Shown piece by piece: positions 1 to 64,000 of a stretch of DNA of 64,000 nucleotides (positions are counted from its first letter, which is position 1; the number at the start of each line of letters is the position of its first letter). Location of the stretch: positions 1 through 64,000 of the forward strand of contig NW_014569540.1 in the NCBI RefSeq assembly GCF_000743755.1, given 5' to 3'. The position numbers and the translations under genes are program-made. The notes under the pieces were generated by a model. The model was not told where the DNA came from, did not search any database, and worked only from the letters and a program-made list of their open reading frames with translations. This DNA comes from Blastocystis sp. subtype 4 (taxonomy: Eukaryota).

Positions 1-99
1 CTGAGTCTTGATCTTGATCTCAGTTGCCTTTTCAATCGCTTCTTGCTTGATGAACTCACACATCTGCTCAATTCGTTTGTCTGTATCAGAAGCACTCAT
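1..99 (-). CDS. ATP6V1E: V-type H+-ATPase subunit E, 5' end (runs off window)
   Basis: ATG at 99 reads MSASDTDKRIEQMCEFIKQEAIEKATEIKIKTQ, matching the V-ATPase E N-terminal pattern (QIxxMxxFIxQEAxEKAxEI). Confidence 0.85.
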   Translation of the reverse strand, partial: MSASDTDKRIEQMCEFIKQEAIEKATEIKIKTQ

Positions 100-238
100 T
101 TCTATATGTCCTCTCTGCCAAGATTTGGAGAAAAAAGAATATGGAATAGTCACCGCGGGAATCTGATAATAACTATTGTACATTTCCTAGATGTTTAAAA
201 CGCTCTAATAAGTGATAGATATCAATAAGAAACAGAAT

Positions 239-625
239 AGGAAAGGAAATCGGTTAACCGTGTAATCAGAGTACTACGCAATGATGACTCTTCCACATCC
301 GATAGAGGAATAGAGCAACTAACATATACTATTCGGTTGAATCGTTTTGCAAGGATTCGCGATAAACGATCAGAAACATCATTATTATCGATTCCTATTC
401 TTCAGAAGTAGTAATCCATCACATACCTTGTAATAGAACGGATGTTGAGGGAGTATCAAAACGACTGTTTATAGAGACCGATAGATTTCTCAGGGAAGTG
501 TCAAAGATGGTTCCAATCCAAAGGAAAAGAGCGGAATCCATTTTGAGGACATTGACGATTAGTCGTTTATTTGCGATTTGAATAGAGTATTCACCTTGTT
601 TAATTTGATTTAAAGAAGAATCCAT
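239..625 (-). CDS. PSMG4: Proteasome assembly chaperone 4-like; stop probably completed by polyadenylation
   Basis: ATG 625; ...DSALFLWIG...LRNLSVSINSRF..STSVLLQG, 32-nt intron 395-426, then SDRLSRILAKRFNRIVYVSCSI, a PAC4-like pattern. TGTTTCTT element at 227-234. Confidence 0.65.
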
Positions 626-639
626 TAACCAATAGAACA

Positions 640-3600
640 CTAAGACAAACTATTGCTTTCTGAATGATCATCTACATCATTATCTATAGAATTACAGAAA
701 TATGGATATAGTACCATGATTATCAAAAGGAGAAACGAAAGGTTGGGAAGATGGTTGAGTCATAGTAATTGATTTATCACAGGGTTCAAGTAGAACAAGC
801 TTTCCCTTCATTTCACTACTATCTCTTATCCATCTCAACTACATATACTCCAGAAGAGACTGCTTCACAACAACAGCAGTAGGTATAAGAATTCCTACAC
901 CCCGTTCTGAATTCAAACTAGCGGAGAGTTGTCGACAATAGATGGTCTGATATTCTGTTTGATCCGAGAAGTCATTAAACTCCCCTCCAATACTTTCTCC
1001 TGTCCATGGTCGTAACACTCCTTCAGAGTCCATACAATAGTGAGTTGGTTCAGTAACAGTCACATTATCACATACAGTAAACAAAGACGGCATTTCTGGA
1101 ATGGATGGAAGTCTTTTAGGCAGGTTATGGAAGTGAAGCATTGCTTCTCGCTGTACAAGTAGGGTCTGTAGATAGAGAAAAGGAAGACTCTTCACGGACG
1201 AAATACCATTACAAAGGATCTGATCACAGATAACACAGTGAAGGGTTTGTCGCAAGATCGTTTGACTCTTGGAAGGGACTATGAGTTCTTCAGCTTCGCG
1301 TTTGATAGATGGAGGAGTTGGGATATCTTGGGTATTCTGTGACAAAGAGTAGTTATCATAATCCCGAGAACATCTCTCAAAGAACTCTTTCAAACTCGTT
1401 TGAAGTAATGTTTCAGATTCACTAACTGTAATCGAACTTCGAAACCATTTGCTGAGTTTTCCTCTAGTGGAAGGATTACGAAATCTGCTATCAAGAAGGA
1501 TAATCGCTCCATAATCATTCTTATGTCGAATACACCGACCTAAACTCTGATTCATTGCTCGATAGGCTTGTTCCTCATACCATGTTTTCCCATCCTGCCA
1601 TTTTGGATCTAATGCATGTTGTTGATCCATGTACTCACGCATCAGGACAATTTCATGAGCTCTATGAATCATTGTTCACTTTCAATATGACTGAGCACTA
1701 GCGAATGGAATACTGATACTAATAACAGCACGAGCCATGTAATCTTTGAAGTCAATACCTTCACTTATCTTTCCTCGACTCACACCAAAAAATAAGGCTC
1801 CAATATGAGAACTGGAAGTGAGTCCACGACGTTTACTCTCCTCTGAAATTAGGACCACTTTTCATACAAACCATATTGATCAAGACATTTGGTATAACTA
1901 TCGAAGTTTTTATCAAAACGTTTTGGATTCCTATTTTCTTGAAAAACTTTCTTATATGCTCCAATTCGTCCCATTAACCCGGTATTCTTCCACTGCGTAA
2001 TCATCATATCCATCACTCTAATGATAATGGTGTTTGATCATGATTACGAATATGAAGGAAAGAAGCAAACGACTCCTGATGGGATGTTCTTGATACAATC
2101 AAGAATTGCTTCACCAATAGCATCAACATATGCATCTTTACTTCGATTCTCATAGGAACCCATAAGAGGTACACAATGATAAGCTGGTACCACTGTAGCA
2201 AACAACTATCAATAAGAGAGAAATACAATTTGGACTTGTTTCTTTACATCAATACTCGAAATGCCTTCAACACGATTCTTAAATTCAACATTCATTTCAA
2301 CAGCAAAACTATCCAAAGGAGAGAGAGTACCTGATTTCATTATCACTTCATTCATACTTACCACTTGCTAAGATTATACTTGAAACATTTCTCTTGATAT
2401 CTCGAAACACAATACCAGCATTCAAACAGATAAGTGACAGAGAAGTATTCTTTTCTTCCTCTTCCTTGATATTTCCATAACCATGCTTTTTTCGTTGTTT
2501 CACGATCTTTTTCTCGATCAGCAATCGGAAATCTGCGACATTTTGCTGATTAGCTCGAAAGATGTATCCAACAATTCGGCATAGATTCTGGAGTGTTTTC
2601 ACCCCGCCACAACCTCGAACATACATTCCAAATAAAATACGTTGCAATTTGTTTTTTTTAGATGATCCTGAAGGGTTTACAAGTTTGGAGGCCCATTCAT
2701 CAATCTCACTGCAATGAAGAACAACCTCATTAATATCACTTTCATCTTGAAATAACCCCTGCTGAATCATCAAAAGCATTCCTGATCCGTATTCCAAGGT
2801 GAAGAATGAATCATTGCTGTGACTCGAAAGTGTCGCTTGGATCGAGAGAAACCACTCTAAAATACTTGTTAAACGTCTCTTCACATAATTTAGTGAACTC
2901 CAATTAATAGCTTTCAATTCGTCTGGAAGAGCAGATTTATTCTTTTTAGTCATATCGTTCAGAGTATTTAGAAAACTGGAATAATTTTCAATCTCGATTC
3001 GGAATTGGAAAAGACTGATTGTCATAGATGCACTGTCTCGTGCCACACTTAGAATATTATGAGCTTCATCAAATAGAACAGCTGTATTCTTCAAGTTGAT
3101 TCCCATCGCTGAGCGAATAGATGGATCAATGACATAGTTGTATGGAGCAAAGATAATTTCACTCTTTCTCATCATTTCACGCGCAACAAAATAGGGACAA
3201 GCCCCTTTCATCTTGCAAACAGTCTTTAAGTCTTCAATGTCAATAATGCCCTTTAGGCAACGCACTACTGATCGAACCTTGTCATATGACCGGAATCGAC
3301 ATGTTATAGCATGACTCAATACACTGGATGTACATTCTGTCGAACTCTCTGTTTCTAAGCTTCCTCCACACAGTTCCTCCACATTGATATCAGGATTCTT
3401 AGTAAATTTGGAATTGATACAATAACGATTCTTTGAGGCCAACACTACCATTGAAAGCATACGTTCCTGACCGGGTTCTATTGAGTCATAGACGTTACAA
3501 ATGGACTACTGATACTGCCATGGCGCTCCATGAGGAAGTTACTACGTTTCAATTCTTGAACAACTTGATCGAGTTGAGCATGCGTTCGAGAACAATAGAA

Positions 3601-4253
3601 GATGTGGTGCACACGTTTATCTAGAGTTTCATTTAGTTTCTCAAGTTTCTCCCTCAGTTGGTCAATATCCTGGTTTCTACTAGTACCGTTACTAGAATTC
3701 TGTCTACATATCAGAAATTCAAACGTTACCAACAAAGGATCATTTCCGGAAAATGAAATGTTGGTACCAGATTCCTCTCCTGTCACGCTATCTTCCTTCT
3801 TTTCGATTATTGTACCTACGGATTAGAGAATATGAGCTTGGCAACTAATCTGATTCTCTAACTCGTTTTTTCCTTGCTTTAGTCTTGCTTCCTCCTCTTG
3901 CTTCATTTTGAGCCAAGTAATCGACGAACATAACAAAGCGAGTGTCTTTCCAGTTCCAGTTGGAGATTCAAGAATTGCATTTTCGTTTTCAGACAAGGAT
4001 TTGATGATCTATATAGGTAATCTCGAATAGATTTCAGTACTAATGTCATCACACTGCGTTGCGATGGAAATGGAGTTCGATTTACTGGAAATTCAATGTC
4101 GACACCATAACAACGATAGGTCTGAAAAGGAGCGAAGGTAATTCGATCGACCTCAGATGTAGGAATTGTCACAGTGCTATCACTCTGTGACAATATTTCT
4201 GGAGTTCCTTTTTCGCTACTGTCACTGTCACTATCCCCGTCACATGTACTCAT
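640..4253 (-). CDS. XPD-family Fe-S DNA helicase, FANCJ/BRIP1-like (multi-exon)
   Basis: PFPSQ Q-motif, ESPTGTGKT Walker A, SRTHAQL, Fe-S region with CPYF, DEAH, SGTLSP, and RAMNQSLGRCIRHKNDYGAIILLDSRF. Two further ~30-nt introns extend the frame to a TAG at 640-642. Confidence 0.85.
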
Positions 4254-4264
4254 TTATAATGATT

Positions 4265-4272
4265 AACAAACA
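4265..4272 (-). terminator. TGTTTGTT polyadenylation element of the Hsp70-like gene
   Basis: Exact motif shortly after the stop at 4290 and 11 nt before the helicase ATG at 4253. Confidence 0.7.
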
Positions 4273-4289
4273 CGAACTAATACATATTA

Positions 4290-6625
4290 TTACTCCAATT
4301 TCTGTTTCTTTGCCCTAGATATAAGGGATAACGGAAACAACGTACTCCATCTTCTGTGGACTCTGGATGAAGGGGTATTCAGCTCCAATAGCTTTCACTC
4401 GTTCAATTACTTCATCAAGGAACACCGTCAACTTTTCATCATCCTCTACAGTTCTACCTATCAGACTCTTCCTCTAACTTACTTCTTCAATTCATTTAGA
4501 TTCTCAACGGTAGTATTCACAACAGCTTCTTCAGTCTTTCCGTTAAAGAATCTGCTGCGAATGACTCCAAACTTATCCTGGATTCGACTCAAATTAACAC
4601 CTTCATTCCTAGCCTTGGTGGTAAACACATCGATATCGTTGCGCATAGAACCGACTTGGTGTCTCTTGCTCTCGAAACGATCTTGCTCCATCATGTTATA
4701 CAGAGCACGAACCAGCATGGATGTTTCCTCCTCTGGATGTGACAATTTATTCATTACAGAATGGAGTGGAACCTTCTCCTTCTCTGCATCCTTCACACCA
4801 TCCTGAAGCATCTGTAGTGCATCATTAACAGATCTCTCAAGACTGAAGTATTCCTGAGGTAATCCAGAGAGTGAATGTTTGGCGAGTTCTTGCTCACCCA
4901 TGAAGCAGTGAAGGGTGTCACTGGGATCCACACAGATCTTGATAGATACAACTTCTTCTTTGAGAATATCGGCTTTATCAAACTCAAAACAACAGAAAAC
5001 ATCAGTGGATTTATTCAAAATGATCTATATAACAGAGAAACAAGAGAAGTACAGGATGTCCCTTTATGACCTTAAATTCACCAAGACACTCCATAGCATC
5101 TTGTTCAATATTCAGTCTTCGGAGTTTACCTTTCTCTAATAGAGGATGTGTCTTATAGATTGGTCCAAGCGAGCCTTTCTCAACAACAGACACAGAGAGA
5201 CTATTGGGATTCACAATCTTCATTGCAAAATGCGCACCTTCATCAATCTCTTCACACTTTTCTGATGCCATCTCCGTTAGAATAGCACCATCGACACCGT
5301 ACTCCAGATTCAATGTGTAACTCGCATTCTTACACTAGAAATGAAAAAACCCTTAAACTCTTACAGAGAAAAGATCAACATTCTGCTTAACGAAGCTTTC
5401 CAGTACATCTTTGAAGATACACAGACGAGAACAGCCTCCTGCAATCTCAACTCGAGTTATTTGGGAAGGGATTTTCACTCCAGTGATCGACTTCAGTTTC
5501 GCTATTATACACTTCTTCCACTCTTCTAAGAACTCTTGCAGCTTTTCAACCAAAGGCGTCAGGGCCTGTCTTACTTCTGATTCCTTCACCTCAACTATCA
5601 ATGAATCATCCTTTCAGTTCGAACTTTGACCAGTGAAATCCATCCAGTTGATTTCACAGCAAGTTTCATCAACAGCTGAATTCGAAAAGACAGACTTCAT
5701 CGACTCGATTTCTTTTCGATTGTCGAATAAGCAAGTGTTGGAAATGAGGTCCTCAAGAGTCACAGAACAATCATCGAGTTCCTCTTTGATAGCCTCATCC
5801 TTAGCCAACTCTGTGAGCTTCTCCCTGATGATTTGGTGTATGACTTCATCAACCTTGCATCCACATACTGCATCAGTAGACGAAGAATCGACCGTAATGA
5901 ACTGTCTCTCCAAAGAACCGTTCTCATTCGTTAGATTTCCACAGACTACAGTGTGGATTACTGAGTGGGTAGCTCCCATATCGATGTATGCAACACATTG
6001 AGTGGCATCATTTCGTGTCATCTGTCCAAAGTGCTGATTAGAGAAGGATATGGCAAATGATTCTAAGCACAAACGAGGCTTCGGCAAACCAACACTCTCT
6101 GCAGCTTTCAAAAGAAGAGAACGTCGTGAATCATCAAAATAATTAGGAATCTACTATGAAAATCAACTGGCTACATTGTACCACAAGAATAACAGAGTCA
6201 TCTGATTTGATCTCGTGATTCTGTTTGATGTAACGAAGGATCCAGAGGAGAAGTGAATAAAAGGATTCTGTATTGTATTCTTTATTCTTTGTCTTCGGGT
6301 CATCAGGAAGTGCAAACAGAGAATAGGAGAGCAGGCTATCAAAAGGGAAGAAGTGATGCGATCCTTGTTTCCTGTAGGGCTAAAAGATAATTTAAGAGAA
6401 GATCTACTACAGCCTTTCTGACTGAATGGCCCAAAACCAACTCGTCTTTCTTATAAAAACACGAATTCCTATATAGCCATTACAAAACATATCATACAAG
6501 ACACTTTTCTCATTCACAGTCTCCACATTCTCATAACTCAGATACGAGTACCCATTATACTTCATTGGCTTCGATCTAGCAACATAGATCGTCCTAGCTC
6601 CAAATCCAATCGACCAGAAAACCAT
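4290..6625 (-). CDS. Highly divergent Hsp70/Hsp110-family protein (multi-exon)
   Basis: Actin-fold motifs WSIGFGARTIYVA, IPNYFDDSRRSLLLKAAESVGL, YIDMGATHS and IAGGCSRL, followed by a helical C-terminal region. Spliced end reads MEAKKQKLE* at 4290. Confidence 0.6.
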
Positions 6626-6680
6626 TGAACCTTTCTTTAAAGTAAACTGAGTTCACAATAACTGATATACTTTGTTTGAT

Positions 6681-7266
6681 ATGTCGACTGAAAAGTTGAT
6701 TGAAGTAACTACCAAACCGTCAGATCATGAGTTCTGTATTCAAGTGCAACTCTCAGAACTAATTGAGTCTGTCAAGGTAAAGTCTTCAGGAACAACAATT
6801 GGAGATACAAATTATGGAAAGCTGCATGGTCCTCAGATCTTTATTTCGTCAGCTGGCCAATATCTGGGAATGATGGAGTACCGAGATGGAATTGAGGATG
6901 GAAATGCTGTAACTGTTGGTCCTAGTAATGCAATTATGGCAGAAGGGCGGTTTGAAAATGGTGAATGCATTTTTGTCAAAATGTACAGAGATGGTTTCAT
7001 ATATTCCTGGGAAAAGAATCCAGAAAATGGATTCTCTTATAAGATAGAGGATCCTCAGGTAAGGTGTTCGATTCAGTTTAATGTGGACAAAGATGGATAT
7101 GGATGTGGAGAATCTCTTGCTATGATTCAAGGTGAACAGAAAACTGTGACTCTTAGGAAGGGCACTGTAATGAGAGAATCTAGGCCTTGGTCATATTGGC
7201 TTGTTGTTGTTGGTATCATTGTTTTTGGACTTATCGCTGGTGCAATTCTATGGAAGAAGTATTGGT
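6681..7266 (+). CDS. Tail-anchored protein with MORN-like beta repeats; stop made by polyadenylation
   Basis: Intronless frame with GKLHG/YRDG/GRFENG MORN-like motifs and a C-terminal TM helix (WLVVVGIIVFGLIAGAILWKKYW). The in-frame T at 7266 lies 4 nt before TGTTTGTT. Confidence 0.55.
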
Positions 7267-7270
7267 TCTG

Positions 7271-7287
7271 TGTTTGTTCAACATACA
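7271..7287. terminator. Back-to-back poly(A) elements: TGTTTGTT (+) and TGTATGTT (-)
   Basis: TGTTTGTT-C-AACATACA lies between two convergent genes. Confidence 0.7.
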
Positions 7288-7291
7288 AGCA

Positions 7292-8785
7292 TAGATTCGT
7301 TCATGTGTTGCATAAACCACCATATCCTCATCTGCAACAATGGTACTTTGGTTGTCAGCAACTTGGAATAAAATAGATCCTCGCCTATTTGTCACTTCTC
7401 ACATCCAATGTCACTTGACGTTCATATCTCCAACTTTACCACATCCGGAATAACCGATGAGAATACGTGGAATAGAAATACAAGGAATGGAATATGACTC
7501 TCCCTTCTTTAATGTGATCACTTCAATCATGAATTCCTTGGCATCGGTCTGTATCGTTGCATAGTGATCATCAACACTGATAGGGTGCAATACACGAACA
7601 GGTCCACATCTAAAGATTAACTCAACATCCTAAGTAAACTCATAAGTCAACATATCAATCAAGGTTTCCTTATCAATCGCCTTCGGAGTCAAACCGGCAC
7701 GCACCACATTGTTACTACAGGCCATTGTCTCAACAATATTTCCTAAGGAAAAGACAGATGATTATTCATACCAGAAAGATAAGCATGAGGAATATCGGCA
7801 CCTAGATAGATTGCTTCACCACGTTTTAAGAGGAGCAGATTCAGGAGGAAAGGAGCAAAGACACCAGAGTCTGCTGGATACTATTCATAAAAGGATAAGA
7901 AGAAAATCACCTGAGTTATCAACTTAGCTACCCATTCCTCGATAAAAGATTTCTCCGTCTTTGTAGCCAGATATTCTTTCATTCCATTAACTTGTTTCTA
8001 TTCTATGAAAGAAATGAAGAACCATTACAACAACCTCCGAAGGGTCTGCCTCCAAGAAGGCAGCAAAGACATTTCGAAGTGCTTCTTTCACGTTGGAATT
8101 AGACTTGACAGCTTGTTCAAATTCTGAGCACACTAGATAGAATAGATACTGATTCAATACCTGTCTCTCCAATTAGAGTACGAAGATAAATGCACTCATG
8201 AAGATTGGAGGCAATTTCTTCTGCTGAACGGAATCCACACATTGCAGTGAAGTCATCCAGAGCATAAGCCATCTCAGGCTTGTGATTTGCATCCTTATAC
8301 AAAGCGGGCTTTGTTTGGTGAAGAACCTCTGCAAGCTTCTTATCAGGATGAGCTTGAATCGATAGAGCCGTTTCCACCGAAAGAACCTTGGAAAGGAAAG
8401 GCAATTCCAATGACTGGCATCCCTGACTTTTTCCTAGTGTTTCAGGATGAGCCTACAAATCAAGGAAAAAACATAACCGTATCTCAAGAAAGGATTTCAA
8501 TGGTTGATAATTCCCATCAACAAAGATCTCAGATGGACCACTAGGGTGGGTTCCAAACCTACAATAAGAATCAACACGAAAAACAACCAATATTCAGCAT
8601 AATGTTCATCTTCCTTAATCTCAAAGGATGAATCTTCATCTTTCTATTTATTAATAACAGAAGAATTGAAAGAAACCTTCAACTCGGCAACAACACTATC
8701 ATGGCCTTTCTTACCCCAGTGATAGTTCTGAATCTATCAATAATTAACAACAGCAATATCCTACAATGCAGCGTAACTGATACAT
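7292..8785 (-). CDS. MPI: Mannose-6-phosphate isomerase, type I (multi-exon)
   Basis: [64 protein letters not shown]-terminus KRGSILF...VVYATHERI ends at TA(+A). Confidence 0.92.
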
Positions 8786-8909
8786 TTGTTTGAGAAACAC
8801 CAAAGTGGGGTTCGGATGGGGATCCCCAAATTCGGAAAAAAGAGGTATCAAGAATAGTGGTAAGATTCCACGTTTACGTAAAAAAGGTGTGTATTCCAGT
8901 AATCGTTTC

Positions 8910-11900
8910 ATGAGGCAATAGCATATGAGTTTTCTAATGCATAGTTCAAAGCTAACACATTATTACCGCCATCCTGGGTTGACAAAAGCGACCGAGGAGA
9001 ATATTCTCCGTAAACTGCAAACGAAGGTAGACCCCTCAATTTATGCAGTAGATACGGAGCTTTGCTACAATCTCGATGTCATTTGTGAGTTTACCAAAGA
9101 AGAAGAAGAGGTAGGAATGAATTAGGATAATCAATTGTTCTTATATTTAGATTATGAAATTCATGCTCAGTGAGAGTTATAATCAAACTGGGTTTGGAAT
9201 GTCGTCTTTTCTAAAGAAGGTGAATTCGACAGACCTTCTTGTTGAGGTTGGACCAAGAGTGAGTATTGTGACTGCTTGGTGTACCAATGCTGTATGTCCA
9301 GTTCTTTCGTTTTATTATAGCTGTCAATTTTCCGTTCAAGTAACATCAAGAACGTACGCAGAATCGAGATGAGCAAACGCTATTTGATTTCTACAGCGAA
9401 ATCTGTTAATCGAAAAGCTGTTGAGAGTGTCTTACATGATGAAATGACGGAGACCATTTATCCAGTTCCTTTAGAATCCTTTGCCGCAAATAACTTCCCC
9501 GAAGAGGTTCAAATCGTTCCTATTCTCGAAGAAGGAGATATCGCTGTTGAGCGAGTATTCTTTTGGCTTTCTTTGAATGTAGATCAACCGCTCCTGGTCC
9601 CTTGCACTTTCTCCTAATGAAGTTTCGTTAATTGCTGACATCTTCAAGAATAAGCTTCATCGTAATCCAACTGATGTCGAGATCATGGATTTCATTCAGA
9701 GTAATAATGAGCATTGTCGTCATTTCTTGCTGAATGGCAAGATTACTGTTGATGGTGAAGAGAAGTCTGAAACAATGGCAGATATCCTACGCAGCTGTAA
9801 ACCAACCACTGAATTCCCTTCCACAATCATTTCCTTTGGTCAAGATGGATCAGCCATTTGTGGTACACTTTCAGAGGCGTTGAATCCTGCACAGCCTGGT
9901 CAGCCCTCTCCGATCGTATCATCGTTCCAGAACAAGAATCCGGTGGCCACTGTTACTACACACAACTTCCCTTCGGGAGTTACTCCTTTCCCTGGAGCTG
10001 AGTAGATATGTGTATGGAGTATGATATGTAGAACGGGAGTTGGAGGTCAGATTCGAGAGGTTGTCTCTACTGGAAATGGTGCAAGTATTATGGGAGGGGC
10101 TGCTGGTTTCCTAGTAGGAAATCTGAATATCCCTGGATATGAACAGCCTTGGGAAGAGAAAACCGAATATCCAAGTGAGTGATTCTAATATAATTGACTG
10201 TAGAACTGTATTCAGCTCCACTTACTGTTCTACTGGATGCCTCAGCAGGTGCTGCTGACTATGCCAACAAGTATGGCGAACCTATCATTGCCGGTACTAC
10301 ACGTTCCTTTGGACAGATTCTCCCGAATGGAGTTCGTAGCGAGTATATCAAGCCTGTAGTGATGAGTAATGGGTTTGGTTGTTGCTATGATACCATTCAC
10401 AATGATGATCTGCTGGAAGAAGATATTGTTATTGCTAAGGTGATTATTATGGGATCATCTGATTATTAGATTGGAGGTCCTGCGTTCCGTATGGGTCTTA
10501 AAGGAGGTGCATTATCATCAAAGCAGCAGGAGACACAGCGTAAGAAGTCTCATCATTCTACAACCTCTTCTGCTTTCTCCCAACACCATTCAAGAACAAA
10601 TTCCGATATTCAAGAAGATGATGAGCCTGTTGCAGAAGCAAACATTGATTTTGAAGGTGTACAACGTGGAGATGCTGAAATGGGTAATAAGCTGTGTCGT
10701 GTTGTATCCACTTGTTTGTCGATGGGTCAAAAGAACCCTATTATTAACATCTTTAACCAGGGAGCAGGAGGTAATAGTCATATCATGAAGTTGATTACGT
10801 CATGTCGTGCGAATTTCAGTAGACAATAGAGTCATTCATAATATATAGAACGAGGTATATGTGTGGATTTAGATAAGATTGTTCTTGGAGATGATTCATT
10901 GTCAGCAAGAGAGATTTGGGGAGCTGAGTATCAGGAGAATGTATGTGTATTGGTGAAGAAGGAGAATGTGGAGTTATTACAGCAGATCTGTGATCGAGAA
11001 CGCATCAATTTCATGGTTATCGGTCACGTTACAGGTTTGCTTCAATTCCATCTCTGATATCTAGATACGGGTCGTATTGAAGTGTTCTACAACTCTGAAC
11101 GTGTGGTGGATCTGCCTGTGGATGTGACTTATGATGCTATTCCTCAGCATATCTATAATGATCAGACTCAACAACTTACCACTGTACCTCTCACTCTTCC
11201 TGATAGCTCTCTTCGTGACCTTCTGCTCCGTACTCTTCATCTGCTCTCGGTTGGAAGCAAACGATTCTTTGTAGAGAAGTTTGATCGTAGTATTTCTGGT
11301 CTGATTGCTAGTCAACCTGTATCAGGTGATTCTCTTCTTATATCTAGTGTTGTGGACCTTTGTTTCTTCCTGTAGCAGATGTGGCTGTGATTGCCAAAGA
11401 CTATCGAGCCCGCACAAGTGGTCTGGCCTTTGCCTTAGGAGAACAGCCACTGAAATCGTTCCTGTCACTGCGTAGTATGGTGCGTTTGTCAGTGGGTGAA
11501 GCCTTAACGAATCTGGTATTTGGAAATGTGACTCAGTACAGTGATATTCATCTTCTATTGAGCTTCAACTGTGCTGGTAAGTTGCCTGGAGAAACAGCTC
11601 GGATGTATGAGTGTTGTGAAGAAGTACGCAATACGGTCATGACTCTGGGTCTGGAGGTTGTGAATGTAAAAGACTCTGTGAGTATGGCTGTAAGAATGCA
11701 GGATCAGACTGTGAAAGTAGGTGTAAGCATAGATATGAGATCTAGGCTCCTATGACTCTTGCTGTTACTGCTTTCGCAAACTGTGAAGATGTGAACGATA
11801 TTGTGACTCCAGATTTGAAGCATAGTGCTCAGCATAGCAGGCTTCTCTTCATCGATCTGAATGGAGGTGCACTTAGTCTCGGCGGAAGTGCTTTAGCTCA

Positions 11901-13417
11901 GGTATTCGATCAGCTGGGTGATCAGGCTCCTGAAGTTGATCTTGATCTCCTTCAGCGAGCTGTGCGGACCGTGCATTCTCTCATTAAGCAAGGACATGTG
12001 CTTGCTGGTCACGATCGTTCAGATGGAGGTCTCTTAACGACAGTCCTCGAAATGGCATTTGCTGGTAATTGTGGATTAGAGTTGACAATTCCCGCGGAAG
12101 TGGATAGTGTTGCTTATCTCTTTAATGAAGGATTGGGAATGGTATTAGAAGTCGATGAAGTCTTGTGTCAACCACTGATGCGAACTCTTTCTGACAACCA
12201 TATTCCCGCGATTATTTTGGGATGGTCACAGCCTGAGCGTCATGTTACTGTACGTATTGAATGAGAAAGTGAATTGAAGATTCGGCAGGCAGATAAGATT
12301 CTCTTAGACGAAGAGTTGTTGACTCTTCGTGAAGCTTGGGAGCAGACAAGTTATGAACTAGAGAAACTGACGTATAACCAGTCATATGTGAAGAAGGTGA
12401 GAATAGGATTTGAAACTGATGTGTAGGATTATGAGGCCAGACGTATTGCTGGATCTCCACATTGGAATGTTACATACACACCAATGCCTACCAAGTCTTC
12501 TCTATTAAACTGTTCATCAAAGTATCGTGTAGCTGTGTTGAGAGAAGAAGTATGGCAGTGAATAGAGTGATAAGTGTAGGGAACGAATTGTGATCGAGAG
12601 ATGGTGGCTGCCTTCTATAAGGCAGGTCTGGAACCATGGGTACTTACAATAAGTGATTTGATTCAACGAAGAATTGACGTAACTCCTTTCTGTGGATTGA
12701 TATTCTGTGGAGGTTTCTCTTTTGGTGTAGGTTTGAGACATGATGAATGATTCAAAGGATGTTCTTGATAGTGCTCGTGGTTGGGCAGCTTGTATTCTCT
12801 ATAATGACATTATCCGTAAACAGTTCCAATGGTTCATTGAACAAGAGGATCGTTTCTCACTAGGAGTGTGTAATGGTTGTCAGTTGATGAGTCAAATCAA
12901 TTATGTCCCATTCTCCATTCCCGATCGATCTAAGCAACCTCGTTTCATTCAGAATAAGGCAGGAAAACTTGAATGTCGTTTTGTGAATGTTCGTATTGAG
13001 AAATCGAATTCAGTGCTTTTACGAGGTATGGAAGGATCGACTCTGGGTGTGTGGATTGCTCATGGTGAGGGACAATGTTATTGGCCTGATCAGGATATTA
13101 AGCGACAAGCAGAAGAACAAGGTTGTGTGGCTATGCGTTATGTTGATAATGACGGAAATCTGGCTACTGACTATCCTTACAATCCAAATGGATCAGAGGA
13201 CGGTATTGCTGCTTTGTGTTCACTAAATGGACACCATCTTAGTCTGATGCCACATCCGTAATGATGAGAACAAAGACTGAAGTGTAGAGAGAGATTACTG
13301 ACACGATGGGCGTGGCCTTATTGGCCTGAAGAATGGGATTTCATGGAGTCACCTTGGTTAAAGATGTTCCAGAATGCTCGTTTGTGGTGTGAAGAGATTC
13401 ATAGGAAAGAAGATTAA
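8910..13417 (+). CDS. PFAS: Large PurL / phosphoribosylformylglycinamidine synthase homolog (divergent synthetase site)
   Basis: [86 protein letters not shown]. Stop at 13415-13417. Confidence 0.93.
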
Positions 13418-13479
13418 GTAGATGTGTGTATTTGGTGGATTCGTTATGGGGTTTGATTTTGTTTACCCAAACACTTGTA

Positions 13480-15383
13480 TTATCGTACTATTAGCCATTT
13501 ATCCATGTTTACAGTAAGCACATTCTGAACAAATTCTTCCCAGTTCTTTCTTGTGATTGGATGCTGAATTTCTGAATTACGACACTCTTCATCATCGCAT
13601 TCATACAAGGAGAAAAAGAGACTTCCATTCATTCTATATACATCTTGAATTGCAAGAGCTAGGCGCGCCAAATACCCTCGATACAAATCTGCATGATCTA
13701 ACTTAGGGCGTCGAAGATGAGTGATAACGAAATGAGCCAAACCACAATTTCCAATCATATCCAGATTCAGAGAGGGTTGATTACATGCTAAAGCTGTCTC
13801 GAAATACTCTGTTACAGCTTCATGGAGAATACTATTGAGTGGATGAAGAGAGAAGAGTTTGAGAAGAGAGGAATGAACTCCATACATGATCAAGGTGTGA
13901 ATAGAATGAAGATCGATTTGATTCACAATGCATTCCAACAGTTTCACTAATTGAATCTTCACGATCCCTGCTCGAGTTATTGGACCTATTGTAGAAGCAA
14001 TATCACCTTCTAATGTGTAAGTGAATTCAACAGGATCTGGTTCTGGTGAGACTTCACGTGAAGGAGGTGATGGTTTCATTGATTGTTCAGGAGGAGTTTG
14101 TGGAATCATATTGAGCTGCGGAAGAGATTCAATAGAAGTGACAGTGGCTTTGAGAATCTAGGTTTCATTCTTATTCTACTCATACTGGTGTTGATAGCAG
14201 ATAGAGGTTAATAAGAGGAATATGATCAAGGATCAGATTCAATACTGGGTCCTTTTCAATCTCCTTAGCTGAATTCTCAATAAGATAGCTGCTTAGCAAT
14301 TGAATGCGTCGAGATAGGGTACTTGGCTGCTCCATTAGCTTACGAATGATTCGACGATGACTTGGCAAAGATGTATTAAATACTAATTCCCGCGGGATAC
14401 TTAAAGGAGCGTTTCTAGGTAAGAAGAGAAGAACAAGACATACATCCCTTGAATATGTAAAATGTGATACAGCATTTGAAGTACAATGCACGTATCCTTA
14501 AACGGTTTGTTTGCAAGGAGTGGAGCAATTGAAGAAGAATGAGTTTCCGAACGCAATCTACCCTTCATAAAACAGTATATAATTACTCTGGAAGGATAAA
14601 TTCAACACGTGGCGAAGAATAATCCGAATTCATTGCTTGTAACATACGGATTGATGAATGCTTGTAGATGTTATTATCGCGAATATCGACATATTCAACA
14701 ACAGAATTATTGTCTACAATTAAGAAAAATTGAAAATATCACCTAAATAGTCACATAAATACGATACACCAGGATCACTGATATCATTATTCCGAAGATG
14801 CAAACGACGAAGCAATTTATTGTGGAGTAAGGAAGTCAAAAGAAACTGCAAACCTTGATTGCCAATACTATTGTCATCCAGATAAAGCTCTTCAATCTGT
14901 GATACTTTCAAGCCACAAAGCCGTAAAATACTCTTTTCATTTAGTCTACTATCACAATCACTCATAATCTTCACTGAATATTACACATTCGAAGGCACTG
15001 AAGTTTATGATCTAACATAAGACTTTGAATCAGTGTAGGACTGTTTTCAAATAACCAATTGTGACTATCAATAATCAAAGCACCTCACATATACGATAAA
15101 ACAAGTTCACAAATCATATCTTTCCCCTTAATTGCATTCAGAAAGATATGTAATCCAGAATACGTAAACTACGTATCAGCCGAACAATTTACAGTTACAT
15201 TATTATCAGAAATATCTATACGACGAATCGAAATGAATCGACCCATAAGTTGCGCAATAGCAGACAAATCATCATCTGACAATCCACGGTCTATTGATCA
15301 ATAGTTGAAGGTATTATACTTGACAAATCAATACTTTCTACATCGTCCGGCAGTTGAGCTAGACATTCCGTCGCACTCAACAT
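13480..15383 (-). CDS. LRR protein with a C-terminal SAPS/PP6R-like segment
   Basis: RI-type LRRs (IEELYLDDNSIGNQGLQFL, LRRLHLRNNDISDPGVSYL). C-terminus LHPLNSILH..YRGYLARLA..WEEFVQNVL resembles the SIT4-associated protein core. Start approximate. Confidence 0.55.
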
Positions 15384-15534
15384 CTACAGATGATGTAAGA
15401 AAGTAAACACCACCTCTTCCTTACAATATCTTCAATCCAAGAACAACAAGTCGGAGGATTCCTGTGATTACCAAAAGACTGTTCGTTCCACCAATAGTTT
15501 CAGGATCTATTTCGGTGTTCACCATTGTTGCGGA

Positions 15535-18500
15535 ATGGTGTGCCATTTTCTTTTCATTGTACTTGCTTTCCTTTTAAAAGCGGGTTGTGGTTCTCCATGT
15601 GGAAGGAAAGAATGTGATACTTGTATCGAGGCCGCCAAAGCTATCCCTCATTGGAATGGAGACTCAGTACCTTGTAGTTTCGATTTTGATAATTCATTAG
15701 TCATTGAACAGTTCGTATTATCGATGCAGTAGCTATTTGACAAATTATTCAACAGTTCGTTCTGTAGTCATTCTTCCTAATAAAACAGAAGTATTTTTAG
15801 ACACAGATGCTGTGTACCTGGTATTGTTCTTTCTCTGAGTTCTAGACAGGATAAATATGATCAATGGCTCTCAATGGGAGGAAAATATGCTTCACAGTAT
15901 TGTAAGAATCTTGTAGGCCGTTTCTTTTGTATGGAAACGTTTCCTCCTTGTTATTCTTCCTCTCAATATGCAGTATATCCGTGTCGCAAGACATGTGATG
16001 TATTGGAATCCTATTGTCACCAGTATACTCCTGTTGATTGTCCGAGAGATGGTCCTTATATGAATGCAACTGAAGTCGGAACTGGAACTCATTACAATAG
16101 TAATAATGAATTGCAAAGCTGTTTTCAACTGGATCAAATTGTGATGTCATATCCAAATCGAATTCTTTTCATTATTCCTTAACACTACTCCTCGCTGTCT
16201 TCAATCCAACCTAACATGCAAGAATGGATCTAGTTTTCATCCTGAATGTACTCATGTTGTTCTGATCTTTCGGATTCATTTCTAGTGTGTTTGTACTTCA
16301 GTAGGTTCAGGCATCGATTGTGGTTCTTGTGGAACAGATAAAGACTGTATGAACCGAACTCATTGTGTTCATTCTCCTTCCTTCACTTCTGAGACTCTTC
16401 GCGACATGACATGTCAAGGGAGAAAAGGAGCATTTACAGAGTTGTTAGGATCGTTTCATCTCTCACTTCATCAACTATCGCAACACCAGCTTGATCTTCA
16501 ATTGTACTCAGCATCCTATGATTCTATTCACACACTTACAATTCAGTGTCATTACCAACAATGTCACTTGATTTCTGGGGCTGATTGTTCTTCCTTCTTA
16601 TCTGGTTTTAGTAACTGCATTGAATGTTTGGACTTTTCTTGTTCTGTGAATCTGTCTGATGAACTTCGGGTATATCCAACAGACAATCTCACGTTCCCCG
16701 TGACTGAGAATGGTCCTGTGTATTATAGCTACACACCATTACTCAATCCATTCATGTTTCTATTCGCCTCACCAAGTTCTAATCAGTCTAGTATTTTTGG
16801 TTGTCATACTGAAGGAGATTGTCGTTGGATTCATGTACAAAATTGGCTCGATTTTTGTCATCTAGAATAATGCTTATCAAGAACAATTGGAGTGTTCCAT
16901 AGGCGTTTGTATGCCTTCTACAGACTCTTCAAATGAGTTATACTTCACTTCTTCCTCAACTATAGGAATGGATTTACATTGGTGATTTACATATTCCTGC
17001 TTAATCTCCCTGTCATTTTAATTATCATCTATCTCTTCACTCGGAATAGCAGATCTCCAACTCCTAAAGAACCAATTCACTTCGAACGTAAACCCATGTC
17101 GTTGTGATACATTGCTGGCTTTTATTGATAGAGTACAATTGTGTCAGAGTCCTGATATGTATGCGATTGATGAGTACTATGACGAGTTGGATGAAACATC
17201 AACACCTTCTGTTGACAATGTACATGCATGCATCTTGAATGAAGAATAGACACTGTGTTGGAAGAATCTTGTTCTCAAAGAGTATTCAGTGGTCAATGAA
17301 ACATCAACACAGGGTTTTTGGGATCGTATGAAGCAGAAGATTCGATCAACCTGTCATCCAAAACGAACAGAGCATGTGACAATTAATTCTCCGTTTGGAT
17401 ATTTATCGACACAAGGAGGTATAATAAGTGTTGTTGGGCGAAATGGTCTGATTTCTGGAATTCCATAATTCACAGGTAGTACCTTCTTACGGAGTTTATA
17501 TGGTTATACAGATCACCGGAATGACATAATCACGGGAAATATCTATTATAATGGAGATCAGTTGTCATCATCAGAGATCCTAATGTTGGTCTCTTATATT
17601 GAGAAGGATGGCTGGCTATGTGATTCTCTTACTGTACAAGAATATATTACTCAGACAATTCAATTGAATTTCCCTGCTTGGGTGTAGATATGTGATTTGA
17701 GTTTAAGGATAGTGATGAGGAGGAACGGAAGACGCAGAGTCAGGAGATTCTCTCTGATTTGGAACTTCAACAATACCGAGATACACTAATAAGAGATTTG
17801 TCTCATCAAAAACAAATCATGTTACAGTGCGATGACTGAGAATAATGATGAATAGAATTGCTTTGGAGATTCAGAGTAATCATCGTCTGATTCTGTTTGA
17901 TAATGCATTGGCTGATTTTACTCCTGATGAGTTGATGATGGTCTTTATGAATGATTTGTCTTATTAGAAGATCTTCCGTTATATGAAGCAAGTTTGCCGA
18001 ACAGGGATACTGTTTCTTGTGTATGGAAAATCACCCAATGCTACTATCTTCAATTATACTGATTCTGTTCTTGTATTGAGTGACATAGGATCTGTATTGT
18101 ATTCAGGAACTATTCATGAAGCTAAACAAGTGTTATATGATAAAAACTATGATCCTCAACCTAATTATAACTCAATGGATTGTCTTTATCATATAGTAAC
18201 AAATCTTACGTCTATCTCTCATTCTCTTAGTTAACCTATGGTGATACGTTCCTCAAACAATCATTAGCATCAGCCTTCCTATCCAGCACTACGTATTCAT
18301 GTTAACACTAATCATCATCAGATCGAAGAGTATTCGTGATCAACTCAGTATCAAAGACCAGAATCCTGATTCATTCTCTTCTAGTGAACGGAATCCTTAC
18401 ATCAAACGGATTACTGAAATACGAGAAACAGTCACCAAGACAGAGCGAATTCGAGGTGTTTCAGCTCGGCTTCACAAGTGTATGACAAGGAATTCGCTCT

Positions 18501-19589
18501 GTTGGATTCATTGTCTCCTGGCCTTGTTCTTGAGTGTGATACTGGGATTCTTGTTCTATCAACTCCCACACACCCGTGATGGTATTGAGAAGAGGGAAAA
18601 TCTGTTTCATATTATTGTATTTCCAAATTTCGACTTGATATTTGTAGTGTACAATTTCTCTTTTAGCAGGAGTTTCATCCAGTATATTCAATACGAAGGA
18701 TTTTCGTGTATTCGTTCATGATCACATAAGTCGTTTCTGTCCTGTTCACATTTACCGAATTGTGTATTTTCTGATGGATTTCTGGTATTTGCGAATAATC
18801 CCAACGCTCATTTTTATATCCTTTCTTTTGTTAATTCTATTTTTCCTTCATTTTTTTACCTTCCATTATTCTTCGTTCTTTCCGGATTATCACATTCATC
18901 AACAGAAAATTCGGTTGAAAAATTCGTCTTATTTTTTATCATCATTGTATTGGCATTCTCTAGTTGTTCTTCTCTCTTCTCTCGTATTCTGATTCGTATG
19001 ATATCATAAATTAGTGTGTGTTGGTTATCACCCACTGAGTGTTCTATTTGTCTTGTATATTGCTGTTGCACTTATCTATGTAATTTCTACTTCGAACGGA
19101 TTCGATTACTTCGTTGTCTTAATTGAATTTATGTCTCACTTTCAGCTTCATTTAGCATATCTCTTCCCGCCTGTTGTTGCATATCGTGCTTTAATGTTCG
19201 TCGAGTTTAAAGGAAGCTTGTATAATATTCATCTTTGGAACCGTAAAGGAGCTGAAATAGTCTTAACTGGAGATGAAATTCTTGAATATGTTGACTCATG
19301 TCTCTCGAGTGATGTGTAGAATGGGATTAACCCTTCGGTTAGTCTGGGATCTTATATTCTCATCCTCACTCTTTGGAATATTGTAATGCTTCTTATCTCG
19401 TATCTCTACTATCAGAAGATCTGTTCTGATATGAATTGTCATTTGAAAACCAGAAGAGAACAGAATCGTGAGAATTGGAAACGGCCAAAGAATGAATATC
19501 AAGTTCGTGAATCATCTTTGAGTACTGTATATGGAGATATTGTTCATCTGAATCCAGCAGAAGATGAATTGTTACGTAGTCTTGTATAG
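15535..19589 (+). CDS. ABCG/ADP1-like half transporter with Cys-rich extracellular N-terminus and degenerate NBD
   Basis: Signal peptide, Cys-rich frizzled-like region (CMETFPPC..YPCRKTC), TM helix, NBD remnants (LTVQEYI, DSVLVLSDIGSVLYSG), ABC2 membrane domain (LGFLFYQL, YFLMDFWYLRIIP, ALMFVEF). Confidence 0.7.
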
Positions 19590-19637
19590 TCCACATTTGT
19601 TTGTATTTCTTCATATGCCATTAGTAAAATAAACAAG

Positions 19638-21400
19638 TCAATCCAGCATTTGTACAATGTTATCTTTCATGATCTTCACAAATCGTTCCGTACTAAAGAT
19701 GCGACTCTTTTCTCGAGCATTATTTGAAACATCTCGCATTTCTCGTTCATGAGATAGAATGAAACTCAAAGCAGTTACATATTCATCCACAGAAGCAGCT
19801 AAGAAACCTACAGGTTTCTCTCCAGAATGCAGAGTATCCAATGAATACACACCATTGGTCTGTGGATAAGCAGGGACTATGATATCTTCTTTAGGTCCAG
19901 CACTATTATGTGCAACGACAATCAGACCAGCAGCCTATGAATGAGTATTCTTTCCAGAACGAACAATCATTTCAACTACGCAGATCCCAAAATGTTCGTT
20001 CCACATTGTATGTAAACCGATTAAGCTTGTCGCCAAATAATGTTGAAGTTGTGAATATGGAGCCTAAGCATAAGATAAGACATATTTCAATACATTCACT
20101 TCAAAAACAACATGATTCGTCAGATCCAAATCGACAACGATTCGCTTCAATTCAGCTACTCGTTCTTCATCTTCCTTATTCCGACAACCTCCAACAAGAA
20201 TCAGTCGAACATCCGAATACTGATCATCTTTCGATCATTCAATTCTGAATCATTTACCAATATCAAGTAGTTTTCTCAGTATGTATAATTGCTTAATATG
20301 ATCCTTCTCAGGTCTGAATTGCCCAATGGAGAGAATATCACGACGTCTTGGCTCACCAAGACCCAATGTGCGATGATCCGATGTATCACATGGAGGATAG
20401 ACAATGCTCGTTTCTATATGATGATGTGGATTGAAGGATGCAAACTCTCAGGTTGACGCCATTGTGAAATGATATGATTGTAGGTCCAAGTGCCATTGAC
20501 CATTACCATATCGGCACTGCGTCCAACAACACCATATACTGCGCTGAAAAGTTTGTAATAGCTAAATATGAAGAAAAGAGAGAATTGAGACATCAACTTG
20601 AGTGTACTCACTGTTGTGCTGTTACTAACAAATGCATCATTGTTGTACGTTGTACGTTTTTCACGAACTCTCTGCAACATATCTGTGCTGATCGTTGGAT
20701 AATGAGTATAAGAGAGGACTGTCGCTCCAGTGAGCATTTTTACAATGGGATAGGTAAAAGCAAGACCTGTAGTATCAAAAAAGATGTCTGGAACGAATTG
20801 CTTCAATCCATCGATAACAACCACCATTGAGGCGAGAGATTGAAGTAACATTGTGAAATGAGGATAGCTATAACTGAGATAATGAAAATACAGCGACTTT
20901 GATGCTTCTAACCACTTGCGTGATGATAAATGGACAATCTCTAAGCTAAACGACGGATTGATATTAAAGTGAAGAATATCCTTCATGTCACTGTTACATC
21001 CCCACTCTTACTTTGGTCTTTTTTAGGATCTCTTCTTTCGATTCTTTGTCTCCGGTGTAGATAACACAGTGAATCGGTTGGAATCTAGATTAAGAAAACA
21101 GCCAAAACGGTCATACTCTGCAATCTCCTGTAATCCCTGAACGGCACCCCAGAGAACTTTTTCTCCTCCTCCACAACTGTTAGCATATGGATGGAAAAAT
21201 CCAACAGTTTTAGCTATCTAGATCATTAGAATATGGAAGACTACAGAAATACCTTTCCATTGATTGTTATGCTTCGTTTCTTTGTTGAAAAATAACATTT
21301 ACTGAATCCGAAAACTGCTAGACATGCTAAAACGAGAAGGATTGCCAAACCATCCCTATCTCTTAAAGTGGTATCATATCGATTACATGCATAATACCAT
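19638..21400 (-). CDS. ALG11: Alpha-1,2-mannosyltransferase ALG11
   Basis: [71 protein letters not shown]. Confidence 0.93.
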
Positions 21401-21758
21401 CCCCTTCACGAGTTGTTCAAAGAAAACTACCATTAAATGAGACCACTTGTGGGATTATTCTTGTACCTGGAGTTGGTTCAATTCTTCTTATGTAAACTGA
21501 AAAGAAATAGTCTCATTCACTGATTACTGAAACAGGAACATGATCTGTACAATCTTATCAGCTGACAAGGCGAACAAGAATCTTTAAGTAGATATTGTGT
21601 ACCTTATATTGTTATGGAAACGAAAAGCTCTGCATATAGTACAACAAAAGAGAGCTTTGACTCTGACTATCTAACGAACAGATGTGCAGATGACAAGTAA
21701 TCTGTTTTAAGAATTGCGTAACACGATGTAGTGTTAGTAATACGACATTTTGGAATAG

Positions 21759-22030
21759 TGTACAGGAATTGTCAATGCAGGAGAAATCGTTGTATGCGTA
21801 TGAAAACTACTTTATCGAATTACAAATAGAGATGTTGATTATTCGCGAGGACAAATCAATGTACGTACTAATTCCTAGTCACTCATTCATAGCCACGGAA
21901 GGAGAAAGAGTTATTTATCACTCGTTTATTTCGTAACCTAGCGTATTTTCTATTCTTTGCTAGTCTTACAGTTGATTATGTATTGTCGATGATAGTTTCT
22001 TAATCCTAGGTGTACACATCTTATACCTCG
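21759..22030 (+). CDS. Micro-exon fragment of an unidentified gene (ends unresolved)
   Basis: Four consecutive GT..AG introns (21792-21829, 21861-21892, 21933-21963, 21980-22009) join 16-40 nt exons into an open frame VQELSMQEKSLDVDYSRGQINPRKEKELFITRLFLLQLIMCTHLIP. Confidence 0.4.
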
Positions 22031-22380
22031 TATGTAGACCAACTATGGGATGTCTTCATATCCTGTAATGTATCGTATTTGTTGTTACTGCTGTTTATGT
22101 CATGTGAGGATCCAGTATTTATGTTTATCTTCGTTATTGGAGTATGTTTTCCTTATTGAGGACTGAATATCAGTTCATTGGCGCGCGATGTTATACCATT
22201 TCTCTCCATCAGAAGTATCCAGTCAAGTGGGTAGTCAATCCAGCTCAATCATCTGTAAGAAACATGTATAGGATACCATATAGCTTTATTCCTTGATCTT
22301 CTTCTTTGGCTTTTTTATCTTGGATCAGATTGTCGAACTATGGAAATCTGATTAAAATGTTTATTAAGAAACAGAAACGG

Positions 22381-25350
22381 TCACTTCGAGAAAGGAAACA
22401 TGATATGCTGACTAGCATACTCCGCTGCTGTCTCTGCTTCATCAGTCCATCCAATCTCTCTCATAAACTCATTCTATCCCTCATCCTCCATGTTCATCAT
22501 TACATCACTCATATTCTTCGTGCTTTCAACTCCTAGCAAGTTGCTAATATCCAGGTCCTATTTCTCACACAACACAATCTCACTAACACTCACAGGAGCA
22601 TCCTTTTTATCCTTTTTCACACTCTCATCATCTTCATCTCCTCCTTTTCCCTTGTGAGGCAATTGATAAATCTCTTTCAAAGAACGAGGAGGTAAACCCG
22701 CTGGTAAGGATATATTAAACTCTTCACTAAACTGTTTCATCATATCCTCAGCATCTGAAGACAGAGAAATAGCCTTCAATTCATTTCAATTCATATCCTT
22801 ACATCATCTTCAACTACACTACCCAAATGACACAATTCGGACCGAATATGATCCAGACCCAATTGTTCCCGAATCATTTGTTGTTCCGAAATCTGTTCAG
22901 GAGTCAGCATATTGCTAATGTTATCAAGAAAACGTTTAACACTTGGATTTATGTACTCATCAGGAATGATAGGGTCAATAGATACACCCTTCTCCGTGAA
23001 CTGTAGTGGAATATAAGGAACTGTGTTCCGTAATGGAGCTGAAGGATTGTAAGGAAGCGTATTTGGAGTATACACAAGGAACTTATCAGCAGGATCATCA
23101 GATGAAGAGAGCTGACGGAACTGACCTCGATCCATCATAATCTTCAATTGCTGCTCGTTTGTGATGTGTTCAGAAGCTTCGTATTGAGAGAGTTCTTCTA
23201 ATGATGCTGGTGATTTTGGTAACTTCACCTCTGTGATAGTAATACCATTGAAAAGACAGCGGTCATTTGCAAGAATCTTCTGAATAGTTGGTGTTCCATC
23301 AGCACAAGCTCTTTGTACGATCTGAGGGAATCTACTAATGTAAGCAACATTATTCAAATCATCAACACACAACATAAGGATCAGCGAGAAGATTATCGCT
23401 TCATTGAATGGAAAAGTATCAAGAATCCATTCTAGCCTCGATCGCTCATCATCTCCCATTCTATCAATACTTACATAATTGACTCACTGTCTGTTACATC
23501 CGCACATTCACGAATAATTGTCATCAAACGCTCCAAACGCTCATTTACCACATCACTCATTGGCTCCAATATCTGACGTAATTCCTCCTGTGTAGTGGGA
23601 CGTCTCTTCATAATCTGAAGGATTCGCATCAAAGGAAGTACGTACTGCACACTTTCATCGTTCCTATAGTAAATACCCATCAAAGAGCTTACTCTCGAGC
23701 AACGACATCACGCCAATAGTACAATGACAAAAACAGTGTTTTATTGTTCAAACCCAATTGTAACCCCAATCTAATTTCTGATTCCAATCCTCATGAATTA
23801 CTCCGCAATTGCAGTTTCACCTGTTTCGTATGTTTGAACGGGTTTATGATAAGTTAGCAAACACAACTCATTACAAGCAGCCAGAGCTTCCACCATCTAT
23901 TTATCATATCATAAGACAGTCCTTACTCGATTTGCATGTGCATCACTCAGATTCCTCAAACGTTCTACCAACCCATACGTGATGTGTTGAAGGAAATGAG
24001 TTAGCTGACGCATGAATAATTGCATTTCAGGAGTCAATGGCCGAGTTCTAGAATTCATTCACATTCCTTATCATGACCTCCAATCAGCTCTCATATATCG
24101 CATATTTACATACTCCTTCACGGTAGATAATACTACCTCGCCAAAACCTATTTTCTTCTCACCCAGAAGAGTGAGAGCAACTTGGAGATCGAATAGGTTT
24201 ACCATAAATACCCCAAAATCACGTTGTAACCAGAGTAACTGATTTTCAGCGTTAAACATTATTTTTAAAACAGACGGATCTGTGAAGAGCTCATTCAGAA
24301 GCCAACAACTGTCATGACACTCAATTGCATCAATCGCATAATCAGCAGTTGGAGATGAAATCTATTTTAATCACATCATTCCTAGAGTTCTACCATAATA
24401 ATACTAGAATAACCAAGATAGGAACGATAGCGATGCTGAATCACACTCACACTGATCATGGGACAATTACGTAACTGAACAACCAAATCACGAATTCCGT
24501 TTTCTGTTGTTATCATTGTGAAGGGAGTTTCATCCAGAGATCGTAAAGGCGCCACTTCGAATTCACCATTGATCTCCCAATCAGAGTACTCGATATCTAA
24601 ATGAAAGAAACGAAACAGAAGTACTGTGAATTTCGTAAGAATAGGGATTCCGATAAATGCTGATCAGTTGGGTTTTGGGATCAATACCCAGTTCACGCAT
24701 ATAATCATCCTGAAAGAAGATTCCAGGAATACGAGAGATTTCTTCATTTTTCCAAGGACAACGGGTATTATGTTTGATTCGGAGTTTGGGAGCAAAATTT
24801 AAATCCATAGCATCCACACGATCGTCGAATTGATTCTGCGGTTTTCCTTTAGTCAAATTGTACTTGATGAGAGGAAAATGGATGCGCTTCTGAGTATCTT
24901 CAATGAGTTTCTGGACAATTATAACAGACTTCTTACACTCACTTCACAAGACTCGACACTCGTATCTTGAGATTCTGAAGAAGACAGGCACGACTCTACC
25001 AATGCAAAAATAAAGTCCTCTAGTTGGCTAATAATTTCGTAATCACCTCCGGATTCCAATTCAGGAATCTCCAGGAGACTCAGACCGTTATTCGGTTCGT
25101 ACTATATATAACACTCCACACCAATGAGAACGAGGTCAAAGAGACATTGAAAGCCGGAAATACTCTGTGTTTTAACAAAGTTACACATTGAGGTAAACTC
25201 TGGAAAAGCAGTAAAGTAGTTGTAATCCCCCAGTACTGGAATGCTGTCACATAGCTAATCATCATTCAGGGAGAAAGTAAGCACATTTCGAGACATGGTT
25301 AACAAGGACTCTATGGAGTTATCTCCACCCTCGTTCGGTTGTTCAGACAT
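22381..25350 (-). CDS. RRP6/EXOSC10 homolog, predicted catalytically inactive
   Basis: KPQNQF..FAPKLRIKHN, NPYSYEI, YRSYLG, LNELFTDPSVLKI, WLQRDFGVFMVNLFD, ADWRTRPLTPEM, and HRDC-like DESVQYVLP. Spliced end at TGA 22381. Confidence 0.85.
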
Positions 25351-25388
25351 GAGTTCAGGAGAAATACTCATTCCTAGAATATGGGAAA

Positions 25389-28300
25389 TTAAAAATGAGG
25401 TTTCGAACAAACAAAGCAACTATCCAAACTAACAGTACCGTAGATAATCTGAACAGAACGAGCATATGCAAGGGAAGGAGATCCGTCGGCGTACATATAA
25501 TCTGGTTTAATCCCAAACGCAAAACGCGTTCTCAAACAATGTGGAGGCTGAACAGAAGGAACCGATATTGACTGGTCCTGTTTTTGTTTAGCCTCATTTG
25601 CACGACACAAAAGTGCCTCGTAATATAATGGAGCATTTGATGCAATTTCCAACGCACACATACTAATGGCACGATAAAACACCTACAAATGATAAACTCC
25701 AGATTATCCTTACTTCCTTTGAAGGTGAGGTTAGGAATTCTTTACAACGGAACATAAGTGGACCATAATTAGGTTCAGTTAATGCATACCTTCTACATAG
25801 GAACATGAGCGTGGCATTGGACTGAAGCAATGATGCTAGAAGATGTCGATTCGGGCACTTATAGAAAGATAAAAAGAGATCAGAAGATAGCATTAAGATT
25901 CGCAATGCCTATTATGAAGTTCTTCTTCCAAACTTACCTCAATAATTGAGTCCCCATATTGAGGAGTAAAAAAGAGTGCAAAATTCAAACATTTTGCGGC
26001 ATTTTCAAGATGGAATAAATGGGAAGTGGGGTTCAGAAAGATACGAGCTCCTTCACACCATACTTCACCTGACTTGGCGACATGTCGTAATGACTTACGG
26101 AACACAACCATGGCAGCCTCAGGACCACAACATCTTGATATTAGTGGAAGAGAAAGCGAATACTGATGGACGAGATGGATACATGCAGCCCAGAGACGAC
26201 CAGCACCAACATGCCGACGAATAGCAACAACACTAAGACCTAACGCTTCAATGAATCGTTCTCGTTGACACTAAGAATGATAAAGAGGTAGCACACATAC
26301 CAACTGAAGGACATATTCGAGTTCTAATTTCCATTCATCAGGATAATCAACAATGGCTCGATTTAAAATAGCACAAGCAAGAGGTTGATCATGGCAGAAA
26401 AAGGCCACTTTACTGTACTCCAAAAGTACCTGATTCTTTAACTTCGGAGGAGCCATAATCAATGCATGGAGTGTAAACTAGAGATAAATCATTAGTGTAT
26501 CGTAATACACGAAGAGCAGTAACTCGATAACCCAATATACATGCACCTCGACCTAGCAATGCAAAGACTTTCCATCGTAAGTTCTCATGACATTCAGCAA
26601 GAGCGTATTTAGTATCTTCAATAAGACGACGTTGAAATAGTCTACATTCCTTAAAGAAGTTAATCATATCATGAGTCTATTCATCAGGTCTTTATCAATC
26701 ACTAACACGAATTGCATCATTATGATGAATTGCTAAGAGGAATCGTAAAGTGTATTGAAGACGAATGTAGTAAGCCTTCCAGGTAATATCATTTGTGAGA
26801 CATTTAAGAGCTTCTGTCATTATACTATCAAACTCACATGTATCAATAGACGTGGTGTTCTGATGCCATTCAACAAAACTCTTGTGTTGAATCACATGCA
26901 ACGAAAAGAACCATAATGGTCCATATTTTGGGAATCGAGATAATGCATGAGGTATCATATGAAGGAATGATTCATATTTACTTGAATGTAATTGGAATTC
27001 CAAAAAATCCATATAAAAATTGCCAGTAAAAAAGTGAGGATTATTAGTCACAGATAGATAGTAATCATACGTACTCTTTTCAAATCCCATTCTAGCTAAA
27101 ACAAGAACACCATCCATCATCATCTTCACAGATTTCTGAGTATCAAGTTTATGCAATTCTGCGACCAGACGTAAAGTGGCTGGAAGATTAAATAAGCGTT
27201 CTTCGACTTTTAGACTCTTCTGTAGGATTGCCTCATTGTGAGGAATTTGAATACGCGAAGCAGCAAGAATATTATGAGCATTTCCATACTCACCACATTC
27301 CATTTCCAAACGAGCAAACTCCAACCAGATTAAAGGATCGGAAGGATATAAAACGACCAGCTTGATAAAAATGAGGCGAGCTTCACGGAAATGACATTCT
27401 CGCTTAGCAGCTACAGCCTCTTCAATTTGACTATGAATCCATTCTGGGTCACTATTGTGTGTGCAAACTGGATGTGGTGATGATGTTAACTGCTGAGCAA
27501 ATTCATGTTCTTCCCATATCTCCTTATACGGAGATTGCTTCCACAGAAATAGACGTGTGAGAGATATATAGGGGTCAACCACACGATTCGTTGGAGTACG
27601 AACACCATAGTTCTGAGGTGTTGAAGGAACATTCTGAACTCGTGGTGATATGCTGAACGATGAGAGCCATGACTGATTAGGATCCCGATCCCAACTAGAA
27701 TGAGATTCACTAGTCATGATGGAATGAGGAGTGGTTGTGAGAGAAGAATAATGTGGAGATGATGAAACAGGATAGCGAGGATGATATGTATTGAAATCTC
27801 TAGGATACTCGACTCTATCAGAGTAGATATATGGGTCATCATATTTCGTATTCACAGAATAAAATGATTGTTTCACTCTAGGATCTTCGAAAGATTGAAC
27901 AGACTCGGGGAGATAGGAATACGCAGTCTCGTAGTCAGATACAGGATAACTTAAACGAGATGGTTCGTCATAATTACGATAAGAGTCTGATTCATTCATT
28001 CCACTTAACTGACTCCGTGAACGAAGTCGAGAGCAAGGTTCAAAAAGATTCTCTCTTGGTTCATATAAACGATTTGTTCCTTCTCGAAGTGAAGTTGAAG
28101 ATGTGGGGTATCGATCATAGGAATACCAAGTTGCATCTGTCAAAGGAATATGATTATGGTACAACGCATAATCAGCACGATATTCAGGTTCTACGTGGAG
28201 AGTATTTCCTTGAAAGAGGCCCGAGCGATTTGAAGGTGTAGAAGAATAACCAGTCTTGGTAACATAGGGCATATGAGTAACACTGGGAGAAGAGGAAGAC

Positions 28301-28647
28301 AACATTTCTCCAAGAGATTGGTGAGAGTCATCAAACATTGGATCCATTTGAGTATGACAGCTTAGAGAAGGAGTATGTGAATCATAGCTCGAATCTTGAG
28401 AAAGTGGATCCAAGTGAATATTATCAGCATAACGAGACGAACGAAGATCATTAGGTCGTGAAGTACGAGAGCCATTAGAATGAAGACTACTCGTTCGTCT
28501 AAGATACATGTTCTCTTGACTCAGATCGGGATAATCGAAATCATCATTACTCGAAACATTAAGATTTGTAGCATGCGACTGATAATTCACTGGTAACCGT
28601 TGACTCGATCTCGCATTAGTAACGAAACTATTGTTACTGTCAAACAC
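25389..28647 (-). CDS. HAT/TPR-repeat protein with a long S/Y/P-rich N-terminus (5' end unresolved)
   Basis: IWLEFARLEMECGEYGNA, FPKYGPLWF, KSGEVWCEGAR, FTPQYGDS and EPNYGPL HAT-like repeats across several exons. Confidence 0.7.
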
Positions 28648-29289
28648 CGCTATAGATAAACAGAATAGGTAACAATTACATGAGTATTGTGGGGTGAAAT
28701 TACGATATGTAGGTGTATAAGATTGATCATCAAGAATAGAATAGTCGCTACAGCGTAAAACACTCTAAGATATACAAACCTAAAATAGGCTGGAGAGGTA
28801 GAGTAACCCTGAGAATGTACGCGAACTCGATTTTCCCTACATATAAAGAGGAATTGAAAACAACCATACCCATTATTCACCATATAGATATCATGTGACT
28901 GTTGGACCCGGGTACTATTCTTTTGTTGATAGTTCTGTTTCTAAAACATTCAGAAAGCCAATGATAGAGAAATACAGGAATATTCATGTCGTAAACCACA
29001 ATAACAAGAACAAAGAAAGAAATTCAACTAGTAGTTGTTTAAGATATAAAGAGTTTACTGATAATGTACACGTCAATTAAATCCAATAAACTATGGTATT
29101 TCAGTGACTAGTCATGACTCCATAAAAAACCGCGGTTGTGATACTATCGTAAGTTGGAACTGATCGTTCCATTTCCTGTATAGCACGATCTATATATCCA
29201 TTCTAGTAAGGTACACCCAAGTTCTAAAGTAATCATTCATTTAACTTGCCATTCGTTCTTTCGATTAGTTTCAGCGTTATTGCAAATGA

Positions 29290-30920
29290 GCTCATTTGAT
29301 ATCGATGTGAACCTAATCCTCAGCAACTCATCTCTAGTCATGTAACGATATCGAAGTTCTAAAAGCATACACCAGAACATTAGAGAAGGAGTATCGTCAT
29401 CTGAAGGATTCTTATATTGTTTTGTCATCACGGTTTGAGTATTCTTGGAAAGTGATAATTAGGATGTCAAAAGTTATGCCAATTCTGAAAGAAGAGTTAC
29501 CTGGATGCAATTGGGACTTCACAGCCCAGGACAGTCAAAAGGCCCTGGATAAGTCAATCGAATCTGCGATAAAGGATAGTATATTTCGTTTCATGGTTAC
29601 TAGTGTAGAAATTGGTCAGGATCGAGGATGTCTAAAGTTGTTGGATACAATGCATGTATTTTGTATTTTATGTGGATTCTGTGTAGATTCCTCGCACGAG
29701 CATCTATTGTTGCAGTTTTAATTCGAGTGGAAAGTTCTTGGCTTGTGGTTGTTTCAATGGCTCCATCGTCATTTATAAATATTCGACATCACGTAATCGG
29801 ATCCGTCATGTACCAGTGTAACGGAGTGTTTAGTGTAGATTCGTTCCATTACGGGTCATGCAGGTCTAGTAACGAGTGTAATGTAGAAGAAAATGGAACA
29901 GATGATAGGTAGGTGGATCAAAGGAGATGATCGCATTGTGACTACATCTATAGATAAAACTATTCGAGTTGTCTTGTATACTATGCTTCATCCAATTAGG
30001 TGTGGAAGCCAATGACAGGAGAGTTTGAAACCCTGATCAAAACGGATATGATGGTAATGAGTGCCTGTCTGTTTGGTGTGGGTGATCGTGATGTATGTGC
30101 AGCTGTTGGATCTCAGAATCGGATTCTTTTTGCCGATATTGGAGATTCAAAAGTAATTCGTCTTCTAGAGCATAAATATCAAATCAAATCGATTGTAGAA
30201 TACAAACAATATGTGGTAATCGGAGATTGTGGTGTAGGAATAAGGAAAGGATGATAGTGAAGGGAAATGTTATGGTAATTAACAACTCGACATATGATTG
30301 TATCAATCAAATTTCTCGACCCAAATACGAAATTCAGAATATGACAATCCATCGGAGTGTGAATGGTGACGTTAGCAAGATGCGATGATGATTAGACGAA
30401 TATTATCTTGCAGTAATGTATTCAAATAATATCATTGAGGTTTTTTTAATGTATCTTAATTTTCCAAACTCATTAATAGGGATGGTGTTGATCTCGTTGA
30501 ATTGTCAACTTATCAAAGTATGATTGTTATCGCAGTTTGACTGATAGTTCCTGAGTTGAAGACAGTACATGCAACTTGTACCATCATTGAAGATCCATCG
30601 CTATCATTAGTCTCTGTAGTCTCTCAAGAGGAGAATATCGAAGATATAGAAGAGAAGTTGGAATGTATTTGCTCATTAATTCATAGGATCATTCCTCATT
30701 TGTACATTATTGCTGGAGGAATGACAGGTCAAACCTATCTTTGGCCAGTGTATCGACATAACGTAGGAGTGAAGTAAGGAGTCGAGACTAGGTGTTCCAA
30801 AAACCTCGAGTCATGAAGACACACGATGATTCGATCTACTGCATCGATTATTCTGTCTCAAGTAAGATGCTAGCAACATGTTCTCAAGATCATTCACTTA
30901 TTTTGTGGAAAGGTGTGTAA
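29290..30920 (+). CDS. WD40-repeat protein (start uncertain)
   Basis: FNSSGKFLACGCFNGSIVIY, VTTSIDKTIRVW, THDDSIYCIDYS..MLATCSQDHSLILWK. TAA at 30918-30920 followed by TGTTTGTT. Confidence 0.7.
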
Positions 30921-30941
30921 AGTGTTTGTTCAGATTTCTTC

Positions 30942-33900
30942 ATGCAGGTTGTCATTCCTGTGGATGTAGATGACAAACCAAAACGACGGCCTCCACCTCG
31001 TTTTGCTTCAATGGCAAAAGCATCCGAACGAGAATCGACTAATTCACAAGCATCTGTTATAACTGTGAATGCAAGTCTTGGAAATCCAGAGCCAAGTTTG
31101 TTCTGAATGAGAATCTCATGAAATAGAGAAGGAGGAGAAAATGATTCGCAAAATCTCCAAACCGTTGTGTGTAGACTCGAACATTGCGTTCACAAAAGAT
31201 TCCTGTCTTATAGAAGTGAGGATATTGTGAGATTGTGATTCTCAGTTATCTAATGTGTATTCTGATTTCTCATCAATGAATGAGACTGTTACATCAAATC
31301 CCAAGTGGCAGGACAAAGTAGAAGTCTTGGAACAATTCAACAAGTACATCGAGACTCACCAGTCTTTATTTTCTTCAAATCAGGAAGCGGTAATTCAATA
31401 CGTTATGGTATTTTCAAAAGACTTCAAAGCTGCAAACATCAACATTCTCAAAACGGCTTTAGGGATTCTTAAAACGATCATTTCATATTGTGGAGCAGGT
31501 CCTCGTGCGTGTCAACCTGTAATATCGGCCTGCCTCTCCAAAGTTCATGATAAGAAACTCGGTCCTGATGTGACATCATTGTTAAGCACAGTAGCCGAGA
31601 AAATCGGTCCAAATACTGTAGTGAACCAAGTGGGCGTTGTCTTGTAATGAAGACATAGATTTGCGAAGAAATGAGTAATAGCAAGATTCTAGCTCAACAG
31701 AAATCCCTTTTAATCTATCTTAGTACACTGATTGAAGAATTTGGAGCAATTACATTGAATCTGAAACCCCTTCTCTCGTACATAATTGGGAATCAGGTAT
31801 CTGAATTATAGTATATTTATTATAGGGACTAAAGAATTCACATGCAGATGTGAAGAATAGTGCCATCACTGTTTTGTGTACTCTCTATCGCCAGTGTGGA
31901 GAAACTATCGAGATGATGATAGATCAGAGCGATTTGAATGAACTATTGAAGAAGACTGTGAAGGAAAATCTTCAAAAGGAGAAGTAGTTATGATAGGAAG
32001 AATGCATTGGTAGATATGACCCTTCTCTCTTGTCACAATATCAAGAAACTCCTTCAAACTCAACACAACATTCCTCTCAGATTGACAATGTGCCTCCACC
32101 TCCAAGCAATGCATCTATTATCTCTCTTACAAGTTTAATTGATCCATATGATGCTACAATTGATGTCCTTCTCATAATCTCATATTAGTTATAGCTTCAG
32201 CCTCTTCTGACTCAGATGCGAAATACGAATGGAAAGGATAGTTGGAAGGAACGACAAGAAGGAATTCTACGGGTTACAGAACTCATGGAAAAGAAGAAAC
32301 GAGTCGTTAATAACAAATCCATAGCTGATTTAGTTGCAGTACTCAAAGAACGACTCTCTGAAGTTAATCTGAATCTCCGTGCCAAAGTCTTAATCTGCAT
32401 TGAACAAGTAATTCGTGCCCTGGGTCCAGATGGTATTGAATACGCATCTGTTCTTTTCCCCGATATGTTACGACTCTGTAACGAAGCTAAACAGAATATC
32501 ATTAGTGCTTTGTATTCTGCTCTTACTGCTTGGGTCGAAGTTGATGCCATGCAGAAAGAGAGTCGATTGAATGCATTAGGACAATATCTGTCAATTGGCC
32601 TTAAGGCTCCCAAAGGACGTTTATCTCTCTTAACATGGTTGCATGAATATGCTTCTCTTATCGATCAGAAGACCGCTGTTCTAGTGGCGAGTGATCTGTT
32701 AGATTGCCTCACAGATAAGGCAGCTCCTGTGAGAAACAAAGCAATGAGTATTCTCGAAACAATCACTCCAATATGTCCGCGAAGTATTCTTGAAAGCAAT
32801 CTGAAAGGACGTCCTTCTCCTGATGTAGCATCCCTTCGACAGTTCTTTGATCAAATCTATGCTAACACGCCATCTTCACGTCCTTCCAACTCATCTGCCT
32901 CAACAGCACGGGAATCGGAGCCAAATCGAACAGAAATGGGTAATCGTATCCAGTCACTTGCTAATCGGCCAAATGCACGAGTTCTTGTCAAACCGAAAGC
33001 AGGAGAGGGTTTCAAGTCTCGATTCAGTAACGTGAAGAGCAGTATCCCAAAGCCGATGCCTCGTGCATCTTCATTATCACACTCTCGTTTGAGTGAAGAC
33101 TCATTGAGACTCAGTTATCTATCTGCCACTCGAGGTGCTCATCCTATGCATTATTTAGTTCTAGAAACATCGATTCGAAGTGAACTCAGTTCTGTAACAG
33201 GAGATCTATCAGAAGCCTTCTTCCTTTCTTATCCTGTTCCTCTGAATCCTCTGAATTACATCTAGAAACATACCAAAGAGGAACGTGAGCGACGCAGTGG
33301 GCCTTGGACAGTTGTGAGTATCAATACCACGGCTCTCTTCGAAGACTTTCGAGAGAGCGTAGATATGGATTGGGTTGAACGTATGATTTCAGGAACAAGC
33401 GAGAGTTGTATAGAAGTGATCAATGCATGGTCCAATCTCTTATCAATTAATTGGGAGAGTGTGATAGAGAATACTGATGTGATTTTGAAGTACATTGCAT
33501 GGAAACTCCTAGTACGACCTGTGCCCAATCTCACAGCCAAAATCTATACATTCTTCAGTGATTATCTGACAGTGTTAATTGAGAATAAGTACATATTTGA
33601 TGTTGGAATTATGTAACAGTTACACTATGACAGAATATGAATTAACTGTGATTATTACAACTCTCATGAAGAATAGTGGCGATAAAAACAATGCCCCAAG
33701 TGTAAAAATGTTCTATCAGACACTTGTAGCATGTGCAGATCAGCGCTATGTAAGAATAAAAAGGATTCGTTATGAGTAGATGATGTGGCTCCTTATGAAT
33801 GGTTTGGATGAAGCAAATCATTTGGTTATTGAAACAACACTTTTGTTCTTCCGAGAAATGATGGATATGAAAGCAGTTCAACTTGCAATTCACGATAATC

Positions 33901-35412
33901 TCAGGAAAATCATGAAACTGGTAAGAACAGTAATTGAATCTGAAATAGGTCGATCATTCAGATCCAGCGGTACGTTTACATGCAAGACAACTTTGTCAGG
34001 AGACTTTAGTAACCGGTTCTATTTCAATGAAAGATATTGAACAGTATTTGAGTGAATTGTCTATTCGAGGACAAGATTTCCTCACTACTACGTTAGATCA
34101 ACCAATGTCTTACTATCCATCGAGGAATATCCAAGTGGATGAACTTGAGCAATCTGAGCAAATTCAAGAAGTTCCTGAGGAACAACCAGAAGAATCATCG
34201 GTCGGTGCGATACAAGAACTGAATGAAGAGTCTATGAAAGAATTTATGGAGCGTCCTGTGCGACAAGAACCGATTCAGCCTGAAGATCTCTTTGTAGTAG
34301 AGATTGGTCCATTCAGTGAGATGGATATGCTAATTCCTCCAGATGATCTTATATCCCTTCAACCTCCAGTCCAAACTGAGGAAACGAACGAAATAGGAGA
34401 TGTGAGAAAGAGTCTTCAGACACTCTGTAGTGCTGTGAGTGAAGTGATTGATATGCGAGTCCTGAGAAACCTCTATCGTGATGAGTACGAAGAAGGAATG
34501 CATGGATTAATGACTCTGAAGCAATGGTTGATGAATGAAAATGGTCTGCTTGATCGTGATGAGTTACATCGATCATTTGGTGAGATATATGGTTGGTTAT
34601 TGGATATTATGGAAGTGATGGTAAAAGGTAGAATGAATGATGAAACGGTTGATGAAACACTCTTAGCATCGATACTCAATGTTCTTCTTCTTCCATTCTT
34701 GACACAGTGTGTTGACAAACAGGTGCTTACTCGACTATCTTCATATGATATGGATCGATTAGTGAATCTGTGTGTACATGGTATGTTGCATGATCGATTG
34801 GTGACCTCGCCTTCACAGGATGCAAAGCGCCATGAAGGCTATCAGCGAATTCTCTCGAGTTTATGTAGTACTTGGGACGTAGCCCAGTTAGTGGAGACGA
34901 TACTTCAACAAAGTGCAGATATTGAAGGGCAAGACTATGATGGAAAGGTTCAATTAGTGTTTGCTCGAATGTTGGCTCGGTTGCGTGAGAATCGTGTCAA
35001 GACACTTCGAGCAGGAGATATCAATAAGAGTTGGAGAGAGAGTTGAGGCGTTACTTGTAGTCATTCCATTGTGTGACAAGTATCTAGGAACATCCTCTGA
35101 AATACAAGGAGAACTGGATATGATGAGATTAGAACTAACGCAGAAGGTGGTCACAACAGCGAAGAATCCAAGATTGAAGAAGATTGTGGAGAAATCAGTT
35201 CCTGCAGTTCAGTCAACCTCCAATGTTGTAGATAAGGTTTGATTTGCTATTTGGGTATTCCATAGTATATAATGCAATTAGATGAGGAGGCAAAGGTAAT
35301 GGAAACGGAACGAGCATCAGAAGTGACAGCTTCATCTGTGCAATCTATATTGGAACGTGCTCAAGCGGTTCTTGCCAAATCAAGAGCGGCACGATTGAAA
35401 CAGAATGAATAG
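30942..35412 (+). CDS. TOG/HEAT-domain microtubule polymerase, XMAP215/ch-TOG family
   Basis: TOG starts SNPKWQDKVEVLE and KDSWKERQEGI, plus KERLSEVNLNL, DCLTDKAAPVR and NTDVILKYIAW..EYE (family C-terminal domain). Confidence 0.75.
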
Positions 35413-35526
35413 TATCATCTGTTTGTTGGAAATAGGATTAGATTGACTCAGAAGTACATGTGATCAATTGATGAGAAACCGCGGGGATTCAATCCTACTA
35501 GATCCAAGCAAAAAGGAACTGAATTC

Positions 35527-36702
35527 ATGCAGAAGCGATTTCAACAACTTGCAGGAGCTGCGTTAGACTCATTAGGACTATCGCGAATCGAGGATGAACA
35601 GTTGATCGCCCATCTTGACACTCTAGATGAAGTTGAATCCTATCTACGGTTTGTTTGTATTAATATGGAATGAGTGATAGAGATGTGGAAAAAGCATCAA
35701 ACGATGTGTATAGCTCGTTTGAGTCTACGCGTGATTCAACTTCGAATCTAATTAGCTCTACTTCAGAACTTTTGCAGTGTTATAACAAAGATCCGACTAT
35801 CCGGAATGCCGTCTCTCGTTTCAAGAAGGTTAAGAGTGTCTGTGAAACTTCGTTAGATAAGCAAATTGTTTGCACTGAGTGATGAAGTTAGTCCTAGAAA
35901 TCTAGAATAGAAGAGAACATCTTTGCAAAATTGGAACTACGGAGAGATGTTTTGCATGCGATTCATAAACAGATCGAAGAATGCAGTCAGCTAGTATCTC
36001 GACATCGTTTGGTTTTGGAGAATTACAACTCCATCAAGGCTGACGAAGAGGCTTTGAAGCTTTTAACTGAAGCAGAGATTGCTGATATGCAACAAGAGTG
36101 TGACAAACTACGAATAGCCGTGGAAGAACAAAGGATACAGTTAGATGGAGATGTTACGAACTATGTAACGAATACACTTCAGTTTATCGTAGAATGCTAT
36201 TCTTATGTAAGGATTCAGGCTGGTTCTGATCCATAGTTAGGGAATCTCACCTCACTCATCCAAGCAAGTCTTCACACAGCAGTGACATTCACTCCTGATG
36301 TCCCAGCGAACTTGTACCCTCCAGAGTCTGCTACAAAAGAAACAATTCAACTATCATTGAAAGCAGGTCTTAGTACTATTCAGTGTGTCGAGGTTAAGAA
36401 AGGAGAACACATTTGGTGGGAAGTGAGTGCTTCAGGCGATTTGGGATTTGGCGTATTGTTTAAGAATGCACAGGATCCAAAGGAAGCAGAAAAAGGAACA
36501 CAAGAAATGGGAATCGAAACAGTGGAGGCAGTCCATCGAATAGACCCCTCAACAGAAGAGATCCGGTATTTATTTGAGGAAATATTGATAGTATAGTGGC
36601 CATCTAGAGTGCGAGAAGGATGGGCTCGTTGAGTTTGGATTTGACAATAGTTATTCGTACTTCAGAGGGAAGAGTATCGAGATTAATGTGTTTAAGCAAT
36701 AA
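35527..36702 (+). CDS. Helical (BAR-like) plus GOLD domain protein
   Basis: C-terminal GOLD motif (IWWEVSASGDLGFGVLF...FGFDNSYSYFRGKSI). The N-terminal coiled-coil is BAR-like by inference only. Confidence 0.6.
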
Positions 36703-36796
36703 TCATTGAATTATTGATGTTTGTCTGTTTTTTAGATGAAGAAATTACCTGAATTATTGTATTTCCAAAAATCCTTTGACATACAATTAAAAGCGA

Positions 36797-37168
36797 ATGG
36801 ATAGCTCTCATCTGAATTCTGATGAGCCAAAACAACCTACACCTAGCGATTATGAACAAGAGGTGCGGAATTTTCGGGAAGAGTCAACCCTAACAAGAGA
36901 GATACAGGAGAATTATAAACGAGAAGCATTACGAAAATGTAACGAGTTGCATACTATATTACTGAACTGTTACGAAAAGAAGTATTTCTGTGGTACTGCC
37001 GAAAAAGAGTTCTGGGATTGTTATCGGAAAGAACGAGTAGGATTAGAATATGAATACAATTTGTAGGGATTCAAGAGATCAAAAGTTAGTGCATGGGCAT
37101 ATAAGATCCATCACCGAATGACACCACAAGATGATTTTACCAATGAAGATAAGAAAGAAGATCAATAG
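36797..37168 (+). CDS. Small twin-CX9C protein, CMC1-like
   Basis: REALRKC-NELHTILLN-C...C-GTAEKEFWD-C gives two CX9C motifs; one intron, then TAG at 37166-37168. Confidence 0.65.
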
Positions 37169-37208
37169 TTATTTTAGGCCTTGTTTCGATTACAAACATG
37201 AGAGTAGT

Positions 37209-38559
37209 TCATTTCTTCACCATTTCTTTCGTTATCTTAAGATACATATCAGGATCACGACCATAATCATCATACCCCTGTTTTTTCACCGCTGTTTCGA
37301 TTTGAGTCCCTTCATGCCACTCATTAAACGAAGTGATCGAGATAATTTCAGGTTTTAACTGAAGAGCTGCCTTCCACATTTCCCGATAATAATTACCATT
37401 ATTTCGACTCTTTGTGTTGACTCCATTCCATGGTCGAACTGGAGAATCATCATATCCAGGACCTACAGAAGGGATAAACAGACCCGGAGAACTCTCCTTC
37501 ATACGTTTCCAATTCGATATACTGCTTCCATAGACAAACCCTTGGGACGCAAAATACGTATAAGAGCCATCAAATCCTCCTTGATTCAGTGCATAAGAAT
37601 CAGCTTGATTCACAAATAAACCAATTACATAAGCATTATAGGGAGTATTTCGAATCTATGGATAAATGAGAAGGATAATACAAACTGTGTATGATCCTGA
37701 AGAAGTTAAGAGTTCTTTCCAGTCCTCACTTGGAACCGTATACGAATCATATATGTAAATTAGAGGCTTATTCTTATACCGATAAAAGGCAGGATGACCT
37801 CCATAATGGTCAATAAGATAAGCAATATCATGTCGAACTGATTTGGCAGTTCGGTTTGTATATGGTTCAATATGGAAACAGACCTTCTCTTGAAATTCAT
37901 CAGCAATATCCAGAATCAAAGGAACAAAGTCATTTACAAAGACAATCGCATTATCATCACGCATACTAGGTGGATACCAGGAAAGTGCTAGAACTCCAAT
38001 TCCTCCACGAATTAATTGTTTCATATGATCTCGAATGACCTCTGGATCAGTACTTGAATACGGACCCAACTGTGGATAAAACTTGGCTGCGATATCCTCT
38101 GGAGGATGATGTTGCCTTCGAGGATACCTCATGTTTGTTGAGGCAGTCCAATGAGGAATTGTCTCATGATTCCAATGACTCCACTTTCCGTTTACCTTTT
38201 CAGAAGCATACCAAGAATAATAAAACGCGTGCACTCGGTAAGAAACACCTGTATTCTTGTTTATAGTATCCATCATGGCATTATTATCCTGTAAAATCAA
38301 AAATAATATCATTTCTCACCATATTCCTCAGATGTGTCCGAAATACCTCTACAGTCTTATCTTCAGATACTACTCCTTTGGAATGAGATTGGTTAGTGCT
38401 TACACTAAAATCCTGCAAAATGGAGCCAATCGAGCGGAACCTCGGAGATGTGTCAATCTGTACCAATCTCTTTACCAAAATAAAAGCAATAGTCAAGGGA
38501 ATAGTAATCAAAAAGAGAACTGTTACTCCACGATATCGATTCAGCATCAAATGAATCAT
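37209..38559 (-). CDS. GH99 endo-alpha-mannosidase (MANEA-like), type II membrane anchor
   Basis: FYYSWY, FYPQLGPYSSTDP, FHIEPY, PSVGPGYDD..RPWN, ITSFNEWHEGTQIE; N-terminal TM helix. Confidence 0.9.
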
Positions 38560-38587
38560 CTCTTATAGGCTTTCCAACAAACAAAAA

Positions 38588-39151
38588 CATGTAACAAAAC
38601 TTACACTATGATACAGAATCTAAATACGATTAAATACAGTTCATACACAAATCAAAACTCAATCGACATGTTGGCATCAGAGTGAGCTGTGGTATCCTTT
38701 TCATGGTAATCAAACATAATGGATATTTATCATCAGAACCAACACTCAGTCACAATCAGATTTGCTCTCACATCCTTTTCCTCACAAAAGTTCAGAACAG
38801 GTCTGTGCTTTCTCATCAGTTCAATAAACACGTATCAAGAACAACCTTACCTTTTCTTCTCCCAGAAACAAAAAAACAATGAGGTCAATAATTGTGGAAT
38901 AGACCCTCTGATTAGCCCTAACCAGATGGAACGGTATTTGCTAAAACGATGGACATAGAGTCAGTAATATTAGTGATTCGAATTGAAAACGATCCCAGAG
39001 ACGATGGTACTAAAATAGCATCATCAAGAATCATTTCGATAATGATACCTGCAATGAGATAGGCACATCATCATCATTCCAGTTCCCTCTCCAACAAGCA
39101 AAATAGCCATAAGAACGTTATTAATAATTCTGGAATACTAGAAATATCCAT
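38588..39151 (-). CDS. Possible small hypothetical gene
   Basis: ATG at 39151, short open exons with intron-like breaks, and a TGTTTGTT element at 38576-38583. No recognisable homology; splicing unresolved. Confidence 0.3.
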
Positions 39152-39237
39152 AATTTTCGTCAACAGCGTCTTGTCCGATAATTCGAGTTCTAGAAAGACT
39201 TCTAGCATTCTAATATTTTATATCGACATACATAAGA

Positions 39238-41078
39238 ATGGCTGAAGTAGAGAATACTTGGGTTGATTCAAAGACTAGGCAGCTGTGCTAAAAGACAAAT
39301 CAGTTGTAAACAAGGTAAATAATTCGTGGAAATATTTAATTTTGCAGGGTGCAGATGCCCGCATGGCTTCTTTCGTTGGAGCTACTGCGGTTGCAGATCT
39401 CGTGAAGTCAACGTTGGGTCCTAAGGGAATGGATAAAATCATTCAAAATGTAACTGTTGGAAGTTGAATATGATAATAGGTCACTACTACGAACGGTTCT
39501 CTTCTAGTGACAAATGATGGAGCAACGATTCTTAAGTCTGTGAATGTGGATAATCCTGCTGCCAAGGTACTTGTAGAACTCGCTCGTATTCAAGACCAAG
39601 AAGTCGGTGATGGAACGACGAGTGTTGTCGTTCTCACTGGAGAATTGATTCGTGAGGCCGAGAAGCTGATTGATCAGAGAATTCATCCCATGGTTATTGT
39701 GGATGGTTGGCGTTTAGCAACGGCTGCTGCTCGGAAAGCATTGGAAGCCTCTGCTGTCAATCATTCTGTATGTATTCACTATTCGGTGTAATCTAGAATG
39801 ACCCTGCTGCCTTCTACAACGATCTTCTGAAGATTGCTCGTACGACTCTTTCATCGAAGCTAGTGAATAGCGACAAAGAGCATTTCGGTAGGATATTGGG
39901 AGGTGGTAATCATCAGCTCGTCTTGCTGTCGATGCTGTTCTTCGCATCCGCGAGTCTGGAAATCTTGACTACATTCAGATTATCCAGAAACCGGGAGGTT
40001 CATTGAGTGATTCGTTCCTTGAGGAGGGATTCATTCTGGAGAAGTCATTTGGTGTGGGTCAGCCTCGTGTATGGGAGCATCCGAAGATCTTAGTGGCTAA
40101 CACACCCATGGATAAGGATAAAATCAAAGTAATGATGTTGAGGAGAATTCATGGTTAGATTCAAAGTACTCGTGTTCGTGTTGACAGCATTGCAAAGGTA
40201 GCAGAGATTGAAGAGGCAGAGAAGGCTAAGATGAAGGCAAAGGTGAATCGTATCCTCGCTCATAAGATGAATGTGTTCATTTCTCGTCAGTTAATTTATA
40301 ATTACCCTGAACAGCTTCTGACTGATGCTGGAGTGGGCAGTATTGAACACGCCGATTTCGAGGGTGTAGAACGATTGGCCGCTGTATTAGGAGGTAAGCA
40401 AAATCGAGACTATTTTAGTCATAGCTGATATTGTGTCAACATTCGACAGTCCAGAATCAGTCCGTCTTGGTGAGTGTGATCGGATTGATGAAGTAATGAT
40501 TGGTGAAGACAAGATGATCCGGTTCAGTGGTTGCAAGGGAGGTCAGGCATGTACTATTGTGTTGCGTGGAGCTAGTTCCCATTTGCTGGAGGAGGCGGAG
40601 CGATCTCTTCATGATGCTCTGGCAGTACTCCAGCAGACACTCCAACATCCTGAACGTACACTTGGAGGAGGTTGTGCAGAGATGATTATGGCAGAGGCAG
40701 TCGATGCTTTGGCTCCGAAAGTGGCTGGTAAGAAGGCACTGGCTGTTGCTGCATTTGCCCGAGCCCTTCGTCAGATGCCTACGATCATTGCAGATAATGC
40801 AGGTCTGGATGGAGCAGAATTAGTATCTCAGTTGCGTGCTGCTCATCACAGTGGTCACGTGGCAGCTGGTCTGGATATGTAAGGAAAAGAGAAGGAGATT
40901 TATGAATAGAGAGAAGAAGTGTGTTGGTGATATGAATGAATTGGGTATCTTTGAGTCACTTCAACTCAAAAGGCAAGTGTTACTGTCTGCAGCAGAAGCA
41001 GCTGAGATGATTGTGCGAGTTGATGAAGTGGTACAATGTGCTCCTCGTGAGCGTGTTCCAGATGAAGGTCGTCATTAA
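39238..41078 (+). CDS. CCT2: T-complex protein 1 subunit beta
   Basis: [78 protein letters not shown]. Confidence 0.96.
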
Positions 41079-41105
41079 GGGTAATTTGTTTGTGTCAGAA
41101 ACACA

Positions 41106-43241
41106 TTAATATTGTTCTTCATTAGGACATCTCTTCAACAACAACTGGGTCTTCTCAATACAATCATCAATCGTAATTCGTTCTTCAATATTCACACGCA
41201 ACATAAACCGAATGAATTTGCAGAAAGGATTAGAGAAGGTACAACAATGATACGTGTTAAGCTTGGGGAAGCTGAACTTTCCATCTAGAATAGCCAGCTT
41301 CATAATACCCTCCACAGGAGACTCAAAAGGACACGTTCCAAACGCCATAGCATATAGAGTACAACCTAAGGCCCAGATATCAACACCTCCATCAACTGTT
41401 CAGTAATACATAATCAATAAGCCTACGATTCATTCCAGGACGAGGATCATAGAGTTCAGGAGCCCGATATGCAGCACTGCAGTGTTTCTCAGCATCTTCC
41501 TAGTCCTCATACCTCTACCAAACTCTCACTTTGATATTGGATGCATCACGACGATCCCTCACAGGAACATCGAGAACAGATACAGAACCGAAGTCGATCA
41601 GGATTGCCTTCTCATTCTTCCCTGTTCCTTGAAGCATGATATTATGTGGCTTGATGTCACGATGAACTAGACCCTTATCGTGGAGTACCTTCACAGCTTG
41701 ACATGTCTGAAGGAAGATACGAAGACAACGAGCCTCCGTAAAGGGCCATACACGAATGGAATCATTATTGAAACGTTCAATCTCATCCCAAACACTTCCT
41801 TGAGAATAGAAAGGAGTAAGAAGAAGATATTGATCAGGCCCAGATCTAATAAATAAGTCACAGTCAAATACCCAAACTCTTGATGTTGCTTACCATAACC
41901 AAGAGAAGGCATAATATTAGGATGTTTCAACATCTTCAATAACTTTAATTCTCGCTCGATTTCCTTGACTGTATCAGGTGTACTTGCATTCATAACTTTC
42001 AGAGCGTATTCTCTGCTTTCAGCATCAGCTACCAAATACACAATGCTGAAGCCTCCTTCAGCAACACGCTTCTACAAATAAGTTCATTTATTCATCCATT
42101 CTTTTGCTGTATACGTCTTTCCGTCGATTGTAAAATGCAAATTCAAAGCATATTCCTCATTAATTAGTGAAGCAAAACCAGACCATAGTGACGTACCAAG
42201 ATTGCGAACAGTATTAGCTCCCTCTAAATATCATTCTATTCTCTCTAATATACTCTTTACACCTTCGTGAACCGAATTACTTATATGAATATTCAACATA
42301 CTTCCAATGTCATCTAAGAATTGATCAATGCCTTCTTTCTTCTTCGGTGTTGCCGTTGTATTCGAGTTCTGCTCTTCCCATTCATCAGCTTCTCCAGCAT
42401 TATCGTCCCAGAAAGAGCCAGCTTCTTCTTGAACTGGCTTCCTGGTGGATTGCTGAGGTACAGTATCAAACTCACTAAAGGCTGAATCGACGTGTTTTCG
42501 CACATGAGGCTTGGGCGCTTCGGTGCCAAGGCCCAGGAAGTCATCATCATTTCCAGTAACTTCAGTAGCGACAGCATCATAGGATTCTTCTTCTTCCTCG
42601 ACTTGGTGTTGACGACGAGAACTGCGTCCACGACCCTTGGTAGAGCGAATGGCAAAAGCATCCTAGAAATGAGAACATTGATTCAGTTTCGAACTGGCAT
42701 TGGCTCCACTTTTCTTCGATGACCTGTTTTACCTACGACTCACTCTTCAAGGATTATTGTACGAGGATGGATCATAGTAATTGGTGACGAGGAGTGGGGC
42801 TGTTGCTGGGGTGTTTCTTCTGAAGGCGCCTGGTCCCAGTCATCTACAACAATCATCCCACGAAATAAGTGCAACCATGCTGAGCAGGAGCAGATTTTGG
42901 AGTTAAGAAATCGTCATCCCAGTCATCCACTACAAATAAGACTCCATAACAACAAATGTACCTTTTGAAGCAGATTTAGATGCATTCGACCTAGCAGGCT
43001 CTGCATTTTCTCCCCAATCATCATCCCAGTCATCGACTATGGATAATTCTCAAATGACACACACAAGTACTTTTGGAAGAACGAGAGATAGATGGCTGCT
43101 TTTTTACGGTCTGTGAAGGAAAAGTATCATCATCCTCCGACCAAGTATCGACTGCTAGGAAGGATGAGACAAACCATCAAGAAAAGTACTCTTCTTCTTT
43201 GTTTCCTCGTCTGACCATCCACCAGTCCAGTCGTCATCCAT
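41106..43241 (-). CDS. NAK-family (STK16/Env7-like) Ser/Thr kinase with acidic Trp-rich N-terminal extension
   Basis: AEGGFSIVYL, YALKVM, HRDIKPHN, LIDFGSV, YRAPELY, DIWALGCTLYAMAFGTCPFE. Upstream exons carry DDWDDDW/F motifs. Confidence 0.85.
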
Positions 43242-44005
43242 TTTTAACAATCGCTACAAAATTGAAGGAGACACTCAGATTATCTAGTATTGGGGATCCC
43301 ACATACTGAATTTCGATAATACCTCAGATTACTGTTTGATTAGAGAGAAAGGTAGTAACAAAGGAATACTTAATATTGGTGATATGGCATCATAGATACT
43401 GAGAGGAAGGCTTTTATCCCATTTCATTGAGTATTCATTCTATGTAGATTCTGCCTGTTAATACACATAATTACCTTCATAACGAATGTACCACAAATTG
43501 TAAATGTACCTCATGTACTCTTCTCTTTCCTGTTCTATTATAGATTCAATGTTATTGTGCACATTTTGAATATAGCCATCAATGGAGGTACAGCGATTTG
43601 GATGCTCATTACTGTGGGTACGAAGTGGATGTCTGAACTTATGACTCTTCCTGATATATGGTTTGTTGTATGATTGTTTCATTTGTTTGAGTTGTAGTTA
43701 CGCGTTTTGATGTTGCTCTTGGATTGTTTGAGCTCGTCCATAATACTGTATTCTATACAAAATCTCAAAGATAGATTGTAGGGTTCTTTACATCTCTACT
43801 TTCCAGATTTGTACAACTACTCCAATATCTATTTTTCATCTTTAGTGTTCTTTTGTTTAGCGTATTTGGAATGTCCTTTTCATCATTACAGGCTGAGGAG
43901 GCTTCCTTACCCATCGTAAGGAATTATTTGTCCCTTATCTTGGTTTATCAATTCGGTGAATTCGCTGTCGCATTTCTTGTATTTGTAACATGGATAATCG
44001 CTATC

Positions 44006-45745
44006 ATGGAATGGATTCTGGACTGCGGAACTAACAACGAAACTACTCTTGCCAGTCCTGAAGAAGCCCAGTTTTTCTCTGTGTCTGGCTTGGAATCACA
44101 GGCTCCTGTGTTCTCCTTCAGCATTGGTGCAATAGATGTGAGTGATACAAGGAATGAGTCACTCCAGTGAGGGTCTGATACTTGATTGATGCATAGATAT
44201 GAGGCTGCTGATCTCATTCCCGAGAATATGGATGAATTACACCAATCGAGATCCCACATCATGGCTGAAAATCCGATCATGGAAGAGCAATCTTTCAACG
44301 CGACAACCACAACTCAGCCTTCAATGCATTCACGGATAGTAACTCAGACATCTTCGTCAAGTCAACGAAACCATCCAGCCATCTTAAGTGAGGTTCTTAC
44401 AGAAGTGGTTCTCGATGATGAGGAATCCAAGAATCCGAGGGAATCCACTATCTTTGATAGATCAATGATCTCTCTGTACTCGGTGAATCCTCCTGGTGAT
44501 AGAGACATCCCTGAGTCTTCTCAGAACCCTTCTCTATCTACACTGCTGATCAATCAACCTCCTTTTCCTCTCTTTCCGCAGGTACATCCAACATCAGAAG
44601 TATCGAATTACCCACTGATGCAAAACAGACAAGAAAGTAGTGATCATACTCTACTACCTACGAGGGTGACGTCTGATGTCCCTGTTACGATTCCGACTTC
44701 TTCACTGTCTTCCCAGACTTCGCAACCTCCTTCATCAATCCTTCAAGGCTCCTTCACCACTCTTCTTAACAGAATGCCTAGTTTGACTTCTGAGCCTCCA
44801 CCAATAACTGCTACAGTCTCTAACATTTCGGGTTTGACCAATCCTATCCCCTGGGCTCCAGATATGGTTTCTGTCATTCCATCGTCTCCTAGCCATCTTT
44901 TGGAACATTCTACTTCAGTCTTTCCTTCCTTTCCTACTGAAAGAACGGATGAAACAATCAAATGGATGGTTGAGATGCTTTCACTTCAGCCAGTCGAGAC
45001 TGTACAAGATACGAATGATAATCGAAATCCAAATGACACTTCGGAACAATTAGAGACTGATACTAACCTTTTTCCGTTTATGAATGTTGTTTCACGAGTT
45101 TCCAAACGTGACATTGGTCCAACTTCCGATCCATCCTTAGATACTTCTCAACAACCTCTTGACAAACCAGATCCAGAGTCGGGTTTTGCAATGTCTGAAA
45201 CGGCCTTAATGCCTGTTTCGGCACATATTCCTGAACCAAGCCATTTATCTGTCTCAGAATCAACATTGGTAGTAATCAATCAGTTGACTCAAGAACTGGA
45301 ATCGGAGTTACTACCGAAGTCCATTACAGAGACAGCATCTAATGACGTCTCACCACCTATCAATGAACCTGGATTGGACTCAGTTCATGAACCTTTGCTT
45401 AATTCCTCTTCAAAGTTAGAATCCGATCCAGATCAGGACGGTAAGAAGGATTCTATCTCTCCGGTACAGCCCGCTGGTACTTGTGAGGATCGTCAAGAGA
45501 GGAGTGGCTCTGCAGATTCAGAAGATAAAAGAGAGCAAGTACAACAAATTAAGGAACCCTTTCCATCAGAAACAGTGTCTCACTTTGAAGCCATTTCAAC
45601 TACACGAATGTGTGAGTGCTGTGGAAAGAGAGAAGCCAGAATGAAAGTAATGCCCTGTGAGAACGAATTATGTTTATTATGTGTGGCAACAGGACCACGT
45701 TGTCCTGCTTGTGGAGCAATTATCGAGATCGTTACTTCTCTATGA
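44006..45745 (+). CDS. Low-complexity S/T/P/E protein with C-terminal RING-like finger
   Basis: CECCGKREARMKVMPCENELCLLCVATGPRCPAC at the C-terminus; TGTTTGTT at 45762-45769. Start approximate. Confidence 0.65.
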
Positions 45746-45920
45746 GTTGTCGACTGCAATATGTTTGTTGACTCATACGTCGATTCTACCAGAGGGGGTA
45801 TCGAAACACAATTCGATGATAAAACGCTTGTGATTTGTCGCTAAATCATAGAAATTCCCGTTATAATGACCGTTTTGTTGGATATGATATGTGTGTTTCC
45901 GCACTTTTTCTTTAATAAGT

Positions 45921-47459
45921 ATGCGATCTTTTGTTTTCTTGGCCGCTCTGCTTGTTCTTGTGTCCTGCACTGATATGCCATACATCTGGCCCCTCCCTAA
46001 GGACTATTCCTATGGAGAGAAAACTGTGACGGTAGATGCCCAGCATTTCCGCTTTATCACTTCGAAACAGTCCAACGAACTGATCGAGGCTTTCCACAGA
46101 TACATGGATGTGATTTTCTACAAGAAATCTGCCCTTGTCGAGGAGGGAGTCCGCAGTGCCCGAATCGAGGTGGAAGAGGGAAAAGTTGAACTCCAGCTGG
46201 ATACTGATGAGTCTTACACCCTTGTGATTCCTGATGATGGTTCGGAGATTACCATTAAGGCGAATAATCCTTTCGGAGCTATGCATGGAATTGAGACTCT
46301 TTCTCAGCTCATTGTTTTCGATCCCGTTTCCATGACCTATGTGATTAAGAACGCCCCTTGGAAGATTGATGATGCTCCTCGTTTCAAGCATCGTGGAATT
46401 TTGATGGATACTTCTCGTCACTTTGAGTCGCTTCCTTCCATTAAGAAGTTGATCGATTCTATGACCTATGCTAAGTTGAATGTTCTCCACTGGCACATTA
46501 CCGATTCCCAGTCCAATCCTGCCCAGTCCCTGGCTTTCCCCAAGTGGTGGGAGGGTTCATATACTCCTATGGAGAGATACACGACCATGGATCTTGAGGA
46601 GATTGTTGAGTATGCTCGCATGCGTGGTATTCGTGTGATTCCTGAGATGGATGTGCCTGGACATGAGGCTTCTTGGTGCGCTGGATATCCTGAGGTGTGT
46701 CCTCGTGAGGATTGTCATGAGCCTCTGGATCCTACTTCCGATATGACTTGGGAGTTGATTAATGGAGTGTTGAGTGAATGGTCTGGAAATGAGAAGAGAA
46801 AGGGAATCTTCTTTGATGATTTCTACCATATGGGAGGTGATGAAGTGGATACTAGTTGCTGGAAGAGTACTCAGCGAATTGTGGATTGGATGAAGGAGAA
46901 CAACTTCACTGATCATGATACCTACAAGTACTTCGTAAAGAAGGTCCATGAGTTTGTGAATCAGAAGCAACGTAATGGAATCTACTGGGAGGAGGTCTGG
47001 AACAACTTCGGAACTGACTTGGATAGAAGCACTGTCATTCAGACTTGGTTGAGCAAGAAGACTATGAAGAGCGTTGTGCAGAATGGTTACAGAGTGATTA
47101 TCTCCGATCCTGTTGTTTATCTGGATCATTTGGATCAGACCTGGGCTGACTTGTACAAGGATGAGCCTTTTGAGTTCACTGATGTGCCTGAAGAACAGGC
47201 TTTGGTGTTGGGAGGTGAAGCTTGCATGTGGGCTGAGACTGTTGATGTCTCTGATCTGTACAACACTGTGTGGCCTCGTGCTGGAGCTTTTGCTGAGAGA
47301 TACTGGTCTCCTCGTGAGGTCAACAATGTGGATGCTGCTCATGACAGAATGATGTATTTCCGCTGCTTGTTGAACCAGAGAGGTGTTCCTGCTGCTCCTA
47401 CTAACAATGCTAAGGGTAGAAGTGCTCCTCCAAATCCTGGTAGCTGTTATGCTCAATAA
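45921..47459 (+). CDS. Secreted GH20 beta-N-acetylhexosaminidase (intronless)
   Basis: Signal peptide, PRFKHRGILMDTSRHF, LNVLHWH, EMDVPGH, catalytic HMGGDEV, GGEACMWAE, WPRA. Confidence 0.95.
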   Translation: MRSFVFLAALLVLVSCTDMPYIWPLPKDYSYGEKTVTVDAQHFRFITSKQSNELIEAFHRYMDVIFYKKSALVEEGVRSARIEVEEGKVELQLDTDESYTLVIPDDGSEITIKANNPFGAMHGIETLSQLIVFDPVSMTYVIKNAPWKIDDAPRFKHRGILMDTSRHFESLPSIKKLIDSMTYAKLNVLHWHITDSQSNPAQSLAFPKWWEGSYTPMERYTTMDLEEIVEYARMRGIRVIPEMDVPGHEASWCAGYPEVCPREDCHEPLDPTSDMTWELINGVLSEWSGNEKRKGIFFDDFYHMGGDEVDTSCWKSTQRIVDWMKENNFTDHDTYKYFVKKVHEFVNQKQRNGIYWEEVWNNFGTDLDRSTVIQTWLSKKTMKSVVQNGYRVIISDPVVYLDHLDQTWADLYKDEPFEFTDVPEEQALVLGGEACMWAETVDVSDLYNTVWPRAGAFAERYWSPREVNNVDAAHDRMMYFRCLLNQRGVPAAPTNNAKGRSAPPNPGSCYAQ

Positions 47460-47473
47460 GATATCATTTTGAG

Positions 47474-47489
47474 TGTTTGTTAACAAACA
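47474..47489. terminator. Palindromic bidirectional poly(A) element TGTTTGTTAACAAACA
   Basis: Perfect 16-bp palindrome between the convergent GH20 and HDAC genes. Confidence 0.8.
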
Positions 47490-47493
47490 ATGC

Positions 47494-50167
47494 ATTCCTT
47501 CTTTTGTTTCTTTCGCATTTCCTCCTCTTCTCTCTTCAACTGTGCTTCCAGAGCAACATAATCTACCTTCTTATGTTGACGTTTCCTTCCTCCTTCATTA
47601 GCTAGAGGGTCAACAATCTTATCCACTTCTCCAGCCTCAATCTCAGGCATATCATAGTTCACCAAATCTTCACTGCCATCCTCCTCCAATTGAGGTGTTT
47701 CCGTTGCTGGAGTGGACTCAACAGGAGACGTCGGTTTCTCAGTTGGCACAAGAGGATTTGGAGTTACTTCCTCTTCCTCACTCATCGCATCAAAGTCAAA
47801 GGATCCTTCCTCACTCATTTTCTCATCCATCTCTTGTTCAGGTTCCATCACACTCATCACAGTCTCTCCTTTCGCAGCAGCATCTTCTTCATATCCCTTC
47901 TTTTCTATCTCACTTTCCATCTTCCATATCTCAGGATCACACTCTTCATAATGATGACTACACAAAGCTTCCACATGAGCTAATACACTCTGCGCCAGAG
48001 GGGAAGCACAGCCTCCCAACACATCATATCCTCCTTCCAATACACTCACAATTCGTCCTCCACACACCGTATTGGCGATCTTCACAATCTCTCCTGTTGC
48101 CCATGCGAAATCACTCTCACTCAATCCTCCGAATCCGTTGTTCAGAATATCACTCGCATGACCATCAAAACCTACAGATGAACATAGAAATCCAACACAA
48201 ACCTGCAGAAATGAAGATCAAATCTGGATGAAACTCTAACAGACGAGGAAGAATATTGGATCGGAATTGTTCTCTCCAGAAATATGCATATTTTCCTTGT
48301 TCTTTTGTAACGTAAACATCCACGATTTCTGGTTTTGTGAATGGAACTCCCGTTTCTGCTTCTGCCACATAATTCACCTTATTTTGAGTATTTCCAGAAC
48401 CGGGGTAAAAATAGTCAGTATTATTGGCAAGCTTTCCATATCCATGGACACTAGCAAAGAACACGTTTTCTCCATCCTTTTCATCCTTCCAGGGTTTATA
48501 GACATAGTTTGAAAACCTACTGTGAATCAATCACCAAATGCTCACTTCAGTGTCATATTCTGTAATACTGTCGTGGAGTCATGTTCAATAGGACAAAGAT
48601 GCTGTATGCAATCTTCTGTACCATTTCCGTGGTGAATATCGAAATCGATAATTGCGATACGATTGAAATTCGGATATGTAGCCCGTGCATATGCTGCCGC
48701 AATAGCTACGTTATTGAATAAACAGAATCCCTGCGAGACATTGCTGTTGTTTGGATTGTTCACAGATCCACTGATTCCGATGTGGTGACCTGGAGGACGA
48801 ATACAGCAGAAAACAGAAGAAGGTCCAGATTCTGTAGTAGCATTGGCAATCCGATCCACTGCTGTAAGAACAGTTTGTACAGCACGTCGTGCTTGAATTA
48901 GTGAATCAGCTGATACGACTGTATCAATGTCAAGATTGTTAAATCCTGAAACAGTCTACAATTATGGCATTCCATAAATCATACCTTTTTCGTGCATGCT
49001 TTCATAATCTTCATCACATAGTTGAAATCATGCACACGTAATACTGAACTCAAGGAAGCTAATTTGGATTCCATCTCCATCTCCACTCGTTCCTTTAGAC
49101 TTCGGTTCAACAGACATCCTCCTAGCTCTTCTGATACAAGGACTCTGCAACGTTGAACTTGCTCTGGGGGAAGAACCTTCTCCTAATCATCATTGTCATT
49201 CTGATATCTCACAGAGCGAGGAGGAGGATAGGAACAGGTCTGATGTTGTGTAAATGGATCTGTGACCAACACTAGAGGTTTCTTTGTCTGATGAGGGAAT
49301 CCAGAACAACTCTTTTCTCGCTTTTCTTCCATCACTCGTTTCCAAATATCAATAGGAATTCGGCCAAATTGATCTGCAGCACGTACATCTAACTCAGGAC
49401 TATGATATCGGATCAGCAGTTGATACACTTCAAGAGCGTCCGACTCGAGACTCACATGAAGAGCATTCTGTTGCTTATGATTCTGAATAGATGCTAGTTG
49501 AGGATATGTATCCATCAGAAAAGAAACAACATCAGCACTATTTCTATTCATCAACTCCAATGAAATCGTTAACCCTTTGCATGCGGAGAGAAGAATCGAA
49601 TTGCCATCACCATCAACTGACTCGAGAAGTGCGGGCCATTCTTCTAGAATAGGACCTAGAATCTGAATCATATTATACGAAGCAGAGATATGTGCAATTG
49701 TTCTTCCCAAACGATCCTTCATTGTCTCCATATTGTCTGGAATGACTAACATCTTCAACACATCGAAGAGATTATCTTCAAACACATTCTTTGTAGCTGC
49801 AACAAGAAGTAAAAAGATAGAATAGGGAATTCCTTCAGTCTTAAGAGTGAGTTTTACTTCATTCTCCAAGCAGACACGGATTGTATCCAAATTTCCTCTC
49901 ATAATCGCTATATGAAGCGGTGTAAATCCAAGATTGTCCTCCTGATCCAAACTAAGTTGAACTTCCTTTGATTTACCATAACTCTACTATTCATACCTTT
50001 GGATTATATTCTCTTTTATTATTCTTCTGGATCTCTTCCTTTAGAAGTTGGAATTCGTCTCTTTGAGCCAAATCATGAAAACGGAAGGGAATAGGAATAT
50101 AAACTTCTTCATCTTCTTCACTATCCTCCGAAAGAGTATTTAGGTTTTCTAGATCGTTCAGAGACAT
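47494..50167 (-). CDS. Ankyrin-repeat plus class II-like histone deacetylase
   Basis: Ankyrin repeats (GFTPLHIA, GRTIAHIS), then RPPGHH, GFCLFNN, DFDIHHGNGT, SAGFDG and LEGGY; acidic tail with basic NLS-like end. Confidence 0.88.
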
Positions 50168-50198
50168 GAAACAAGAATTGAAATAGAAAAGAAAAAGT

Positions 50199-50271
50199 TG
50201 GAGGAGAGGGGCATCGATCCCCTTACCTCTCGCATGCTAAGCGAGCGCTCTACCATCTGAGCTACACCCCC
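50199..50271 (-). tRNA. tRNA-Ala(AGC)
   Basis: GGGGGTGTAGCTCAGATGGTAGAGCGCTCGCTTAGCATGCGAGAGGTAAGGGGATCGATGCCCCTCTCCTCCA folds as a cloverleaf with anticodon AGC and G3:U70; downstream T-run terminator. Confidence 0.95.
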
Positions 50272-50381
50272 GACACGGACTTTCTCCGATGATAACTATA
50301 TGAGCGTTTGTAACCTTAATCCACCCATATTGATTATGTCATTCGTCATAAACAAACAGACAAAAATAATAAAAGGGAGGA

Positions 50382-52080
50382 TTAAAGATCAAGAAGGACT
50401 GGCTGTGAGTTGACATGATGCATCATAAAGTTCTCTTCACGACATACTTCAATATTTGATTCATATCGATTAAGGATTTTAACCCAATTGTTGTCTTCAC
50501 TGAAAAGAAGAACAAAAACACATCGCTCCTCCGTAAATGTCATCCGTTCAATCGAGTAGATCACAGAAGGGAATTCTGCAGTTACTTTCTTAAGAATGAT
50601 TGACATCAATGGCAAATTCTCAAAACTCATCCCAAAAGAAGAACGGGAATAAGAAACACATACTCGAGATTCCATATGTGTCTCATACAGCTTCTTTCTT
50701 GCTTCTTCTCCGAGTTCGAACATCTTCTTCAAAATCGTTCTAATCCTCAATCTCTCATTCTATTCGTACTGGTCTACATTTTCTCGAGACTGCCAACTCA
50801 AATGTCCCTCGGTCCAGGACTCCATAGACTTGACATCGGCAACTCGCTGTAACATTCCATCGAGGAAGGAGATACAGGTACAGAGAGAGCGAATATCTTT
50901 CACCGCATTCGTGTTGAAAAAAGTCATACAAACTTGTCTGGAATCATTGTGATCATCATAATCTGTTTCCTTTGTTTCGATAGAGAAAAATATAGTTGGA
51001 TAAAACCGATTTACTACATAGAGACCTGGGAGAGCATTGAGCGAGTCACGAGGATCTAGAATGAAGGCAACTGCTCATTTTGACCTCGATTGTGGTTGAT
51101 CAATGTCCATGTTACTGTAACTTGGACTGTATTGCGATTGAATGAATCGACCATCCGAAACACCAGATCACTTTTGGCTGCCTTCATCTGCAACTTCATA
51201 GCAGCATCAAGGAGCTTGGATTCGTTATCATTAAGCAAACTAGTTCTCACGGAAATCAGGATATAATCGTGTGACGATTTACCGAGTTCATCTCAAGACG
51301 ATGTGTGATGTAATTGCGAAGCGAGTCAGCAAACTTCTGACCGCCTTCAACAACTACGATCGATTCTACTGCAAGTTTATTACCTAAATCTCCCGAGTTA
51401 TTCGCATCTGTACTGAAAAAGGATGGAAGAGTTGAGTCACCAGCTTCTGGGTTATCTAACATCTGGAGATTCAACTGGGTTAACCAGTCACTGTGTTGAA
51501 CTAGAATAAAGACTACAATCACATTCTTACTCCCAGGTATTTCCGTCGAATAATACGAATAAGCAGGTGCTTGCTGCTCTGGAATAGGACTTGGGATTGA
51601 TGGAAGCGGAGCTGGCTGAACTTGATGGTAGTCAATTGGAGGAGACAAATTAGTAGGATTCACAGAACCTGGATCAATTCTTGGCATAGTTTCGGGCCGA
51701 AAAGGTATAGTAGAGGGAAAAGAAGGACGCGGATCCACATTTGGGACAGTCTTGCGTTTCGTCTGTCTCACTTTGTATACTTTGCAATGCACATGTGGTG
51801 GAGGCTTCTGACAGTTGCAAACACAACAACAGATTCCCAAACAACGAGGACATTTGAAATCCATGTCCTCTGTACTTGCCTTTATCTTGAACTTCTTATA
51901 CAGCTGTTGCAAACAAAAGATACGTTTGCAGTAAGCACAACGCACTCTTCCCTTTCGCTGACCACATTGGGCTTTTCCACAGAGATGACATGTTCGAGTT
52001 AACCCAGAGTCTTCCATATCATCAGTATTCTCACCATGAGTCTCGCGAGATGGAAACCCTCCAGGTGGAGATGGTGCCAT
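50382..52080 (-). CDS. Zinc-finger protein, zf-4CXXC_R1 (CDCA7/JMJ-type)-like
   Basis: RTCHLC..CAYC..FCLQQL..FKCPRCLGICCCVC resembles TCHQC..FCxxCL..WxCPxCRGICNC; Pro-rich linker; multi-exon C-terminus. Confidence 0.6.
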
Positions 52081-52241
52081 ACTACTCTGCACATTACAAG
52101 ATATGGATCAATAATCAAACCATGAACTATTACGATAATTTTTCAAGTCTTTTGAATCAAACCAAAAGTTACTACGTTTCTACGATACGAAGAACTCTGA
52201 CTTCTTGACTATAATGGGCCAGATAGAACAAACAATCCTAA

Positions 52242-53286
52242 CTATGCAATATGAATGACAATATCACTTCTCTTTCCTGTATACTCTGTGTATTTGACTC
52301 CAGCCATATCAAACATTCTTCTAGCTGCAATAGACATATTCGAGTCGTGGTATTTATCTCCTAGATAGATTACTTCGGTAATCCCCGATTGAATGATCAT
52401 CTTGGTACAATTGTTACAAGGGAACAGAGAAACATACAACTAAGCTGATAACTAAAGAGGGAGTCTACTTTGCACCCACGAGCATTTGCAGTATTGATGT
52501 TAAGAATTGCATTCATTTCGGCATGACACACATACATGTACTTGGTATCTAATTCATTCTGTGCATCTCGGCCCCAAGGTAGAGCATCATCGCTACAACC
52601 ACGAGGAAAACCATTGTAGCCTATTCCCACAATTTGATTTTCACTGTTTACAATACTAGAAGTAAGTATATCTAGATTTGAACTACCATGCACCCACTTG
52701 TGTATTAGGATCTATTGATTAGACGTACTCCTCGATTTGACCTTTACTGCGCATTGCACTGAGACATGCTAGTCCCATGAAATACTCATCCCAGCTGATA
52801 TAGTCTTTCCGTTTCTACAATTGACCAGAAGTTAATCCGACTACTGTAGATACAGTCATCTTTCTCGGACTTGGAGCAGGTGTATTTCGACAGAACTCAT
52901 CAGCCAATTGTTTCGCTCGTCTATATCCATAAGTCACCACAATAATATGCTACTCAAATTGATCACGCAACTGTTCCGGAACCTCGGTTTCCTTGAATGA
53001 GTGATCTCGGTAACTCAGAAAGGCATTCTTATTTGGAAGCAAGCGCCTATTACATGAATTCCATATTCCTCACTCACTTTATATTCAGCTCCAAGAACTG
53101 GACTACAACACTCTTATCAGTAGGATCACTGGATGTTCCTTTCTCCGAGAGGTTCTCTTGATTGCTAATATGCTGACTGGGAGTAACCTAGTCATCACGA
53201 TGGTAACATACTCTAACAGTTGCAGGCCACCATGGATAATCGTCTACTTTGACCCAATAGACGTCTACTGATGTGAGACTGGACAT
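52242..53286 (-). CDS. PWWP domain-dCMP deaminase fusion
   Basis: Spliced frame [37 protein letters not shown] continues into [44 protein letters not shown]. Confidence 0.85.
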
Positions 53287-53351
53287 GAGAAAATGATTAA
53301 TCAATGTGTGTAAAACAAACCCTTGCACTGCCTAACAATCATAAAAAGAGT

Positions 53352-56300
53352 CTATTTCAGAATGAGGATAAACAGAAGAACATGAATCACAATGATGTAG
53401 AATCCCACAAGTTTCTGTACATCCTGGGGAAGCCTCATGAAACTACGTCGTAGTCTATTGTACACTCTCCTAGCTTTCACATCCATGGGTTCTTTTTGCT
53501 ACTTCTCAGTATCACTCCTCATTCTCACATTTCCAATCAAGGATAATTCTTCTTCTGATTCATTCTCAGACTCGATTTCACGTAATGTACTTCGGTTCAC
53601 TTGACGCATATTCACAGATCTACAATCAAATCCCATCTCATATCATACACTTGATCCATACTCATTCGATTCTTCTGTTCCAAATTATCTACCTTCTTCT
53701 GTAATTCCAGATTCAGACCCGAAATTCGCATATACTTCTTCTCAGCTCCACTTAACAGAACTTTCAAATTCTCATTTGCCTCTCTCAAAGCGTTCATTTC
53801 AGCAGTTTCTGTCTCCTTCTTCGTTTCGGATGCCTTGGCCAGTTTGGCTTCCAATTCTTCTTGATTCTTTCGGTTTTGTTCTTCCAAACTCTCCAATTTT
53901 GCTTTTGCATCTCCATATCTCGACTCCAGAACAGATAGGTTGCTGCGGAGCGACATTAGATCTGAATCCTTAGCATCCAATTCTGTCTGAAGCTGTGGTA
54001 GCAGAGCGATTTGATCCTGTTGTTCGTGTCTATATCAGAATCAGAAGACACACTTACATTGTCTGTTGAAGGGACTCAATCTGACTAGTGAGTTCTTGGA
54101 TCTGCTGTTGCGATTGTTGGGAGATAGCAGACTATTCATCAGATTGTTCCATCAAAAGCAACATGACTCAATTGATCCTGGAGACTCTGAATCATGGTAT
54201 TTGCTTCCTTTAAATCCTTATCATATTTAGTTTTCACCAGAAGGAATTTACGTTTACGATTCTCATCCTATTCATCATAGACTTCTTTCACTCTCACCTC
54301 TTCCTTCATTGCATTGCACACTTCTTGTTGTTCTTCTAACTGAAGGCGTAATTTCTCTGTCTCCTCAATAATTCTCTGTTTGGCTTGGACCTGCTCCTGG
54401 AGCTATCCATTATCCTTCATTCTCAGTACTACTTCCTTCACCAATTGGTCTTGTTTCTCCATTTTCTCATGTAACTCACTCACTTCACTTTCCTTTGCTC
54501 CACCAATCTCCTTTGCTTCCTTTGCCTCTGCTTCCTTCTTTGCTAATGTCTCACGGAGCGAAGCCGCTTCTCTTTCCTTTTCTTCTGCACTTGCCTTTAA
54601 AGCCTCACAACTTTCCTGTCCTCGAGTAACCAGGTCACGCAACTCACCTTCCATTCTCTTGTGTCTCTCCACTTCTTCTTGAAGTTCATCTCGTGTTTTC
54701 TCAGCCTGTGTGGCTCTTTGCAGTGTCTCATCTTGCGATCTCTTCAATACAGACTGTTGATGAATGAGTTCATCATTCTCGGCTCTAGTGGCTTCTAATT
54801 CACGATGAATGCTAGCCAATTCGATTGTCAAGTGTTGATTCTCATCCTCTTTCTTATTTAAAAGTGCGTTACATTCAGCAACCGTAGAACTCTTTGCTTG
54901 AAGAACACGGGAATCACAATCTTCTTTTAACTCTTCAAGTTCAGCTCTTATTGCTTCTTTTGACTGTGATAATGAATTGATTTGCTCTTGAAGAGTAGTT
55001 GTTTGAGAACGATACGATTCTGCTTCGTGAAGGGCTTTGGAGAGAGAAGACGAGAGTTCTCCATTCTCATCATTGAGGTGTTGGATTGCTAAGCGCAACT
55101 GTTGCATTTCTTGTTCTTGTTCTGACTTCTCTTGACTGGTTGAAGAGAGAGTTTGGAGTTGATTCTGGAGTTCTTCCTTCTCCTTCTGGAATTGGTTCTG
55201 AAGTTCCTCTTTCTCCTTCTGCAGCTGGTTCTGGAGTTCTTCCTTCTCCTTCTGAAACTGACTCTGAAGAGTTTCCTTTTCTTCCTTTGCACTTTGTAAC
55301 TGTTTCTGCAACTCTTCTATGTCGTTCTTGAATTCAGTTTGAAGAGTTTCCTTTTCTTCCTTCTCCTTTAGCAGTTCAGTTTGAAGTGCTTCCTTCTCTT
55401 CCTTAAGCTGATTCTGTAAATCTTCTTTTTCTTCCTTTGCATCTGTCTGGAGCCGATCCTGAAGCTCCTTCTCCTTTTCAAGCTGATTTGCCAACTCTTC
55501 TCTCTCCTTCTCCAGCTCCTCCTTCTCTATCTGTAACTGTCTCTGAAGTTCCTCCTTCTCCTTATCTAACTCTTCTCTCTCTCTTTGCAACTGATTTTCC
55601 AATTCTTCCTTCTCCTTCTCCAACTGGGTTTGAAGTCTTTTGTTCTCTTCCTCCACAGTTGCACATCGCATCTGCAGTTCGTTCTTCTCTTTCTCTAACT
55701 GGCTGTGCAGTTCCTTCCTTTCATCTGATGCTCCCTCTTCCAATTGCTTTGCCAGTTCACCACATCGCGTCTCAGCAGCTGTTAGAGCCACATTCACTTC
55801 CTCATTCACCGCTTGCAGTTTCTCATACTCTTTACGAGATGCAGATAATTGCTCCTGGAAGGATTTCTTCTCATTTTCAAGCGAAAGTTTTAATTCCTCT
55901 CGTTCATTCTGCAATTGATTTGTCTCTGATTCTAATGCATCATTACGAGTTGTCGCTTCGTTTAGAAGACCTTTCACAGCCTCCAATTGTTCCTGCAATT
56001 GAGCCACGAGAGAACCGTCAGCATTAGGACTTTGTCGTAGTGAAGCCAACTATAACATCACGAAATCATGAAAATATTACTTCCTGATCCTTTACCTTCA
56101 TTTCCTCTTGAAGCTTCTCAAATTCATGCTTCATTGCGTTGGCCTTTGTAATAATACTGCTGGCTTTCTCTAGTTTTGCTTTATACTGCTGAATCTATTG
56201 GTCATCGAATTGACTAGGAATAACCTTCTCATATGCAGCTTTCCGATCTAAACAATAACTACAATAGAACAAATACTACCTTTTTGAATAGATACATTAT

Positions 56301-56721
56301 CAGCTTTCAATTGTTCGTTTTCAGTTAGTAGTGTAGCTTTATCGTCTTTTTTCAAGCTCTCTAGTTCTTCTTTTAGCTTGTTCATCTTTCAATGATATCT
56401 CTTATTCAAATACTACTTGAGTCTCATATTCATGATTTTGGAGAGCCAAGCGTCGAATCTCATCGGACTTCATCGATATTGCTTCATCTCGTTGCTGAAG
56501 CTCCAACTGTAACTCTTGAAGACGAGTCACATCACTATTTCCAGCAGTTGAAAGATTATCCGTTCTGGTAGAAGGAGCAACTTCCTCATCTGATAGTCCT
56601 ATACGTAAATCAGATCCGATAATACAGTACCAAGATCATCATCCATCTGGAATGCTCCTCCATTAGTCTCCATTTCGTCATTTTCGCCAGAATTATCACC
56701 CCATGAAAAGTGCGAAAACAT
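53352..56721 (-). CDS. Long coiled-coil protein with C-terminal TM anchor, golgin-84/CASP-like
   Basis: E/K/Q/L-rich coiled coil; spliced end LVGFYIIVIHVLLFILILK* has the Y..H pattern of TM golgins. Confidence 0.65.
55160..55700 (-). repeat. Imperfect ~33-bp coding tandem repeat (EKEELQNQ[L/F]QK units)
   Basis: Repeated 11-residue units are visible in both the DNA and the translation of the 54403-56049 ORF. Confidence 0.8.
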
Positions 56722-56776
56722 AGTTTTCTTTGTATTCGAGAAAGAATACTGTTTGACTTGTCACTTTTTCGTTTCT

Positions 56777-59700
56777 ATGGAGAAGAATGTTCGTTACTTG
56801 GTTTGTCTGATTAGAGTAGAATCTGTCATGGTTGAAGTCGGGTTCCAGTTACAAAACGACTTATAAACGAGAAAGACCGGTTATTTCTGAGGACTGTAGG
56901 ATGTAGAAGGAGAAGACAATCACCTATAGCAATAACTGTAGAGAGTGATTTGAACACAGAAGTAAATAAGGTGGATCGTGATTATATTCATGAACACGAA
57001 AGCAGTATTCTACAGACTCAAGCTATTTTGAGTCATCCGTAGGCGATGTGTTAGAGAATTGATTTTGAAGTAATAAAGTATCTTCTCACAGTAGTCACTC
57101 GGTTAAGAAAGAGAAACCACAATCTCCTTCTCCACTTCCAGATGATAACAGTTCAAGTTGTGTTTTCTTTTGACTTTTAGCATTATTCTTTTTGGATAAT
57201 CGTGGAGACCGTGATAATCTTGTTATTGATAGCACCTATAGTGGTGATATTCCTTTGTAAGTGTCTTCTTGTTTGATAATTGTAGTTTCAAAAAGTCAAG
57301 AACAATCTTGGGTTTTGAACACTTATCAGCTGGTGATAAAGCCTCTCTTCGTCGTAATCGCCGAACAGGCAAGTTAAATCGTTATTTTCAAGATGTATTT
57401 TTCATTTATTTCTTCTCAAATAGTCTCGGATCTCTGATGTATCTATCATTCAGCGCAACTTTGCATATGATCGTATTCGTTTAGATAATCGGGCTCGTGG
57501 CATTGGAGTCGATTACCTTGATGACAGTCGTGCAAAGTTAACTCCTGAGCTACAACTGGAATATGGAGATTGTAACAGCATTCCATTTATTCCTCTCCCG
57601 TCAGATCAGGGAGCTGGTACAATCTCACGTCTGGAATTGCGAGAGGAACGAATTCGTCGTTGCATGGAACGTGTTGACATGGAGCCTGAGAACATCCGTT
57701 CGTGGATTCATTACATTGCGATTTATGATGAAGCTGCAGAAGAGGCTGAAAGTAAGAAGGAACGAGTAGGTTCGAGATGAAAGTTGACATGAAGATGAGT
57801 ATGTTAGAAATGGAATATCAACTATTATCAGATGCTTTAAAGAAGATTCCAAATGATTCAAGACTGTTAAATGCCAGACTACATGTACTGATGCGGGTAT
57901 GTCAGATGCGATTGATCAAGTGTAGCTGAAATCAGGAGAAGAATTATTAACAGAGCAGAAAACACTTCTAGATCAAGGAATCGAAGATGGAGTGAAGAAT
58001 GAAGGATGAATTCATTATTAGAGCTTTCTCATCGGATTTATCAAAAGTCAGTTATCCACTCTGACGAATTTCTCTGTTAGTTCTGCTATTTCATCTAATC
58101 TCTAGTATGCCTCCTGTCTGGAGGTATTTCACTCCATTCTTCAGAAAATGAATACACACTATTAGTAGTGATATACTGAGATTATCATGTAGCTCATTAT
58201 TACGAAGTGGAGTATCGGAATTAGATGTAGCTGATTATCAACGATCTCAATTATCTGTGATTTATCTTGTATTTGAGAGAGAGTGGCTATGAATATTAGT
58301 TTGCTTGTATTGAACGAATGCGAGGAGGGTTTCAGCGAGGTTTGCAATTATTGCGACTTCTTTTGGAATTCAACTTAAACGTATAATTCATTGGAAATCG
58401 TTTATGTCAAGGCCCCATCACTCACAAGAGGCAAGACCTTAGCATACAAACGTCAACTCTTTCAATCCTACTATATTGCTCACGGAGATTCTCTACTTGG
58501 TGCAGATTCATATGAGTCTTGGTCTGATTGGACCCAGGCCACACTACGTAAGATGGGAAAGACAACAGAAGCTTCAGAAGATCGGAGTTCATACATTCTG
58601 ATGAATTCAGCACAAGAAGCATTGAAGATGTTAGATGGGAGTCATGATAGTGTGACGTGTTTGTAAAGGTTTGGATGATTATGGTAGACGAAGACATGCC
58701 TTCTCTTACTCCATGGCCTTGTCATGAACCTACTAAGAAAGAATTGGCTGATCTCGATGAGCAGGAAAAAATGGAAGAGAATCAACTCATGACAGAGAAT
58801 GTAGATAGTGAATACAAAATGGTATATTCCCGTGTTCATGGGTTAGTGTTTCATATTGGGATTGATTATACAGTTATCGAATTCCTATGCCTGTCAAGGA
58901 TTCCGAACAGGATTATTATGCACGCATTCTCAAGGCTGTTAAAGAAGTGGGAGTAAGAATTAGAGAATTGAATCAGAGTAAGGAAGTGAAAGAAACAACA
59001 CAGAAACGAAATGTGAAAGTTCAACGCATTAGTTCGGATGATCCCTTCGTCAAGTATTGGTACTGTTCTAATTTTCCTGTAGTTGGCTACATGAAGAAGA
59101 TTTTGAGGAACTAATGGCTTCGTTTGAGGAAGATCCGGATTCAGTCGTGTTTTCTGATATTGAACCCTTTCTAATCAACTTAACTGTTCATTTCTGAATA
59201 TATATTTCATTTCTAGCCCACAATCTACGAAGATTTGTTTTTCGTGTTACTTCAGTATTTGGGAGTTACATTGAGAACAAAAACGTTTCCTTTATATAAA
59301 CGAGTTCATGAAATGACTGTAACAGAAGATGAGGGTTCTTTATCATTATTGAATCCCCAGTATGATTTGTTGTCAGAATTTGACGATATTTTGCCGATCA
59401 TAGTTACTCCTGCAGTTTTCAAGGATGAACGTCGTCAACATTTGGTAGATCCATCGTAAAATGATTATAGATAGATTCGGAACATATTCTGTTGGATCAT
59501 CAATCATCATAGTGATTCATCAATCACACTCATTCTTGCTCATGAAGTATTTGAAGTTATATTAGCCAAATACAGTATATGAAAGATTCATTGATGATTA
59601 TTAGAGGTTTCATCTTCACTAATTGATGCTGCCCTCCAATTGAGTAAGTGTTATTTGCAGTTACCCTCCCATCGGAATGCAATCCCACTCTTCCTTTCTT

Positions 59701-60966
59701 ATATTGATAATAGTATTCGTTGTTCCCATATCCAAGAGGCTCTACGGATTGCTCGAGGTACCCTTCAGCTATTAGAGCGATTAGATACTGCTTCACAACG
59801 ATATCGACCTTGTGTCGTCATTCGACTCATCCATTGTCTTCTCCTCCAGAGCGAAGTTAAGAGACATGTTACTATGGAAGGGAACTCTGAGACACTCTCA
59901 CTATGGCCTACAGAAGCAGTTTCCAGCATTCAACAGGAGATTCTTCAAGGTATGCAAACGAATGATGAGGCACAACTGGATCGAAAACTCCTCTTTCTTC
60001 TAAAGACAGAGAGTAATGCCTTACGAGAGACAGAGTACCAGGAGGGTGATAGTTGGTTCTCTGTGTATTTCGCTGTGGCTCAGCTACATATGCTGAAGGC
60101 CTACCTCACACAATCTGTGGAAGGTCTTTTGAAGTCATCGCAATTAGTCTTTTCGTTATTGCAACCCTCTGGTGAGGAATATTATGTGAGGAATGGTAAA
60201 TGGGTTGATGAATAGCCTGTGAACTATCTTGTATTAAAGCTACATTCATATAAGTTATCTCTATTATACAATCATTCGCTTCTACTCTTCACAGATACTA
60301 GATCATTCTTCACTCCAGCAATTACACAATCGCTCCTAATGCCAAAGTCTATTTTGCACAAAGAGATTGTTACAGCATTGCGGGACTGTCATGAGCATAT
60401 CCCCTTCTTAGTATTGCTTAGCAAACATGATAATCAGAACATCTTTGCAGGAGTACGATTTTATTTCCCCTTTCATGTAGCCATTACAACAATACTTCAG
60501 CAATTATCTTAAAGGAATGGAGAATCCCTTCATTCTCCCTGAAAACAAACCACCTGAGATGGTTGTCATTACATTTGTATACATGCTTACTATGATTCTG
60601 CTTCATAAACAGACCTATTTGAATACTGAGAAAGGACATCTTCCAGGAACATTCTTTGTTCGATGTAGAATTGTGATTTTTATTTTATTTCTAGCATTAT
60701 TTGATCGGCTATTAAAGATTCCGTATCTTAGCAACAGTCCTATTCTTTGGAGAAGCTATATCTGTTATGAGTTTAATTGTGGTCACTATTATAATGCTAA
60801 ACACCTTTTTTATAGCGCTATTAACAACTGTCCCTACTCGAAGAGTTTATGGTTGGATTGTATTAGAATCTTGCGACCAGTGATGAAGAATGAGGAGATT
60901 GTTAATGTCATCGGGTACTGCCAGACAAAAGATATACTGATTCATGAACAGTTGAAAGGTGAATGA
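56777..60966 (+). CDS. NRDE2: NRDE2-like HAT-repeat nuclear RNA factor
   Basis: LDNRGDRDNL, EPENIRSWIHYI, EEDPDSVVFSDIEPFL, SPILWRSYI..AKHLFYSAINNCPYSKSLWLD. Start approximate. Confidence 0.75.
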
Positions 60967-61114
60967 GTCTAGTTGTTTCTTACTCTATCATCGATTTTCT
61001 AACACTCTAACGATTTTACAATGTCTTGAAGTCCACACTATCAAGTTGAAAAAGAATACTAATTGTCCAATCAGATTGTTCCCAAAATCCTCATCTTTCC
61101 TACCAGAATATTAT

Positions 61115-61847
61115 ATGGCTGAGACCGTGGCCTCCACTGATTCCACTCTTGTATGAATAGTTACGACATTTAATCCACAGAAAACTGGTCTTCTGGAATC
61201 ACCAGGGTTATGCAGAACTGGATCGATAATTCATAGGACATATATAACTACCAAATATTCCGAATTCAAGACGTCTGATATTCGTCATTTGTTGTCGTTT
61301 CTTCGATGGACAAACTTGCTAACGTCTTTCGTCGTCTGTACTTTCACCATTCTCACATCTATTTCCTATCTATTGAATTTTAATATCAGTACATTCCTAT
61401 TATCAGCTTACTGCTGTCTCTTTTCTGGGATTCTCTTTCTTTTTGAGTTGCATACAAAAAGAATCAACAACCGATTTAAAGCTGAATATGGTTTCTTGTT
61501 CACTTATATTGGTCGATCAGTTTTCATCTTGTTGTAGGGCTAGATGGTGATAGTAAGGTTTTAGTTTGTCGACACTCCTATTCTCGATTCCTACATTCGT
61601 TCAAAAGATATTTGGTCTTGTGGTTCTAGGAATCTCTGTCATGAACTTGTTTGTCATTGTTGTTCATCCTGCCTTCCGAAGACACGAAATATCCCTCTTA
61701 GATGATCCTTCTATTACTTATACAGCTGGTGAGAGTGTAAGTGTGATGGATGTTGGTAATGGATAGGAACTGAAGAATATCGTGGTAAACAATCCCGACA
61801 TAGCTCAAAAGGTTATTACAGAAGCTGCAAAGTTGACTACAGCCTGA
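61115..61847 (+). CDS. COPI-associated / TVP15-like multi-pass membrane protein
   Basis: FLLSAYCCLFSGILFLFE...YGFLFTYIGRSVFIL motif and several TM helices. Confidence 0.7.
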
Positions 61848-61868
61848 AGTGTTTGTTAGTAATCAAAC

Positions 61869-62742
61869 ATGCAGAGTGGGAAGGGTGCGTTCGCTCTTCC
61901 AAAATACTATGGAACGAATATCAATTTTGAACGAGAACCCCTGAACGCGTTAGAGTACTTGGTGAGTGTTCGGAATGAAGCTTCTCAAATACCTGATATC
62001 GTTACTGTTGAAATTGAAGTAAGTCTCTGGATAGGTAATTATATGGAGACTCCTCCATCAAACACTCATTCTCAAGATAATCTCTCTGATGTTGCTGAAT
62101 ATGATGTCTAATATCATAAGAATTGATAATCGATAGGTACGAGAATGGTATTCTAAGGCCTGGGAGAAAATGGTACTTGATGATTTTCAAAGATTAAGAA
62201 ATGTACTAATGGATTCTAGATATGATAAATAGATGGTTCGTGATAAAAGGAAGGATACATCTGGAATCAATGAAGTGTCACTGCCTCATATTAATGACGA
62301 ATCTGGATGGGAGTACTATTGTTTTCCGAAACGAGAATCAACTCCCATGGAGACTATCGATCCAATGGACTGGAATTGTCGGAAACCAGACTTAAATGAA
62401 CTCATTGCGATGGACTATATAACTACAAACGCTCTTTTTAACTACCACTATGAATGGCTTCTCTTTGATGAGTTGCCTCTTACGTAAGGAAGAAATCGTG
62501 TTATAATGTACAGAAAAGGTGTATTTTACTGGTTCTATACACTTCTTGTGTTAATCGATACTCCCATCAACGGCCGTATTTGAGAGTATGGAGGTTGATA
62601 TATAGAGATTGAAAGTGATATTCGAGGCTTATACAAATATATAGTGAACAAGCGAAAGGAATGGACAGGGCCAATCGATTTCCTTTCTTACATGGATCTT
62701 CTTCTAGTGATAACAGGCACTTATTTTCATCAAAGCAAATGA
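61869..62742 (+). CDS. GEMIN2: Gemin2/SIP1 (SMN complex)
   Basis: EPLNALEYLVSVRNEASQIPDIVTV, WYLDDFQRLR, LPHINDESGW, WFYTLLVLIDTP, LVITGTYFHQ. Confidence 0.8.
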
Positions 62743-62814
62743 AATGTTTGTTTTAAGAGTACATTTTCCACAAACAGTGCAACCGCTAAAGAAGATTATT
62801 AGGAATCTATCTTA

Positions 62815-64000
62815 TCACTCCTCCATCTCCCATACACGTGGTGAGTCTTTTGTTAACACATCTACTGTCTTTGAATCCACATACAGGAATGTATCCTCAA
62901 TTCGAACACCAAAATGACGTAATTCCTCAGGAATTTCATCATCACCATCAAACTACATGAAACACTCAATTAATCCCTACGTAGAGACCAGGTTCGATAC
63001 AGAAGGCTACACCTGGAGTCAGTGGAGTACTGTAACCAACGGTAGGAGTATCATTGTTATCCAGACCAATGTAGTGACAACTCTACACAGGATCATGAAT
63101 CAATGTTCTTACATAATGAGGGAAGTATTTGAAATAGAGCTTCTGTTCCACGATTGTTCTATGTCACAGATTAAATCTTCACCTACTCAACACTACTGGA
63201 TTTCATAACTCCAATTTCCTTTAATAGTTTTGATAACTCTCTCACAATGGTTAAATGGACATCTTGAAGAGAACTACAGTAACAATCATCTACAAATCCA
63301 ACCAAGTCTCTTGGGATTTGATCATCTGCAAACAGGATTCATACACTTCATTAACACCTAAATAGATATCGGCACGAGCCTTGGTCCCAGACTTCATTTC
63401 TCCAGCAAATACAACTCGAGCCATATCACTATTGTATCCATTCATGAGAACACCACAATCGATTAAAATGTTCTAACCATCATTTAGATAAAGAAAAAAG
63501 AACATCACCAGGATTAATGATACAATCGTTACAGGAGTACTGAACATATTGAGAATTACTACCTCCTGCAATTTGAGTTGGAAAAGCAACAGACTGAGCT
63601 CCTCGTAACTTAACATTATACTCAAACGCTGTACTGAGCCGATTCTCGATTCCAATTACTAGAATAAGAGAAAAATAGAATAAAAACATGGAATAGAAGA
63701 TAGTTCGTTGAAAGCGCTGGTACAGATGCTGGCAGAATAGCGGAGCTGTTTCTGTTCGTTAAGAGATTTAATCCATCGGATTCGATCCAGCTCTGGAATC
63801 AAAGGACTATAATAAGAAAGAGAAGGAATCATTACGAAACAGTCAGCCCTTCAAGTCCTTTCAGTACAGAAGTCACTTCTTTGTTAATAGAACTGTCAGC
63901 AGTCGTATATGTATAAATAGATTTTGCGTCTCCTATGACGGATGGAAGGACAGATTCAATAGTAGATATATCATATGTCTCTGTAATTCCAAAATATAGT
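62815..64000 (-). CDS. M24B Xaa-Pro aminopeptidase, XPNPEP3/Icp55-like, 3' part
   Basis: AFEYNVKLRGAQSVAFP..AGG, IDCG..GYNSDMAR, PHYSCHYIGLD, IEPGLY, GVRIED. Confidence 0.85.

What the first reader, a model, noticed from the sequence alone, without database searches (positions are those of the whole stretch)
23985..24460. RRP6/EXOSC10 homolog has lost every DEDD-Y catalytic residue
Seen: Exo I reads ISVSVIQHRYRSY (canonical FAVDLEHHSYRS: D>S, E>I). Exo II reads FNAENQLLWLQ (HGADSDIEWLQ: D>Q). Exo III reads MQLFMRQLTHF (MLSYARDDTHY: Y>F, D>L). Flanking residues stay conserved and the spliced frame appears intact. Inference: a retained pseudo-nuclease scaffold. This is notable in a lineage where some stop codons sit at the poly(A) junction and 3' trimming would be dangerous; that link is speculative.
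Basis: partly seen in the sequence, partly recalled or inferred. Interest (0 to 1): 0.75.

Follow-up and report, generated by a model that had tools for sequence, protein, structure and literature searches.

The report
Dead Rrp6 twin beside active copy
The gut protist Blastocystis has two copies of the RNA-trimming enzyme Rrp6, and this one, which is spliced and conserved but has lost all five catalytic residues, likely works as a non-cutting adaptor while its twin likely does the trimming.

Summary
Observation confirmed. The minus-strand gene 25371-22378 (14 exons, 828 aa; 13 of 13 introns seen in contigs of one RNA run) encodes an Rrp6/EXOSC10-fold protein whose DEDD-Y reads S-I-Q-F-L. The four acidic residues are gone in all five Blastocystis lineages found and the Tyr in at least four, while 180 of 181 other Rrp6 proteins keep DEDYD. 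The frame is intact and under purifying selection. However, a canonical paralogue exists: ST1 NandII encodes both a dead copy (OAO13010.1) and a DEDYD copy (OAO15254.1), and the two gene types share 8 of 11 intron positions. Blastocystis has therefore not lost Rrp6 catalytic residues, and the poly(A)-stop link loses its basis. The dead copy keeps two C-terminal protist motifs and very constrained N-terminal surfaces. The canonical copy keeps DEDYD, a Pfam-level PMC2NT domain and the basic tail. Best reading: an adaptor or scaffold of nuclear RNA surveillance (inferred, not tested). Extras: the one long intron holds a conserved C/D snoRNA like Z30, a U6 methylation guide; degenerate Rrp6 copies also occur in three other eukaryote groups, not as one clade. 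Earlier scan notes show dead Rrp6-like genes only in retroelements.

The parts
22378..25371 (-). Whole gene: 14 exons, 828 aa, catalytically dead Rrp6/EXOSC10 paralogue (start codon at 25371 inferred; RNA contig reaches 25338)
24982..25254 (-). PMC2NT-like N-terminal helical region (aa 30-110), 77-78% identical between the window and three other lineages; no Pfam PMC2NT hit
24626..24754 (-). Insert and lead-in before the EXO domain (aa 176-218), 93-98% identical among dead copies; about 22 residues of it are absent from the canonical paralogue
23960..24534 (-). EXO (DEDD-Y type) domain, aa 240-410, PF01612
24439..24447 (-). Exo I positions: S269 for Asp, I271 for Glu
24239..24241 (-). Exo II position: Q327 for Asp
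24002..24016 (-). Exo III positions: F392 for Tyr, L396 for Asp
23495..23748 (-). HRDC domain, aa 461-535, PF00570
23332..23474 (-). The only long intron (143 nt; the other 12 are 28-32 nt); long (143-460 nt) at the same position and phase in all five lineages; retention would give a stop right after HRDC
23377..23457 (-). Predicted box C/D snoRNA like Z30: C box 23452-23446, 10-nt guide 23395-23386, D box 23384-23381
23034..23090 (-). 19-residue run (aa 623-641) invariant in four full-length dead copies, inside a region with no match outside Blastocystis
22648..22692 (-). C-terminal motif B (PxSLxEIY), shared with canonical protist Rrp6 proteins, not scored in the Blastocystis canonical copy
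22438..22509 (-). C-terminal motif C (FMxxIGW, split by the last intron), followed by an acidic end with no basic tail
22366..22383 (-). DNA-encoded TGA (22383-22381), poly(A) site at 22378, and a downstream element with one mismatch to TGTTTGTT (22373-22366)
   Evidence: element described in PMC5608401

Best explanation
This gene encodes an Rrp6 duplicate that lacks all five catalytic residues and likely serves as a non-cutting adaptor or scaffold in nuclear RNA surveillance, while a second, canonical Rrp6 gene likely does the 3' trimming. Shown: loss of DEDD-Y in five lineages, intact spliced frame, purifying selection, a DEDYD paralogue in the same ST1 strain, and common descent of the two genes from one intron-rich ancestor. 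Inferred: the protein has no nuclease activity. Its EXO-HRDC module still folds and would sit on the exosome cap or a related RNP as Rrp6 does. Its most constrained parts (PMC2NT-like region, pre-EXO insert, invariant C-terminal runs, motifs B and C) would bind partners such as Rrp47/Mtr4 or the exosome core. Substrates it engages would pass to Dis3/Rrp44 or to the canonical twin instead of being trimmed on the spot. The pocket is remodelled with fixed hydrophobic residues, so it probably no longer holds an RNA 3' end in the catalytic pose. The gene likely also acts as host of a U6 methylation guide snoRNA.
For: Signature SIQFL, NIKFT, SIQFT, SMPFT, SIAFT in the five lineages, against DEDYD in 180 of 181 others. 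Of 66 columns at least 90% conserved in canonical Rrp6, 41 are kept in all dead copies, 18 are lost in all and 7 are mixed; the lost ones include the Gln before 'IS', the HG of Exo II and the Lys before the DWR motif. An AlphaFold model of the ST1 orthologue has pLDDT mostly above 90 over aa 191-520 and matches human RRP6 3saf at E 1.3e-30, TM 0.89 by target. Codon-model omega is 0.056 for the whole gene, 0.02-0.03 for the N-terminal part and 0.06-0.08 for EXO (4 sequences). Paralogue: L047 is DEDYD with 29-36 nt introns and TGTTTGTT after its stop; its close relatives include OAO15254.1 and KAK8826791.1 (NandII) and KAK8833126.1 (JDR). 8 of 11 L047 introns fall at the same column and phase as the window's; the maximum in 100,000 random draws was 4. 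Dead and canonical copies are sisters at SH-aLRT 93 and 95.5 when the N-terminus is included. Motifs B and C score 9-17 bits in the dead copies against none or about 2 in the canonical copy; last-50-residue pI is 4.1-5.6 against 10.0. Rrp47/C1D, Mtr4/Ski2, Csl4 and Dis3 domains are counted in Blastocystis genomes (PMC12129017 Table S5). Separate EAR, lasso and PMC2NT functions of yeast Rrp6: PMC5314766.
Against: No activity, binding or localisation was measured. The canonical copy already has Pfam PMC2NT, EXO, HRDC and a basic tail, so it may be a complete Rrp6 that needs no scaffold twin. The dead copy has no Pfam PMC2NT hit and no basic tail or obvious nuclear signal. Motifs B and C have no known partner, and a profile of the C-terminal region matched no solved structure, so an exosome-associating region was not identified in either copy. 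Motif A of protist Rrp6 is missing from both copies. The EXO+HRDC-only tree did not join the two Blastocystis copies, both branches are long, and the careful tree did not finish. Simple pairwise counts give a much weaker signal for EXO (dN/dS 0.37-0.71 among the three GC-rich lineages), and synonymous sites are saturated against the window. The canonical copy was not seen in the window's own strain.
Confidence: 0.55

Rival explanations
1. The dead copy has left the exosome and works as a stand-alone RNA- or protein-binding adaptor in another pathway, possibly in the cytoplasm, as dead RNase D-type domains do in EXD1 and Egalitarian (roles recalled).
For: Acidic C-terminus without the basic tail. 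No Pfam PMC2NT hit. About 170 residues after HRDC are conserved only within Blastocystis. The pocket is fixed in a new state. The canonical copy looks complete in domain terms. Egalitarian-BicD-RNA structures appear among the fold matches.
Against: It keeps the whole Rrp6 layout, including C-terminal motifs B and C that the canonical twin has let decay and that other protist Rrp6 proteins share. The N-terminal region stays alignable to the twin's PMC2NT (E 3.5e-9).
Confidence: 0.27
2. The dead copy occupies the Rrp6 site on the exosome or caps mRNA 3' ends to shield stop codons that are completed by the first A's of the poly(A) tail.
For: 26% of ST1 genes get their stop from polyadenylation (PMC5608401 passages). 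The dead copy is present in all five lineages found.
Against: A DEDYD Rrp6 coexists. Degenerate Rrp6 copies occur in 6 other loci of 80 and do not form one clade with the Blastocystis copy (p-AU 2.6e-6). A tortoise isolate from the clade without such stops also has two Rrp6-like proteins by InterPro count, though their residues were not seen. This gene's own stop is DNA-encoded.
Confidence: 0.08
3. The protein still cuts RNA using a rebuilt active site made of other residues, an active-site switch of the kind proposed for Maelstrom.
For: His273, Asp293, Asp297, Asp344, Asp379 and His398 are kept, and a new His (302) and Cys (429) are fixed in all dead copies. The Maelstrom precedent was seen only as a search listing (PMC2628886).
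Against: The kept residues are equally conserved in canonical Rrp6 as non-catalytic positions. The four metal-binding positions vary among lineages (S/N, I/M, Q/K/P/A, L/T), which is not what a new catalytic site would show.
Confidence: 0.05
4. The locus is kept mainly as the host transcript of the intronic U6-guide snoRNA, and the protein is a decaying relic.
For: The snoRNA is present in 7 of 7 dead-copy loci that cover the intron and not in the canonical locus. EXO diverges faster in the dead pair (74%) than in the canonical pair (84%), if those pairs come from the same two subtypes.
Against: No stop or frameshift in four full-length models. There are 13 invariant runs of 9-25 residues. Codon-model omega is about 0.06, and within-lineage differences are mostly synonymous.
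Confidence: 0.04

Closest known systems
Rrp6 / EXOSC10 (yeast Rrp6, human EXOSC10, Trypanosoma RRP6; PDB 3saf, 2hbj, 4nlb)
   Same: EXO plus HRDC domains, predicted fold (TM about 0.9 by target), N-terminal helical region, 41 of 66 strongly conserved core columns.
   Different: All five DEDD-Y residues and 13 more conserved positions are replaced; no Pfam PMC2NT hit; acidic end instead of the basic lasso; lineage-specific insert and C-terminal region; coexists with a canonical paralogue.
Blastocystis canonical Rrp6 (OAO15254.1, KAK8826791.1, locus L047)
   Same: Sister gene: 30% identity over 506 aligned residues, 8 of 11 intron positions shared.
   Different: It has DEDYD, Pfam PMC2NT and a basic tail. 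It lacks the insert, the long intron with the snoRNA and well-formed motifs B and C, and it lies at a locus with no other match to the window.
Pseudonucleases of RNA pathways: EXD1, Egalitarian, Maelstrom (DEDD fold), Ssd1 (Dis3L2 family), the inert nine-subunit exosome core
   Same: A nuclease fold kept without catalytic residues and used for binding (roles recalled; the inert core is stated in PMC5314766).
   Different: None is a full-length Rrp6 duplicate with HRDC and Rrp6 C-terminal motifs.
snoZ30 (Rfam RF00288), guide for U6 Am47
   Same: C box, C'-like ATGA, 10-nt guide and D box match the family consensus. Z30 is listed as the U6 Am47 guide in PMC2533012 (table passage).
   Different: Scores 26-29 bits against a gathering score of 50; shorter middle part; hosted in an Rrp6 paralogue.

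Membership tests
Rrp6/EXOSC10 | RNase D-type EXO domain (PF01612) | tested here: met
   Window exon E 4e-13; ST1 orthologue E 5e-19; fold match to 3saf
Rrp6/EXOSC10 | HRDC domain after EXO | tested here: met
   PF00570 above its cut-off in the window exon and in P0044
Rrp6/EXOSC10 | DEDD-Y catalytic residues | tested here: not met
   0 of 5 in the window model and in the four other lineage models; Tyr is kept in two further fragments, P0003 and P0030
Rrp6/EXOSC10 | N-terminal PMC2NT domain (Rrp47/Mtr4 docking) | tested here: inconclusive
   No PF08066 hit, but the region aligns to the paralogue's PF08066-positive N-terminus at E 3.5e-9 and is modelled as helices
Rrp6/EXOSC10 | Exosome-associating region in the C-terminal domain | tested here: inconclusive
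   Protist motifs B and C present; no match to any solved chain; low pLDDT there
Rrp6/EXOSC10 | Basic C-terminal lasso / nuclear localisation tail | tested here: not met
   2-4 K/R in the last 40 residues and pI 4.1-5.6 for the last 50, against 14-15 and 10.0 in the canonical copy
Rrp6/EXOSC10 | 3'-5' exoribonuclease activity and physical association with the exosome | not testable with these tools
snoZ30 / U6 Am47 guide (RF00288) | C and D boxes with conserved spacing | tested here: met
   GATGAG, ATGA and CTGA invariant in 5 of 5 lineages aligned
snoZ30 / U6 Am47 guide (RF00288) | Guide upstream of the D box equal to the family's U6-antisense element | tested here: met
   10 of 10 guide bases invariant and equal to the Rfam consensus; Blastocystis U6 itself was not obtained
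snoZ30 / U6 Am47 guide (RF00288) | Rfam gathering score | tested here: not met
   26.1-29 bits against 50; only 2 of 5 loci scanned gave the hit at E up to 3
snoZ30 / U6 Am47 guide (RF00288) | Stable small RNA and methylation of U6 | not testable with these tools
   Only assembled contigs of long RNA were available

The most novel reading that the evidence does not exclude
Blastocystis builds two kinds of nuclear exosome by swapping an active Rrp6 for a dedicated dead twin. The dead-capped form would thread RNA to Dis3 or leave it alone but never nibble 3' ends, which would spare mRNAs whose stop codon depends on the first A's of the tail. Such a non-catalytic Rrp6 subunit would have evolved at least three or four times in microbial eukaryotes, a natural separation of Rrp6's structural and catalytic jobs.
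Probability: 0.15. Interest if true: 0.8.

Novelty: new variant of a known kind. Interest (0 to 1): 0.5.

Why it matters
Rrp6 has catalytic and non-catalytic jobs that have been separated only with engineered mutants such as yeast D238N. A naturally dead, strongly conserved twin beside an intact copy lets those jobs be studied as two proteins in the commonest eukaryote of the human gut, and it points to uncharacterised protist C-terminal motifs. The repeated appearance of degenerate Rrp6 copies suggests a recurring route. It matters less than first thought, because the lineage has not given up a canonical Rrp6. Practical point: the NCBI name 'Exosome component 10' sits on the dead copy, and the canonical one is called only '3'-5' exonuclease'.

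Tried and rejected
No whole genome was held for the window, so the canonical copy could not be sought in this assembly, and no RNA evidence for it in the window's own strain was obtained. Alternative splicing that restores the acids: rejected, all junctions around the motifs are seen in RNA contigs. Pseudogene: rejected. One ancient clade of dead Rrp6: rejected at p-AU 2.6e-6 for 8 rows, but the group was named after trees had been seen and long branches are involved. The careful tree did not finish in the time given. The C-terminal region found no relative in solved structures or the Atlas (best feature score 0.76, TM up to 0.32). Complex prediction of dead with canonical copy was not available, so a heterodimer is untested. 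Other weak Rfam hits in the gene (TeloSII_ncR30, snoR20, SNORD14, Zeta-pan; E 0.06-3.8) were treated as chance. Runs X2, X3 and X7 covered only short unspliced pieces and say nothing on expression. Supplements of PMC5608401 were mostly not searched (9 files without text, 21 beyond the fetch limit) and could bear on novelty.

Full report
Observation. The finding lies in a minus-strand gene from 25371 to 22378. A model with 13 GT-AG introns gives 828 residues without a stop. Contigs of run X1 skip all 13 introns and end in poly(A) at 22378. Twelve introns are 28-32 nt and one is 143 nt; the long one is the least well supported joint. X1 is a single run, possibly of the same strain. The five catalytic columns read S269, I271, Q327, F392 and L396. 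The register has no gaps against human EXOSC10 chains (Exo I and II) and against 43 canonical proteins. Of 181 non-Blastocystis proteins read DEDYD and one is truncated; five C-terminal Blastocystis fragments without an EXO domain were left out of that count.

Organism and orthologues. Seven of the 8 hits were 64-76% identical to the EXO exon, and one of their clusters holds OAO13010.1, 'Exosome component 10' of Blastocystis ST1 NandII. The locus scan returned 8 dead-copy loci in five lineages: L003 (identical to the window over 1,902 coding bases), L001, L002, L004 and L043-L046. Downstream genes are shared between the window and L001, L002, L043 and L045. The window's 39% G+C fits ST4 (39.5% in PMC12129017); that is an inference. 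The signatures are SIQFL, NIKFT, SIQFT, SMPFT and SIAFT. Two further fragments keep the Tyr but no acid. Of 66 core columns at least 90% conserved in canonical proteins, 41 are kept in all dead copies, 18 are lost in all and 7 are mixed. Several lost positions are now fixed as Met or Phe.

Selection. Four full-length models have no stops. A codon model gives omega 0.056 overall, 0.02-0.03 for the N-terminal part and 0.06-0.08 for EXO. These values are rough. Synonymous sites are saturated against the window, and simple counts among the three GC-rich lineages give dN/dS 0.22-0.38 overall and 0.37-0.71 for EXO. Six non-independent pairs within one lineage show 3-9 synonymous against 0-2 non-synonymous changes. 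The most constrained parts are not the EXO domain (62-71% to the window) but the PMC2NT-like region (77-78%) and the pre-EXO insert (93-98%). There are 13 invariant runs of 9-25 residues. The model of the ST1 orthologue keeps the Rrp6 catalytic-module fold.

The paralogue. Locus L047 has 29-36 nt introns, TGTTTGTT after its stop, and DEDYD. A search with its EXO frame gave 116 hits. The cluster of one at 81% identity holds OAO15254.1 and KAK8826791.1 (NandII), KAK8833126.1 (JDR) and KAM7457331.1, all with intact motifs. One strain thus has both copies. Table S5 of PMC12129017 counts two Rrp6-like proteins (IPR045092) but one IPR049559 domain in ST4-BT1, ST1-JDR and ST3-NMH; it counts 4 and 2 in ST3-DL, 1 and 1 in NandII, 1, 2 and 0 Rrp6-like proteins in the three tortoise isolates, and 2 in Proteromonas. 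Rrp47/C1D is single in all eight Blastocystis genomes. The table gives counts, not residues. Eight of the 11 L047 introns match the window's in column and phase, against at most 4 in 100,000 random draws. At the one position checked, 64 of 71 other loci have no intron. Trees with the N-terminus join the two copies at SH-aLRT 93 (mixture model, quick search) and 95.5 (LG+G4). The EXO+HRDC-only tree did not join them. A duplication before the split of these subtypes is the likely history.

What each copy kept. The canonical copy has DEDYD, Pfam PMC2NT above its cut-off and a basic tail. The dead copy has the insert, about 170 residues after HRDC that match nothing outside Blastocystis, and motifs B and C. 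Those motifs occur in many canonical protist Rrp6 proteins (41 and 29 of 162 C-termini score 10 bits or more, dead and degenerate copies included) and have decayed in the canonical twin. It ends in an acidic tail. In yeast, PMC2NT binds Rrp47, residues 518-616 bind the exosome core, and the basic lasso binds RNA (PMC5314766, introduction and passages read). The complementary pattern suggests a division of labour, but which copy docks on the exosome is not known, and no exosome-associating region could be assigned.

Hidden snoRNA. The long intron after HRDC is 143-460 nt in all five lineages. It carries a C box, a C'-like ATGA, a 10-nt guide and a D box, invariant across five lineages whose other intron sequence differs. 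The guide plus D box occurs in 7 of 7 dead-copy loci that cover the intron, in none of the other 73 loci, and once in the window. Rfam's best match is snoZ30 at 26-29 bits, below the gathering score of 50. Z30 guides U6 Am47 (PMC2533012, table passage). Blastocystis U6 was not obtained and the RNA was not observed, so this is a prediction.

Other degenerate copies. Among the 80 loci, 61 read DEDYD (L047 included), 8 are Blastocystis dead copies, 6 are degenerate copies from three other, unidentified eukaryote groups (L013; L018 and L022; L025, L048 and L053), and 5 could not be read fully. L013 and L018 each group with a canonical protein at 99-100 support, and one clade of all degenerate copies is rejected. 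Whether those organisms also have canonical copies is not shown.

The poly(A)-stop idea. About 26% of ST1 genes use poly(A)-made stops (PMC5608401 passages), and tortoise isolates do not (PMC12129017 section 7). This gene has its own TGA, a canonical Rrp6 coexists, and degenerate copies occur elsewhere. The idea survives only in the narrower form given as the novel case.

Novelty. Searches of the held library found no paper with both 'Blastocystis' and 'RRP6' and none describing a naturally dead Rrp6 paralogue or this snoRNA; these were judged from listings and abstract starts. Most subscription papers are not searched, and most supplements of PMC5608401 were not seen. Roles of EXD1, Egalitarian and Ssd1 are recalled. 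Earlier notes of this scan concern dead Rrp6-like genes in retroelements and U6 guides in other hosts, not this gene.

Verdict. The feature is real and conserved and appears undescribed, but it is a pseudonuclease paralogue beside an intact enzyme, not a loss of Rrp6 from the lineage. New variant of a known kind; interest 0.5.

Noticed in passing
window 23377-23457 (-); L001 2134-2197, L002 about 6968-7041, L003 1243-1323, L004 about 1333-1405, L043 about 6775-6846: Conserved box C/D snoRNA like Z30 (U6 Am47 guide) in the only long intron of the dead Rrp6 gene; absent from the canonical paralogue.
   Followed up: partly
L013, L018, L022, L025, L048, L053: Rrp6 genes of other, unidentified eukaryotes lacking three or four of the five catalytic residues; the full-length ones keep the C-terminal protist motifs; not one clade with the Blastocystis copy.
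   Followed up: partly
window 23332-23474 (-): Retention of the long intron would stop the protein right after HRDC (542 aa). Two NCBI models of ST1 split the gene at this point (KAM7454068.1 and KAM7455548.1), probably an annotation artefact, but a short isoform is not excluded.
   Followed up: no
L002 4508-4573 (-): Weak match to the Dictyostelium C/D snoRNA DdR1 (27.9 bits, E 0.5) with C and D boxes, just upstream of the dead-copy gene.
   Followed up: no
proteins P0130-P0263: Three short C-terminal motifs (SPxL..E.L...AGW, PxSLxEIY, FMxxIGW) recur in many protist Rrp6 proteins but not in the 13 named animal and fungal ones checked; no Pfam or PDB match.
   Followed up: partly
window 22010-22329 (+): A convergent spliced gene on the plus strand ends within about 50 nt of the Rrp6 gene's poly(A) site.
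   Followed up: no
window 50199-50271 (-): One tRNA gene, the only Rfam match at gathering score in the window.
   Followed up: no
window about 25400-27000 (-): The upstream neighbour is a spliced gene of predicted helical-repeat character (read by eye); only a weak DUF1561 hit below cut-off.
   Followed up: no

Follow-up and report, generated by a model that had tools for sequence, protein, structure and literature searches.

The nearest architectural precedent for a PWWP domain attached to an oligomeric metabolic-enzyme fold is NPAC/GLYR1/NDF, where an N-terminal PWWP domain, which binds H3K36me3 and DNA, stands on a linker before a tetrameric, catalytically inert dehydrogenase-like domain (PMC13144531, as far as its text was available). 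Other PWWP readers (ZMYND11, BRPF1, ZMYND8, NSD2, DNMT3B, MSH6, PSIP1/LEDGF) are basic and sit on chromatin writers, remodellers or repair factors. PWWP domains that read nucleosomes do so with a cage of three aromatic residues, Y18/W21/F44 in HDGF2 (excerpt of PMC3119473). Histones are bound by the negative face of a PWWP domain, and in PSIP1 a basic DNA-binding face adds about 10,000-fold affinity (excerpt of PMC3663649). In dCMP deaminases, catalysis and allostery are defined by the motifs HxE, PCxxC and G(Y/W)N(A/G), and every family member reported so far is a hexamer that dCTP stabilises (excerpt of PMC12088426). The human enzyme DCTD (EC 3.5.4.12, 2w4l) has 178 aa and no folded N-terminal domain. 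CDADC1 and the tandem dCMP deaminases do have a DCTD-like domain with an extra N-terminal module, but this module is a second deaminase domain and not a reader fold, and CDADC1 prefers dCTP. The excerpts of PMC8070346 and PMC6686228 provide general pathway background only.

The window analysed here is a 64,000-nt stretch of the genome of Blastocystis sp. subtype 4 (ST4; contig NW_014569540.1), with a GC content of 36-45% and introns of about 30 nt. Exon 7 of the gene described here matches an ST4 protein at 100%, in agreement with this origin. On the minus strand of the window, a PWWP domain and a dCMP deaminase are encoded by one genuine spliced gene (52242..53286, stop included). From the ATG at 53286 to the stop at 52242, eight exons (53286-53218, 53187-53078, 53046-52954, 52920-52845, 52814-52742, 52711-52687, 52655-52469 and 52439-52242) are separated by seven GT..AG introns of 29-33 nt and translate into 276 aa without an internal stop. 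Introns 1 to 4 (53217-53188, 30 nt; 53077-53047, 31 nt; 52953-52921, 33 nt; 52844-52815, 30 nt) bridge the PWWP part to the deaminase stop-free, the fourth lying at the border of linker and deaminase, while introns 5 to 7 (52741-52712, 30 nt; 52686-52656, 31 nt; 52468-52440, 29 nt) are inside the deaminase. A preliminary description of this locus had joined the two parts by four canonical introns without a stop; these are introns 1 to 4, and all motifs that it quoted occur at the minus-strand positions given for them. The stretch between PWWP and deaminase permits 32 stop-free parses, four of which use only four introns. When this 545-nt stretch was shuffled as a chance control, a stop-free path with at most four such introns was found in 4 of 300 cases.

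A single 846-nt contig from run X1 covers positions 52239-53254 and lacks all seven predicted introns and no other letter, without a mismatch. It consists of 802 exonic bases, 21 T and 23 bases of adapter, with the poly(T) as a loose end just past the stop and the adapter at the opposite end. X1 carries no RNA label on record, but because the contig is spliced and polyadenylated, we take it to be RNA, possibly from the same isolate as the window. The contig begins inside the exon with the PWWP motif, so that the first 32 coding bases are outside its coverage. A repeat alignment at 90% likeness did not recover it, a null result of a kind that can be false. Low-depth contigs from other runs retain introns, namely introns 1-2, gapless, in X3, introns 4-5 in X5 and introns 5-6 in X6, and introns 1-2 and 4-6 are therefore true introns rather than deletions. 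KAK8793850.1, a 'hypothetical protein' of Blastocystis sp. BT1 (ST4), agrees with the 276-aa model at 276 of 276 residues; the newer annotation thus has the full-length protein, nameless, while the older ST4 model lacks the PWWP part. The join between PWWP and deaminase, for which the preliminary description had named RNA as the check, is borne out by this one contig and corresponds to one protein.

The locus might also be read as two adjacent genes that have been joined on paper only, a small PWWP gene with a polyadenylation-made stop and a deaminase that starts at M112. Both older models, of 164 aa in ST4 and of 175 aa in ST1, begin within the linker, as this reading would have it, and contigs cannot reveal starts and lose rare forms. 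However, the two older models start at different, non-equivalent linker methionines, the linker of Blastocystis sp. 'Blastoise' has none, and no internal methionine is common across the fused linkers. The X1 contig is one piece with a single terminal poly(A) and has no internal loose end. The poly(A) addition site, placed at about 52239-52240 by the end of this contig, is followed by a TGTTTGTT element at 52234-52227 (52227..52240 in all), which we take to be the 3'-end element of Blastocystis. No such element occurs between the ATG and the start of the deaminase, even at one mismatch. The upstream coiled-coil gene ends at a stop of its own, a gap of 65 nt separating it from the PWWP ATG, and its transcript is a separate spliced X1 contig; in the gap (53287..53351) the element occurs twice with one mismatch each (53341, 53321). 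In addition, the same domain order is found in ST1 DNA (the metagenome locus L001), in 'Blastoise' and in Mallomonas. The two-gene reading is largely refuted and keeps only a minimal probability. An additional short transcript from an internal start may exist beside the fused form. The available text of PMC12129017 names a 'downstream gene element' without giving its letters, calls mis-joined neighbouring genes a frequent annotation error in Blastocystis and reports that its annotation preferred RNA-supported introns.

The deaminase domain (residues 117-276, exons 5-8, 52245..52814) is complete, as the preliminary description had claimed. Pfam dCMP_cyt_deam_1 (PF00383) matches residues 123-237 with 93.7 bits. 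The allosteric dCTP/dTTP site of dCMP deaminases is represented by GYNG (residues 161-164, 52610..52621), the catalytic centre by HAE (52517..52525), with H193 as zinc ligand and E195 as catalytic residue, and by PCxxC (52407..52421), with P218 and the zinc ligands C219 and C222. Human DCTD (2w4l) has the same motifs and the same fold; it is matched with E 9e-72, is aligned gap-free over residues 116-274 at 65% identity and is the best fold match (Z 19.5). The four highest fold matches by Z are dCMP deaminases without exception, an Atlas search with the whole protein returned deaminase clusters only (0.75-0.76), and among the Foldseek matches listed for the full model there are only deaminase-fold and related chains. 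Each of the 14 full-length fused proteins has HxE and GYNG, and 13 of them also have PCxxC. The exception is the 'Blastoise' model (P0081), in which PCxxC is replaced by a short hydrophobic run, most likely due to a wrong exon boundary. By every measure applied, to sequence and to model, the catalytic part belongs with the ordinary mononucleotide enzymes. A separate observation concerns tandem two-domain dCMP deaminases, which are numerous among the proteins collected (P0001-P0066, P0178-P0222) and come from crustaceans, insects, molluscs and diatoms.

These data bear on a proposal of the preliminary description, that of a chromatin-targeted deaminase, considered here as one that would edit cytosine or 5-methylcytosine in DNA or RNA. 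Apart from the pairing of domains, this proposal can only draw on weak Pfam APOBEC-like cross-hits (E ~0.006, below cut-off), which derive from the common zinc motif and occur also in unfused enzymes. With AID/APOBEC the protein has only the zinc deaminase core in common; these proteins are far more distant (Z 6.7-8.1) than DCTD with its Z of 19.5 and 65% identity, and the DCTD allosteric motif is intact. Membership in AID/APOBEC was rejected on these grounds, the APOBEC models also being below cut-off. Table S5 of PMC12129017, in the part available, lists a single C-5 cytosine methyltransferase for this organism, which may be the tRNA enzyme DNMT2. The DNA deaminase proposal was thus not upheld, an editing function being highly improbable, and the 5-methyl-dCMP angle of the preliminary description has little to rest on.

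The fusion is apparently the only dCMP deaminase of the genome. Copy number was taken from the same published InterPro table (PMC12129017 Table S5, as available), whose automated counts for ST4-BT1 comprise one deoxycytidylate deaminase-related protein, one thymidylate synthase and one dUTPase, and no thymidine kinase or deoxynucleoside kinase. Because only one such protein is listed, it is probably the sole dCMP deaminase of the cell, and because neither kinase is listed, the cell would depend on dUMP for thymidylate.

The PWWP domain (residues ~8-102, exons 1-4, 52887..53265) has five predicted strands and one helix. Its identity, claimed before by eye, is supported by Pfam PF00855, which matches residues 8-98 with E 3.2e-10 and 40.8 bits (cut-off 25.6) over profile positions 2-89 of 93, and by fold matches to solved PWWP domains. 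NCBIfam profiles gave no match above cut-off. A first AlphaFold model, computed from 8 sequences for the PWWP part by itself, was poor (pLDDT 63, pTM 0.47), and Foldseek found no match for it at E <=0.001. The second AlphaFold model was built from 17 aligned fused proteins, from which ordinary PWWP domains were absent; it has a pLDDT of 67.9 overall (~68-85 in strands and helix) and a pTM of 0.47, and its N-terminal part is a five-stranded barrel followed by a C-terminal helix, with the linker at low confidence. In a fold search against 48,161 chains, all 12 of the listed matches that cover the N-terminal part (residues ~1-114) are PWWP domains (Z 6.1-9.2), the best of those listed being ZMYND11 (Z 9.2, rmsd 3.9, 85 aligned), BRPF1 (8.7) and ZMYND8 (8.3, rmsd 2.3, 84 aligned). 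The fused relatives remain under the Pfam PWWP cut-off, with 15.5-24.2 bits or no hit.

We consider it possible, with a probability of roughly 0.45, that the protein is a dUMP supplier whose PWWP arms likely tether a predicted hexamer weakly and multivalently to chromatin. The preliminary description had likewise suggested a chromatin-tethered nucleotide-pool enzyme. According to what is known of the family, the deaminase would form the usual hexamer, use zinc for catalysis, respond to dCTP as activator and to dTTP as inhibitor, and convert dCMP to dUMP for thymidylate synthesis. Six PWWP domains would project from the ring on flexible linkers; weak and acidic one by one, they could cling together to basic histone tails by avidity, a mode for which no DNA-binding face would be needed. 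A nuclear location, with histone tails as PWWP ligand, is presumed. The likely purpose would be to provide dUMP near DNA synthesis in a cell that has no annotated thymidine salvage.

The reader residues bear on chromatin binding of this kind. By alignment alone, all three cage aromatics are assigned in the ST4 domain: Y17 and W20 in the YPWWP motif (53227..53238), according to the cage pattern of PMC3119473 (excerpt), and F54 at the end of strand 3 (53095..53097), by alignment with 12 ordinary PWWP domains. Such a cage could read methyl-lysine. Together with the Pfam match and the five strands and helix, it makes up the likeness to known PWWP readers, and the complete cage and the negative histone-binding face typical of PWWP domains support the tether, as judged from sequence. 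Nevertheless, among the 16 fused domains a complete cage is found in ST4 alone; the corresponding residues are L/W/L in ST1, and none of the 13 domains outside Blastocystis has all three. The fold and the central W-P are kept despite this loss. Among the 12 ordinary PWWP domains the cage is complete in 6 (8 when His is counted). The bulk charge, which is not a surface map, differs as well: the pI is <=6.1 in 15 of 16 fused domains but >=8.6 in 9 of 12 ordinary ones. For ST4 the pI is 5.1, with 12 K+R against 16 D+E in terms of bulk charge, which speaks against a basic DNA-binding surface, although 3 of the 12 ordinary domains are likewise acidic. In contrast to the basic readers on chromatin factors, the ST4 domain is acidic and is attached to an enzyme of nucleotide metabolism.

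For ST4-BT1, the available part of Table S5 (PMC12129017) lists two PWWP proteins and eight SET-domain proteins and no AWS and no post-SET domain. The only strain whose cage is full therefore has no evident H3K36 writer. As the cage is mostly degenerate, the charge acidic and an H3K36 writer not evident, the canonical two-part reading mode is not a family property, and the case for the tether is weakened; in most fused relatives the contact would be methylation-blind. The same observations fit a different role, in which the PWWP domain binds a non-histone partner, for example a basic or methylated stretch in a protein of the thymidylate pathway or of replication, and thereby builds an enzyme cluster instead of reading chromatin. 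Loss of the cage and acidic charge in 15 of 16 domains each, with fold and central W-P retained, would be expected for such a partner, as would the lack of AWS and post-SET domains among those listed for ST4. The ST4 domain, however, retains all three cage aromatics, and the solved fold matches of the PWWP part, among those listed, are all chromatin proteins. We regard a non-histone partner as a tentative, rather doubtful alternative.

Between the two domains there is a linker (residues ~103-116, 52845..52886) with a predicted flexibility (pLDDT < 50 at 105-116), which contains M112, the start in the older annotation, and an S-P-x-K motif. S-P-x-K is the CDK-type consensus. It is found in ST4 and in three ST1 models, is altered in L001 and is absent in 'Blastoise'. 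A CDK-type site was rejected as a linker feature of the family because S/T-P-x-K/R occurs in only 6 of 18 fused linkers. A nuclear signal was rejected likewise, K-K/R-x-K/R being found in 4 of 18 linkers and in none of those from Blastocystis. Linker lengths in the 18 fused proteins vary between 10 and 113 residues, with 14 in ST4.

The PWWP domain may have no important outside ligand at all. It may instead cap the hexamer and so stabilise or regulate it, or it may be a passenger that has been tolerated since a gene fusion in a compact genome. Its divergence is fast: ST4 and ST1 are identical at 44 of 95 positions in the PWWP part and at 143 of 160 in the deaminase, and ST4 and 'Blastoise' agree at 17 of 94 positions in the PWWP part. 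The reader residues are not conserved, and close relatives function without a PWWP domain. Linkers of such variable length, predicted to be disordered in ST4, suit a tether better than a fixed cap. A complex prediction of the PWWP domain with two deaminase domains scored 0.02 and favours neither reading. For a passenger, it would be unexpected that the domain has remained full length and foldable in lineages that are otherwise dissimilar. We hold a cap or passenger to be unlikely.

NPAC/GLYR1 offers a precedent for the tether, by analogy, as PWWP arms are carried there by an oligomeric enzyme fold. It could equally suggest reversed roles, with a chromatin job coming first and the deaminase ring acting as scaffold and as dCTP/dTTP sensor, for which the allosteric motif is intact. 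However, the enzyme domain of NPAC is catalytically dead and has an unrelated fold, whereas in Blastocystis every catalytic motif is kept in the only such enzyme listed for the genome. There is also no extra interaction segment, the linker being short. Reversed roles are thus very unlikely, and assignment to the class of NPAC/GLYR1-type pseudoenzymes was ruled out by the deaminase fold, which is not that of a beta-hydroxyacid dehydrogenase, and by the intact motifs.

Annotations of the ST1 strains JDR and NandII show the same domain order, and so do those of the distant isolate 'Blastoise' and the ST1 model P0123, where the fusion is additionally mis-joined to the downstream gene. Among 80 metagenome loci only L001, which is ST1-like, has a PWWP-like part; it splices into the same fusion and has 6 of 7 intron positions in common with ST4, intron 5 being missing. 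This retention of the fusion between ST4 and ST1 supports a function of the attached domain as tether, judging from sequence. The architecture search proposed in the preliminary description led to a result that had not been foreseen: the fusion occurs outside Blastocystis in 13 clusters, namely in the golden alga Mallomonas annulata and in 12 others. A profile of the PWWP part only, run over 1.84 billion representatives, gave 18 hits: 1 profile member, 1 Blastocystis-like fragment, 12 ordinary PWWP proteins and 4 new fusions, whose records end short, inside the deaminase. When the deaminase proteins collected were searched with the PWWP profile, 22 of 240 scored > 20 bits, mostly profile members and their cluster mates, and two more fusions were obtained. 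A word-based search that used the PWWP alignment yielded just 6 proteins, none of them new to the set. The range of the fusion is probably wider because, in clusters made at 50% identity, an unfused representative may conceal fused members. In the precomputed Pfam column PWWP is listed for none of the fused relatives, and the architecture was therefore overlooked. On the other hand, many stramenopile deaminases have no PWWP domain, including the named brown algal, oomycete and two chrysophyte enzymes examined. This, the lack of K-K/R-x-K/R in Blastocystis linkers and the rapid divergence of the PWWP part count against the tether.

A common origin of the fusions is not demonstrated since a Blastocystis-only PWWP profile does not favour the other 13 fused domains (1.3-15.8 bits) over 12 ordinary PWWP domains (13.7-28.0 bits), the latter having been chosen by a related profile. 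A deaminase tree was computed with 77 rows, from which tandem and partial domains as well as P0042, P0123 and P0169 (duplicates or fragments) had been excluded. Its backbone is open. That the 13 fused rows form one exclusive clade was rejected (p-AU 0.019), a result which is weakened by truncated records scored as unfused. An old fusion with many losses and two independent fusions are both compatible with these data.

Other N-terminal additions were encountered among the relatives. The dCMP deaminases of Peronospora effusa and P. farinosa (P0253, P0256) have a look-alike of a BED zinc finger at residues 1-85. For the N-terminal part of P0253, the one of the two used in these searches, the Atlas gave 0.93 with 19 of 30 hits to zf-BED, and Pfam zf-BED was found with E 0.16. 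This part could be a second tethering route or a transposon remnant that was joined by the gene model; as a lead by analogy, it hints that DNA- or chromatin-directed tags have been added to deaminases more than once. In Thraustotheca clavata (P0258), residues 1-120 form another extension, which by eye resembles a Myb/SANT-type helical domain with a Cys/His finger. Pfam gave no convincing match to it at E 10.

As an extension of the tether reading, which we consider speculative and improbable as a whole, the tether might be gated by nucleotides. Because dCTP stabilises the deaminase hexamer, the balance of dCTP and dTTP would set the number of clustered PWWP arms, and the enzyme would dock and feed dUMP only when thymidylate is short. 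Stramenopiles would then have built such anchored dCMP deaminases several times, with PWWP in Blastocystis, PWWP in chrysophytes and a BED-like finger in downy mildews. If true, this would be a genetically hard-wired test of on-site DNA-precursor synthesis.

Placement of DNA-precursor enzymes at chromatin is an old question, and the arguments mostly come from transient complexes. With a reader-type domain built into a single-copy dCMP deaminase, local nucleotide supply becomes directly testable, and this would matter more in Blastocystis, for which the published table lists neither thymidine nor deoxynucleoside kinase. The fused family also offers a natural PWWP series between a full cage and no cage, from which the function of a cage-less PWWP domain can be learnt. 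At minimum, the ST4 gene model and the older ST1 gene model are corrected and a 'hypothetical' protein can be named. Both families are known, while the transcribed PWWP-dCMP deaminase architecture, on a housekeeping enzyme, is apparently undescribed. The preliminary description knew of no account of it, and our literature searches for PWWP with dCMP or deoxycytidylate deaminase, judged by title and start of abstract and with most subscription journals outside their scope, likewise returned no relevant one. These searches found no paper on Blastocystis and PWWP and none that combined dCMP deaminase with Blastocystis. Deaminase, histone and chromatin go unmentioned in the main text of PMC12129017, and in PMC10733785 Blastocystis, PWWP and fusion are all absent.

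The neighbouring genes were also inspected. The downstream gene (52107-51256, minus strand) codes for a Cys-rich multi-CxxC finger which, by eye, resembles zinc fingers of chromatin proteins; Pfam gave no hit. The same Cys-rich neighbour follows the fusion in ST1 (in L001, and erroneously joined in P0123). Further along the minus strand, a domain search revealed ankyrin repeats followed by a histone deacetylase domain (~49983-47480), apparently one intron-split gene. On the plus strand, a long intron-free ORF (45921-47459), unusual among its intron-rich neighbours, codes for a family-20 beta-hexosaminidase. The upstream gene (~56049-53352, minus strand) codes for a long coiled coil with a hydrophobic C-terminal stretch, a pattern reminiscent of a tail-anchored golgin.
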